NCBI GenBank assembly: GCA_964016885.1
Contig: OZ024743.1
Coordinates: forward strand, 9,052,001 to 9,116,000
Source: Eledone cirrhosa
Lineage: Eukaryota
Direction: 5' to 3'
Length of the DNA: 64,000 bases
The number at the start of each line of letters is the position of its first letter. The stretch's first letter is position 1. Below are positions 1 through 64,000 of this stretch, piece by piece. A model generated the notes under the pieces. That model did not search any database. It saw nothing but the letters and a program-made list of their open reading frames with translations, and was not told the DNA's origin. The position numbers were made by a program, and so were the translations under genes.

Positions 1-1273
1 TCTACACAAAGAAACAGTTAGAGCAAAATCAAATAAAGATATTCAATAGGAGTAAAGTTCCCTAACTTTCGACTGGAGATATATTAAACTGTGATGTTGT
101 CGTGACCAGAATTATTGTATTACCATTACATGTTGATTGCTTTGTTTTGTATATAGATAAATATTTCATCCGTTGAAAGGCCTAAAGTAATCAATATATT
201 AATTGCATGTTGCAAGCAGAGAGGAAACGGACATGAAGCATTCTGTTCTGAGCAGAAACTCATTACTTATAACAGTTTCAAATGTAAACAATGATCTTTA
301 CAATAATCGTTATCACAAAACGGAAGGCGAAATCGCGCAATGTTTAGGCAATAGACAACCATTTGACTTTCCAAATAAGATTAAACATACAAATTAAATG
401 CCGAATCATTATATATTGGAGTCAGAGAGAATTGTTAGTTCACATATCCATGAAATGTAAAGAGAATGTTGTAATCTTGTGACAAATTTTTCCTCGATGT
501 TTCGTTTACATGATGGCAGTTTTATGTTATTCGTCAAGGGAATAATAGTCCTCCCATTTCTCAGAAAGATAGGCATTACGATATATAATTGGGTTGCATG
601 ATATATCAACACTTAAGATCTAGAAAACATTCCTCTGGTTTTTGGTAATTTATTTTTTCAAATGGAGAATAAACATTATTTTAGTTTCGTATTTGAATAT
701 TATTTTCTGGCTATAAAATGTATTGCTACGTTTAATAAAATAGTAATAAGTCTCTTGAGATTTTTAAAAGTTGTTTTTCTAAATACATTATATTAACCCC
801 TTTCAGTACTGATTTAAAAAAAAGAATGGTTTGAAAATGGTTAATTTTGATCACGGTAAATCAATATTTGTATGTGCATTTGTTTCTGAAAATATGCACA
901 TGGCAAACTTTGGTACCAACAGTATTATAAGTTGGAACAACTTTATCACAGTAATATCCCTATTACTTAATATGATTAGCAATAAAAATAAGAAAAATTA
1001 CCACTCATTGTTAGATTATGATAAATATTGGAAATAAATTTCAGTAGAAAGCAAACTTTATTTTGGGATCTATTTGCTACTATAGTATTAAAGGGTTCAA
1101 AATAACCTTTAATCTACAACTTGTATTTCATACAAATATGGCTGTCATTTTATCCGACAGACGCTTTAGCAATATCGTCTTATTTATTTTATATTGTATT
1201 GTAATTGTGAACGCTAACGTCATTGATTACATGCCTCCAACGATATTTTTGACAACCTGAACAGACATTATAT

Positions 1274-2230
1274 ACTAGACATGAAAAATGCGCAAGCTCA
1301 AAAGTGCCACAGAATGTTATAATAAACCTTCAAAAGTGTGGGACTAGAGTTGTTGCTAAAAAATATTGTAATCATTATATATCGTACATTCTGTGGCATC
1401 CTTTATAAAAATAGCTTAAACCAACGAAGCCTTTATTTTTACGCTATTTCACTTAGTTAATTCTTAGAGTGTAACATATAAAAATATCATTTACAACTAT
1501 AAAATAAATTAATTAATATAATAACAGAGCTGCGGAGCTGAAATTTAGGAAATAATGGAGTATCGGATCCTGAGTCGGAGCCAGTCAATTTTTGGCCGAC
1601 TCCGCAGCCCTGTATAATACATTTCATATTAAAGTTATTAATAAACCTATTTTACACTTCATGCAAATTACCACGAGATATTGATATTAGATATAAGATA
1701 CAGCGCAATATCTACAGCTGTAAAAGTACGAAAGCGAAGTAATAATAAGTGGCTTAAGGTAATTCCAATATGAAAGTTTGTAGTGATAAAAATTTGATAA
1801 TGCAATACGATTGTTAATATTATAGTTCTATGAAAATGTAACAATAGATAACTAAATTATTTTACTATTAGTATATTTAAGAAATTATCATTATAGATTT
1901 GATCGTTCATATAAGCATCATATTAAGTTTCAACACAATTATTTTGTTACTATGAGTATATGATAATAATATTACGTAATTATTTATAGCTGTTATTACA
2001 TTAAACATAGATGTATTTATTTTTATATGTTACACTCTAAGAATTAACTAAGTGAAATAGCGTAAAAATAAAGGCTTCGTTGGTTTAAGCTATTTTTATA
2101 AAGGATGCCACAGAATGTACGATATATAATGATTACAATATTTTTTAGCAACAACTCTAGTCCCACACTTTTGAAGGTTTATTATAACATTCTGTGGCAC
2201 TTTTGAGCTTGCGCATTTTTCATGTCTAGT
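1274..2230. mobile_element. Foldback element: 213-bp inverted repeats (1274-1486 / 2018-2230) around a ~530-bp AT-rich spacer
   Basis: ACTAGACATGAAAAATGCGCAAGCTC...GTAACATATAAAAATA recurs as its reverse complement at 2018-2230 with no mismatch seen by eye. Each arm also holds an internal IR (TGCCACAGAATGT / ACATTCTGTGGCA). Confidence 0.85.
1525..1612. mobile_element. 88-bp hAT-type MITE
   Basis: TIRs CAGAGCTGCGGAG / CTCCGCAGCCCTG (1 mismatch). 8-bp TSD TATAATAA (1517-1524) / TATAATAC (1613-1620); 8-bp TSDs are characteristic of hAT. Confidence 0.75.
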
Positions 2231-2787
2231 TTAATATTTTTTTAAGGCAACGCTTGTAATAACTCTAGTTAAACAGGATATATATTAATAATAAATTATC
2301 GTTGTAATGTAATTAGATTATGTAATTGTTATTATAAATTATCTTATAAATATTAGTGTAAGATGTATAAAAATATTTTCAGACTTTTAATATAAACAAC
2401 TACAAAAAACAATCAATATTAAATCAATATATTATACATAATAGAAAACATAAAATATACAATACAAAAACAAAATATTTACATACAATTGCAATTATCA
2501 GTGTATATACATTTTCTTTATATTCCCTGAGCAAATTAATAAGATTTGTTTTTATTGTACATAATTTGATGACTTGTTGGAGTGTATTAAAAGATAGCAA
2601 CAATTTGTGATTAAATTGTTATCTTAAGCAACTCACTTTTTAATAGTTGTTGGCTGAGCGAAATTGTAAAAGCCTATGAGCAAATATAAAAAAAAATACA
2701 CAAACAACATTTCCTTGTGTTATTACAACATTAGATAAAATAATTGAGCAATGTCGTTATATTTTGCTCTTATTGCACATTAATAGT

Positions 2788-2955
2788 GTTTCTATTTTTC
2801 GGCACAAATCCATTACGGCAGTCCATTACTGGTACTTTATTTTATCGAATTAGTAAGTATGAAAGTCGAAGTTAACCTCGGCAGGATTTGAACTTAGAAT
2901 GCAAAGGACCATAACAATACTGCAAAGCATGGTGTCTGACGCTCTACCAATACTT
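2788..2955 (-). mobile_element. tRNA-derived SINE family A, diverged copy
   Basis: Reverse complement has a B-box-like AAGTTCAAATCC and the family core ...CGATAAAATAAAGTACCAGTAATG. Confidence 0.75.
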
Positions 2956-3346
2956 GTGTTGAGCTGGTCATTAATTTATGGTGGTCGTGCGTGGAGTAGA
3001 GCAATCGCTAGTTGAAATATTATGAACAAAACATTTTTATTTGCCGAAGAACATATTTTCAATACTGTTTGTGAATGTGACGAAGGAAATACATTCTGAT
3101 ATGGAACAGTGTACAAAGTGTGTCTGTGAATAACATAATGTTACCTCATGTTGTTGTCAAGACATAATGGATTTCGTATATCCAGTTAGAAGATGAAACC
3201 TAGCCATCTCGGATTAGTTATATTTCATGCCATGTGTAAACGTGTTTGAGGATAGCAAAATATGCGCGTTAATTATAATAATTAGTTAATAATATTACAA
3301 AATATACCTAATTAAACTCTTTGCTTGAAATTTTATCATTCTTCGT

Positions 3347-3387
<41 letters not shown>

Positions 3388-4000
3388 TTTATCTAGTCCT
3401 TCGCTCAAGATTAATCTATAAGTTTAGATGTTTGCCTTCGTTTAAGTAAATATTACAGTAAGATTTTTAATATAAACAACTACAAAAAACAATTAATATT
3501 AAAACGAAAAAATTATCAATGATAAAAGAAGCGGATGCAACTTTTTTTTTTATAAAGTTATATTCCTGTTTCTTTAAAGAACATTTCATTTTTGTTCTAT
3601 TGTAGGCGAAATAATGCAATGGTTTAATAGGGAAGATATAACTTACGAATTATGTCTCTAACCGTGTAACGCTTTTTAAGTAGATAACTACAATTGAAAA
3701 TACTAAAGAAATGGAACCAACAATTCAATTTGAAAGTCGTCTAGTGACAGTGTATTACTGGTACTTTATTTTATCGACCCCGTAACGATGAAAGGCAAAA
3801 ATGCAAATGCTTAAAATTTAAATTGCCTTAATTCTATCGTCTGCTGTTTCATTAAAGGGAGATTATCGTCTGTATTTAATTCTATCGTCTACTGTTCCAC
3901 TAAACAGATATACCTCCACTATCGTCTCTATTTATACATTTTAACTTATAACTTATACACATTTGATTTGAAATATTTTATCTAGTCCCCCCTCTCAATA

Positions 4001-4055
4001 TTATGATGATTTCTTTCGAATGAAACAGTTCTAGTCCTGTAGAAACCATTTATAT
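4001..4055 (+). mobile_element. Fragment of a hammerhead-like TA-associated element (same family as 39733-39921 and 61684-61820)
   Basis: ATGATGATTTC-TTTC-GAATGAAACAGTTCTAGTCCTGTAGAA closely matches 39792-39832 and is followed by a TA run. Confidence 0.65.
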
Positions 4056-4737
4056 ATATAATTGAACTGAGTTAAAAATTCACAATATTTATAATTAAAT
4101 AAGCTCATATATATATGTGTGTATTTATCTGTTTATTGTATTATATATAATGTGTGTATATACAGGATGTCCCCCAAAAATATATACACACTTCAACAGC
4201 ATTCTAATAACTATTGCCTGTACAGGTAATCAAAGTGTCAATCGAATGTTAGTTTCGTGTTTTAACAGTACAAATTTACAATACACACATAAAACCAGTG
4301 TATATACATACATGAGTGTGTATACACATACATGAATGTGTATATACAATATATATGTATATATATATAGACACATATATTCACGGTGCAACGGTACATT
4401 AAAATATAGATGTGGGAGAGGGGGGGGGTGTATATATAGGGACGCTGGGGATAAAGGAGTGTAAAGCGTGTGTAATTGATATATTGAAGGAGAGGAGCGT
4501 GCAGCGATAGAGTAACAAATATATAGAGAGGGGGAGAGATGGTATTGAAGGGGAGGAGTGCAAAGCGAAAGAGTAAGAGATATATATAGAGACGGAACAG
4601 ATAGAGAGAAACAGGCGTAAGTAACAGTGGAAGAGATATAGAGAGAGGTACTCTGATTGGTTGAAAATTAGCCAATGACATACGATCACCACCACCACGG
4701 CTATCCCCGAAAAATTTTTTAAGAAGCTACGCATATA

Positions 4738-4792
4738 TGTTAGAACACGAAAAGTGAACATTCTGTTGTTTCACACTTTTCGTGTTCTAACA
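4738..4792. repeat. 19-bp inverted repeat (hairpin) flanked by TA
   Basis: TGTTAGAACACGAAAAGTG (4738-4756) / CACTTTTCGTGTTCTAACA (4774-4792). Confidence 0.85.
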
Positions 4793-6388
4793 GATATATA
4801 TCACTTGCACAACAGTAATTCTATTTGATAGGTTATTAATAAAATATGAAGTTTACTGACCAAGCATAGAATTTTTAGTACAACAATGCCCGAAAACGAC
4901 GAATAAAGGTTGTTAAATATTGTAGCAGAATATATGAAATTTATTACTCCGCAAACCAAAGAACACCTATTTCGAAGAGATGAGCTGTACATATTTATCT
5001 CGACATGTTTTCGTTATTTTGTATATTATTGCAGAGCGTTTTGTATTATGGTATGTATTATTGCAGAGCGTTTTGTATTATGGTAGCTAAATATACAATG
5101 TACATATTTTGGCATAGTGACACAAATGCCTAGAATGCAAAGAAATAGGACGCACACACACACATATATATATATATATAAATAAATAGGTCAGAGCAGT
5201 GTCTTTTTTGCTCCATTTTTATTTTCCAAAAGAAACCTATGACTGGTAATTTAATATATAACATAATGTATAGCATATAATATAGGCCGTATTCTGAAGT
5301 CTCATGCCCTACCTTTAGAACATCTTGCAAATAGTCGGTTGTCAATAGGCCTATACTTATACTGACTTAAATATTTATTCAATCCACTACAAATAGCAGC
5401 TAAAGCTTGTTTAAATCACATAATATTGTTTAAAAAAGGTAGGACATATTTGATATAGTAGAATGCGTGAATCAAAACGGGGATGATCACAGCAAGAAAA
5501 ATCAGAATTCTCCTTGATCTCAACCCTAATAACAACACAACAAATTCCGCATTTTATTTGTGATACTGCTGAAGTTGATTTACTATTCATTCCTTAGTAC
5601 TTAACATAAAAGAGTACCATTAAAATCAATTGTCTATATGCCTCTTTTAGAAATTTGTGGTCGTGTGCCAGCTTGAGGAATCAATATTTATATTATGGAG
5701 GCATGCATTAAGATACTTTTAGCGAGATAAAGTTACAATTAATATTCAAATGAATAGCGGTCTCAAAAGAATATTGAAATCTACGTGTAGGTATGTATAC
5801 GTGTGCCAAACGGTGGATCTTATAGAAAATTCAATTATCAGGAAATTTTGTCTCTTTCAACAATCAATTAATTTCTGATTCAACTACAGTTGTTCATAAA
5901 ATACATTAGAGTATATTGAATCTAAAGAGAAAGAACTTAATGAAGGTAGGGCCATTTGCCATTCGCTTGGTCTTTCTGTTTGTGTCGTCGATGTCTGAAG
6001 CAGTATTTAGATTTGATAGATTCCTTTCAACCTTCTTTCGTCCCTTCCTTCCTCCCTCCCCCTCTCTTCCTTACTTCCTTTCTTCACTCCTTCCTTCCTC
6101 CCTTCTTTCATTTAAAACAGAGTTAATCGTACTATCATCATTTACTTCCTTACAGTAAGTTGCTTTCATTTACTTTCTTACACTAGCTTTCATTTTTTCC
6201 GACATTATAACTTTTGTTTCATCAACGCAGCCTCAACAGGATCACGTCTCTAAATCTCTAAAGCTAGTTACTGTCTCAATAATTGGATATCTTCATTGAA
6301 CTCCTCAGTCATATTCACAAGCGCTAAATTATTTATTTACCTCACACCTACCTATTATTTTCTGATTGACAGAAATTGTTTGCTTCAG

Positions 6389-6585
6389 TAGACCTGTCAA
6401 CCCCCCCCCCCATCTGACGGGGAGATCTCCCAACCACTTTGGGGTAAGTGAGAGGTGTCTTCTCTTGTGATTATGGGTATAATTTTCATTATGTAAAATT
6501 TCCCCATTTTGCCTAATTTCTCCCCGTTTTGGGGCACTTTTTTCAAGGTACTCTTCGTTTGGAATGTTAGAGGTTGGCAGGTCTG
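6389..6585 (+). mobile_element. MITE family M6 (TIR CAGACCTGYCAAC), copy 1
   Basis: TAGACCTGTCAAC ... GTTGGCAGGTCTG. Body is homologous to 32768-32949 and 50434-50608. Flanks CTTCAG / CATCAG (5/6). Confidence 0.75.
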
Positions 6586-8944
6586 CATCAGAGAAGAAAC
6601 AAGTGATATTATAACGGTGTAAATATCTGGAAATATTTGAGTATCCATCCATGTTTTGTACAACGTTCTAAACTGTCTTTTTCGAATTTTCAATTTCTTA
6701 TACCATAGTAAGATTAGAGGTATTACTAACCGTAATAAGAGGTATTAAACCCACAATTATAAATAGCATATATATTTGTTTACATTTACAGCAGTATATA
6801 CAATTTCTTGACTTGCCATGAACAGATATATTCAGTTATGTATGATTTAAACTACTGATTTCGATTGAAGGTGAAATGATAGTTGTAGAGTTCATTTAGC
6901 ACATATGAATGATACTAGCAGCATAATTAAATTGAACGTGTTGCAAACGGTAATCGAAAACGTGGAGGTTATCTTTATAGCGCTTGCCATAAAGCCCTTA
7001 GGTAAAAAGTTACATCAAATTAAGAAAATAACAGTTAGGATATTAATACTATCAGTTACACCTCAATATGTGTTGCTTTACAAAAATAGACTTCTGCAGA
7101 TTTGGTCAGTACTATTATCTTTCAACATAGCATTTTCTTTTATCTTTCTTTTCTCAGTTTCTCTACCATGTTTCTGTTGAATATTTCTTTTTCATTCTAA
7201 AAGAAAAAATGCTTCTATCTAGTATCTTTCAATGCTCAAACCTAAATACACTGGACATCTTCGTCTCTTCTCATCCCATCAAATTCAGTGCACCTCATTT
7301 CGTGACATTCTAATGTTTTGCTGTTCTTCCTCAAAGCTATATATCTATTTGGGATTTACTTCACATCTATCTTTTTTCTGCAACCATTAACTTGCAATCT
7401 CTAAATTTACCCCACTAAGCATATTAATGCTACCCATTTATACATATCACATAGTTTAATGCCTTATTTTCTATAAAACCCATAAAAATAAAAGGATTGG
7501 AATGTATGTGTGTGTTTTTGTGCGCGCGAGTTTATATGACAATGGTTTATACTATTTCAGAATTTCTCTCTCTATATATTATGTTAGTTATATTTGTATG
7601 TTTTATGACACTCCAGTAACTCCAGTCACCAGAAAATATCTTTATGTCTGTTAGTAAAAGTATTTCTATATTTTCATTTATAAATGAAATTATTCAAGAA
7701 TAGAAGAGGATTAGGTTTTTCCATAACTTTATTTCCAACGTTTGGAAATGTTTTTAACATACTGCACCACTCAGGTTAGTAGCAATAGTACTTTCCCCAA
7801 ATCTCTTGTTTTATATCTATGATTGATATTGGTGAAACTAATAAGAAAGCCTATCAATGTATAACCATAGAAAAGAAACTTGCAAAGCAGAACAGAAAAA
7901 ATGGAAATAAAGCAAGTCATTAATCTGAAAGTAGCTTTTGTAATAACTTTAGAGTTGTAACTACACAGTAATAGGATCATAGTTGTGTTGAAGTGGTGCA
8001 TTTAGTGTGTAATCAACCATGAAAGCCATCAATATCACTTAAAAGATTTCCTGCAGTCACTGAAAGCATCAGCTTTCTAGAAGCTAAAGAATACGACTAC
8101 AGCTTTAAATCAATGTGTTTTGAAAGTGATTTATCAACTCATTGACCTTTAACATTCAATAGGATTTTGACTGAGGAAACCAATATGATTTATTAAATAA
8201 CTTTTCTTGTCAGCTCTGCAGTGATATTTTTGTTAAACCTTTTAATGGAAACTATTCTTGCTAATCTGTTATAAGAAATCCTCTTGTCATTGAATCAAAG
8301 ATTCGATATCTTTGTACATTATTATCACTGGGAAGATATTTTGTAGCTTTGATCTTCATTTCAACATATCACATCAAACTCTCTTTCTATTCTTATTCAT
8401 AATGTCTATTGTTCGTTACATCAATGATGGGACTTCTTCTAAGTTCCTTAAGAAACAGATGTATGGAAGTTTGATGTGAGATAAAACTGTAAAAACGACA
8501 TATTTAAAAATACTGAAGTTGTGTAATTGATGACGGTACACAAATACTGAAGTTGTGTGATAACGGTACAGAAATAGAGAGATGACTAATGAAAGATCGA
8601 GGAAGGAAGAAACATCTTTCATATATGAGGGACCGAATTCTGAAGAGCACTAAATTCATTTAGGCTGGCACATGACAACACAAGCTAGTTCCTCGAAGAA
8701 TTGTATTGAGGTGGATAAGTCATCAATTAATGAATACAAGAGATCTGTTATTCAAAGAATTATATGTTGTGTTTTTATTTAATGCATAATCTTCGTTGAG
8801 AAACAAGTTCACATGTGTAGTGTAAGGCTTTATAGTGATATTCGTTGTTTAACTCCACATATTTCTATTGTCTCTTATACATATAATTACATTCATGTGG
8901 CCCTACTAATAAAAGTAACTAGAAACAATTATTTAGATAGGAAA

Positions 8945-9165
8945 AGCGGCGGATTGGCAGCATCGGTAGAGCGTCGGACAACATGCTTGTGGCATAGATT
9001 TACAGTTATTTACGTTTTGAGTTTAAATCCCGCCGAGGTTAGCTTTACCTTTCCTCCTTACGGGGTCGATAAAATAAAACACCAGTAATGCATTGGGGTT
9101 GATTTAATCGACTTTCCCCGCCCTCAAAAACGTTTTCCTGGTGCCTAAATCAGAAACCATTATTG
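8945..9165 (+). mobile_element. tRNA-derived SINE family A
   Basis: A-box TGGCAGCATCGG, B-box GAGTTTAAATCC, core CCTTACGGGGTCGATAAAATAAAACACCAG, tail GAAACCATTATT. Confidence 0.85.
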
Positions 9166-10727
9166 AGATAAGAAAGCCCCATAAGCTCGACTGGAATAAC
9201 AGCCTCTGTTTTCGAGGGAATTAAACCATACTATATAGTACAAGCTCCAGAATCGTATTATTTGGGAGAGACTCACAGATAAACTTGCATGAAAAGCTTT
9301 GATCGATAGAAAATAAATTGAAGCATAATATATTCTATGCTTTCCTAACAGGTTTATTTAATTATTATCCGCCTGATACTCCAAGTTGTAATGAAAGCCT
9401 CGTATATATTATATAAGTCAACGAAATATTAGTGATTTTAACGAGGTTAACATCAGTAGTACCTCAGCCTTTTCTGTTTGTTACTATATCATAATATATG
9501 ATATTTTTTTTGCAAGTTGTAGTTTCTTTTACATATAGCTCTATTGTAATATATATATTTATAGTACTTACTATTGCTGAAACATTCCTGTATGCTAATT
9601 AATATGATGACCATTACATTCTTCATTTCAGCTCGTAATACTTATGGTTCAATTAGTGGTTTTATAATATAAAAACTTGCCATCATTATTGCATACTTTT
9701 CTATTGAGTTAAATTATAAATTGTTCTGAAAAACTAATGATCATCTGACAGCAACATGGTGAAGTAGTTTTTCTTCCATTAAAAAAATAATTATGCTGAA
9801 TACAGATTATCCGCAATTTTGACTTATTTCTTGACAAAAGAAACCCAATTTACTCAAATCTTTGATAATTGAAACACAAAAATTGTTTGGTAAGTGAAGC
9901 GTAAGGATTCTCTGTCAATTAAAGCATGCCAACCCTCTTTTAAATTTATGCTCTAACTTGTTATTGATTGCATCCGAAGTTAGATCAATTTCAGTCCGAA
10001 TGTTTCAAACATTCATTTTATGCTTTCTTATCGATCCAATCAATCGGTAAGATTAGAGATATAGTTTATATTTCCGCTAGCACAGGCAGGAATATAACAT
10101 ATGTTGCTTTTACAATTGAAGTTTCACGAATATCACTACCTCTATCAATAGATACATACAGGCATGCTGAGAAAGAAAGAAAGAGAGAGAGAGAGAGGGA
10201 GAAATGGGGAGAGAGAGAGAAAGTGAGAGAGAAAGAGAGAGGGAGAGAGATACATAAATAGGCAGACAGATAGATACATAGATAGACATACAGATAGACA
10301 ATGGCAGACAGCATAAGGTTCGATAAGTCGATTCATACATGCATAAAACACACACGTGCACACACAGAGGCCTAATGGCTAAATAGTTCACTTCGTAATC
10401 ATAAGATTTCGGCTGGATGTGTACAACAACCATTGTAATATGCCATGTGTATTTGTGTATTTGTTTATATATCTCTGTCTGTAACTCTTTAAAATCTACA
10501 CACACGAACACATACATTAATTGTATTTCCTGTTTAGGTCATGTTGATACAGTAAGAAGTTCACCTTCCGATCATAATTTCCTGGGTTCAACATTTGCTC
10601 CTATGATTAGTTATTTCTCCAAAATTACTCATATAATCTTGTATGTCATTTGTAACTTTATAAGCTGAACATATGTAATTATATCTTAGAAATAAATTAA
10701 AATATCATTATTACCTTTAATCTTTAA

Positions 10728-10917
10728 GGGCGGTGAATTGGCAGTATCGGTAGAGGGTCGGATATGCTTTCCAGCATAGTTACGTCCCTTTACGATCTGA
10801 GTTCAATTCCCGCCGAGGTTAACTTTGCCTTTCATCCTTACAGGGTCGATAAAATAAAGTACCAGTAATGTACTGGGATAATTGCTGGCCTTGTGCCAAA
10901 AGTAGAAACAATTATTA
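10728..10917 (+). mobile_element. tRNA-derived SINE family A, full length
   Basis: A-box TGGCAGTATCGG, B-box GAGTTCAATTCC, central GCCTTTCATCCTTACAGGGTCGATAAAATAAAGTACCAG, (ATT)n tail. The central part resembles the Meta/MESC-type SINE domain (from recall, unverified). Flanking duplication ATTATTAYCTTTAA; the empty site is visible in the paralogous segment at ~54460. Confidence 0.9.
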
Positions 10918-11433
10918 TCTTTAATCACTTCCACGTGTCCGTAATCAACATAAACTTTAGGGTTTCTCTTATGCAAACTATACATTTATCAAAACGCAAA
11001 TTTCTTAGTTTTTTTATTGTTCATATTTCCAGTAATCCTGGTATATATGGAATACCAATTCTGGACTCCAAATGATGATATAGAAATTCTCGCCTTCCTA
11101 CCTCAAACTTCCCAATGTAATATAATCTTGCTCACTGCCCCCTCATAACTCAAAATACCCCCCTCCCTCATTCTTTGGAGGCGGCATAGACGCTTTTGGA
11201 TTCTTGTTACCTAGCCTATTAATGCAGCAGGAAAAAATGTTTAAAATTGTTAAGTAAACAATATGTTTGTAAAAACCAATTTGTTGTAGTGCAATGTTTC
11301 ATCTCACAGATGAGTAGCCTATTGAAAGAATCCGGACAGAACTTCAAGATGTCAGTTTAATTTTATACAACAAAATTTTGTAATTCGGTTTAATGATTTG
11401 GAATCAACTTGAAAGTTTACCGATTTATTTTTA

Positions 11434-11675
11434 GGCGAAAAATTGGCAGAGTCGTTAGAGTATCCGATTATATGTCAAGGTATCTATTCTGATCCTCGGT
11501 GCTATGTGTTCAAATCTAGCCGAGGTCAACACCGGGGTCGATAAATAAGTACAAATCTAGAGTCAGTGGCCTAGCGGAACCGTTAGTGTCGAATGGAAAG
11601 CTTTGCGGTATTTACTCCGGCTCTGTACGTTCTGATTTCAGATGCCGGCTTTTGTCACCGGAAAAGTGGTGATGC
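11434..11675 (+). mobile_element. Two adjacent degenerate SINE heads (family A-like), the second ending in a small hairpin
   Basis: TTGGCAGAGTCGTTAGAG...GTTCAAATC...GGGGTCGATAAATAAGTAC, then a second head ending GTCACCGGAAAAGTGGTGA. The same arrangement occurs at 52949-53200. Confidence 0.55.
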
Positions 11676-12354
11676 CGTCATTACCCAAACAGAGTAGCCT
11701 CACATGGAAAATAATTGGCCTACAAAAGCAGTTATGGACATTCTGAATTGAAAAAGGGAGTGGAAAGGCAAGAGCTCTAGGGTCACAGAAGAATGGGAGG
11801 GGGAGGGTGGTGGGCTCTCGGGCTAGGGCGTGCAGTATTGGGGCTGCACTCGAACGAAGACGGCTGAGTAAAGAACAGAGATAGTCTCTCCTTGCACGAA
11901 AGAGACAGCGATAAGACTAATTGAAATATATTCACAACGTTTCGTACTCTCTCCCGTAAGAAATTTATTAAACTTCATTTATGTTTGTTATTTAACAAAC
12001 ATGTTTGAAAGATAGGAAACAAGATAGGCAGATGGAAATGTCTTGCTTTCTTGATGTTTGTTTTAATTTTATCAGATTTTGTTAGAATAAGTGTTATACA
12101 CGGATGGTAGATTTTTATGAAATTTTAAGGATTGAATCAGTTGCTGTAAACATGTTATTTGTTAACCAGATTACTTGAGAATGTTGTTCGTAACGGCTCA
12201 GACATGTATATGTTCTTCTTTAAACACGCATGTATATATATGTGTGCAAAACATACATGTGTAGACGAATATTGGTATTTATGCGTATGTAACTATATAT
12301 CAGTATCTACAATTTGCGCCAAATTCTTTGAATTTTATATGTAAGTACATACAC

Positions 12355-12672
<318 letters not shown>

Positions 12673-13165
12673 AATGAGTGTATGTATGTGTATATGTAAT
12701 TTAGGATGATAAAATCACTTGAAAGGTGACGAGAGCAAGGACACTTACTACTTCCATGGTTTCTTTTAGAAGCAGACTAGGTTTCAAGTAAACGTTCAAT
12801 AGCATAAATAGATGCTTTGTGCCGGAGATAACTGCTTAAGCACTGATCTACGAATATTTTACTAAATAGTGTTAAAATATTTTCAGTATGCTTTCATCTA
12901 ATGCTGCTTTCGAATTTTTTTTATCAGTATTGATATAAATATAAAGGTTTCCATATCATAAACAGGATTGTATCAAACTGATAAAATGTTTATTGAAACC
13001 AACTTAACTAGAAAATATCTGTGAAAAAAGCTTTAACTATTGATAAAATCACCTTTAGCTATTTTCCAACCATTTTTTGTGTGAATAAACATGTAATCAC
13101 TCTTATATGTACAGACACAAGCACAAGTGCACTGTGCATACACATATATATAGAAGTGAATAAAC

Positions 13166-13221
<56 letters not shown>

Positions 13222-13248
13222 CATAAATATATTAATATATCAATATCA

Positions 13249-13344
<96 letters not shown>

Positions 13345-13374
13345 GTGTTTGTGTGTGTGTATATGTATGTATGA

Positions 13375-13412
<38 letters not shown>

Positions 13413-15289
13413 GCACACACACACACACACGAACACACACACACACATATACATATATATATGATAGTGTATATCTATATATACGTGTGTATATTTATGT
13501 ATATGTGAGTGTGTATATATGTAGATGTGAGTGTATGTATATATTTATGTATGTATATATCTATATTTGTGTATATGTGTGTGTGTCTTTAATTTTTCCT
13601 TCTTATCTTTTATAATATTTTTTATCAAGTTTATATTTCTCTTTTTATATTTATCATCTATAAATTTTCAAAATAGGTTTTTATAGTAATGTGCCGGAGT
13701 TACATGTCTGTAGTTGGACAACACAGACTTTCCCTGCATTATGGCGTCATTTCGGATTTCTTAAATGTAAACAATTCCCTTGGCTGCTGGCTGTCGAGTA
13801 TTTTGGTGAGGTTATAATGAGGTTTTTAATCTTAAATAACTGATTTTGACAAGTCCCAGGAAGGGGATGACACGTTCGTAGATCAACATTTAATGTAAAA
13901 ACGTATTTGGTGTTTATTTCAATGAATTCTTTGCTTCGTGTATAATTATTATTTTTAGCACAATAGGATTTTGTACACATGCTCGTTTGGGAAATTCTTT
14001 CAAAGAAGTCTGAAACATAGCCTTTTGTACTGTTTATTATAATAAATTATTGTATTTTGAGCTGTTCGTAACTTCTCCACCTATGTTTACATTTTCTATA
14101 TTGTTTTTGTATGTATGTATATATTTATGTAGTGACTAACGGTAACGGTATGAATCTCAATGACATGTCACTTTCTTTCGTTCGCTCGTTATGTTGCTTT
14201 GAAGTGCAAAACCTAAGGTGGATATTACTTCGGTGTCCCAGCAGACAGAATTACAAAGACATTACCCTGGAGGGTAGAGAGGGAGATATGCTAAAACAGA
14301 TCATCTAACTCGTGGGGCTAATTCTTGCAGATGGCCAACACCCTGATTGCAATATGTCGAGAGGTGTTTTAGTACCCAGGATAGCTAAAGTTTTTACCTT
14401 TATGAACCATGATAAATCTATGAGAGGGTGATTTGACAGCTTACGACCTTCAGCTTGAGGGGCAGCGGACTCTGGATCAGACACTGAATTCACCAGGTAG
14501 GGAAAATATCGTTGCAGGTCAAATTCCAGATGATTTACCACCTTGAAACGATAAGATTGTATTGCCATCCGGCTGTTTTCCGTCTCCTCAGTCTAACTCC
14601 ACTTGTTTCAGCTTTGACGGGAAAGCAGACATTTTTTTTTGTGATTCCCTCTTCACTATTTCGGCAGCCACGGTGACATATTAACAAAACAATGTCGAGG
14701 AGATTTAATATGATCCAAACATACCAGGAATTGTTTCCCAGCACTTGTCAAAGATTGTAGATTGTTTTCTCTTCTCTCTGCATAATCATTTATTGTTAGC
14801 TTTTAATGCTCGCTCTATTAAATATCTTAACACTAACTTGACCTCTTCAATATATTTTTCAATTATCAAATTCCATTCTTAATTTAAATTTATCCTAACT
14901 TTAGTTTTCACTATAGTTTTACAGCGTTTTTACTATGTAAGCAATTATTGCCAAATTCTTCTTGTAAGCCACAGGCCGATAAACTATTAAATTCTATTTA
15001 TGGTATAGAGTTAACTAATAATACATCAGATTTAGTTGTCAGGCAGAAAAATGATATCTTATAATAATTTATTTAAATAACACCATATTTGTAAACATGA
15101 GGGAGACTCTCCGTGCTCTTGCCCTTCTTGGAGTAACAACTAAATATTTGTCAAGCGTGGTCTTTGCATCTTAAAAAAAAAGAGCAACTACGACTGGGAT
15201 AAATAACAGACGTGCCAGATCAGGACTGACCTGGAGCTAAACAACAACAAAAGTAACAACTTGTATTAACATTATTACTGTGCCATATA

Positions 15290-15440
15290 AGGTGGGGAAT
15301 TGGCAAAGTCGTTAGAATGTAGGCTAGGATTCTTAGCGGTATTTATTCTGTGCTCTCTGAATTTAAAGCTAGCCGAGGTCAACTTTGTCTTTATCATTTC
15401 AAGACCGATCAATAATGTATCACCCTAGTAATGGTGTCGA
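15290..15440 (+). mobile_element. Degenerate SINE family A
   Basis: GGTGGGGAATTGGCAAAGTCGTTAGA...GCCGAGGTCAACTTTGTCTTTATC. Confidence 0.6.
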
Positions 15441-17292
15441 TTCTGCTCTTCCTCTCTCCATGAAAAAAAAACCTGGGGAGGGATGGGTTCTACCAGATTT
15501 AAACATCCAAGACACGGCGCATATCCCATTACAGGTCCTCTACGACTCAATCAGGAATTAAGGGCCCAAGGCAAATAGCGAATATCTTGCAGTGAAGCTA
15601 ATGTTTTGGCATGTGAAATAGGCAACACAGTTTTGGTTCGTCGATTGTGGCCATTTCAATTTTGTGCCATTTAGATAGATTTCTTTATTAGCCACAAGGG
15701 CGCACAAGAAAAGGAGACAAAACAGAACGAGGTATTACTCTCATGAAAGAAATCCCTGTTAATTTAGAGAATATTTTTAACAATTATCTTCACATAAACA
15801 CAAAAGTCAACGAAGGAGCACCTAAGTCCCTTGTTGATCACATCACCTGCTAGACATAGCAGTTAAATCTTTCTTTCTTAAATCATGTCCTACATTCTCT
15901 CTCTCTCTCACTCACTCACTCACTCTATCCCCTCCCTCCTCTCTCTCTCTCGCCCCCTTCTTCTCTAACTCTTCTGCCTCTTCCTCCCCTTTCTCTGTAA
16001 AAAATGGAAAGTCACAATGGGAAATAAATTCCTTAGATAAACTGTTTGGAAAAACAAAACAAAAACAAAAGATAAAATCGCCAGAGCTGCAGCGTTTTCT
16101 TAGTCTGCTCAATCAGGGCTGGCCAAGGCAAAACAACAACAAGAAAAACAATATCAACACCGACCCCACCCCGCCCCTTCACCAGCAACAACAACAACAG
16201 CAGTTACAACAGCAACACAAGTTTAATTGCTCTGTATTTTAAGAGAAAATAGAAATAGGGAATTATGACGTTTCCCTCTGTCTCAGCATTTAACAGGACG
16301 TGGTATACATTCTCCCGCCCTCCTTCACCCTCTCTCGCCCTCGAAAACTCATCATTTGAACTATCTTAAAATCTTATCGTGTTCGTCTTTGAATTTCGAT
16401 TCAGACAGGAGTATTAACATAGTGTCATTACACACTACACAATATGTTATTAAGATAGTAAGACAATTGTGTTACTACAGCGCCATTATAGTGTAATTAC
16501 ACTATGTCCAGTAGTGGTTGTAGTAGTTGGTGTTGTCTAGACTTATGTCTGCCCTGACCGAACATAGCTTGAAGCAAATGCCTAACAACTAGCTACTACT
16601 ATCTTTTTTTTCTTAAGACAAAGTATACCTTGTACTACATTATCCAGTGTACCTTGGTGGGATATGAGGGAAACTCGGCAGCTACTTCTAACAGGTTGAA
16701 GGACAGTAAAAAAAAAAAAAAATAAAACAGGAGTAGGCAAACCTTTTTAGAGGCGTTGGGCCGTATTAGAAATGTTTTTATGTTTCGCGGGCCAAGAGGA
16801 ATATGAAACAAAACCATAATCGTACACGGCCTTTGAAAGAGTTTCTTTTAAAATTAATAAACGGTTTTCTCTATAAAAGTTCAACTTAGAAAATAAAGAA
16901 TGTTTTTGGGCGATGCCATAAAGAATAAATAGATAAATGTTTGCTAACCAAAGCTTGATAAAGAAAATAAAGAAGTTTTGTATGCAATGTCATATATTCT
17001 ATGAAGTCTATGGGCTGAATGAAAGAAAGCTGCAAACCAGTCTTCGCCCGCAGACCATGATTTTGGTATAAGAGTTTAACCTTTGGCTCGTGATAGTACT
17101 CGTATTATATAATGTATGAGTACACTATAGTAGTACCAACAGGTTGTGTGTGTAATTATAGTGCGTTTATATAGGGAGACTAACACAGAACTGTGTTACC
17201 TTTACAGTATTAAGTACTAAAGACATTTTGTGTTGTAAAGTTATGAGGCCAAACTACAGGGATAAGTATAAGTATTGGGAATGGTATATTAA

Positions 17293-18215
17293 CACACACA
17301 TACATACATATATGCCTACATACACATATGATCACATACACACATACACACATACATACATATATGCCTACATACACATATGATTACATACACACATACA
17401 TACATATATGCCTACATACACATATGATCACATACACACATACATACATATATGCCTACATACACATATGATTACATACACACATACATACATATATGCC
17501 TACATATACATATGATCACATACACACATACATACATATATGCCTACATACACATATGATCACATACACACATACATACATATATGCCTACATACACATA
17601 TGATTACATACACACATACATACATATATGCCTACATATACATATGATCACATACACACATACATACATATATGCCTACATACATATGTGCCTACATACA
17701 CATGATCACATACACACATACATACGTGTATGCCTACATACACATATGATCACATACACACATACACACATATATACATATATGCCTACATACACATGAT
17801 CACATACACACATACATACGTGTATGCCTACATACACATGATCACATACACACATACACACATTCATACATATATGCCTACATACACATGATCACATACA
17901 CACATACATATATGCCTACATACACATATGATCTCATACACACATACACATATATATGCCTACATGCACATATGATCACATACACACATACACACATACA
18001 TACATATATGCCCACATACACATATGATCACATACACACATACACATATATATATGCCCACATACACATATGATCACATACACACATACACATATATATG
18101 CCCACATACACATATGATTACATACACACATACACATATATATGCCCACATACACATATGATCGCATACACACATACACATATATATGCCTACATACACA
18201 TATGATCGCATACAC
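17293..18215. repeat. ~44-bp minisatellite built from CATA/CACA microsatellite units
   Basis: Unit ATATGCCTACATACACATATGATCACATACACACATACATAC; GCCTAC recurs at 17410 and 17454 and throughout, about 20 units of ~40-50 bp. Confidence 0.92.
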
Positions 18216-18403
18216 ACAAAAATACCCCCCTCCCCACAAAAAAAAACAAAAAAAAACAAAGATAAACAAAACAAAGCAAAACAAAGAAACAAGGAAAGCA
18301 ACCAGATGCAAACACAGATGTGTATGTATGTATGTATGTATGTATGTATGTATGTATGTATGTATGTATGTATGTATGTATGTATGTATGTATGTATGTA
18401 TGT

Positions 18404-18955
18404 GTCAGGTCACCAGTTGGTGCTACTGGTAACATGTATCCCAGTACAACCTGTCCCATGGTCGGGTCGTTGACGACTAAACTGGCAACCCCACCAAGGT
18501 TTCTTGATGAGGAGGGTTACTTTGGACATCCTGCAGGACTAAAAACAAAACCTGTCAAAGGGCAAAGGAGCTCTTAAGAGTCAATGGCCATCCAATATCA
18601 CCGGGAGAGATGATCCCTTAGCCTTTGTCAAGGCAGAATTCTAGGAGAAGGAAAACTCTGATATAACACCTGCAACCCTGATGGTATCCAATGATGTTGA
18701 CTTGTTCTTCTTTTTGGTAAATATCATCTTGGTTAAGAGAGTGGGACTGGCTTTGTGCAGTGCCTTTGCTCACTATAAAAGGTTCACGGCACAGGCATTG
18801 CTTTATATCTGGAGATCTCTCTGCACTTTGTTTGTACCAGAGTTTTCAAGTCGCTGGCTGGACTAAAAAGTCACACTCGTTCAGCGCATCGGTAGGGGGT
18901 TCTCCTACATGGATATAAAGTAGTGGCCGTACTCGAAAACGAGTTGGCAGCCACC
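18404..18955 (+). mobile_element. Non-coding RTE-like retroelement (family R), copy 1, with an internal ~56-nt deletion
   Basis: Flanked on both sides by (TATG)n. Contains CTAGGAGAAGGAAAACTCTGA (RTE-type 5'UTR motif, from recall) and a 3' hairpin GCCGTACTCG-AAAA-CGAGTTGGC before a (ATGT)n tail. No long ORF. Near-identical to 19904-20458 and 21741-22348. Confidence 0.8.
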
Positions 18956-19014
18956 ATGTATGTATGTATGTATGTATGTATGTATGTATGTATGTATGTA
19001 TGTATGTATGTATG

Positions 19015-19423
19015 TTTTCTCTTTCTCTTAATTTCGAGTATATTTTTTTGACCGGCCACCTTCCTGGTGGCAAGGTTGTAAAAGAAAAGAAATTGTCATC
19101 CCTTGAATCGCAAAAATGTTTTGCAAATTGTGAAGGAGCCAGCTATCGCAGCCATTTGTAGACTATGAATTAGGGAGCTGCGCTTTTTGTCCGCAAATCC
19201 AAGTTCAGTCATACTTTGGTCCAAGCGGGTTGGTATATAACCCATAGCTCCAATAATGATGGGTATGAAGCTAAAGGTGTATCTTGGATACAGAATTTGT
19301 AAACTCCTCATCAATGGTCCGTAGATGTCCTCCTTCTCCTGTATTTTTCTGACAACGTTTACATCAAGTGGGCAGCTGATCTCCACAACAGAACACGTTT
19401 TCAATGTGTGGTCCCAAACTACA

Positions 19424-19425
<2 letters not shown>
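19015..19425 (-). mobile_element. 5'-truncated REL-endonuclease non-LTR retrotransposon, family A, inserted in (CATA)n
   Basis: Translates [24 protein letters not shown]...EKEDIYGPL...PIIIGAMG...KTFLRFKG* (stop 19096-19098), the C-terminal REL domain aligning with the 43.5-kb element. 3'UTR then (CATA)n; (CATA)n also at the 5' junction. Confidence 0.88.
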
Positions 19426-19454
<29 letters not shown>

Positions 19455-19509
19455 TGTATGTATGTATGTATGTATGTATGTATGTATGTATGTATGTATG
19501 TATGTATGT

Positions 19510-19539
19510 GTTACCAGTAGCACCAACTGGTGACCTGAC
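19510..19539 (-). mobile_element. Inverted 5' end (~30 nt) of family R copy 2
   Basis: GTTACCAGTAGCACCAACTGGTGACCTGAC is the reverse complement of the first 30 nt of copies 1 and 3. Confidence 0.85.
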
Positions 19540-19656
19540 ATAATACATATATATATATATATACATATACACACATATACATATAAATATACATATACAT
19601 ATATATATATATATATACATATATACATATATATATATATACATATATATATATAC

Positions 19657-19705
<49 letters not shown>

Positions 19706-19706
19706 C

Positions 19707-19739
<33 letters not shown>

Positions 19740-19780
19740 CATAGATATATAATTATACATATACATATATATATATATAT

Positions 19781-19851
<71 letters not shown>

Positions 19852-19903
19852 CATAGATATATAATTATACATATACATATATATATATATATATACATAT
19901 ATG

Positions 19904-20458
19904 CATGGTCGGGTCGTTGGCGACTAAACTGGCAACCCCACCAAGGTTTCTTGGTGAGGAGGGTGACTTTGGACATCCTGCAGGACTAAAAACAAAACCT
20001 GCCAAAGGGCAAAGGAGTTCTTAAGAGTCAATGGCCATCCAAAATCACCGGGAGAGATGACCCCTTAGTCTTTGTCAAGGCAGAATTCTAGGAGAAGGAA
20101 AATTATGATATAACACCTGCAACCCTGATGGTATCCAATGATGTTGACTTGTTCTTCTTTTTGGTAAATATCATCTTGGTTAAGAGAGTGGGACTGGCTT
20201 TGTGCAGTGCCTTTGCTCACCATAAAAGCTTCACGGCACAGGAATTGCTTTATATCTGGAGATCTCTCTGCACTTGTCGTCACATGGTTCCACGGGCCTA
20301 GTACTATGAGTCAAGAATTGTCACAAGTGTAGTGTTTGTACCAGAGTTTTCAAGTCGCTGGCTGGACTAAAAAGTCACACTCGTTCAGCGCATCGGTAGG
20401 GGTTCTCCTACATGGATATAAAGTAGTGGCCGTACTCTAAAACGAGATGGCAGCCACC
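19904..20458 (+). mobile_element. Family R copy 2 (body)
   Basis: Resumes at CATGGTCGGGTCGTTGGCGAC, ends GCAGCCACC then (ATGT)n. Confidence 0.85.
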
Positions 20459-20550
20459 ATGTATGTATGTATGTATGTATGTATGTATGTATGTATGTAT
20501 GTATGTATGTATGTATGTATGTATGTATGTATGTATGTATGTATGTATGT

Positions 20551-20652
20551 GTTCTGGTTTTATAATTTCACAAAGTTTTACCAATAGAGAGTCGGTTTCT
20601 AACATAGACACAAGACTCTCTCATTGGAATTTAAACATCAACTAGGTAGATT
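20551..20652 (-). mobile_element. 3' end of REL family B, copy a
   Basis: Matches 21103-21210 (TTCTGGTTTTATAATTTCACAAA...CATCAACTAGGTAGA); abuts (TATG)n. Confidence 0.8.
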
Positions 20653-20872
20653 ATATATGTATGTGTGTATGTATGTGCATATGTGTATGTATGTGTGTAT
20701 GTATGTGTGTATGTATGTATGTATATATGTATGTGCGTATGTATGTATGTATGTATGTATATATGTATGTGTATGTATGTGTATGTATGTGTGTATGTAT
20801 GTATGTATATTTGTATGTATGTGTATATGTATGTATGTGTGTATGTATGTATGTGTGTATGTATGTATGTAT

Positions 20873-21088
20873 GTTCTGGTTTTATTTCTTTTACGACTAG
20901 AGAGAGAACCGGTTTCTAACATAGAACCAAGAATCTTTCACTGGACTCTAGACAACATCAACTAGGTAAATATATATGTATGTCTCTATGTGATTGAGTG
21001 TGTTTACAAACATGGATATTAATGCATGTGTGGATCTATAATGTACATGTGCATATGTTTCTGTATTCATACGTGTTTATATGCAGTT
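20873..21088 (-). mobile_element. 3'UTR of REL family B, diverged copy b
   Basis: Homologous to 21103-21330 up to ATGCAGTT, i.e. almost to the stop codon; TATG-type repeats on both sides. Confidence 0.7.
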
Positions 21089-21102
21089 GTATGTATGTAT
21101 GT

Positions 21103-21656
21103 TTTTCTGGTTTTATAATTTCACAAATTTTTTCCCACTAGAAAGAGAGCCGGTTTCTAACATAGACACAAGACTCTCTCATTGGAATTTACACAACATC
21201 AACTAGGTAGATTATGTATGTCTGCATGCATATGTAGATATGGATGTTATTGTATGTGTGGATGTGGATGTTTTGAGTTGTATGTGTGCATGTGTATATG
21301 CTTTGTATCTGTACATGTGTATATGCAGTTATTAGATGCAAAATTTTTGGAATGTTTTACATATTTTTACTGTTCCATTAATGGATTGTACTTGTAATTT
21401 CCTAACTAGTTGTGTTCTTTCTGTTCCCGTGAAGCCTAACTTCTCAAGATTTGCATTGAGGCAGTTACTAACATATCCCAGTGCCCCAATAACCACAGGC
21501 ATAAATCTGAAGGTGTAATAAGGGTGGAGTATCTGCAGATTTCTCATCAGTTCTGCATAAATATTCTCCTTTTCGCTAATCTTTGATATTATATTGGCAT
21601 CTGCTGGGCAGCTAATTTCCACTACTGTGCATGCTTTCTTCTCCCTGTCCCATATC

Positions 21657-21658
<2 letters not shown>
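21103..21658 (-). mobile_element. 5'-truncated REL non-LTR retrotransposon, family B, copy c, inserted in (CATA)n
   Basis: MIWDREKKACTVVEISCPADANI...EKENIYAEL...PVVIGALG...KTFQKFCI* (stop 21332-21334), then a 3'UTR and CATAC repeats. Confidence 0.88.
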
Positions 21659-21687
<29 letters not shown>

Positions 21688-21740
21688 TGTATGTATGTAT
21701 GTATGTATGTATGTATGTATGTATGTATGTATGTATGTAT

Positions 21741-22348
21741 GTCAGGTCACCAGTTGGTGCTACTGGTAACATGTATTCCAGTACAACCTGTCCCATGGTC
21801 GGGTCGTTGGCGACTAAACTGGCAACCCCACCAAGGTTTCTTGGTGAGGAGGGTAACTTTGGACATCCTGCAGGACCAAAAACAAAACCTCTCAAAAGGC
21901 AAAGGAGCTCTTAAGAGTCAATGGCCATCCAAAATCACCGGGAGAGATGACCGCTTAGCCTTTTTCAAGGCAGAATTCTAGGAGAAGGAAAACTCTGATA
22001 TAACACCTGCAACCCTGATGGTATCCAATGATGTTGACTTGTTCTTCTTTTTGGTAAATATCATCTTGGTTAAGAGAGTGGGACTGGCTTTGTGCAGTGC
22101 CTTTGATCACTATAAAAGCTTCACGGCACAGGCATTGCTTTATATCTGGAGATCTCTCTGCACTTGTCGTCACATGGTACCATGGGCCCAGCACTATGTG
22201 TCAATAATTGTCACAAATGTAGTGTTTGTACCAGAGTTTTCAAGTCGCTGGCTGGACTAAAAAGTCACACTCGTTCAGCGCATCGGTAGGGGTTCTCCTA
22301 CATGGATATAAAGTAGTGGCCGTACTCGAAAACGAGTTGGCAGCCACC
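21741..22348 (+). mobile_element. Family R copy 3 (apparently full length, 608 bp)
   Basis: Starts GTCAGGTCACCAG at the same nucleotide as copy 1; (TATG)n on both sides. Confidence 0.88.
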
Positions 22349-22458
22349 ATGTATGTATGTACGTATGTATGTATATATGTATGTAAAGATATCCGTCTCA
22401 ATGACTTAGTATGTCTTTCGATTTCTTTGTTATATATTTCGACGTTGAATATAATATA

Positions 22459-22747
22459 CAGGGGCCTCATTTGCCTTAAAAATGTAAGGGGGACAAACCA
22501 ATATTTGTTGATTCTTAAAGGAACATGTTAGTATTGCTTATGGTGCATTTCCTGGACCCTATCACATAATGTTACGCTAAGTACATTTTATATATTCAAA
22601 TGAAGTTCAGATATAAAAAAATAAGCTTATAAAGAATTTATTATATCAAATAAACACAAAATAAAATATAGATGTTTAAAAAAGTGGGTGGCTGGGGTGG
22701 GGGGTGGGGGACTTGTTCCCTGGTAACCCCTTGAAACAAGGCCCTTG
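22459..22747 (+). mobile_element. hAT-type MITE family M8, copy 1
   Basis: Ends CAGGGGCCTCATTT / AAACAAGGCCCTTG; perfect 8-bp TSD ATAATATA (22451-22458 / 22748-22755). Confidence 0.88.
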
Positions 22748-22789
<42 letters not shown>

Positions 22790-23714
22790 AATGATAACGA
22801 AAAATAAAAGGGTATGTATTTTGAATTGACAAATTCACAGCACATCAATGAGGTTTACGAGTAAACAGCTCCGCAGTTAACTGCCAAGCTTTTTAGGAAA
22901 GTCTTGCTTAACTTCTGAGAATGCTACTTAAACATGTATCACAATTGCAGTTGATATTGTTATTTCTATTGTTGCTGACGTGCTATTTGTGTTGGTATTC
23001 AGATTGTCAGTATATTGTCTGAAGTTGGAGTTGCGTCTGTTGATCTTCAGTTTGGCAGTGCCATCAGGTTTCCTACTGTTCTTATTGACGTCACTAACAC
23101 TCATCTAGAGTGTGGCAGTCTTTTGACATTTGTTTACAATATCACTGCCGTGCAATCTTTTTCGATTAAGTAGTCAGGAGCCTAAGGAACACACGATTCT
23201 ATCAGACGTTTTATACAATGAAAGGAACGTTTATCAAATAAACAAACCCTTTAAGCGGCAAATATTGGTATATATACATATAATCTGTTCATTTTATGTA
23301 TTACGCTGTCTTCTATTGTATTCTTTATAGTATATAATTTAGCTTACCTATTACACTTCTCAACGACGCTATAACGAAATTAGATATCATATAGTGTTTA
23401 TTGAATTAGGAATTAATTTATACCGGCTTACAAATACTGGCGGTGTTTATGTTTATGGTGTTGTGTTTATTATATCCTGTAACTTATCGGTTAGACAAAT
23501 AGAGCCCAATAAAATAAATAGAACAACGACAACAACTCGCATTTTAAGGCTATTTCCCCTGCTAAAGCAAGAGTTAATCTCGCGGATCCCATGGCTTATG
23601 GCCCTTTTTGAGGTACTTTTTACAGTCGGATTCCTTCTTGTACACCAAGTCTTTTAGTCGTCTTATATGATATGCAAAGTGATAGTGTGCCTAATCTAAA
23701 CCGGATATACTTAC

Positions 23715-23845
23715 TCAGACCATTAAAGTATATACTAAACTAAAGTCAATATTGGGGTCAACATCATCGATTAAAACCTCGAAAGCGGTGGCCTAGCATG
23801 GCTGCAGTTCTTAAACTGTAGCCAGTAAAAGAAAAAAGAAAAAAA
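23715..23845 (+). mobile_element. SINE 3' portion (family with GGTGSYCYAGCATGGC...CCAGTAAAAGA tail)
   Basis: Homologous to 51260-51385. Confidence 0.55.
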
Positions 23846-24041
23846 GAAACCCCTGAAAATATCGTATGACACCATTGATATTAACGAGGTATTGACATAT
23901 TATCGGAGTACAATGTAAATATTAAATATTTGCAGTTACACAGTCTATAATACATCAATTAAAAATCGTCTTTTACAACCCTAACTACCACTTTAAATAG
24001 CAAAGGGTTACATTTGTATGGATGTATGTATGTATAATATA

Positions 24042-24094
<53 letters not shown>

Positions 24095-24454
24095 TATCTC
24101 TCTCTCTCTCTCTCTCTCTACACACATATATATATATATATCTATATATATATATACTGTATATATATGTGTGTGTGTATACACATATATATATACACTC
24201 ACACACACATCACAACACACATACACACACACACACACATATATATATATACACACACATAGATCATTAGTCATATATACACACATACATATAGGTTTGC
24301 CAGTGCAAACGGGGATAAGTAAACGCTATGTATGGCTAGAGTTCTATATATTATATAGTTGTAAATCTCTACCAGTAGCTCAAGAGCCACGAGCTTTTGG
24401 CTAAAGACTCTTATGAAACTGGTGATAAGAGTCACTAGTATAACTTTACAGCCT

Positions 24455-24554
<100 letters not shown>

Positions 24555-24848
24555 CAACACAAACACACGCACACTCACACATAGTTCCGATATTAAGGCT
24601 AAATCAGGGTCCTGTTAATCTGGAGTTTCGCCTGTATGTTCACAAGTTTATCAGACAAGTCATGTCTTGACCCGGTGGACAACACAGATGAAACTCCCGA
24701 GTAACAGGACGAGATTTGGCTTTAAAGAAAATATTAATCTCTACGATAGTATTAAGGACACATTTTCGCACCCGTACATATACCTATGTACATATATATA
24801 TATATATGTATGTATATATATATATGTATGTATATATATATATATATG

Positions 24849-25121
<273 letters not shown>

Positions 25122-25134
25122 TTCATAAACTTCT

Positions 25135-25179
<45 letters not shown>

Positions 25180-25190
25180 GTATATATATG

Positions 25191-25222
<32 letters not shown>

Positions 25223-25224
25223 TG

Positions 25225-26228
<1,004 letters not shown>

Positions 26229-26366
26229 GGTGTTATATCTATGTATATTTATATTTATCATAATACATGTATATATGTTGTATATATATATGTACAGTAT
26301 ATATTATACATATGTACATTTCTCTCTCACTATATATATATATATATATACTGTATATATATATAT

Positions 26367-26429
<63 letters not shown>

Positions 26430-26782
26430 GGCAATCACAATGTATGTTATTTTTAGGTTAACCCATGAATAATATCAAGAGAAAGAGTGAATTACAGAGA
26501 CGGGAAGTAAATAGATTGAACTGGTCGATAATCAATAATTATTTTGACGGTAGGAAGTAGCTGAGATATCAGAACACTGGACTCAAAGCAACACCGTATT
26601 TACATTTGTGTCTTTTGGTTTAGGGTCGGACCCTATCAGATTAAAAGGAATGGAAAGGTCCCTTAACTTATGTTGGAGTCGCAGGGCACTGTTCAGACAC
26701 ACGACATGTCCTAGACATTTTAAACATAGCAGAACCTATCTCTCTTCACGTCGGAGTATAGTCGACGTCTTCCTGAGAAGGT

Positions 26783-26860
<78 letters not shown>

Positions 26861-26881
26861 GCGAGAGAGAGAGAGAGAGTG

Positions 26882-26919
<38 letters not shown>

Positions 26920-26924
<5 letters not shown>

Positions 26925-27050
26925 AATCGACCCTAGTGTGTTATTTATCAACCTCCAAATGATGAATGGCAAAATTGACCTCGGCGGAATTTGAACTTGG
27001 AACGCATTGAGCCGGAACAATTATCGAAGCATTTAATCCTTGCGAATTCG
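26920..27050 (-). mobile_element. Degenerate SINE family A
   Basis: GGCAAAATTGACCTCGGCGGAATTTGAAC. Confidence 0.6.
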
Positions 27051-27359
27051 CTTTCTCATGTCAGACCAGGGATTGCTTTTTGTCCGTCTATGATCAATAA
27101 TAAAGCTATGAATAGAATATTGCGCATATAGTTTTCTACTATAATAAAAGTGTTGTTGAATTTATGTAAGAATTCTATATGAATTGAGCTAAGAGGGAGA
27201 GGTCCCTTACTGGTAGCTTCATCGACTGGAATAGCAGCAAATACCCTCAAATCTCACACCGTCGTCTTAAAAAATGCTAAATACATTCGGTAATGTTGTC
27301 TAATATACACAAACTCTGAATAAAAAAGACTGGATGTTCACAAATGGAACACCCATGAT

Positions 27360-27633
27360 CAGGGTCTTCATTTGCCTTAAAAATGTGAGGGGGACAAACC
27401 AACATTTGTTGATTCTTAAAGGAACATGTTAGTATTGCTTATGGTGCCTTTCCCGGACCCTATCACATAAGTAAGATTTTACGGTAATTAAATTTTATAT
27501 ATTCAAATGAAGTTCAGATATAAAAAAAATAAGCTTAAAAAGAATTTATTATATCAAAAAAATAAAACATAGACGTTTGAAAAAGTGGAGGGGGGGATTT
27601 TCCCCCTGGTACCCCCCTGAAACAAGGCCCTTG
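27360..27633 (+). mobile_element. hAT-type MITE family M8, copy 2
   Basis: Homologous to 22459-22747; perfect 8-bp TSD CCCATGAT (27352-27359 / 27634-27641). Confidence 0.9.
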
Positions 27634-28467
27634 CCCATGATCATAAGTCGGCTTTATCTGGGAAGAACTGGGGTTATACAACAGCGACATATACTGATAA
27701 TTATTACGATAATATAAATAGCTAGGTTACAATTATGACAGAAAATAAAGGTGTTAGTCAGAAAAGAGATGGGCTGGAAAGCTATATATAGAATATTGGA
27801 GTGGGACGAAACTTCTCTGTCGGCTGTATGTGTAAAGTATATCGAATATCAAACAGATAGGATGTACAGAAAAGGGGTTACAAGAATAGTTAACAGATCG
27901 GTTGAGTGGGGGAGGAGGCAATAGTATACAGATCGGGGAAACATTGGTTATGGAAGGACACTGGTAAATAACGATAAGCAGGGTAGATGATAAGTGAAGT
28001 GGTAAATATTGAACATTGAAGTCTATAAGGGAGCAGAAAGCAACTGACTTATGATAGATACTAAATTGATAAAGTTAGAATATATAAGGAAGAAGAAGAA
28101 GAAGAAGAAGAAGAAGAAGAAGAAGAAGAAGAAGAAGAAGAAGAAGAAGAAGAAGATGATGATGATGATGACTATGAATGAGAAGATATGAGTGTGTGTG
28201 TTTTGTGTTTTTAATGACCAATTTTTTGTTTGTTTAGAATTCTAAGGATCAATCAGGCTGCTAACACATAAGAATAAACATCACCCGATTCATTTTTACT
28301 ATTTTAATAAAACCCCTTATACATATTGTATATGTCCCTGTTTGGCAATATTGTAGATACTGTATGTTCTCTTTACGGTCGTATAGTCTTCTTATTGCTT
28401 GCTTGCCTCTGTCAACACAGATATTCGTATAGAAGAAGTAGCTATCGGTACTGTATTCACTTGATGA

Positions 28468-28566
<99 letters not shown>

Positions 28567-28623
28567 GAAATACTCTCTCTCTCTCTCACACACACACACA
28601 CATATATATATATAGATATATAG

Positions 28624-28689
<66 letters not shown>

Positions 28690-29250
28690 GAAATACTCTC
28701 TCTCTCTCTCACACACACACACATATATATATATAGATATATAGATATATATGCAGGCATGTAAGCAGGTGTAGCTGTTTGTGATTGTATATGTAGCAAA
28801 AATTAAACATATTATATGTATGAAAACACGTTTCTATATGAATACACGTAATATATAATTTAGGCAAAAACTATTTATTTATTACGTTTTTTAGATGGAT
28901 CTGCTTTGGTATTATTGGATTTTCAAACAAGAGAAAAAAACAGGAATTGCATATTGTAGGAGAGAAAGAAGGGTGGAGTGAAAATACAGGAAGAGTGTCT
29001 ACGAGAATGTCAACACAAGTGGATGTATATGAAGCCAGTATCTGTAGAAAATAGAATGATAGAACAAGCTTATATGTGAATTGACTGGAGGACTGCAAAT
29101 TACGTTGGGGAGAAAAATATTATAAAGATATTACCATTAAATATTACATTATATATGTATGTATGAATATATGTATATTATGTATATTATAGTATATTAT
29201 ATATATTATATATATCATATATATATATCATATATACATATATATACATC

Positions 29251-29282
<32 letters not shown>

Positions 29283-29435
29283 CGTATATGTATACATATA
29301 TACGTATATATATATATATATATATACATACATATATACACACACTCACACATATATATATATACATACTCACACACATACACACACACACATATAAATA
29401 TATATATATATTTATTCATATATATATATATACAC

Positions 29436-29466
<31 letters not shown>

Positions 29467-30486
29467 TGTATGTATGTATGTATGTATGTATGTATGTATG
29501 TATGTATGTATGTATGTATGTATGTATGTATGTAGGTAGGTAGCTAGGTATGTAGTTAGGTAGGTAGCTAGGTATGTATGTTGCTAAGGAAAAATACAAG
29601 ATTTGACGAAGGAACAAGGATAAAGTCAGATAATAATTTTAAAAAATGTCATTGGATTAAAACTGACTTCAACCTATAACAAAAAAATATTTAGAGTGGA
29701 TGAGTAAAACAGAAAATCCATTGTTATCGTAAAAGCTGGCACAGAAGGAAAATAAAGTGTCAACTTACAATTGAAATTAAACTATCTATGTATGTGGAGT
29801 AGTTATTCCATTGTAGTTTTGGACAGAATCAACGGGCAAATAGATAATATAGAAGAAGAATTCTTGGTGCTTTGTTAGCGATGGAACAATTGTATTAGAG
29901 ACACTCGTCTCTTTCCACAATCATTTCCATCTGTCTTCACATACATACACAAACACTCATATAGACACACATACACAAACACTCATATACATACACATAC
30001 ACATACACACATCATTTACATTTCTTTTACATAACAATCATGCTCGCATGTAGACAGTCATTTCTAACCGATTTTACATACATACAAACTACAGACACAT
30101 GTATATGCACACTCCATGTATGTATGCAGTTCACTTCATATACAATTATACTTACATACGCTTTTTTCGTTTGCCTATACATTCATTGAAGAAGAGTACA
30201 TATATAGATAATATTTACAGTCTACTCACATGCACTCTCTGACACACACAGAATTCTATCTCCTCTCTCTCTCACACACACATTGAAATGTACATAATCA
30301 CTGATATGACCATACTAAGAAACATCCGCATATCTGACTATATATGCATACATACACTATATATGCATACATACACTAAATATGCATACATACACTATAT
30401 ATGCATACATATACTACAGTTGTATGTTCACTCACGTTTACATAGATTCTCGAATTAGTATTTTCTCTCTTTTATAAACATTCTCT

Positions 30487-30544
<58 letters not shown>

Positions 30545-30667
30545 TAGAGGACACATCACACACATACACACGCGTGTGTGTATATATATATAAATATCTA
30601 TATAAATATATAAATCTCTCTCTCTCTTTATATATATATATATATATACACATAGGGAGAGAGAGAG

Positions 30668-30746
<79 letters not shown>

Positions 30747-30748
<2 letters not shown>

Positions 30749-30825
30749 TGTTGAAGTTACCGTTGAAAAAGTCAGAGGAATGAAGAGTGCTCTATGTAAG
30801 TTACAGAGCTAAATATTTAATGTAT
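30747..30825 (-). mobile_element. 3' end of the 25225-type TA-associated element
   Basis: GAAGAGTGCTCTATGTAAGTTACAGAGCT resembles 25257-25284; abuts (TA)n. Confidence 0.7.
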
Positions 30826-30829
30826 AATA

Positions 30830-31006
30830 TAATTGTTTCTACTTTAGGCACAAGGCCAGCAATTACCCAGTACATTACTGGTACTTTATATTATCGACCC
30901 CGTAAGGATGAAAGGCAAAGTTAACCTCGGTGGGATTTGAACTCAGACTGCAAAGGGACGTAACTATGCTAGAAAGCATGGTGTCCAACCCTCTACCGAT
31001 ACTGCC
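30830..31006 (-). mobile_element. tRNA-derived SINE family A
   Basis: Near-full reverse copy of 10728-10917. Confidence 0.9.
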
Positions 31007-31359
31007 AAAATATAATATTGCCTTGTCTGACGAGCGAATGCGGACGTTTCTTGTATCTGTCTTATTCGGGAAACCTCTGGTAATGAGGTAATTATATTGT
31101 ATTGTTTATTATACATTAAATATATATATATAAATGGAGAGAGAGAGAGAGAGACGTATATACATGTACATAAACACATACACACACAAATCTTTCTTTT
31201 CAATCACCTTCGTCTAGATAATATAGTTCAATAAATACGTCAATAAATACGTCAGTAAAGCTTTTTAACCATTTTACCGAAAAGAGGGTAGTGTCTTGTC
31301 AGATATAGCAGAACGCCGGACTAAATTTAGGGTAGGTTTCATCTAGGGCCCAGTTTGTA

Positions 31360-31515
31360 ACATCCCCACAACCACATGGCCCTTGGATTCCTTTAGTGGA
31401 AAGTGTCATGTGCGCTATCATTCTTTATTTAACTAAGTTCTTGAAAATAAATTGATAAATGAGTATCATAAAGTATGTATATATGTTTCGGGCATGAGCC
31501 CTTCATCAGGAAAGT
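31360..31515 (-). mobile_element. Penelope-like 3' fragment with hammerhead core
   Basis: Minus strand CTGATGA-A-GGGC-TCAT-GCCC-GAAAC (31509-31485) with a downstream AATAAA; stems I and III are degenerate. Confidence 0.55.
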
Positions 31516-31622
31516 GGAGGGGGATGAACTCCGAGAAAGAGTGAGGGGGGAGTTAGCGAGAAAAATAGGAAAAAAATAAATTGAACATGGAACATGTATA
31601 TATATATATATATATATATATA

Positions 31623-31669
<47 letters not shown>

Positions 31670-31722
31670 ATATATATATATATTATATATTAAATATATA
31701 TACATACTTTATTACACTATAT

Positions 31723-31876
31723 AGGCAGGGCTGTGTGGTTGAGTCCGTTCCACAACCACGTGCTTCTGAGCTCAGTCCCGCTGCGCGGTTCCTCGAGCAA
31801 ATGTCCTCTTCTATAGTCTCGGGTTAATTAATAACTTGTGAGTGGAATTTGGTAGACAGAAACCGAAGAAGCCCGT
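31723..31876 (+). mobile_element. tRNA-derived SINE family B (CORE-like), degenerate
   Basis: tRNA-like head, CCTCGAGCAAATGTCCTCTTCTATAG, TTGTGAGTGGAATTTGG...GAAGCCCGT; another copy at 50870-51005. Confidence 0.6.
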
Positions 31877-32289
31877 TGCGCCTATAAATTGCACTTGGTC
31901 ATTTACTCGTTTCGTATCCCGATATTCTGAGTTTTTGTTATTATTGATGTTGTTATTGTATAGATATATAATCACAAGCATTCCACTCATGATTTCTCAT
32001 CCGGTCTTTTTTTTCAGACACAGTGTATGTAGAATTTGTGTGGATTTAGGGAGATTTGGCTGCTATTTCTAGTAGGTGGAGCAGCGATTTAGAATCCTAC
32101 CTCTTCAGTGATATTGTGGCCGACTTCACATGAGTGGATAATATGTGTGATACGTATGTATGGACCAGTAACTCTTCATGGAGAGGTAGGCACGCCGTCA
32201 TGACATAAGGCGACATGTCTTGGGGACTTTAAACCTGGCGGAACCCATGCGCTCTTTAGGTCTGAACGATTTCTATCAGAAAAGGAGAG

Positions 32290-32327
<38 letters not shown>

Positions 32328-32767
32328 AGAAAAAGAGAAAGAAAAAGAGAAAGAAAAAGAGAAAGAAAAAGAGAAAGAAAAAGAGAAAGAGAGAGTGATA
32401 GAGAGGAAGTGAGAAAGATATATTGAGAAAGAATCTTCAGTACAGGACTCGTACTTTTTTATTGACTTCGAAAGAATGACATGCAAAGCTGGAGTTGAAC
32501 TCAGAGAGTTTATCCGACGTTCTAACAAACAATTCATAGCACATACCAGTGATATATTGGGGTATATATTCAATCGTTTATAACAGTACAGTTTTGTGTC
32601 ACAACGAAAAAAAAAAAATCAGTAATTTTCACCTGATTGTGATAGGAATTGAGTTGTGGAATAAAAGTAACCCCAGTGCCAACACTGTGTACCAGTTTCT
32701 ATTCTACTGGTGGTAACTTAAAATTATATCACTAAAAACTTACAGAAATGAGTGAACATCACGAAAT

Positions 32768-32949
32768 CAGACCCGTCCGACGAGGAGATTTCCCACCGTC
32801 CGACAGGGGTGGGTGAGAGATGTCTTCTCTTGTGAAAATAGATATAGTTTTTATTATGTAAAATCTCCCCATTTTGCCTCATTTCTTTCCGTTTTGGGCC
32901 CTTTTTTCATGGGACTCCCCGTTTGGGTTTTTAGAGGTTGGCATGTCTG
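32768..32949 (+). mobile_element. MITE family M6, copy 2
   Basis: CAGACC...GTTGGCATGTCTG; flanks CGAAAT / TGAAAT (6 bp, 1 mismatch). Confidence 0.7.
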
Positions 32950-33212
32950 TGAAATAACACTTCCTTTTTAGTTTATTTCCTAGATCAATAATGTTTAACA
33001 AAGGTGTTTTAGTGCCATAGAGGTAAAATAACGGAGAAACGTGTGAATTAAAGAAACTACATGTAGTTTTTCGATCTGCAAGAAGTAGCAGCCAAATTTC
33101 CTTAAAACTACGCCCTACCCTCTTGAAAATGGAAAGACAAATTGGATAATGTGTTATTGGAAACGTAATGTATGACTAGAAGGCCTTTCATTAAAGACCT
33201 ACTTAACGTGAA

Positions 33213-33495
33213 GGTGCGTAGTTTAGGGATTAGGGTTTCTTGTGGTGTGTTTACTCCTTGAGGAAGATTCTTTATGTCACGTTGCTCCCGTCAACTCAGC
33301 TGGTAAAAATGAGTTGTAATTGTAATTCAAAGGCTAGCCTTGTTACCCAATGTGTCACGCTCAATATCCCTGCGCATTACGTTATTAGTACTCGTGTCTG
33401 TGGAATACTAAGCCGGTTGCACGTTAATTTCAAGAGCAGGCTTTTCTGTAGTTGGAACAACTGGAACACTTATCTTCACAACCGACGGAGGTACA
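33213..33495 (+). mobile_element. SINE family C, degenerate
   Basis: TCCTTGAGGAAG...CACGTTGCTCC...GTAATTCAAAGGCTAGCCTTGTTAC...ACCGACGGAGGT; homologous to 47670-47920. Confidence 0.6.
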
Positions 33496-33811
33496 ACGCA
33501 CTTAGACCGGTACAGTCCATCCGACAAGCTGCCATAAATTCTTGCCAATTTCACTCTCAAGGCTTAGTCAATTTCAAGGAATAATAAAAAGACATTTGCC
33601 CCAGATTTCAAGCGGTGAATTCTACGACTGCAGGATTCTATGATTGTAAAATGAACTTTCTAACCATTTGTCTATACCTGTACCGATTGAGATCCTCTAT
33701 GACCACTACATATACGAAATATAAGCACCACCACAACTACTGCATCCTCACTCCAATCCCACCAACACCACCACATATAACAACATCTCAAGCACACCTA
33801 CGGAATTCAAC

Positions 33812-33846
<35 letters not shown>

Positions 33847-34271
33847 CTATTTAGTCACTCGACTTGCTAGGAACAGCTAAATCTCCCTCAAAGTATCTTA
33901 AAAAGATGAAGGACACGGAATTGTAACGTTTGTAATGTTAAGTTTGTTCAATAAGGGTTGACCTGTGTTTAAATAACAACTGTAATACTACTATCACTGT
34001 GACGGACACCACACAACAACTATAAGCACTAACTGTCACCAACCATGACATAAATCATTGAATGAGCATCTATCTTGTCACTCGACCCTCTAGAAATAGC
34101 AGCCTGGTTTCCCTCAAATTAGACTCTACCATCTTTAGAAAAGGAAAGGATGCACTAGAATACTAGAATATGTAGTCCTAGGTATACAGAAATGAAAATA
34201 TGGTGACGGCTGGAATGTGGTTGCTCACATATCAGCCTGATCAGAGGTGACTTGTGTGTGTATATATATAT

Positions 34272-34347
34272 CTTCTGAAGATCCCGTTAAGGGTGAAAGC
34301 AGCGATTCTTTAATCTGTTATTTTAATAAATATTTGCTCTAGGGTTT
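34272..34347 (+). mobile_element. Minimal hammerhead-core element in (TA)n
   Basis: CTGAAGA-T-CCC-GTTAA-GGG-T-GAAA (34275-34298) then TTTAATCTGTTATTTTAATAAA; reverse-strand 3' fragments at ~55075-55110 and ~59234-59280. Confidence 0.6.
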
Positions 34348-34495
34348 TTATATATTTGATATATATTTATCCTTATCGAGCCCTCTTTGGATTTTAGTCA
34401 TGACATTTATTATTATTACTATATATATATATATTATATATATATATATATAAATGAAAAGTATAGAAAATGTAGCAAGAAGCCAACAGTATTCC

Positions 34496-34615
<120 letters not shown>

Positions 34616-34714
34616 TTAGTTAAGCAAAACAAGACCACAAATTTCATAAGGAAGACATTATTAAAAGATTAAAAGATTGTCAACATAGTTTTAGTTTAAT
34701 GTAAGGAATGTAGA

Positions 34715-34760
<46 letters not shown>

Positions 34761-34763
<3 letters not shown>

Positions 34764-35570
34764 TGAATTTAGAGATCCACAGACATGGAACTGGTTGAGA
34801 AGAGGAGACCTCAAAAAGGCTACAGAAGGAATGCTAATGGCTGCGCAGGAGCAGGCCCTCAAAACGAAGTGGTTGAAGCACCATATCTACAAGGAGGAGG
34901 CTAGCCCACTGTGCAGGATCTGTGGAGAGAGAGAGGAGACTGTGGCTCACATTGTGTCCGAGTGTAAACACCTAGCCCAGACCCACTATAAGGGCTGGAG
35001 ACACGATGTGATGGGCAGGGTGATCCACTGGCACCTGTGCAAAGTAAACAATCTACCACATTCTGAGAAATGGTATGAGCATAGGCCAGAGGCGGTGATA
35101 GAGAACAGTCAGGTGAAGGTGCTGTGGGATTTTAGGATACAGACGGACAAAAAACTGGAACACAATAGACCTGACCTGGTGGTTGTGGACAAAGAAAAAA
35201 GATCGTGCCTGATTGTGGATGTGGCCTGCCCGTTCGACACGAGAGTGCAAGAGAAGGAGAGGGAGAAAATTAACCGATACCAGGACCTAAAGTGGGAGGT
35301 GAAAAGGATTTGGAACTGCCATGAAGTCAAAGTGATCCCGATTGTCATAGGCGCACTGGGGACTATCTCCAAAGGTTTCCAGGGATGGTTAAAGAAAATC
35401 GGCCCCTTCACGCTTTTTGGAACGCTTCAAAAGGCATGCTTGCTTGGAACGGCAAGAACCCTCCGATACGTCCTGAATATCTGAGGCTGCAGGTAGTGGC
35501 TTGATATTCAATCCAACGGACTTTCCAGTTAACCAACATCAATGACTGAGATTCAAGGAATAACAATAAC

Positions 35571-35575
<5 letters not shown>
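34761..35575 (+). mobile_element. Dong/R4-like retrotransposon, 5'-truncated copy 2, in (TAA)n
   Basis: Matches 43063-43875 with only two amino-acid differences in the supplied translations (VIENS vs VMENS, DKKLE vs DKQLE). (TAA)n on both sides. CCHC and REL motifs intact. Confidence 0.95.
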
Positions 35576-35619
<44 letters not shown>

Positions 35620-35622
<3 letters not shown>

Positions 35623-36060
35623 GACTTTCAAAAGAGGGTATGCCTGCTAATTGATATGTCTGTTCCAATAGACAAGAATGTATCTATAAAAACATTTGAA
35701 AACTTGAGCAAGTATAAGGACCTGGAGATAGAAATTGGAAAAATGTGGAAATTGAGAACTAAAACAATACCAGTGGTTGTAGGCGCTCTGTGAATGATAC
35801 CTAAGGGGTCTAATGATTACTTATCGTAAATCCCAGGAAACCCGCGTATAGGAGAAATACAAAAGATAGTACTAATGGGAACTGCCCATATACTAAGGAA
35901 GATTCTGTCAATATAAGTACATCACAAGTCTAAACACTAAAGATGCATGTGTGAATATGTATGTTCTTTCTTGAACATGGCAGACCTTGTTGTCTCTTGA
36001 GGTCACTGGTTGTGACTTGGTGATAACTCGTATGAACATAAAGCAAGATAAATGCAACTA
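35620..36060 (+). pseudogene. Second, older Dong/R4-like family: REL C-terminus and 3'UTR, in tandem in (TAA)n
   Basis: KDFQKRVCLLIDMSVP...KYKDLEIEIGKMWKLRTKTIPVVVGAL*...IQKIVLMGTAHILRKILSI* with in-frame stops; (TAA)n before and after. Confidence 0.85.
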
Positions 36061-36189
36061 TAATAATAATAATATTAATATTGCACATTGAGCACATGCC
36101 TTTACGCTTTGGCTTCTAACTAATTCACCAATCTCTCTTCTCCTCTCCTATCTCTATCTCTCACTTTAAGATTGGTTACTCTTGAACTG

Positions 36190-36235
<46 letters not shown>

Positions 36236-36349
36236 TGAAATTGCTTACACTAATATACCCACTCTGCATCTTACCATGCATCGAGTATTTCTTTGATTTG
36301 AGGTCTTCCCTGCCCCAGTACCACAGATTATTAATGTATATATAAATAT

Positions 36350-36412
<63 letters not shown>

Positions 36413-36415
<3 letters not shown>

Positions 36416-36619
36416 CGTTTCTGAATTTGTTTAGCAAGATTCTTTATCTGAAATCGTGTGTTGAAACCGATATTGTTATACTTTGGGAGGGTCATGTTGC
36501 CAATAAGAAACACACGCACCAGTTTCTTTCACTTCAATTTATTATAATAAATTGAAGTGAAAGCAACTGGTGCGTGTGTTTCTTATTGGCAACATGACCC
36601 TTCCAAAGTATAACAATAT
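36413..36619 (-). mobile_element. Fold-back element in (TA)n, same family as 58191-59200
   Basis: Zero-spacer palindrome centred at 36544/36545; 75-bp arms (36470-36544 / 36545-36619) with 2 mismatches; the long arm runs to (TA)n at 36413. Confidence 0.85.
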
Positions 36620-36640
36620 ATATATATATTTATATATATA

Positions 36641-36835
36641 TAGGAAAAGAGTCAGGACCCCGACGGCTGAGCTCCGGCCGTTTCGACAGCCAGATCTGAA
36701 CAGATCTGTTCAGATCTAGCTGTCGAAACGGCCGGAGCTCAGCCATCGGGGTCCTGACTTTTTTCTATTACCCTAAATATCGAGTACTCTGGTGTGTTAT
36801 GGTCCACCTGGTTCCATACCACACTCCCTACGTTA
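36641..36835 (+). mobile_element. Fold-back element in (TA)n with the 3' half of a hammerhead
   Basis: Palindrome centred at 36704/36705. GAAAC-GGC-N9-GCC-RTC (36725-36747) forms stem III plus NUH. 3' motif ATCGAGTACTCTGG. Related to 41319-41510 and 59321-59476. Confidence 0.8.
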
Positions 36836-38859
36836 TATATATATATATATTTCTGCAAACACTATGCACATTTCAGTGGTCAGGTTGCGTATGAACCCGG
36901 TGACCCCATCAGGCGTAAATTGCGGAATAGTTGGATACCAACGGAATGATGGTAAACTTTAAGGCAACAAGCAAAGAAAAGACAGAGAGGAAAAAGTTTG
37001 TGTATATGTTTTTGACCCAGAGACGGATGAAGTAGCATGCTGTCACCTTGCCTCCTCCGTCTCTGAGTTGAGGGTGTAAGGTAGTAGCAGGAACAGAGTT
37101 AAATACTTCAATTAAAATAGAAGAGAGGGTTTCACTATATTCCTTTAATTTTACAAAATTACATAATACGTTTTTCTCTGGTCAGCTTACGTCATCAAAC
37201 CACGACGCAAGACAATCGGTGACATTATCAGATGTAATGAACATTAAAGGTTTTAAAGATTTAGACCAGTAATCCTACCAGGTTACAGGTCGTCCGTTGT
37301 AATCCATTGTTTACATTTTGCTGAAATCATTAGGGTCTGATAACGTAAGCCGACCATAGAAATACGTATTAGGTAATTTACATTAAAGGAATATATTGGA
37401 AGCTGGCCTTCTATTTTTATTGAAATGTACACACACACACACACATACACACTCAAACACACACACACATATATATATATGTTATTTTAATGATTTCCAT
37501 GTTTCGACTAGTACTTATTTTGTCAATCTGATTTTGTCAATCTCTGAATACAAACGATCTTTTCTAAAGAAAGCGATAATGAGTGATAGAGAAAGAATCT
37601 ACACCAGTACGTGACTGGTACTTCATTTATCGACTTTCAAAGGATGAAAGTTGCTCTCGATGGAATTTAAACTTGCAGCATGCTGAGCCAGACGTAATAA
37701 AATAGTGAAGCATGTTTAATCCTACGCCTAAATGATGCTGACAATTGGCATATATACATACATACACACACACACACATACTCTCGCTGTTCCCTTTATT
37801 TACATGTCCCAACGACTTTCTTTAGCCGTTGCTCGCACCAACCGGAGGTATATGGTCTTTAAAGCGAAGAAATACCGATGATGGTTGGAAGATCACTGAT
37901 GAAGGACCACTTTATTCATATATATATGCATGCATATATGTGCATACTAGAGATATGTTAAGCCAAATCTTTCAAGATATTTGTAGGTACTTTTCAATGT
38001 GGTATATAGTTTATCGACCCAAAACCTATAAGTTGCTTTGTGCTCTTGAAGAAAACACTTCATTTCACATAGCTCCTTTCAACTCATCTGAAAATGATTA
38101 TCTATGGGTTAAATCGGAGATGAACTGGCGTTCAGTGCAACGGAGGGGGGCAGCATGTGCCCTCAGTCGCTTAACGTCATTGAAACCTAGATAATCTCCA
38201 GTCTGGTTAACCTCAGGGCTTCGGATAGACTTTATCTCTTTATGTATTGTGTACCCCAACCGCAAAAAAAAAAGAAAAAAACCAAAATAAAAACAAAAAA
38301 CTTTCACATACAAGAACACAAACACAGACACAGACTCGCACGCACACACATCACATATATGGGCATATAATTTGCTCTTTCTTTCTTTCATATGAGATAG
38401 CAATCACGTGACATCCATAGGCGCTGTAACCAGCTCACGGTAGTGGGATTCAGATGAGTGAGGTCTCAGGTGGTCGATATCCGGCCCCCTGTGTGTATTC
38501 TGCAGTCTACTCTGGTGAGCCAAACAGGCAAGATTGGCAGGCTTATCATAGGGCGTTGGCACACCCACCCTAGGTACTAGCTCCATAACTTTGTCTACAG
38601 TACTACCCAGTATGCCTCCCCGGTGTACAATAAGTTGGTGTGACAGTTGATTAGCTTTCTATATAATGGGAATTTGGCAACCGTTGTTGCTGTATTTGTG
38701 AGATATACAATCAAATAAATTATTTTGATCCATACATATATGATAGCTGACCCTCGTTATCGAGTATGGCCATTGCAATATAACATTATTAATAATTCTC
38801 AATTAATTCTATCGTGCAATGCTTGTGCCTGAATATTTTTTTTAAGTGAGGAAAGACTG

Positions 38860-39320
38860 TGCACTGAGCCAATCCCACTCTCTGGGCGACAGTAGCTATA
38901 ACCCGAAAAGAAGAAAAGATCAACATCATCGCTTACTGAGCCTCAGGTTTTATGTCGGAGTTATCCCAGTTTTCTGAGTTGCCTTCTCCTAGTAGATTGC
39001 CCTGACAAAGGCTAGGAATCTTTCACTCCCAGTTGTTTAACTGCGCGATCAGGTATCCAGCCCGACTATTTCTATGTCCCCGCCATATACATACACATGG
39101 ATACACGTATATACATATATACATACATACACATGCATACATGTATATACATATGTACAGATTTTTGGATGGCCGTTGACTTTTATGAGTTCTTCCGCCC
39201 TTTGTAAGTTTTTGTTTTTTGTCCTGCAGGATGTCCAAATTCACCCTCCTCACCAAGTAAACTTGGTGGGGTTGCCGGTTTAGTCACCGACGACCTGGGG
39301 TACATGTTACCAGTAGCACT
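38860..39320 (-). mobile_element. Diverged relative of family R (RTE-like), interrupted by a microsatellite
   Basis: Reverse complement gives GTGCTACTGGTAACATGTA...GGCAACCCCACCAAG-TTTA-CTTGGTGAGGAGGGTG...CTAGGAGAAGG...AGAGAGTGGGATTGGC. Confidence 0.75.
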
Positions 39321-39343
39321 CTAGAGTCGATAGACAAGATACC

Positions 39344-39535
39344 AGACTTCGTCAAATCGGACCGAGGGAACAATGTTTCCATTCGTCTTTCCAATTAATA
39401 CTATCTACCAATCGCAAATCCAGGCAGAAGGAGCAATGTGAAATAAAGTGTTTTGCTCAAGGACATAAAACATCGCTCGGTCCGGCAATCAAACTCACAA
39501 CCTCACGATTGCGAATCCAGTTCTCTAATCACTCT
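39344..39535 (-). mobile_element. tRNA-derived SINE (head with GTCCTTGAGCAA), copy 1
   Basis: Homologous to 55923-56130, including the segment GACTTCGTCAAATCGGACCGAGG. Confidence 0.75.
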
Positions 39536-39587
39536 AATACCTTTACATGCATACAAACATATATATATATATATATATATATATTGG

Positions 39588-39666
<79 letters not shown>

Positions 39667-39695
39667 ATCTCTTTCTCTCTCTCTCTCTCTCTCTC

Positions 39696-39731
<36 letters not shown>

Positions 39732-39732
39732 A

Positions 39733-39920
39733 TATAGAAAAGGCTTTTACAGGACTGAACTGTTTCATTCAGGAGAAATCATCAGGAAGCCTGATGATTT
39801 CTCCCGAATGAAACAGTTCTAGTCCTGTAGAAGCCTTTTCTATACATATATATATATATACTCTGCTATGTATTGAGTACCTTACTTACTGTGGTTACCC
39901 CCGATTGAACCCGGGATAAA

Positions 39921-39921
<1 letters not shown>
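39733..39921 (+). mobile_element. Fold-back hammerhead-like element in (TA)n
   Basis: IR of ~54-bp arms centred at ~39787-39789. CTGATGA-T-TTC-TCCC-GAA-T-GAAAC (39791-39814). 3' hairpin ACTCT...GAGT (39860-39878). TA on both sides. Confidence 0.8.
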
Positions 39922-39981
<60 letters not shown>

Positions 39982-40203
39982 CGAATGAGAGAGAGAGGAA
40001 GAGAGAGAGAACGGTTGATAGACAGCGAGAGATGTGAAGAAGGTAGATATATATAATATATACTCGTGCTTGTGTACGTGTAAAGCGTCTGACATGGTGA
40101 ACGTTTGTATCTATTTGCTGTAGAGAGAAGTTAAGGAATTGTGAGAGATAATAGAGGGAAAGAGAGAAGGTAGAACATGTTGAAATTATTAGTGAAATAA
40201 TAC

Positions 40204-40287
<84 letters not shown>

Positions 40288-40613
40288 ATAGAGAGAGAGA
40301 GACAGAGAGAACAGAGAAGAAAGAAGAAAGAGAGATAGAGATATATAGACAGATAGAGATAGATAGATAGAGATAGAGATAGAGATAGATAGAGAGAGAA
40401 AGAGTGTGTGTGTCTAAGCGAAGTATTTTCTAGCTGTGTCTGTGTGTTCGTATCTAGGAAATGAAAGCAATAACGTCTGTATATATACCAGATGTCCCAT
40501 AAGCAATGCAGCCATTTAAACATTCATTCAATGTTCAATGCTGCCTTACATTTTCTATGTATATATATATATATACACTCTCACGTATGTATGTATGTAT
40601 GTATGTATGTATG

Positions 40614-40870
40614 TTATCTCTTTCTCTTAATTTCGAGTATATTTTTTTGACCGGCCACCTTCCTGGTGGCAAGGTTGTAAAAGAAAAGAAATTGTCATCC
40701 CTTGAATCGCAAGAATGTTTTGCAAATGTTGAAGGTGCCAGCTATCGCAGCCATTTGTAGACTATGAATTAGGGAGCTGCGGTCTTTGTCCACAAATCCA
40801 AGTTCAGTCATACTTTGGTCCAAGCGGGTTGGTATATAACCCGTAGCACCAATAATGATGGTATGAAGCT
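40614..40870 (-). mobile_element. REL family A, second 5'-truncated copy in (CATA)n
   Basis: Near-identical to 19015-19272; (TATG)n immediately on both sides. Confidence 0.9.
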
Positions 40871-41318
40871 ATGTATGTATGTATGTATGTATGTATGTAT
40901 GTATGTATGTATGTATGTATGTATGTATGTATGTATGTATGTATGTATGTAGGTATGTATGCATGTGTGTACGTATGTGTGTAGGTATGTATCTGTGTGT
41001 ATATGTCTGTCTGTATGTATGTATGTCTATGTATGTAGGTATGTGTGTATGTATGTGTGTGTGTACGTATGTGTGTAGGTATGTATCTGTGTGTGATGTA
41101 TGTCTATATGTATGTGTGTGTGTGTGCACGAATGTGTGTATATGTCGGTGTGTATTTATGTGCGTATGTAGTGTATATATGTATGTGTATGTATGTATGT
41201 GTGTATGTATGCCTGTATGTAATATATGTGGGTATGTATTATATCCTCGTACTGACCAATACTATATGTGTGAAATTTGATTGACAGGAGCTATGCGGAA
41301 GCCCGCCGTATATATATA

Positions 41319-41508
41319 TAGGAAAAGTATGACCCCGACGGCAGAGCTCAAGCCGTTTCGACGGCTATTTGAGTCCAGAAATAGCCGTCGAAACGGCTTG
41401 AGCTCTGCCGTCGGGGTCATACTTTTTCCTATTTCCCACTCTACTACCCTAAGTATTGAGTACTCTGGTGCGTTATGGTCCATCTGGTTCCTTACCACAA
41501 TTCCTTTG

Positions 41509-41510
<2 letters not shown>
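41319..41510 (+). mobile_element. Fold-back element in (TA)n with the 3' half of a hammerhead
   Basis: ~50-bp arms around loop GAGTCCAG (41371-41378); GAAAC-GGC-N9-GCC-GTC (41390-41412); 3' hairpin from 41438. Confidence 0.82.
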
Positions 41511-41574
<64 letters not shown>

Positions 41575-41578
<4 letters not shown>

Positions 41579-41765
41579 TGTTTCTACTTTTGGCACAAGG
41601 CCAGCAAATCCCCAGTGCATTACTGGTACTTTATTCTATCGACCCCGGAAGGATGAAAGGCAAAGTTAACCTCGGCGGGATTTGAACTCAGATCATACAG
41701 GGAGGTAACTCTATGCTGGAAAGCATGGCATCCGACCCTCTACCGATACTGCCAATCAACCGCCT
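41575..41765 (-). mobile_element. tRNA-derived SINE family A, full length, between (TAA)n tracts
   Basis: A/B boxes and core as at 10728. Confidence 0.9.
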
Positions 41766-41820
<55 letters not shown>

Positions 41821-41822
<2 letters not shown>

Positions 41823-43872
41823 TTACCAACTATAGACCTATCACATGTCTGCCCGTAATGTGGAAACTGTTGACGAGCATTGTGTCTGAGGAAATCTACC
41901 ATCACCTCCACACAAACAACTTGTTGCCGGACGAACAGAAAGGATGCCGAAAGAAGTCACGTGGTACAAAGGACCAGTTGCTTATTGATAAGATGGTAAT
42001 GGGGAATTGCAGGAGGAGACACACTGATCTTGCCATGGGATGGATAGACTACAGAAAGGCATTTGACATGGTGCCTCATTCCTGGATCACCAAAAGCCTG
42101 GAGATCTTCAGGGTGGCAGATAACATCAGACAGTTGCTGGGCAGGAGTATGGGGTCCTGGGAGACAGAGTTGACATCAACTGGAGTATCCTTGGGAAGCG
42201 TGAAGATCAAGAGAGGTATCTTCCAGGGAGATAGCCTGTCCCCTCTGTTGTTTGTCCTTGCCCTGATGCCCTTGACCATTATGCTGCGAAAAGTGAGAGC
42301 AGGATACAAGTTGGGAAGGGGAGAGCTTACCATCAATCACCTCCTCTTCATGGACGATCTTAAGCTCTTCGGGAAAAGTGAGAAGGAGTTGGATGTGCTT
42401 GTTGACACTGTCCGTATTTTCAGCAGTGATATATGTATGCAGTTTGGTATTGGTAAATGTGGAGTCATTGTGATGAGGAGGGGTAGGTTGAGCAGAAGTA
42501 ACGGGATCCAGATACCAACAGGTGAGATGATAAAGGAAATTGACTCTGAGGAAGGATACAAGTATTTGGGCGTTCTGGAGGCTGATGGCATAAAGAACAA
42601 AAAAATGAAGGAATTGTTAAGAACTGAATACATTCGGAGAGTAAGGAGCGTATTGAAGTCACATCTGAACAGCAGAAATGCCATAAGCGCAGTAAATTCC
42701 CGAGCTGTGTCTATTATTAGGTACAGTGCGGGAATCCTGAGATGGAATGTTGCTGAACAAAAAGAAATGGATAGGAAGACTAGGAAGCTATTGACTATCT
42801 ACAACATGTTCCACAAGAGGAGTGATGTCGATAGACTCTACCTAAGGAGATCTGAGGGTGGAAGAGGTCTTATCAGCATAGAGGACTGTGTTCAGATGGA
42901 GAAAAACAACCTATACAAATACGTGACCTATAGTAAGGAGCCAATGCTCAGAGCTGTACTGAAGGAGGGGACAGTAGGCCAGGGGATACCCAAGGAGGAA
43001 ATAACATCAAGGAGGAAGAGCAGCCTTAAGGGAAAATCCCTTCATAGTACCTTCTTTGAGAAAACTGAATTTAGAGATCCACAGACATGGAACTGGTTGA
43101 GAAGAGGAGACCTCAAAAAGGCTACAGAAGGAATGCTAATGGCTGCGCAGGAGCAGGCCCTCAAAACGAAGTGGTTGAAGCACCATATCTACAAGGAGGA
43201 GGCTAGCCCACTGTGCAGGATCTGTGGAGAGAGAGAGGAGACTGTGGCTCACATTGTGTCCGAGTGTAAACACCTAGCCCAGACCCACTATAAGGGCTGG
43301 AGACACGATGTGATGGGCAGGGTGATCCACTGGCACCTGTGCAAAGTAAACAATCTACCACATTCTGAGAAATGGTATGAGCATAGGCCAGAGGCGGTGA
43401 TGGAGAACAGTCAGGTGAAGGTGCTGTGGGATTTTAGGATACAGACGGACAAACAACTGGAACACAATAGACCTGACCTGGTGGTTGTGGACAAAGAAAA
43501 AAGATCGTGCCTGATTGTGGATGTGGCCTGCCCGTTCGACACGAGAGTGCAAGAGAAGGAGAGGGAGAAAATTAACCGATACCAGGACCTAAAGTGGGAG
43601 GTGAAAAGGATTTGGAACTGCCATGAAGTCAAAGTGATCCCGATTGTCATAGGCGCACTGGGGACTATCTCCAAAGGTTTCCAGGGATGGTTAAAGAAAA
43701 TCGGCCCCTTCACGCTTTTTGGAACGCTTCAAAAGGCATGCTTGCTTGGAACGGCAAGAACCCTCCGATACGTCCTGAATATCTGAGGCTGCAGGTAGTG
43801 GCTTGATATTCAATCCAACGGACTTTCCAGTTAACCAACATCAATGACTGAGATTCAAGGAATAACAATAAC

Positions 43873-43875
<3 letters not shown>
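41821..43875 (+). mobile_element. R4/Dong-clade non-LTR retrotransposon, 5'-truncated, inserted in (TAA)n
   Basis: (TAA)n at 41767-41820 and 43861-43914; short 3'UTR. Dong elements of the R4 clade are established (TAA)n-targeting REL retrotransposons. Confidence 0.93.
41822..43786 (+). CDS. Reverse transcriptase + CCHC zinc knuckle + restriction-like endonuclease (N-terminally truncated)
   Basis: The frame extends upstream of the ATG at 41858 as [14 protein letters not shown] motifs [51 protein letters not shown]; [18 protein letters not shown]; RHD; [16 protein letters not shown]. No stops. Confidence 0.95.
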
Positions 43876-43917
<42 letters not shown>

Positions 43918-44152
43918 ATTTATAGTTATGTATATACTATAAACACCTATAAACAGGAAAGGTCAGTAATTTCCTACTACCTTATTACCAGTAAGAGAAA
44001 TAGCTCAATGTAAGAACATCTGGTGTTTTACAGAGCAGGAAAAGAAATTGATGATGACTCCAAACGAAAGTTGTGTTCAAATCATTTAAGAGCTGACAAT
44101 CGTTTCTTCCAAACTTTCGTTTGAAACACCTGATGTTCTTACATTGAGCTAG

Positions 44153-44324
<172 letters not shown>

Positions 44325-44877
44325 TTAATACGAAGCATTGTGAGATATGCAATAAAAGGTCTATAAGTTTCAAAATGTCAGTACAATGCAGTAGAAATAT
44401 ATAAAGGGCAAAGGATGACAAATAAAACAAAACAAAGTAATGTTTTACCCAGTATATTTCAACATAATATTTCAGGGTTATCACCCCCTTTTCAAATCTG
44501 AAACAGAAACGGTTCAAAACAAAACAAATATATATCACCAGAAAATGCACACAGTTACATAAAACGAACAGCATCTTTACCTCATCAGCCACCTTACTGG
44601 TGTGCAATTTTGCCCCTAAAGATATGGAATTAGTAAGATACAAGATCTAGATATGGAACAACAGAAGGAAAATAAGTAAACTTTGTGTACTTGTTTTAAC
44701 GACACATAATACTACCTCGAAATCTAGAGATATGGAATTAGTAAGTATTTATTTCCTGGATATACCATTTCTCCAAATTCACCATCTCTTTCTCCACACC
44801 CCAACACTTATATAACAATCCATAAATCCATACAGCAGTAGGTAATCATAGTCTACGCACAGTCAATCAATCAAACA

Positions 44878-44969
<92 letters not shown>

Positions 44970-45017
44970 GCCTATTTAATTAACTATCTATGCCCTCCCA
45001 CACATTCTCTCTATCTC

Positions 45018-45135
<118 letters not shown>

Positions 45136-45350
45136 CATACATAGACATGTATTACAAGCAATCGATTTCACTGAATGTTAAGGACGAACGCATCTAAGCA
45201 ATGACACAAAGTGGAATTGATTTGTTCACCATTTCGGGGTATGTCATGGTTCTTGCACATGACTTCTGAATAGGAACTGAATTCACTTATGGCGTTCCTC
45301 ATGTCTTTCCTTATTTCTTCAAGGCAGCGTTCTTTTTCTCTTCCTCTCCT

Positions 45351-45448
<98 letters not shown>

Positions 45449-45535
45449 CACTCTATTTCTGATTCACTCACTCTACCTACCTACTTATCTATCTATCTGT
45501 CTATCTATCCATTAATCAATCAATCAATCAATCTC

Positions 45536-45596
<61 letters not shown>

Positions 45597-46099
45597 TTCT
45601 CTGTTATTTCTTCCTCCTTATTGAGGACGCCTTTTCATGTAAACTCCCCCATTGTACTTGTCCCACTTTTTGATGCCCTGGTGGCAAATAAAAAGAAAAT
45701 TATCTATTTCTCTATCTATCTATCTCTATAACTACCCCATCATATCTTAAGAAAGTTATATTAAATAATGTAGTTATAGATACACTACTTTAAAAGAAAA
45801 AGGAAAAAGGAAAAAGACCGGAGGGTTTCAAGACAGGATACATGGGATAATTCAGTCCTTGACATAGAGTCTGAGTAATAAGACAAATAATCAAACCTCG
45901 TACGCATTTGAGCATAGATCAGCTGGATCGGGACAGATGCATGTCTAACAACATATCGATCACTACTATCTTTCCGTTTGTGACAATGATTAACTTAGAA
46001 GTTATAGGATGACCCCTTCATCAACTCTTCGACCTCTCACTGATCCCCACACATGTACAAAATAAATAAGTAAATATATAATGTAATAAACACAATCCA

Positions 46100-46236
46100 T
46101 AAGCTCAGATGGTCTCGATTGTGGATCCAGTCGAATCAATTAGAGACGGTTGCTTCTGACAGGATCCGCTGGAAGGCGCGGTTGAGGATTCTGCCCCAAC
46201 GACCTCCCAGGAAGAAGAAGAAGAAGAAGAAGAAGA
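46100..46236 (+). mobile_element. 3' end of an RTE-like LINE with (GAA)n tail
   Basis: Translates ...LETVASDRIRWKARL... (the A-x-DR-xx-W motif of RTE ORF ends, from recall), followed by (GAA)n. Confidence 0.55.
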
Positions 46237-46390
46237 ATAATAAGAAGAAATAGTCAATAAGTATTAACCCCCCCCCCTCTCTCTCTCTATATATATATTC
46301 ATACATATATCCGTATCACAATTAACTGGCGAAACTCAAGAGTAACAAGACTCACTAGTTAGCCTTAATAAATATTAAATGAATATTAAA

Positions 46391-46442
46391 ACTCTACTTC
46401 GGCATTGAGTACTCTTTTCTCTCAGTCGTCAACCACATACGG

Positions 46443-46443
<1 letters not shown>
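46391..46443 (+). mobile_element. Isolated 3' end with the shared hairpin motif
   Basis: ACTCTACTTCGGCATTGAGTACTCTTTT, ~30 nt before a TA run. Confidence 0.55.
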
Positions 46444-46508
<65 letters not shown>

Positions 46509-46607
46509 GTGTGTGTGTGTGTGTGTGTGCATGTGTGTGTATATGTGTGCGTGTGTGTGCGCGTGTGTGCATGTATAAGCATGTGGTGTTTGTATTATTA
46601 TTGTGTT

Positions 46608-46955
46608 AGGGCAGTGAATTGTCAGTATCGGTAGAGGGTTGGACGCCATGCTTTCTAGCATAGTTACGTCCCTTTACAGTCTGAGTTCAAATCCCGCCGA
46701 GGTTAACTTTGCCTTTCATCCTTACGGAGTCGATAAAATAAAGTACCAGTAATGTACTGTATAATTGCTGCCTTGTGCCTAAAGTAGAAACAATTATTAT
46801 TGTGTTATTTGGTAGAGTCGTTGGTGTCTCTTACAACTCTTTACATTCTTAGTTCAAATCTCACCGACGTAAACTTTGCCTTTCATACTTTCGGAGTCGA
46901 TAAACTAAAGATATAATCGACCTTCCCTTTAATACAAATTGCTGGCCTTGTGCCA
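46608..46955 (+). mobile_element. Two tandem SINE family A copies (young 46608-46800, older 46808-46955)
   Basis: A/B boxes, core and (ATT) tail present twice. Confidence 0.85.
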
Positions 46956-48142
46956 ATATATTTTAATGTTTATACAACTGTCAGGTTTTGGCCCAAATGT
47001 TTGATGCCATCCAATCATGAGTAGTCTCATCGATTACTTGTTCTGAATAGATATAAAATGGGCGTTCTGTGGGCTGCTTCTAAATACTGGCTATTTTGAG
47101 ACACATATCATCATATCAGCCACTCCATATGCACACGCACATACTCACACAAACACGTGCGTTTGTTGGAAACAAGTAGACTAGTAGCAGAATGTATCTG
47201 GGAATATTCTCTAAGTTATCAGAGTATATCTCCAAAATTAAATCTGCAGCAATAACGAAAGAGCAAAATATACTTTGATAGACTGAATATTTTCATGCTG
47301 TGACAGGTGTGAAGAGAATCCGTTATATATATAAATTCACAACCGAAACGAATGATAATAACGAAAGTAAAACTACGTGTTGATAGGACAGTTAAAATAT
47401 GATTTATTAAAGTTAGCTTTTGATTTGTTGAGCAGGTGTGAACTGACAAACAGTAAACTATTAGATCTCCAAACATTCAGCGATCTTCAAATGATATATC
47501 GTCAGCAATATAGTTGATATGTTAGTTCAGATTTATAGCCATTTTATTTCCACATTTAAATAAAGAATCTAAGTCTTAGGTTTCAAAGTGGAACTATGTA
47601 CATGTCCCTTTTTATGGAAGATCTGTTCAAAGTGGGTTCTCGTTGTGTTCACTTTTCCCATGGGAGCTTATCATTACAATATTTGAGTAAGACACTTTAT
47701 TTCACGTTGCAGAAGAAAGGATTTGTACTTGTAATTCAAAGAGCTAGCCTTGTTACATACTGTGTCACGCTGAATTTCTTTGATAATTACGTTAAGAAAG
47801 CTCAGCTGCTTGTACGATAATTACGTGTAGAATGTTCAGCTGCGTGTACGTGAATTTTACGAGCAGGCTGTATCTTTGATCAAACAACTTAGAATTCATC
47901 GTCAAAACCGACGGAGGTCCGACATACATGCACATACACACCATTGATGTTGTAGGTATCTCTAATGGACAGTAATTGAGATAAAAACGTTGTTAATTAG
48001 GACAGTGTTACAGAATTAATAAGTATATCATTTTAGTAATGGCTGGCTTAGAATCTTGATATATTGGATATCTGATATGGAGCTACTTCCACGTGTCTAC
48101 AGAGTCAAACTAACACTCCGCAGAACCATAGTTAGATATAAG

Positions 48143-48200
<58 letters not shown>

Positions 48201-48292
48201 TAGGAGAGAGTAAAAAATAAACGCTCGTGTTTTGTATATAGCAATTTTTATCCGTATTTGCATTTATTATATAAATGTGTGTATGCACGGAG

Positions 48293-48352
<60 letters not shown>

Positions 48353-49653
48353 GGATGGAGAGGAAATGAGAAAGGAGGAAAGTAGAAGTGCAAGGTGCTT
48401 TATAAGTATCATTCCTTTTGAATGTCTGTTTAGATATACTTCCCTACTTTCAAGCATTTTGCTATTATATATATCTGTATATGTATGTATGCTGATATAT
48501 ATGTATGTTTATGCACATATGCACACATATATGAATATGAAAGTTGAGCTTTCTCCAATAAGAATTGAGAATGTATTATGTTTACATTAGTTACAATCGG
48601 CTAAACTCTACATTAACAGTGGAAACATCTGTGTAAATGCCAAAATGACGGATATTAAAGAATCTATCCATCTAATATATAGGCTGGAAAATACTAGACC
48701 TGTTAATAGTTGTTTTTAATCTTCACCACCGCAGATCGTTCTGGCAACATAATGGAATTAGTTGGGAGTAATTTTGATTTTGATGCATTTCTCGGAGTGT
48801 ACGATTTTCTAGTTTGTTTCATTCTTTACTAGCATTTGGAAAATGTATTTCAGTTATTTATGGTTAAATAGATTTCTTGAGGGAAAAATCTCAAACGAAA
48901 TGACTACCGCAATGGCTTGCGAGTCACAACTTTGCCAATGTGTTTTTATACGTATTTCTTTCCATTTTTATTTTCAATAAAAAAAAAAAAATATTGAAAA
49001 GCCCAATAGATATTATTCACACTTGAATAATTTACTACAAATAAACACTTCATACAGATTTGGATATATTGTAGTTCTCGGATATTAATAAGATTACAAA
49101 ATTTAAAAAGAAACATCACCGCTCACTTATCCTCGTCTTTGAATGAAAGTGAAAGAAATCGAGTAGTTCAATTGAATTGGTGTAACATCTCTTGAACTAT
49201 TTCCCTGTAGGATACTATAATGGGGCGACTCTGTTTGAAAATATTGATAATATAATCTTTATATGAATATAGGAAGACGATAACATTTGTAAGATAGATA
49301 GGAGCTCCGAAATCACAGAATACAGGTTATGGGAAGCTGTACGTTTCATGTATTTCCCAAAGGTATTGCCTACCTTAATAAAATGCTTTCAACTCAAAAC
49401 CGAAACAGACGCGTGGACATGATTATTCAGTACCTAAACTCTATGTAGATTATGTACAGTCAGCAAAGACAGCATATAACACACTGGGTATCGAGAAGTA
49501 AGGTGATTCTGTAAAACACACACACACACACACAAAACAAACAAAAAACAAACAAACAAAACAAACATCAATAAGATTTCTTGACAAATGGGATTCGAAC
49601 TTAGCACATCAATCTAAGAAAACAGTGATAATTATACATTATTTCTGTGGCAT

Positions 49654-49769
49654 TTCTGAGTTCAAATCCCGCCGAGGTTAACTTTGCCTTTCATCCTTAC
49701 GGGGTAGATAAAATAAAATACCAGTAATGCACTGGGATAATAGCTGGCCTTGTACCAAAAGTAGAAACA
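49654..49769 (+). mobile_element. 5'-truncated SINE family A with a 16-bp TSD
   Basis: TSD ATTATTTCTGTGGCAT at 49638-49653 and 49770-49785. Confidence 0.9.
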
Positions 49770-49920
49770 ATTATTTCTGTGGCATACATTGGTAAGCTGC
49801 AACCCATCCAGTGTACCTGTTGTAACTAGATAAGCAAGCATTCTCTCACTAGGGTCATTTACACAGGAGGTATATTCTTTGTTTACTACTTATACCAATC
49901 TTCATTATTAAAACACACAA

Positions 49921-50135
49921 GGGCGGTAGATTAGCTGTATCGGTAGAGCGTCGGACACCCTGCTTCGCAGCAGAGTTACGGCCCTTTACGTTCTGAGTTC
50001 AAATCTCACTGAGGTTAGCTTTGTCTCTCATCCTTACGGGGTCGATAAAATAAAGCACTAGTTAGTATTGAAGTCGATTTAATCGACTTTCCCCTACCCC
50101 AAATTACTGGCATTGTGCCTAATATAGAAATCATT
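49921..50135 (+). mobile_element. SINE family A (long-tail variant)
   Basis: GGGCGGTAGATTAGC...GAGTTCAAATC...CCTTACGGGGTCGATAAAATAAAG. Confidence 0.85.
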
Positions 50136-50433
50136 GAAACATACAAGATTTACCAGAAAACAACAACACAAACAAAACGAAACACAGAGAATCCTAAATA
50201 AATAAACTAACATGTAGTTTATAATATAATGATTATTAAAGCAGCAGAAACGGCAGGATGCCGGGATAAATGGCTTCAAATATTTAGGTGTGTAGAGAGG
50301 CATAACAAGGTGGTGCTGGCGTGAGGGGGAAGTCACCACTGGGCACATGTACGAAGAGCGCAGACAATTTTCTCTGGTCCATCATGCCTTTTAATTTAAG
50401 CTGAGTGCCAAATTTTTCTGTCTCACGCTTCCC

Positions 50434-50608
50434 GAGACCTGCCAAACACTAACAATCCAATCGGGAGCGTACCATGAAAAAGAGTATCCCCAAACGGGGA
50501 GAAATGAGGCCAAATGGGGAGATTTTATATAATGAAAGCTACACCCATTTTCACAAGAGAAAACATTTCTCACCCACCCCTGTTTGACGGGGAGAGTTGA
50601 CAGGTCTG
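50434..50608 (-). mobile_element. MITE family M6, copy 3
   Basis: GAGACCTGCCAA...GTTGACAGGTCTG; perfect 6-bp TSD CTTCCC (50428-50433 / 50609-50614). Confidence 0.8.
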
Positions 50609-51018
50609 CTTCCCCTCTTCCGAGCGCTGAGAGCTCGTACTAGGTCACTGATTTGGTACATTATTATTCTGAGTTTAAGGCAACTCGCCTTGCATATCTT
50701 ACTCAATAAAGTAAGAAAATAAGTACTATTAATATTTGAGGGCACTTTTAGCATTTGGCCCTTTGCCTATTCGAAAGAATCTAATTAGAAATTAAATAGA
50801 AACTACTAGAAAGTAATTAAAATACTCAACAATTAAAAGTATAATATTAAACCAAACATATAAGAACCTAGCTGCGTGTTGAAGGTATTCGCTTCGTAAC
50901 TAGGGGCCTCCAGGTTCAACGCCACTGCGTGGCACCTTGGGTAGGTATCTTCTACTATAGACTCAAGGTGATTAATGTCTTGTGAGTGGAATTTGCAGAA
51001 GCCCATTGCATACACACA

Positions 51019-51162
<144 letters not shown>

Positions 51163-52214
51163 CACACGCACGCACACACGCACACGCACACACACATGCA
51201 TGTTTTTGAGTCCATGTCTAAATTTATGTTTGCATCTGTGTTTATATCACGTAGCCTAATGGTTCGACCAAAAGAGATTGATTAACTAAGTACTGGCGTC
51301 GATATAACCGACCAAAATTCATTTAAGACGGTGCTCCAGCATGGCGACAGTCTAATGATCGAAACCAGTAAAAGAATTAAAGAAAAACCTACTTGATAGA
51401 GTAAATATCTCACAATATATTGGGCCATTGTTAGGAGGGCCAACACTAAACATTTTATTTTCATGTGTTTAAGTGGAGATAAACTGGGCAACTTTCTTAA
51501 TACATACTCAACGATAAAATTTTAGAATATCTACTGAAAGCTAAATAAACACTCATAAATACTACCTGAAGCTAGGACATGAGAATTAATTGTCTTCTCT
51601 TGTTCTGGGGCACACACACATTCCCTATCGACAGGCGCAGCATTAAACCTCACATTTTTCAGGTTATTATAAAACTATTGATTTCCTTTGCTTCTCGAGT
51701 TGAGGAGGTTAGAGATGTATAAACGGTTTCAGAAAAATACTGGTAATTACTTTATTGACAACTGTGGAAAACATGAAGGAAAGTGGTGGTGAAGTTCGAT
51801 ATGTTTATCGAAGTGAGTTTTAAACCATGAAATAGCAAATAAGATACCGTAAAGTAGCTAGTCTAGCTCTTAAGTCTGTGCACCGACCCGATCAACTAGT
51901 TTTGAGGGGGTACGAGATATTGAATCATATTTGATGTTCCTTCAGTACACAACTGTACAGATTACTTACGCAGTTTAATATTTGCTTTCATAAAGGGAGT
52001 GTAAGGCGTTTTAATTTAGAAAGATAATCTATACAGTAAATCTCTTTGGTTTTTAGTTTAGAACTATATTTTACAGTTCAGTTGTTTTTCATCAGTTTAA
52101 TATCCGGTAATATTATATTAACATTATTGCAAAGTTTACCACTGACACAGAAAAGTAGAAACTAGATTCCAATCTAGATTTCTCAAATCTATATTCATAA
52201 TGCCCTAGTGTGTT

Positions 52215-52294
<80 letters not shown>

Positions 52295-54023
52295 TATATA
52301 TGTATATATAGATGGTTGCATACATACATATGTACATATGTACATCCATCCATCCATACATACATACACATATCTATATTAATGATGGGTACATTAAACT
52401 TTCGTTATCAACAGTATATCGCTTGCCAACTGTTTTCATACACCCAAATACGTATACACACACACACTTATGCACATACACTCACATAGATACGCGCGCG
52501 CGCGCACACACACACACACACACACGCCCACATAAACACGCATTCACACATATACACACACACTATTTTTTTTTGAATGCGAAAGCGTTAAATAATTTAT
52601 AATTGTTAATGTTGATGGTGTCGGGAACCCAATGTCTGTTTATCTTATCCAATCATGATTTGGTTTCGTTGTTTCTGCAACGGTTAATTTCCTTTTGTCT
52701 TTTACGTTATACGCTTGAAGGGAATTGTTTTATGTGGAGTTTTCTAACAAATTTTATAATTGTTTTTATTTTTATTTTCGAGAAGTTGTGGCGGGAGCTC
52801 GCTGTTGGGTAGGTGGTGGACATTCATCATTTACGCTTGATATATTTTGTTTCTGAGGCCAGCTAACTGATCTGTACTATGTAGTAATTTCCATAGTATT
52901 GAATAAGTAGATGTGAATGCCCTGGAAAGTGTTCGCCTCATCTATACGCGGCAGTAATTGGTAGGAAAATTAGAGCGTCGGATGAAATGCCTCCGTATCT
53001 GATGCATCTCTGGATGTTCTGAGTTCAAATCCACTTGAGGTCAACTTTGTCTTTCATGCTTTCGGGGTCAATAAATAAAGTGCCAGTCCAGAGGCTGTTG
53101 ATTGGTGGAGTTGTTTAAGGGCCGCATGTGGTTCTTTGTGGCATTCATTTCGGCTCTATGAGTTCACATCTGGCCTTCTGTTACCGTAAAAGTGGTGACA
53201 CTTCTGTCAGAGGTTTGTGTTCTTCGTCTGATTTGACGATTGGTTCCATCACCATTAGTGTAATAAGGGTAGTTGAGTGACAGAAACCGTAACATGCAAA
53301 AATATATACTCTGGAATATTTTGCAGTATCTGATTCGGTTCTGTGTGTTCTGAGTTTAAATCGTATCCCTTTCTTTCAGGTGTTGCAACCAATAGATAAT
53401 ATCAGCTCTTTTCTTTTTTCCCCGCTGGAAAAACAGTATACTTTAATACAGCTTTGTTGGCAAAGAAGCTGTCAAAGATTAAAGTTGATGGGTTGAATAT
53501 AATTATTCCTATCAAATACTAGGTTATCCCATTTTCTTTAGTAGAGTTGCTCGTTTTATGGTTTTAAAAGTCTTTCTTTCTATGAAAGAGGAACATCGAA
53601 GTAGATCCACAGAACAAATGCTTTAAAGACATTAACACCAACATATCATTTCAGCACTGAAATATCTAGTTACAATCCATTCGGTGGGTTTCCATAGAGA
53701 TTTTACCTACACAATTTAACTCAGAAGGCTTCACTGTAGGATCGAACCCATGGCCTCATGACTGTAAAGCGAACTTCTTAACCTCTCATCCATACGTCAA
53801 CGCTACTCATTTTATCTAACTTTGAGGTCGGTGGATTGGAAGTATTACGAGGTCGATAAAATAAAGTATCAGCAATGTACTGGGGCCAATTGGATAGACT
53901 TTCCACTCCCCAAAATTGTTGGCCTTGTGCCTAAATCAGAAACCATTATTCATACTTTGAAATTCGAAATAAAATATCTGGTCTCACAGCTTAAATATCA
54001 ACCGTAATAACACTATATGTATG

Positions 54024-54077
<54 letters not shown>

Positions 54078-54114
54078 TATATACATACATATATATAAAT
54101 ATATATATATATAC

Positions 54115-54189
<75 letters not shown>

Positions 54190-54204
54190 CATATATATAT
54201 ATAT

Positions 54205-54700
54205 ACCCTATCCGTTTGCAGCTCTTTAAAATTTACACATACAAACATGCACACATATACACACATACACACAATGCATTTTGTATGTAAGTCATGTTGT
54301 TACAATAACAAGTTTATTCTCCAAACACAAGGTCTAACGCTACGTTTGTCCCTGTAAATAGTTATTTCTCCAAAGTAACTTATATATTTAACTCTCTTAT
54401 TTGTACATATATGGTGAACATTTATGTAATTATACTCAGGAAATAAATTATTAAAATATCATTCTTATCTTTAATAATTACCGCATGTCAGTAATCAACA
54501 TAAACTATAGGGATTCTCTTAAGCAAACAATGAATTTATCGAAATGCAAATTTCCTAGTTTCATGATTGTTCATATATCCGGTCATCCTGGTATATTTGG
54601 CAGACCTATCTTCCACTCTCCAAAATACGTTCAAAATTATTGCCGTCATTATTAACTACATGGGTCTACTTATTATGATATAATAATATCCAAACTGCTC
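54205..54700. repeat. Diverged paralog of segment ~10465-11150
   Basis: Colinear blocks e.g. CTCTTTAAAAT.TACAC, TAGTTATTTCTCCAAA, GTAATCAACATAAACT.TAGGG.TTCTCTT, ATCCTGGTATAT. Confidence 0.8.
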
Positions 54701-54995
54701 TCCTTACACTAGTCTGAACTTATCTATATCAACTGACAACTGGAAACAACGTCGAACATATATATCTATAAGTATAATGGCCATGAAAACAGATAGAAGA
54801 TTTAATATTTGGATATATTATTGATTTACAGAAGTCTGTTCAGCTGGTTACATAAAGTCAACATTCAATAAATACTGCAACATACAAAAGATGAATTATA
54901 AAGAAACCCATTGCTTCGCAACTGACTGAACTATACCAAATATGTAGATGTCTCTTGCGGATATGTATGTAAGCATGTGTGTGTATCTATGTACG

Positions 54996-55078
<83 letters not shown>

Positions 55079-55756
55079 TAAAATAACAGATTAAAGTTTA
55101 ACCTTAGCGTATATAATATATATGTATATACACACACACTTGCAGACATGTATATATAAATAATGTAGGATGGAATAACTATGTCGTTCTGGAGGAGGAT
55201 AGAATTTTTAAATTGAATGAAGAGAACTTATCGACACTTCTTACGCATGCGCACCCAAATATACGCATAATTACAGTTAGGATTATGTGTGTAAATATAT
55301 ATGTCGATTGATCCATTGATTGTTCTGAATCATTTGTTAGTTCTTATGATGCAGAAATCCAGCTAGTTCGCTATTTGCAAACAAGCTCCAAATTGGATTT
55401 AAGCACACAAGTATGATATATATTTTTTGGTGCACATGTTTTTACGTAATCTAACCAGCAAAGTACACATTTACTTTTTGTAATATATAAATATAACACA
55501 CCCATCCACATACATCCACACATATAAACACACACACAAACACAGACAGAGACACACACGCACATACACACATACACACACACACACATATACACACATA
55601 CATACACACTGGCACAGACACACATATACTGACACAGACACACACGCATGCGATTCGATCAATGAACGGCCGCCTCACGAACTAATGTGTAAGCTGTTGT
55701 GTATTCCATTGACACATGTTTGCTTCACGTAATTCTAAGGCTCAATCAGCGTTCAT

Positions 55757-55908
55757 AGATGGGTGGCTCAGGATCTATGTAAATGCTATAGACCCGACTC
55801 TAGCCCGATCTGCTCATCAGACTTGTTAATCATGCAAAGTCAAAGTCTCTGATGAGCAGCTCAACCTGAAGCCGGGTCTATAACTTTTACATAGAACCTG
55901 AGCCTCCT
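55757..55908. mobile_element. Older fold-back element with degenerate hammerhead cores
   Basis: Imperfect IR; CTGATGAGC on + (55849-) and on - (55820-55812), each followed by GAAGCC/GAGTC-GGGTC-TATA. Confidence 0.6.
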
Positions 55909-55922
55909 ATTAAGGAACGATC

Positions 55923-56130
55923 GACTTTCGTCAAATCGGACCGAGGAAACAATGTTTCCATTGGTCTTTCCAATTGCTAATACTATCTATCGGTCGCAAC
56001 TCCAGGTAGAAGGAGCAACGTGAAATGAAGTGTCTTGCTCAAGGACAAAACGCATCGCCCGGTCCGGGAATCGAACTCACAACCTCACGATTGCGAATCC
56101 GATTCTATAACCACTCAACCAAACGTCTCC
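55923..56130 (-). mobile_element. tRNA-derived SINE (head with GTCCTTGAGCAAG), copy 2
   Basis: Minus strand A-box TGGTTGAGTGG, B-box GAGTTCGATTCC, then GTCCTTGAGCAAGACACTT. Confidence 0.8.
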
Positions 56131-56189
56131 ACTATACGTAACTAGAAAATACTTTACTGATTTTAATCATTGAACTACAGGCTCTATGT

Positions 56190-56256
56190 CCCCATAAAAT
56201 GTATACATACTTTAACAGCATTCTAATGAAAGTATGTATACATTTTTGGGGACATC
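56190..56256. mobile_element. Short palindromic mariner-type MITE remnant
   Basis: GTCCCCATAAAATGTATACATACTTT ... AAAGTATGTATACATTTTTGGGGAC; related end at 4161-4210 (TACAGGATGTCCCCCAAAAATATATACAC). Confidence 0.55.
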
Positions 56257-56909
56257 AGTAAAGTATTTTCTTTTTTAATTACCGTTAGATCTTATCTGTA
56301 AGACACAATAGTTACACGTATTGGTGGCTCAGGATCTATTGGGACATCCTGTATACACACACACACACACACATATATATATATTCATATATTCATATAT
56401 ATTCATATATGTATCTATATGTATGTATATATATGTATATATATAAATGAAGACATTTGTCCAAGTTACCATGTAGTGGTGGTATTGAAACCGGTGCAGT
56501 GTCAAGTCCCTATGAAACAAACTTCCTTCCTATCCACTCAGGCATGCTTACACCTAGCTATAGTGAATATGCAAGGAAATCTATTTTTTAATAAATTTAT
56601 TTACGTAAACCAAATATATATTAGCATTGATAATATAATGTTTTACTTGAAGTTATATAATTGGACATATATGTAGACTTAGAAGCAATATCGATAGACT
56701 GCAGTCGTTTTTCATTGTTCACGTTACTATTCATTATCACTCTTATGTCTTTTCTGTTTGATCGGCTTGAATCGTTTGCCGAACAGATATTGAATCCATT
56801 CTGCACCAGTAGCCAGGCTGTCTACTCATTGATCGACTAGTACTGGCGGCTTGTTCACCAAAAAAACGAGAAACGTCTCAAGTCTGAACGGCAGTGCAGC
56901 AGCATGCCA

Positions 56910-57165
56910 ACACCATCGTCACTATCATCGCCCTCATCGCTATCATTGGTACAATTGCCATCATCATCATCACCATCGTCACTATCATTGCCATCATCGC
57001 CATCATTGGTACAATTGCCATCATCATCATCATCATCATCATCATCGCCATCATCACCATCGTCACTATCATCACCATCATTATAATCATCATCATCATC
57101 ATTATCATCATCATCACCAATATCGCTATCATCGCCAGCGTCACCAGAATCACCAAGCGCATCAC
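56910..57165. repeat. Degenerate (CAT)n trinucleotide array with higher-order ~60-bp repeats
   Basis: CACCATCGTCACTATCAT...TATCATTGGTACAATTGCCATC repeated. Confidence 0.9.
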
Positions 57166-57472
57166 AGTGTGAAACCCCCATTACTCTCATCATCACTATC
57201 AACAACATCTGAATTGTCATCGTTATTTCATCTCGTAAGCGCTATGCCGTATCACCAGCTGTTCTTGAATCTGTAGGCAGCACTAACTAAACCAGTATCA
57301 CCCACATACTTAAATAAAGCAGCATATAATGACATTACCCCCCCCCCCCCACACCCACACACACCCACACACCCACACACACACACACACACACCACTAC
57401 CACCACTCCCACCACTACCACCATATGGAACTAAACAAAAACAACAGCAACAACACTACTGTTATCATTATT

Positions 57473-57885
57473 TTGGCAGAATCGTTAGAGCGTCGGACAT
57501 CATGCTGCTTTGCAGTACAGAATTACGGCCGTTTACGTTCTGAGTTCAAATCCAGCCGAGGTTAGCTTTGCCTTTCACCCTTACGGGGTAGATAAAATAA
57601 AGTACCAGTCACACATGGGTCAATTTAATCGACTTCCCCTCCCCCAAATTTGCTGGCCTTGTGCTTATAGTAGAAATCATTATTATTACACAAATATGGG
57701 TGCTGGATAGGCAGAATCATTAGAGTTTCCAATAGAATGTTTTATGTATTTGTTCCCGCTCTTTACGTTCTAAGTTAAAATCAACTTTGATTTCCATCCT
57801 TCCAGGCTCGATAAAATATAGTGCCAGCAAGTATTTTCCCCTTTCAAATCTGCTGGTCTTTTACCCCAATTAGAAACCATTATTA
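57473..57885 (+). mobile_element. Two tandem SINE family A copies
   Basis: TGGCAGAATCGTTAGAG...GAGTTCAAATCC...; second head at ~57710. Confidence 0.8.
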
Positions 57886-58190
57886 TCAACAGGAATAACT
57901 AATATAACAACAACAACAACATATAAAAAATATATAGCCCCAATAAAACCACATCGAAAACAAACATAAACTACAAAGCCAACAGGACGATTTTTCACCA
58001 TTGATATACCAGATAACTTCAAGTACATGGAGAATGCTCTGCAGTTCTCTTGTTCAACCCTTTTCTATATTTTGCTAAGCTTGTAGCAAATTGCACGGCT
58101 TTCAGAACTCTCAAGTAAAGAAGCAGTAGAAGCATTTAGATCTATTCAATAAAGGACAGTTAAATTTAAAGAACCACTAAAAAAAGAAAA

Positions 58191-59192
58191 ACGAGGGATG
58201 GTGAATTCATGAATCCAGATAATTACAACCCCTACATCCATATATATATATATATATATATATATTTCGTTTCTGAATTTGTTTAGCAAGAATCTTTATC
58301 TGAAATCGTGTGTTGAAACCGATATTGTTATACTTTGGGAGGGTCATGTTGCCAATAAGAAACACACGCACCAGTTGCTTTCACTTCAATTTAATTTAAT
58401 ATATATTTATAAATTTACAAATTTATAAATTTCTGGTTGGTTGGTTGGTTCCACAACCAGATAGTTGTTTATATATATATAGTCATAGTTCTTTCGTCAC
58501 ACACTCTGTGACCTCTTCAGTGACTGGGGATTTCTTTCTTCGTTTCTGTGCCTTTCCTTTCTTCTATCCTACGCCATTTTGGCGTAGGATAGAAGAAAGG
58601 AAAGGCACAGAACGAGGGATGGTGAATTCATGAATCCAGATAATTACAACCCCTACATCCATATATATATATATATATATATATATTTCGTTTCTGAATT
58701 TGTTTAGCAAGAATCTTTATCTGAAATCGTGTGTTGAAACCGATATTGTTATACTTTGGGAGGGTCATGTTGCCAATAAGAAACACACGCACCAGTTGCT
58801 TTCACTTCAATTTAATTTAATATATATTTATAAATTTACAAATTTATAAATTTCTGGTTGGTTGGTTGGTTCCACAACCAGATAGTTGACTGGGGATTTC
58901 TTTCTTCGTTTCTGTGCCTTTCCTTTCTTCTATCCTACGCCATTTTGGCGTAGGATAGAAGAAAGGAAAGGCACAGAAACGAAGAAAGAAATCCCCAGTC
59001 ACTGAAGAGGTCACAGAGTGTGTGACGAAAGAACTATGACTATATATATATAAACAACTATCTGGTTGTGGAACCAACCAACCAACCAGAAATTTATAAA
59101 TTTGTAAATTTATAAATATATATTAAATTAAATTGAAGTGAAAGCAACTGGTGCGTGTGTTTCTTATTGGCAACATGACCCTCCCAAAGTAT

Positions 59193-59200
<8 letters not shown>
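58191..59200. mobile_element. Complex fold-back locus: 421-bp tandem duplication plus inverted arm, hammerhead-bearing
   Basis: Units start ACGAGGGATGG at 58191 and 58612. Hairpin centres CGCCA-TTT-TGGCG at ~58578 and ~58944. Inverted arm 58946-59200 ends in (TA)n. Confidence 0.88.
58997..59041 (+). ncRNA. Minimal type I hammerhead ribozyme motif (mirror copy on - strand at 58481-58525)
   Basis: Stem I AGTCA/TGACT; CTGAAGA (59002-59008); extra G; stem II GTCACA-GAGTG-TGTGAC; GAAA (59027-59030); minimal stem III G-AA-C; triplet CUA ending at 59036. Confidence 0.75.
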
Positions 59201-59238
<38 letters not shown>

Positions 59239-59278
59239 TAAAATAACAGATTAAAGCTCAAGCAAAGAATCGCTGCTT

Positions 59279-59319
<41 letters not shown>

Positions 59320-59320
59320 A

Positions 59321-59476
59321 TAACGAAAGAATTGTGGTAAGGAACCAGATGGACCATAACGCACCAGAGTACTCAATACTTAGGGTAGTAGAGCTGTAAT
59401 AGGAAGAGGTATGACCCCGACAGCAGAGCTCAAGCCGTTTCGACGGCTATTTCAGTCCAGAAATAGCCGTCGAAAT
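59321..59476 (-). mobile_element. Copy of the 41319-type element with a short fold-back
   Basis: Reverse complement of 41356-41510 with few changes; hairpin TTTCGACGGCTATTT-CAGTCCAG-AAATAGCCGTCGAAA at its 5' end. Confidence 0.82.
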
Positions 59477-59631
59477 GTGTGTGTGTGTGTGTGTGTGTAT
59501 GTGTGTATATATGTACAAAATATAAATAAATGTATGTATATATAATATATATTTATACTTCAATATGTATGTATCTCTATATTTCTTTACATACACAAAC
59601 ATAAGCCAAAATACTCAATACATAGATTTAA

Positions 59632-59760
59632 TAATTGTTTCTAAATTTGGCATAAGGCCAGTAATTTGAAGGGATGGGAGGGGTCGATTAAGTCGACCCC
59701 AGTGCGTTGCTGATACTACATTTTATCGACCCCGTGAGGATGAAAGGAAATGTTGACCTT
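59632..59760 (-). mobile_element. SINE family A, 3' half
   Basis: TTTATCGACCCCGTGAGGATGAAAGG. Confidence 0.75.
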
Positions 59761-59992
59761 CGTGTCTCTGTTTATGTTTACACCGGACTAAAAAACAATG
59801 TTGTTTATGTTGTGCTCCTAAATGTCCCGTAACATAACGTTTCAACAAACCGAAATCGATAAAATAGGACTAGACTAACATATGTAATGAGTAAATAAGA
59901 TCAGCTAAATTACTAAGGACAGCTCGTTAGTTATCTGAAGAGCAATGACTGAAACCAAAGAATGTAAGAAAGAGCATATATATTGTAATATA

Positions 59993-60210
59993 CAGGCTGA
60001 CCCCCAAAACACTCCTTGATTTCAAATACTTATGATATGAAAACTTAAATGAATATTCTTCCAATATTAGTGGCTACAGTTGCATAAACTAACAAAGTTT
60101 CATGCAGTATTGGTTGATATCATAGACACTCGGTGTGCGCTGCCCCTTTTGTTTCTCGGCAAACATCAATGTGATATTCAAACACGGAATGTTTTTGTGT
60201 GGTCACCCTG
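59993..60210. mobile_element. Tc1/mariner-type MITE
   Basis: TA|CAGGCTGACCCCCAAAACACTCC ... GGAATGTTTTTGTGTGGTCACCCTG (imperfect TIRs, left TA flank). Confidence 0.6.
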
Positions 60211-60620
60211 AATTATAATGCAAAATTATACAAGCCAAATATTTCTGAAACTAAAACATCATTGCTAAAGCAAATACTAATTTTTGCTTCGGACGAACTG
60301 GTTTCATATAGTGACATACAATCGTAAGAGGACGAGATGGGAATTGTATAGCAGCTTTATTCATATGCATGTTTGGGTTCCATATCACCAAATGTGAGGC
60401 GCTGGATGTATGTCAGGGATTTGTATAACGAAAAGAAAACGACTGAGGTCATAATGTAACAGAAGGTGATGAAGTGATGATGAAGGGTGATAGCACTGTG
60501 TGCGTATGCATGTGTATACACACATACACATATATATATATATACAAGTATACATACATGTATACATACACACACACACATATATATACAAGTATACATA
60601 CATGTATACATATATATATT

Positions 60621-60660
60621 ACGAGCTGAGGATCCGATAAGGTGAAACAATTGTTCTCGT
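60621..60660 (+). ncRNA. 40-nt minimal type I hammerhead ribozyme motif
   Basis: Stem I ACGAG/CTCGT; CTGAGGA (60626-60632); stem II T-CC-GATAA-GG-T; GAAA (60644-60647); palindromic stem III ACAATTGT; triplet GUU ending at 60655. A deleted relative lies at ~61012-61037. Confidence 0.78.
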
Positions 60661-60684
60661 TATGGTGAACTAACTGTTGTGTAA

Positions 60685-60754
<70 letters not shown>

Positions 60755-61297
60755 ATATATATATATATATAATTATATATATATTTATATATATATATAA
60801 TTATATATATCTTTATATATATTTATATATATATATATATATAATTATATATCGAGCCCTCTTTGGATTTTAGTCTACAATTTTATTATTATTACTATAT
60901 ATTACTATATATTTATATATATATATATACATATAAATATATATTTATATATATATATATACATATAAACTGAACTATATATATTTATATATATATATAT
61001 ACATATAAACGTCTGAGGTGAAACAAATTGTTCTTGTGTGTGTATATACGTACATACATATATATATATATATACACATACACGACCTCCTCTCCACATC
61101 TGAATACAGTCAATTTCATCCAGAATAAGGAAGGAGAGTGATAGAAAGGAAGTGGGAAAGATATATATGAATAATCGACCTCAGTACTGCTCTGGTATTC
61201 TTTTATCGACCTCGGAAGGTCGATAGGAAAAGTTGGCCTCGGTGGGAGTTGAATTTAGCGCGTAGAGAACCAGAACGAATACTGCAATGTATATATA

Positions 61298-61643
61298 TTT
61301 ATTAAGAAAAACGATGTTTCGTTTACGTGTATTTAGTTTTTTATTGCGTATCGACCGGTTACGTGCGTTTCACAGCGGATTGGTTCGAGTCACCCATAAA
61401 AGTTATGGACCCGAAACAATTATCGATCTGCTGCTCAGAATGACGATTCAACGTTGAGGATCAGATCGATAATGGAGTCGGGTGACTGAGCCAATCCTCT
61501 GCGAAACACGCGTAACAGGTCGATACTTAAAAAAAAAGTAAATACATTTAAAAGAAACTTCATCGTTTTTCTTAATATATACACTCTGCCTGTACATCGA
61601 GTGCTCTTTTGCTAGCACCACCAGTAATTCACTGAATTACATA

Positions 61644-61648
<5 letters not shown>
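61298..61648 (+). mobile_element. Older fold-back element in TA with the shared 3' hairpin
   Basis: Imperfect IR TATTAAGAAAAACGATG (61300-) / CATCGTTTTTCTTAATA (-61577); GAAAC-ACGC-GTA at ~61503; ACTCT...ATCGAGTGCTCT at 61583. Confidence 0.7.
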
Positions 61649-61683
<35 letters not shown>

Positions 61684-61689
<6 letters not shown>

Positions 61690-61820
61690 GACTTCTACAG
61701 GAGTAGAACAACTTCATTCGTATGATGATTTCATACGAATGAAACAGTTCTAGTCATGTAGCAGTCATTTCTATATATAATAAAGATGCCTATACTCTAC
61801 CAACGTATTGAATACCTTTA
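61684..61820 (+). mobile_element. Fold-back element of the 39733 family
   Basis: IR centred at ~61726; ATGATGATTTCATACGAATGAAACAGTTCTAGTC; AATAAA; ACTCT...ATTGAATACCTT. Confidence 0.72.
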
Positions 61821-61937
61821 TATAACATATTATATATACATTATACATATATATATTATATATACATAATATTTATATATATATATATAAATATATATAT
61901 ATATATGTATCTCTCTCTGCTTCTCTCTCTCTCTCTC

Positions 61938-62055
<118 letters not shown>

Positions 62056-62373
62056 GTAATGAGAATATTGCATCGTTTAAGAAATTAGGTTGAATAAAAG
62101 AGAAAAATTAATAAATCAAAATAGCGTAATGAGATGTGGAAAATAATTGAAGGTGCATATTTATTCTTATCACAAAAAGTTTATAGGCTCCTTAAAACAT
62201 TAACAATTTAATCGATAACGTTTGATACTGAAAATTGAGTATTTTCAAACGTTTAGAGTTTACACACACAAATGGTATTTGAATTTTCTGTCAGCCTTTG
62301 TAGACAGTTGAAGCTAATCCTTTAGCTCCAGACAAAACACACACACACACACACATACACACACACACACACA

Positions 62374-62509
<136 letters not shown>

Positions 62510-62840
62510 AATATATTAATTATGAATACAGACTATCTTAGAGGGGAAATAACCATGGAAATATATACAAAGTTATGATGCAGACGTTGTGTTCTGAGTA
62601 TGGTTTTAATACATCTCGATTAACGACAGAATGCTTTACCAACTATAGTTGTCTATTTATAACATCGTAAACCCATTCAACACAAATTTTTGGAGAGATA
62701 ATATACTACTACAGCGTCATATATGTGAAAGAATTTAGGACAATCAAGCCTTTCTCATAAAATTATAAGTATAATTGAAATGAATTAGCCAATCACAAAT
62801 AGAAACCGGTTCGTACACTCATTCATATATTTGAATTTCA

Positions 62841-62984
62841 ATAATTGTTTCTACTTTAGGCACAAAGCCAGCAATTACCCAGTTCATTACTGGTACTTTA
62901 TTTTATCGACCCCGTAAGGATGAAAGGCAAAGTCAACCTCGGCCTTTCATCCTTACGGGGTCGATAAAATAAAGTACCAGTAAT
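62841..62984 (-). mobile_element. 5'-truncated SINE family A with a 43-bp fold-back
   Basis: Arms 62886-62928 / 62942-62984, 13-nt spacer. Confidence 0.88.
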
Positions 62985-62990
62985 TTCAAT

Positions 62991-63177
62991 AATTGTTTCT
63001 ACTTTAGGCACAAGGCCAGCAACTACCCAGTGCCTCACTGGTACTTTATTTTATCTACCCCGTAAGGATGAAAGGCAAAGTCAACCTCGGCGGGATTTGA
63101 ACTCAGATCGTAAAGGGACGTAACTATGCTAGAAAGCATGGCGTCCGACCCTTTACCGATACTACCAACCCACCGCC
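62991..63177 (-). mobile_element. Full-length SINE family A with TSD
   Basis: AGTAATTTCAATAAT at 62979-62993 and 63178-63192. Confidence 0.9.
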
Positions 63178-64000
63178 AGTAATTTCAATAATAATAATAG
63201 ATAATACAAACAGGCATAGAGGAATACTGAAACACACACATAATCTCATTCATCTCACATATACGCACCATTAATCTTGCATTTCTCACAAATTTTCTTA
63301 TAGTTATTCATCTATAAGTAACGTCAAATGTTAATATGAACATTTCATATTAATTTAAATATTATCTGCTTTCCTGTGTGTCTTCACTTCTTTTCAGAAA
63401 ATCTTCAACAGGTCAATACACATTCTAGTAGAATATCATCAGGAAAGCTTTACTGCATGCATTACCAAGCTTTTACGTTTAATTCTTCGATTCACTTCCT
63501 GCAATGAAGGCAATATCGGTGAGTACTTCAAATCTACAATCTATGCTCTTCGAAAGGCGGTCCTTTGAGAGGGTCATTGCTCTGGATCTTCAGGTTCTTA
63601 GTTCAAATCCCACCGAAGTCAACTTTGCCTTTCATCCTTCCGTAGTCGATAAAATAAACTTCCAATTCAGGGGGGTGGCTTAATGCAATTGCTAGAGCAG
63701 GGTATGGTTGTCAATCATAAAGCTTATAGTATTTATTCTGGTTCTTTACGTTCCCATTTTATCTACGACTACTTGTCTTCTGTATATAAAAAAGAAATTG
63801 CCTGGGCCTATGTTCCGGAGTTGATATATTGCTAATCCTGATTTAAATAAAGTTTGTGTTGATTGAACCATTCCACTTACTTCTCGCCTGCGATTTACTG
63901 TCGACTTGTAGAGATGTCGAGTCCTCTATTGTGACATACTCTAGAGCCAGCGTCCATGATATTTATCAGACTGAGCCTATTTGGAACCTATACTTGCTAT

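What the first reader, a model, noticed from the sequence alone, without database searches (positions are those of the whole stretch)
18320..22385. 4-kb retroelement pile-up inside a (TATG)n microsatellite with family-specific polarity
Seen: seven inserts alternate with (TATG)n spacers. Three copies of non-coding family R have bodies on + with (ATGT)n tails, and four REL-retrotransposon 3' ends (families A and B) are all on - with (CATA)n tails. Inference: family R extends TATG tracts through its tail while REL elements cut the same repeat from the opposite strand, giving a self-perpetuating landing pad in which each insertion regenerates the target.
Basis: partly seen in the sequence, partly recalled or inferred. 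Interest (0 to 1): 0.72.

Follow-up and report, generated by a model that had tools for sequence, protein, structure and literature searches.

The report
Two retrotransposon clades share TATG microsatellites
Seven independent copies of two unrelated kinds of jumping gene are stacked in one TATG repeat, each kind facing its own way here and across the genome, likely because both insert into the pre-existing repeat from opposite strands rather than because one builds the repeat with its tail, a habit not found described in the papers searched for the RTE-type kind.

Summary
The pile-up is real: seven inserts, three of family R on + and four REL 3' ends on -. It is no tandem duplication (R1-R3 share no rare variant).

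R is a 611-nt internal-deletion derivative (nt 1-435 plus last 180) of a 4.07-kb RTE retrotransposon (APE, RT, C2H2). A and B are RT + CCHC + RLE elements, R4/Dong-like.

Polarity holds genome-wide: 22,474 of 27,281 R/RTE ends run into AT(RT)3; 74-78% of A and B ends run into ACATACA.

The tail idea fails. Only 32% of R ends have ATGTATGT, the 3' flank copies the host's 5' flank (Fisher p=1.4e-5), and five readable target duplications start right at the element end. The repeat is a target, renewed by splitting and duplication.

Stacks are common: 20 of 42 REL sites against 1 of 61 control tracts. Cut sites and insertion order are inferred; no empty allele was seen. The scan found this system before on other DNA of this genome (e1-9884031, e1-9551269, e1-9815366).

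The parts
18321..18403 (+). (TATG)21 tract, left edge of the stack
18403..18955 (+). R1: bipartite non-autonomous RTE copy (RTE nt 3-428 + 3950-4075), with a further 57-nt deletion over the junction
18956..19015 (+). (ATGT)15 spacer, tail-to-tail between R1 and A1
19016..19427 (-). A1: 5'-truncated REL element of family A (nt 3797-4204 of 4204): RLE C-terminus + 3' UTR
   Evidence: 98.5% to nearest genomic copies
19425..19509 (+). (TATG)21 spacer
19509..19542 (-). inverted first 34 nt of R (likely 5' inversion belonging to R2)
19543..19902 (-). 360-nt TA-rich tract whose TG polarity fits the inverted piece; likely inverted with it
   Evidence: reading is inference
19904..20458 (+). R2 body, R nt 57-611
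20459..20550 (+). (ATGT)23 spacer, tail-to-tail between R2 and B0
20551..20765 (-). B0: 3' UTR of REL family B, running into B's internal degenerate CATA repeat (degenerate tract continues to 20874)
20875..21088 (-). B1: whole 3' UTR of an older B relative (74%)
21088..21102 (+). short TGTA spacer (3.8 units)
21103..21659 (-). B2: 5'-truncated REL element of family B (nt 3571-4122 of 4122): RLE C-terminus + 3' UTR
21658..21742 (+). (TATG)21 spacer, head-to-head between B2 and R3
21738..22348 (+). R3: full-length 611-nt bipartite non-autonomous RTE
22349..22385 (+). (ATGT)9 degenerate tract, right edge

Best explanation
The locus is a stack of seven independent retrotransposon insertions in one TATG/TA microsatellite, where an RTE-type family (R, a shortened form of a 4.07-kb RTE element, likely copied by it) always reads along the TATG strand and two R4/Dong-like families (A, B) always read along the CATA strand, likely because their enzymes start target-primed reverse transcription from nicks on opposite strands of the pre-existing repeat. 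Shown: element anatomy, opposite polarity, repeat on both sides, 9-31 nt target duplications for R, about 2 nt microhomology at 5' junctions. Inferred: the RTE endonuclease nicks a TpA step on the CATA strand, and the RNA's 3' end (AU, possibly AUGU) pairs with the primer. That pairing is perfect on ACAT, wobbled on ATAT and impossible on ATGT, which would explain both the (TA)n/(TATG)n range and the polarity. The REL elements likely recognise the repeat through an N-terminal Myb-like domain and nick the TATG strand. Each insertion splits the tract into two and duplicates some of it, so usable target remains on both sides and stacks grow without any tail.
For: R/RTE ends: 22,474 of 27,281 followed by AT(RT)3 against 2.4% of positions in 200 kb of evenly spaced DNA. 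A: 1,698 of 2,296 and B: 2,467 of 3,148 forward-strand ends followed by ACATACA against 0.56%. Repeat also on the 5' side in the same polarity: 47 of 49 R/RTE copies with a full 5' end, 32 of 40 A, 25 of 37 B. 75 of 75 full-length R have a 3' flank starting AT and none ACATACAT, although that word is as common as ATGTATGT in the baseline. 5' pure TA gave 3' ATATATAT 8 and ATGTATGT 0; 5' pure TATG gave 2 and 18 (Fisher 1.4e-5). Interruption markers are shared across the insertion in 14 of 55 R/RTE copies against an 11% cross-pair rate (p=0.003). In 60 position-ordered REL ends, 35 had a next element across pure repeat, 21 RTE-type opposite and 14 REL same strand, none breaking the rule. Microhomology means 1.9-2.1 nt against 0.4 expected. 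Literature: 3' RNA-target pairing is proposed for RTE (PMC6007223, section 18); R4/Dong insert into microsatellites and carry a Myb-like domain (PMC7998251 passages).
Against: No empty (pre-insertion) allele was seen: reads were uninformative. Target duplications are readable in only 5 of 75 R copies. The marker test was not significant for the REL families (A 5 of 20, p=0.19; B 3 of 17, p=0.48), so part of their (CATA)n could be added during insertion. 19 of 50 5'-truncated R/RTE, 7 of 38 A and 12 of 35 B copies have no repeat on the 5' side by my classifier. ATGTATAT is 3.3-fold over-represented after R, which leaves room for a one-unit ATGT tail. Of 30 position-ordered R ends, 2 of the 4 with a neighbour had an RTE-type neighbour on the opposite strand. 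The baseline is only 200 kb.
Confidence: 0.72

Rival explanations
1. One reading: R (and RTE) seed or extend TATG tracts with an (ATGT)n tail, and REL elements then land in these tails.
For: RTE tails are known to create microsatellites (PMC2887409, abstract and Discussion). ATGTATGT is about 18-fold enriched after R ends relative to its share of such 8-mers. 13 of 42 independent REL sites have an RTE-type 3' end next across the repeat, against 1 of 61 control tracts. Two of the three tracts of 10 or more units in 200 kb lie next to these families or relatives.
Against: Only 32% of ends carry ATGTATGT. The 3' flank tracks the 5' flank, and 5 of 5 readable duplications start at the element end, whereas the published test for a tail is repeat lying between the duplications. 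The repeat is on both sides, also in 5'-truncated copies. 22 of 42 REL sites have no such neighbour.
Confidence: 0.12
2. The RTE endonuclease is not sequence-specific beyond a TpA preference; microsatellites are used because they are TpA-rich and fragile, and polarity comes only from RNA-primer pairing or from survival of insertions in neutral repeat DNA.
For: Bov-B and related RTE retroposons cut at TA dinucleotides (PMC13295347 passages; PMC6007223). 30 of the first 100 listed R ends run into ATATATAT. This differs from the best explanation only in how much specificity sits in the enzyme.
Against: PMC13295347 (passage) says Bov-B copies are rarely flanked by targets resembling their 3' repeat, whereas here 82% of ends run into alternating repeat. 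TATG is preferred about 47-fold over TA relative to abundance (17.9 against 0.38). Survival bias cannot produce strand polarity.
Confidence: 0.3
3. The array arose by local tandem duplication or unequal crossing-over of an R-REL unit.
For: R copies recur three times and B copies three times within 4 kb.
Against: R1-R3 differ at 12-14 of 372 sites and at none of 19 variable sites do two of them share a rare base; each is closer to copies elsewhere (98.1-98.4%) than to the others (96-97%). Their 5' ends and internal deletions differ. B0, B1, B2 differ in length and age.
Confidence: 0.02

Closest known systems
Bipartite non-autonomous RTE elements (Bov-A, RTESINE1/2, WALLSI3, MAR4; PMC5786205 passages; PMC3747384 table)
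   Same: R is the 5' end plus the 3' end of an autonomous RTE joined by an internal deletion; 16,874 exact copies of the deletion junction.
   Different: Copies sit inside TA/TATG microsatellites in fixed polarity; the 3' piece keeps the last zinc-finger codons.
RTE clade, e.g. Bov-B, lepidopteran RTEs, octopus RTE-2_OV (PMC13295347, PMC2887409, PMC9115989)
   Same: Single ORF with APE + RT; C2H2 fingers at the C-terminus, a domain also reported for RTE-2_OV; insertion at TA steps with short duplications.
   Different: Published RTEs are described as not sequence-specific, with the microsatellite as a tail between the duplications. Here it is a bilateral target. Four RTE-2_OV primers match with 5-6 mismatches, so this is a different family.
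Dong / R4 clade (PMC7998251 passages; PMC3774820 passages)
   Same: Single ORF, RT, CCHC knuckle, C-terminal RLE, predicted N-terminal three-helix Myb/SANT-like domain without zinc fingers, insertion into a microsatellite in fixed orientation.
   Different: Target is (CATA)n, not (TAA)n. A is 49% identical to B but 30% to the (TAA)n-flanked REL element in this same window.
Target-specific APE elements of the R1 and Tx1 clades (PMC4640811 Introduction)
   Same: APE-encoding non-LTR elements bound to a repeated target.
   Different: The element here has RTE-type architecture, a clade that this source does not list among the target-specific groups.

Membership tests
Bipartite non-autonomous RTE | 5' part matches the 5' end of an autonomous RTE | tested here: met
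   R nt 1-434 match the 5' end of 6 near-full-length copies among 20 fetched, 93-98%
Bipartite non-autonomous RTE | 3' part matches the 3' end of the same element, middle deleted | tested here: met
   R nt 432-611 match the last 146-200 nt of all 20 long copies; the junction 21-mer is absent from the autonomous reference copy
Bipartite non-autonomous RTE | mobilised in trans by the partner | not testable with these tools
   inferred from shared ends and the same flanks
RTE clade (partner of R) | single ORF with AP endonuclease then RT | tested here: met
   L150: PF03372 E 4.5e-11 and PF00078 E 6e-28 in one 863-aa open stretch; zf-C2H2 in the C-terminal stretch
RTE clade (partner of R) | RT groups with named RTE elements in a phylogeny | not tested
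   no named RTE sequence was on hand; assignment rests on architecture, recalled RTE motifs and two RTE-2_OV primers falling on matching codons with 5 mismatches each
RTE clade (partner of R) | 3' microsatellite tail lying between the target duplications (PMC2887409) | tested here: not met
   5 of 5 readable duplications begin at the element end; flank follows host repeat. A common trait rather than a clade definition
R4/Dong clade (A, B) | RT followed by CCHC knuckle and C-terminal restriction-like endonuclease in one ORF | tested here: met
   PF00078 and PF13966; RHD, RPD, E and K motifs read in the translation (motif names recalled); best PDB match of the RT is R2 protein, E 1.6e-23
R4/Dong clade (A, B) | N-terminal Myb/SANT-like domain without zinc fingers | tested here: inconclusive
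   family A only: model pLDDT 80, three helices; top rows mostly Myb/SANT-type (Zeste Z 6.3, rmsd 2.5, 64 aligned; GT-1, ISWI, TRF), all under Z 8; Foldseek E>0.3; no Pfam or PDB sequence hit
R4/Dong clade (A, B) | RT phylogeny places it in R4 rather than HERO/NeSL | not tested
   no named references on hand; homologue search gave unnamed proteins
Dong proper | (TAA)n target | tested here: not met
   43 of 46 A and 38 of 45 B 3' junctions are CATA-type; not filed as Dong proper
HDV-like 5' ribozyme of RTE/R4 | Rfam match or covarying double pseudoknot at the 5' end of R | tested here: inconclusive
   no ribozyme family among 54 Rfam matches at E<=5; 1 of 32 predicted pairs with a compensatory change; fold z -0.91

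The most novel reading that the evidence does not exclude
An RTE-clade element has become a true microsatellite-targeting retrotransposon, a third target-specific AP-endonuclease lineage beside R1 and Tx1, with polarity set by RNA-primer pairing (ACAT exact, ATAT wobble, ATGT excluded); it shares (TATG)n with an R4/Dong branch retargeted from TAA to CATA, so that two unrelated enzymes partition the two strands of one repeat at tens of thousands of sites.
Probability: 0.42. Interest if true: 0.7.

Novelty: new variant of a known kind. Interest (0 to 1): 0.48.

Why it matters
RTE elements are described as not choosy about sequence, and target-specific AP-endonuclease elements are listed only for R1 and Tx1. 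A young family with more than 27,000 ends tied to TA/TATG repeats would let one test whether specificity can come from RNA-target pairing rather than from the enzyme. The CATA-using REL pair beside a TAA-using one in the same genome gives a natural comparison for how the Myb-like domain sets the target. In practice, TATG/CATA microsatellite markers in this animal are often element junctions and would not behave as single-copy loci. The locus itself is an ordinary example of a genome-wide pattern that this scan has already noted.

Tried and rejected
Polymorphism test: three runs of one sample and study hold the flank. Laying four runs on the right flank gave mostly hits to another repeat that starts near 22454 and no record crossing the junction. 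No conclusion.

A1 and B2 are both truncated at about the RPD motif. I considered a truncation hot spot and rejected it: starts of the position-ordered A copies are scattered.

5' ribozyme in R: not found.

Short-peptide search for the partner of R found nothing; the partner was found in the flank of locus L087 instead.

Pfam did not recognise the RLE fragments, and PDB gave no meaningful match for the C-terminal half of A. The protein Atlas gave no result. A genome-wide count of long TATG tracts was not obtained, so tract baselines rest on 200 kb.

Four short motifs of R were absent from 8 supplementary files of PMC9115989; files 5-8 were not searched and may hold its repeat sequences. The original Dong paper was not held. 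Repbase was not available, so a Repbase entry for these families or their targets cannot be excluded.

Literature searches found no report of a TATG-targeting RTE or a CATA-targeting R4/Dong element; only open-access papers were searched.

Rows dropped: the three loci that are the window itself were left out of identity and flank counts; copies whose flank ran off a fetched locus were left out; reverse-strand counts of the gapped patterns were not used because they double-count.
Full report
Observation. The region holds seven inserts separated by TATG tracts: R1(+), A1(-), R2(+), B0(-), B1(-), B2(-), R3(+). R2 carries its first 34 nt inverted plus a 360-nt TA/CATA tract, B0 runs into a degenerate repeat that family B carries inside its own 3' UTR, and B1 is an older relative. 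The genome is 3.0 Gb. That it is an octopod is my inference from the repeat landscape and from earlier scan notes; I did not test it.

Not a tandem duplication. Over 372 shared nt, R1, R2 and R3 differ at 12-14 sites. At none of 19 variable sites do two of them share a base that is rare among up to 116 other copies, and each has a closer copy elsewhere (98.1-98.4%).

What R is. A flank of locus L087 showed an RT-coding element ending in R's 3' end. Among 20 fetched long copies, 6 are near full length (about 4.02-4.08 kb) and begin with R's first 434 nt; all end with R's last part. One copy has an 863-aa open stretch with AP endonuclease and RT, followed by C2H2 fingers. R is therefore a bipartite internal-deletion derivative, a known kind (PMC5786205 passages). 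The deletion junction occurs 16,874 times exactly. Older families that I call S and T share the first 400 nt but have other 3' ends, also followed by ATGT/ATAT.

What A and B are. Full-length copies are 4.2 and 4.1 kb and start inside (CATA)n. They encode RT, a CCHC knuckle and a C-terminal restriction-like endonuclease; the RT is closest to R2 proteins in the PDB. The N-terminus of A folds into three helices that match Myb/SANT-type domains at modest Z, as reported for R4/Dong (PMC7998251 passages). Dong-R4 and RTE are listed among recently active LINEs of Octopus vulgaris (PMC13282606, first third of the text). No phylogeny with named elements was possible.

Polarity and target, genome-wide. 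Exact pattern counts: 27,281 R/RTE 3' ends, 22,474 followed by AT(RT)3 and 8,674 by ATGTATGT; A 1,698 of 2,296 and B 2,467 of 3,148 forward-strand ends followed by ACATACA. Baselines from 20 evenly spaced 10-kb stretches are 2.4%, 0.05% and 0.56%. In fetched loci, 94 of 104 R/RTE 3' flanks were TG- or TA-type and 2 CA-type; 43 of 46 A and 38 of 45 B flanks were CA-type and none TG-type. Position-ordered samples agree: R 27 of 30, A 28 of 30, B 28 of 30. The 5' side shows the same polarity in 47 of 49 R/RTE copies with a full 5' end, 31 of 50 truncated ones (one of them CA-type), 32 of 40 A and 25 of 37 B.

Tail or target. PMC2887409 (Discussion) gives the test: a tail lies between the target duplications, a target is there beforehand. 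In 75 full-length R copies all 3' flanks start with AT, G content of the two flanks correlates (rho 0.62), pure TA on the left goes with ATATATAT on the right (8 against 0) and pure TATG with ATGTATGT (18 against 2; p 1.4e-5), and five readable duplications of 9, 11, 12, 14 and 31 nt start at the element end. A multi-unit tail is thus not supported. A one-unit ATGT addition is not excluded (ATGTATAT enriched 3.3-fold). For A and B the shared-marker test was not significant, so their case rests on repeat on both sides and on 5' microhomology of about 2 nt against 0.4 expected.

Stacks. R ends cluster: 12 of 99 neighbours within 1 kb against 0.5 expected, all on the same strand; 10 of 19 A ends have an R end within 5 kb, 12 pairs opposite and none the same. 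Of 60 REL ends, 35 are followed across pure repeat by another element and none breaks the strand rule; with one site per cluster this is 20 of 42, against 1 of 61 control CATA tracts. R is mostly solitary by the same test (4 of 30, two of them opposite). Adjacency does not tell which element came first.

Mechanism. Shown: anatomy, polarity, bilateral repeat, duplications for R, microhomology. Inferred: target-primed reverse transcription from a nick on the CATA strand for RTE/R and on the TATG strand for A/B; pairing of the RNA 3' end with the primer as the source of R's polarity and of its 47-fold preference for TATG over TA (ratio), in line with the pairing model of PMC6007223 (section 18); renewal of target by splitting and duplication. 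By identity to the nearest copies, B1 is likely the oldest insert, then B0 and B2, with R1-R3 and A1 youngest. The R2 inversion fits twin priming on an RNA that still carried upstream repeat (twin priming recalled from L1 work); 4 of 94 5'-truncated R copies have an inverted 5' piece, the other three with no gap. A later inversion is also possible.

Comparison with what is known. Microsatellite targeting by R4/Dong is known for (TAA)n; a (TAA)n-flanked REL element in this window is only 30% identical to A. Target-specific APE elements are listed for R1 and Tx1 only (PMC4640811 Introduction). RTE sites are described as not sequence-specific, with a TA preference and rarely flanked by targets like their 3' repeat (PMC13295347 passages). 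Ten searches found no report of this TATG/CATA system; Repbase and subscription papers were not searchable. Papers seen only as passages: PMC9115989 (8 supplements searched), PMC12988792, PMC3774820, PMC3747384, PMC8303610, PMC8967140.

Verdict. All parts belong to known kinds; the new elements are the TATG/TA-bound RTE with its abundant short derivative and the CATA-bound R4/Dong-like pair. Earlier notes of this scan describe the same system elsewhere in this genome; they are unchecked notes and were not counted as support.

Noticed in passing
window 34714-35620 and 41822-43900 (+): Two copies of a third REL family (654-aa open stretch with RT and RLE motifs) next to (AAT)n runs: a canonical TAA-type Dong-like element, 30% identical to family A.
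   Followed up: partly
window 40617-40871 (-): A further 5'-truncated family A copy with (TATG)7 and (TATG)20 on its two sides, same polarity as in the stack.
   Followed up: yes
window 38750-39320 (-): Older relative of R (family S): shares R's first 400 nt at 69-85% but has another 3' end; families S and T recur next to A and B in many loci.
   Followed up: partly
window 17294-18225: 44-bp CATA-rich minisatellite of about 20 units just left of the stack.
   Followed up: no
L009:1430-2220 region, L069, L122: Flanks that switch polarity at a palindromic point; in L009 the two flanks of an R copy are inverted copies of each other over about 45 nt.
   Followed up: no
L110, L066, L073, L093 5' junctions: Stuttered 5' junctions: a short piece of the element, a few repeat units, then the element again, suggesting repeated template switches that could lengthen the repeat on the 5' side.
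   Followed up: no
window 21736-21877 and S/T relatives: The first 140 nt of R, S and T are conserved (89% mean column identity) with several possible stems, but no Rfam ribozyme match and little covariation.
   Followed up: partly
window 22454-22700: The right flank is itself a high-copy repeat of unknown kind (depth of tens of thousands).
   Followed up: no
L184, L147, L113: R copies with gap-free 5' inversions of the twin-priming type.
   Followed up: partly
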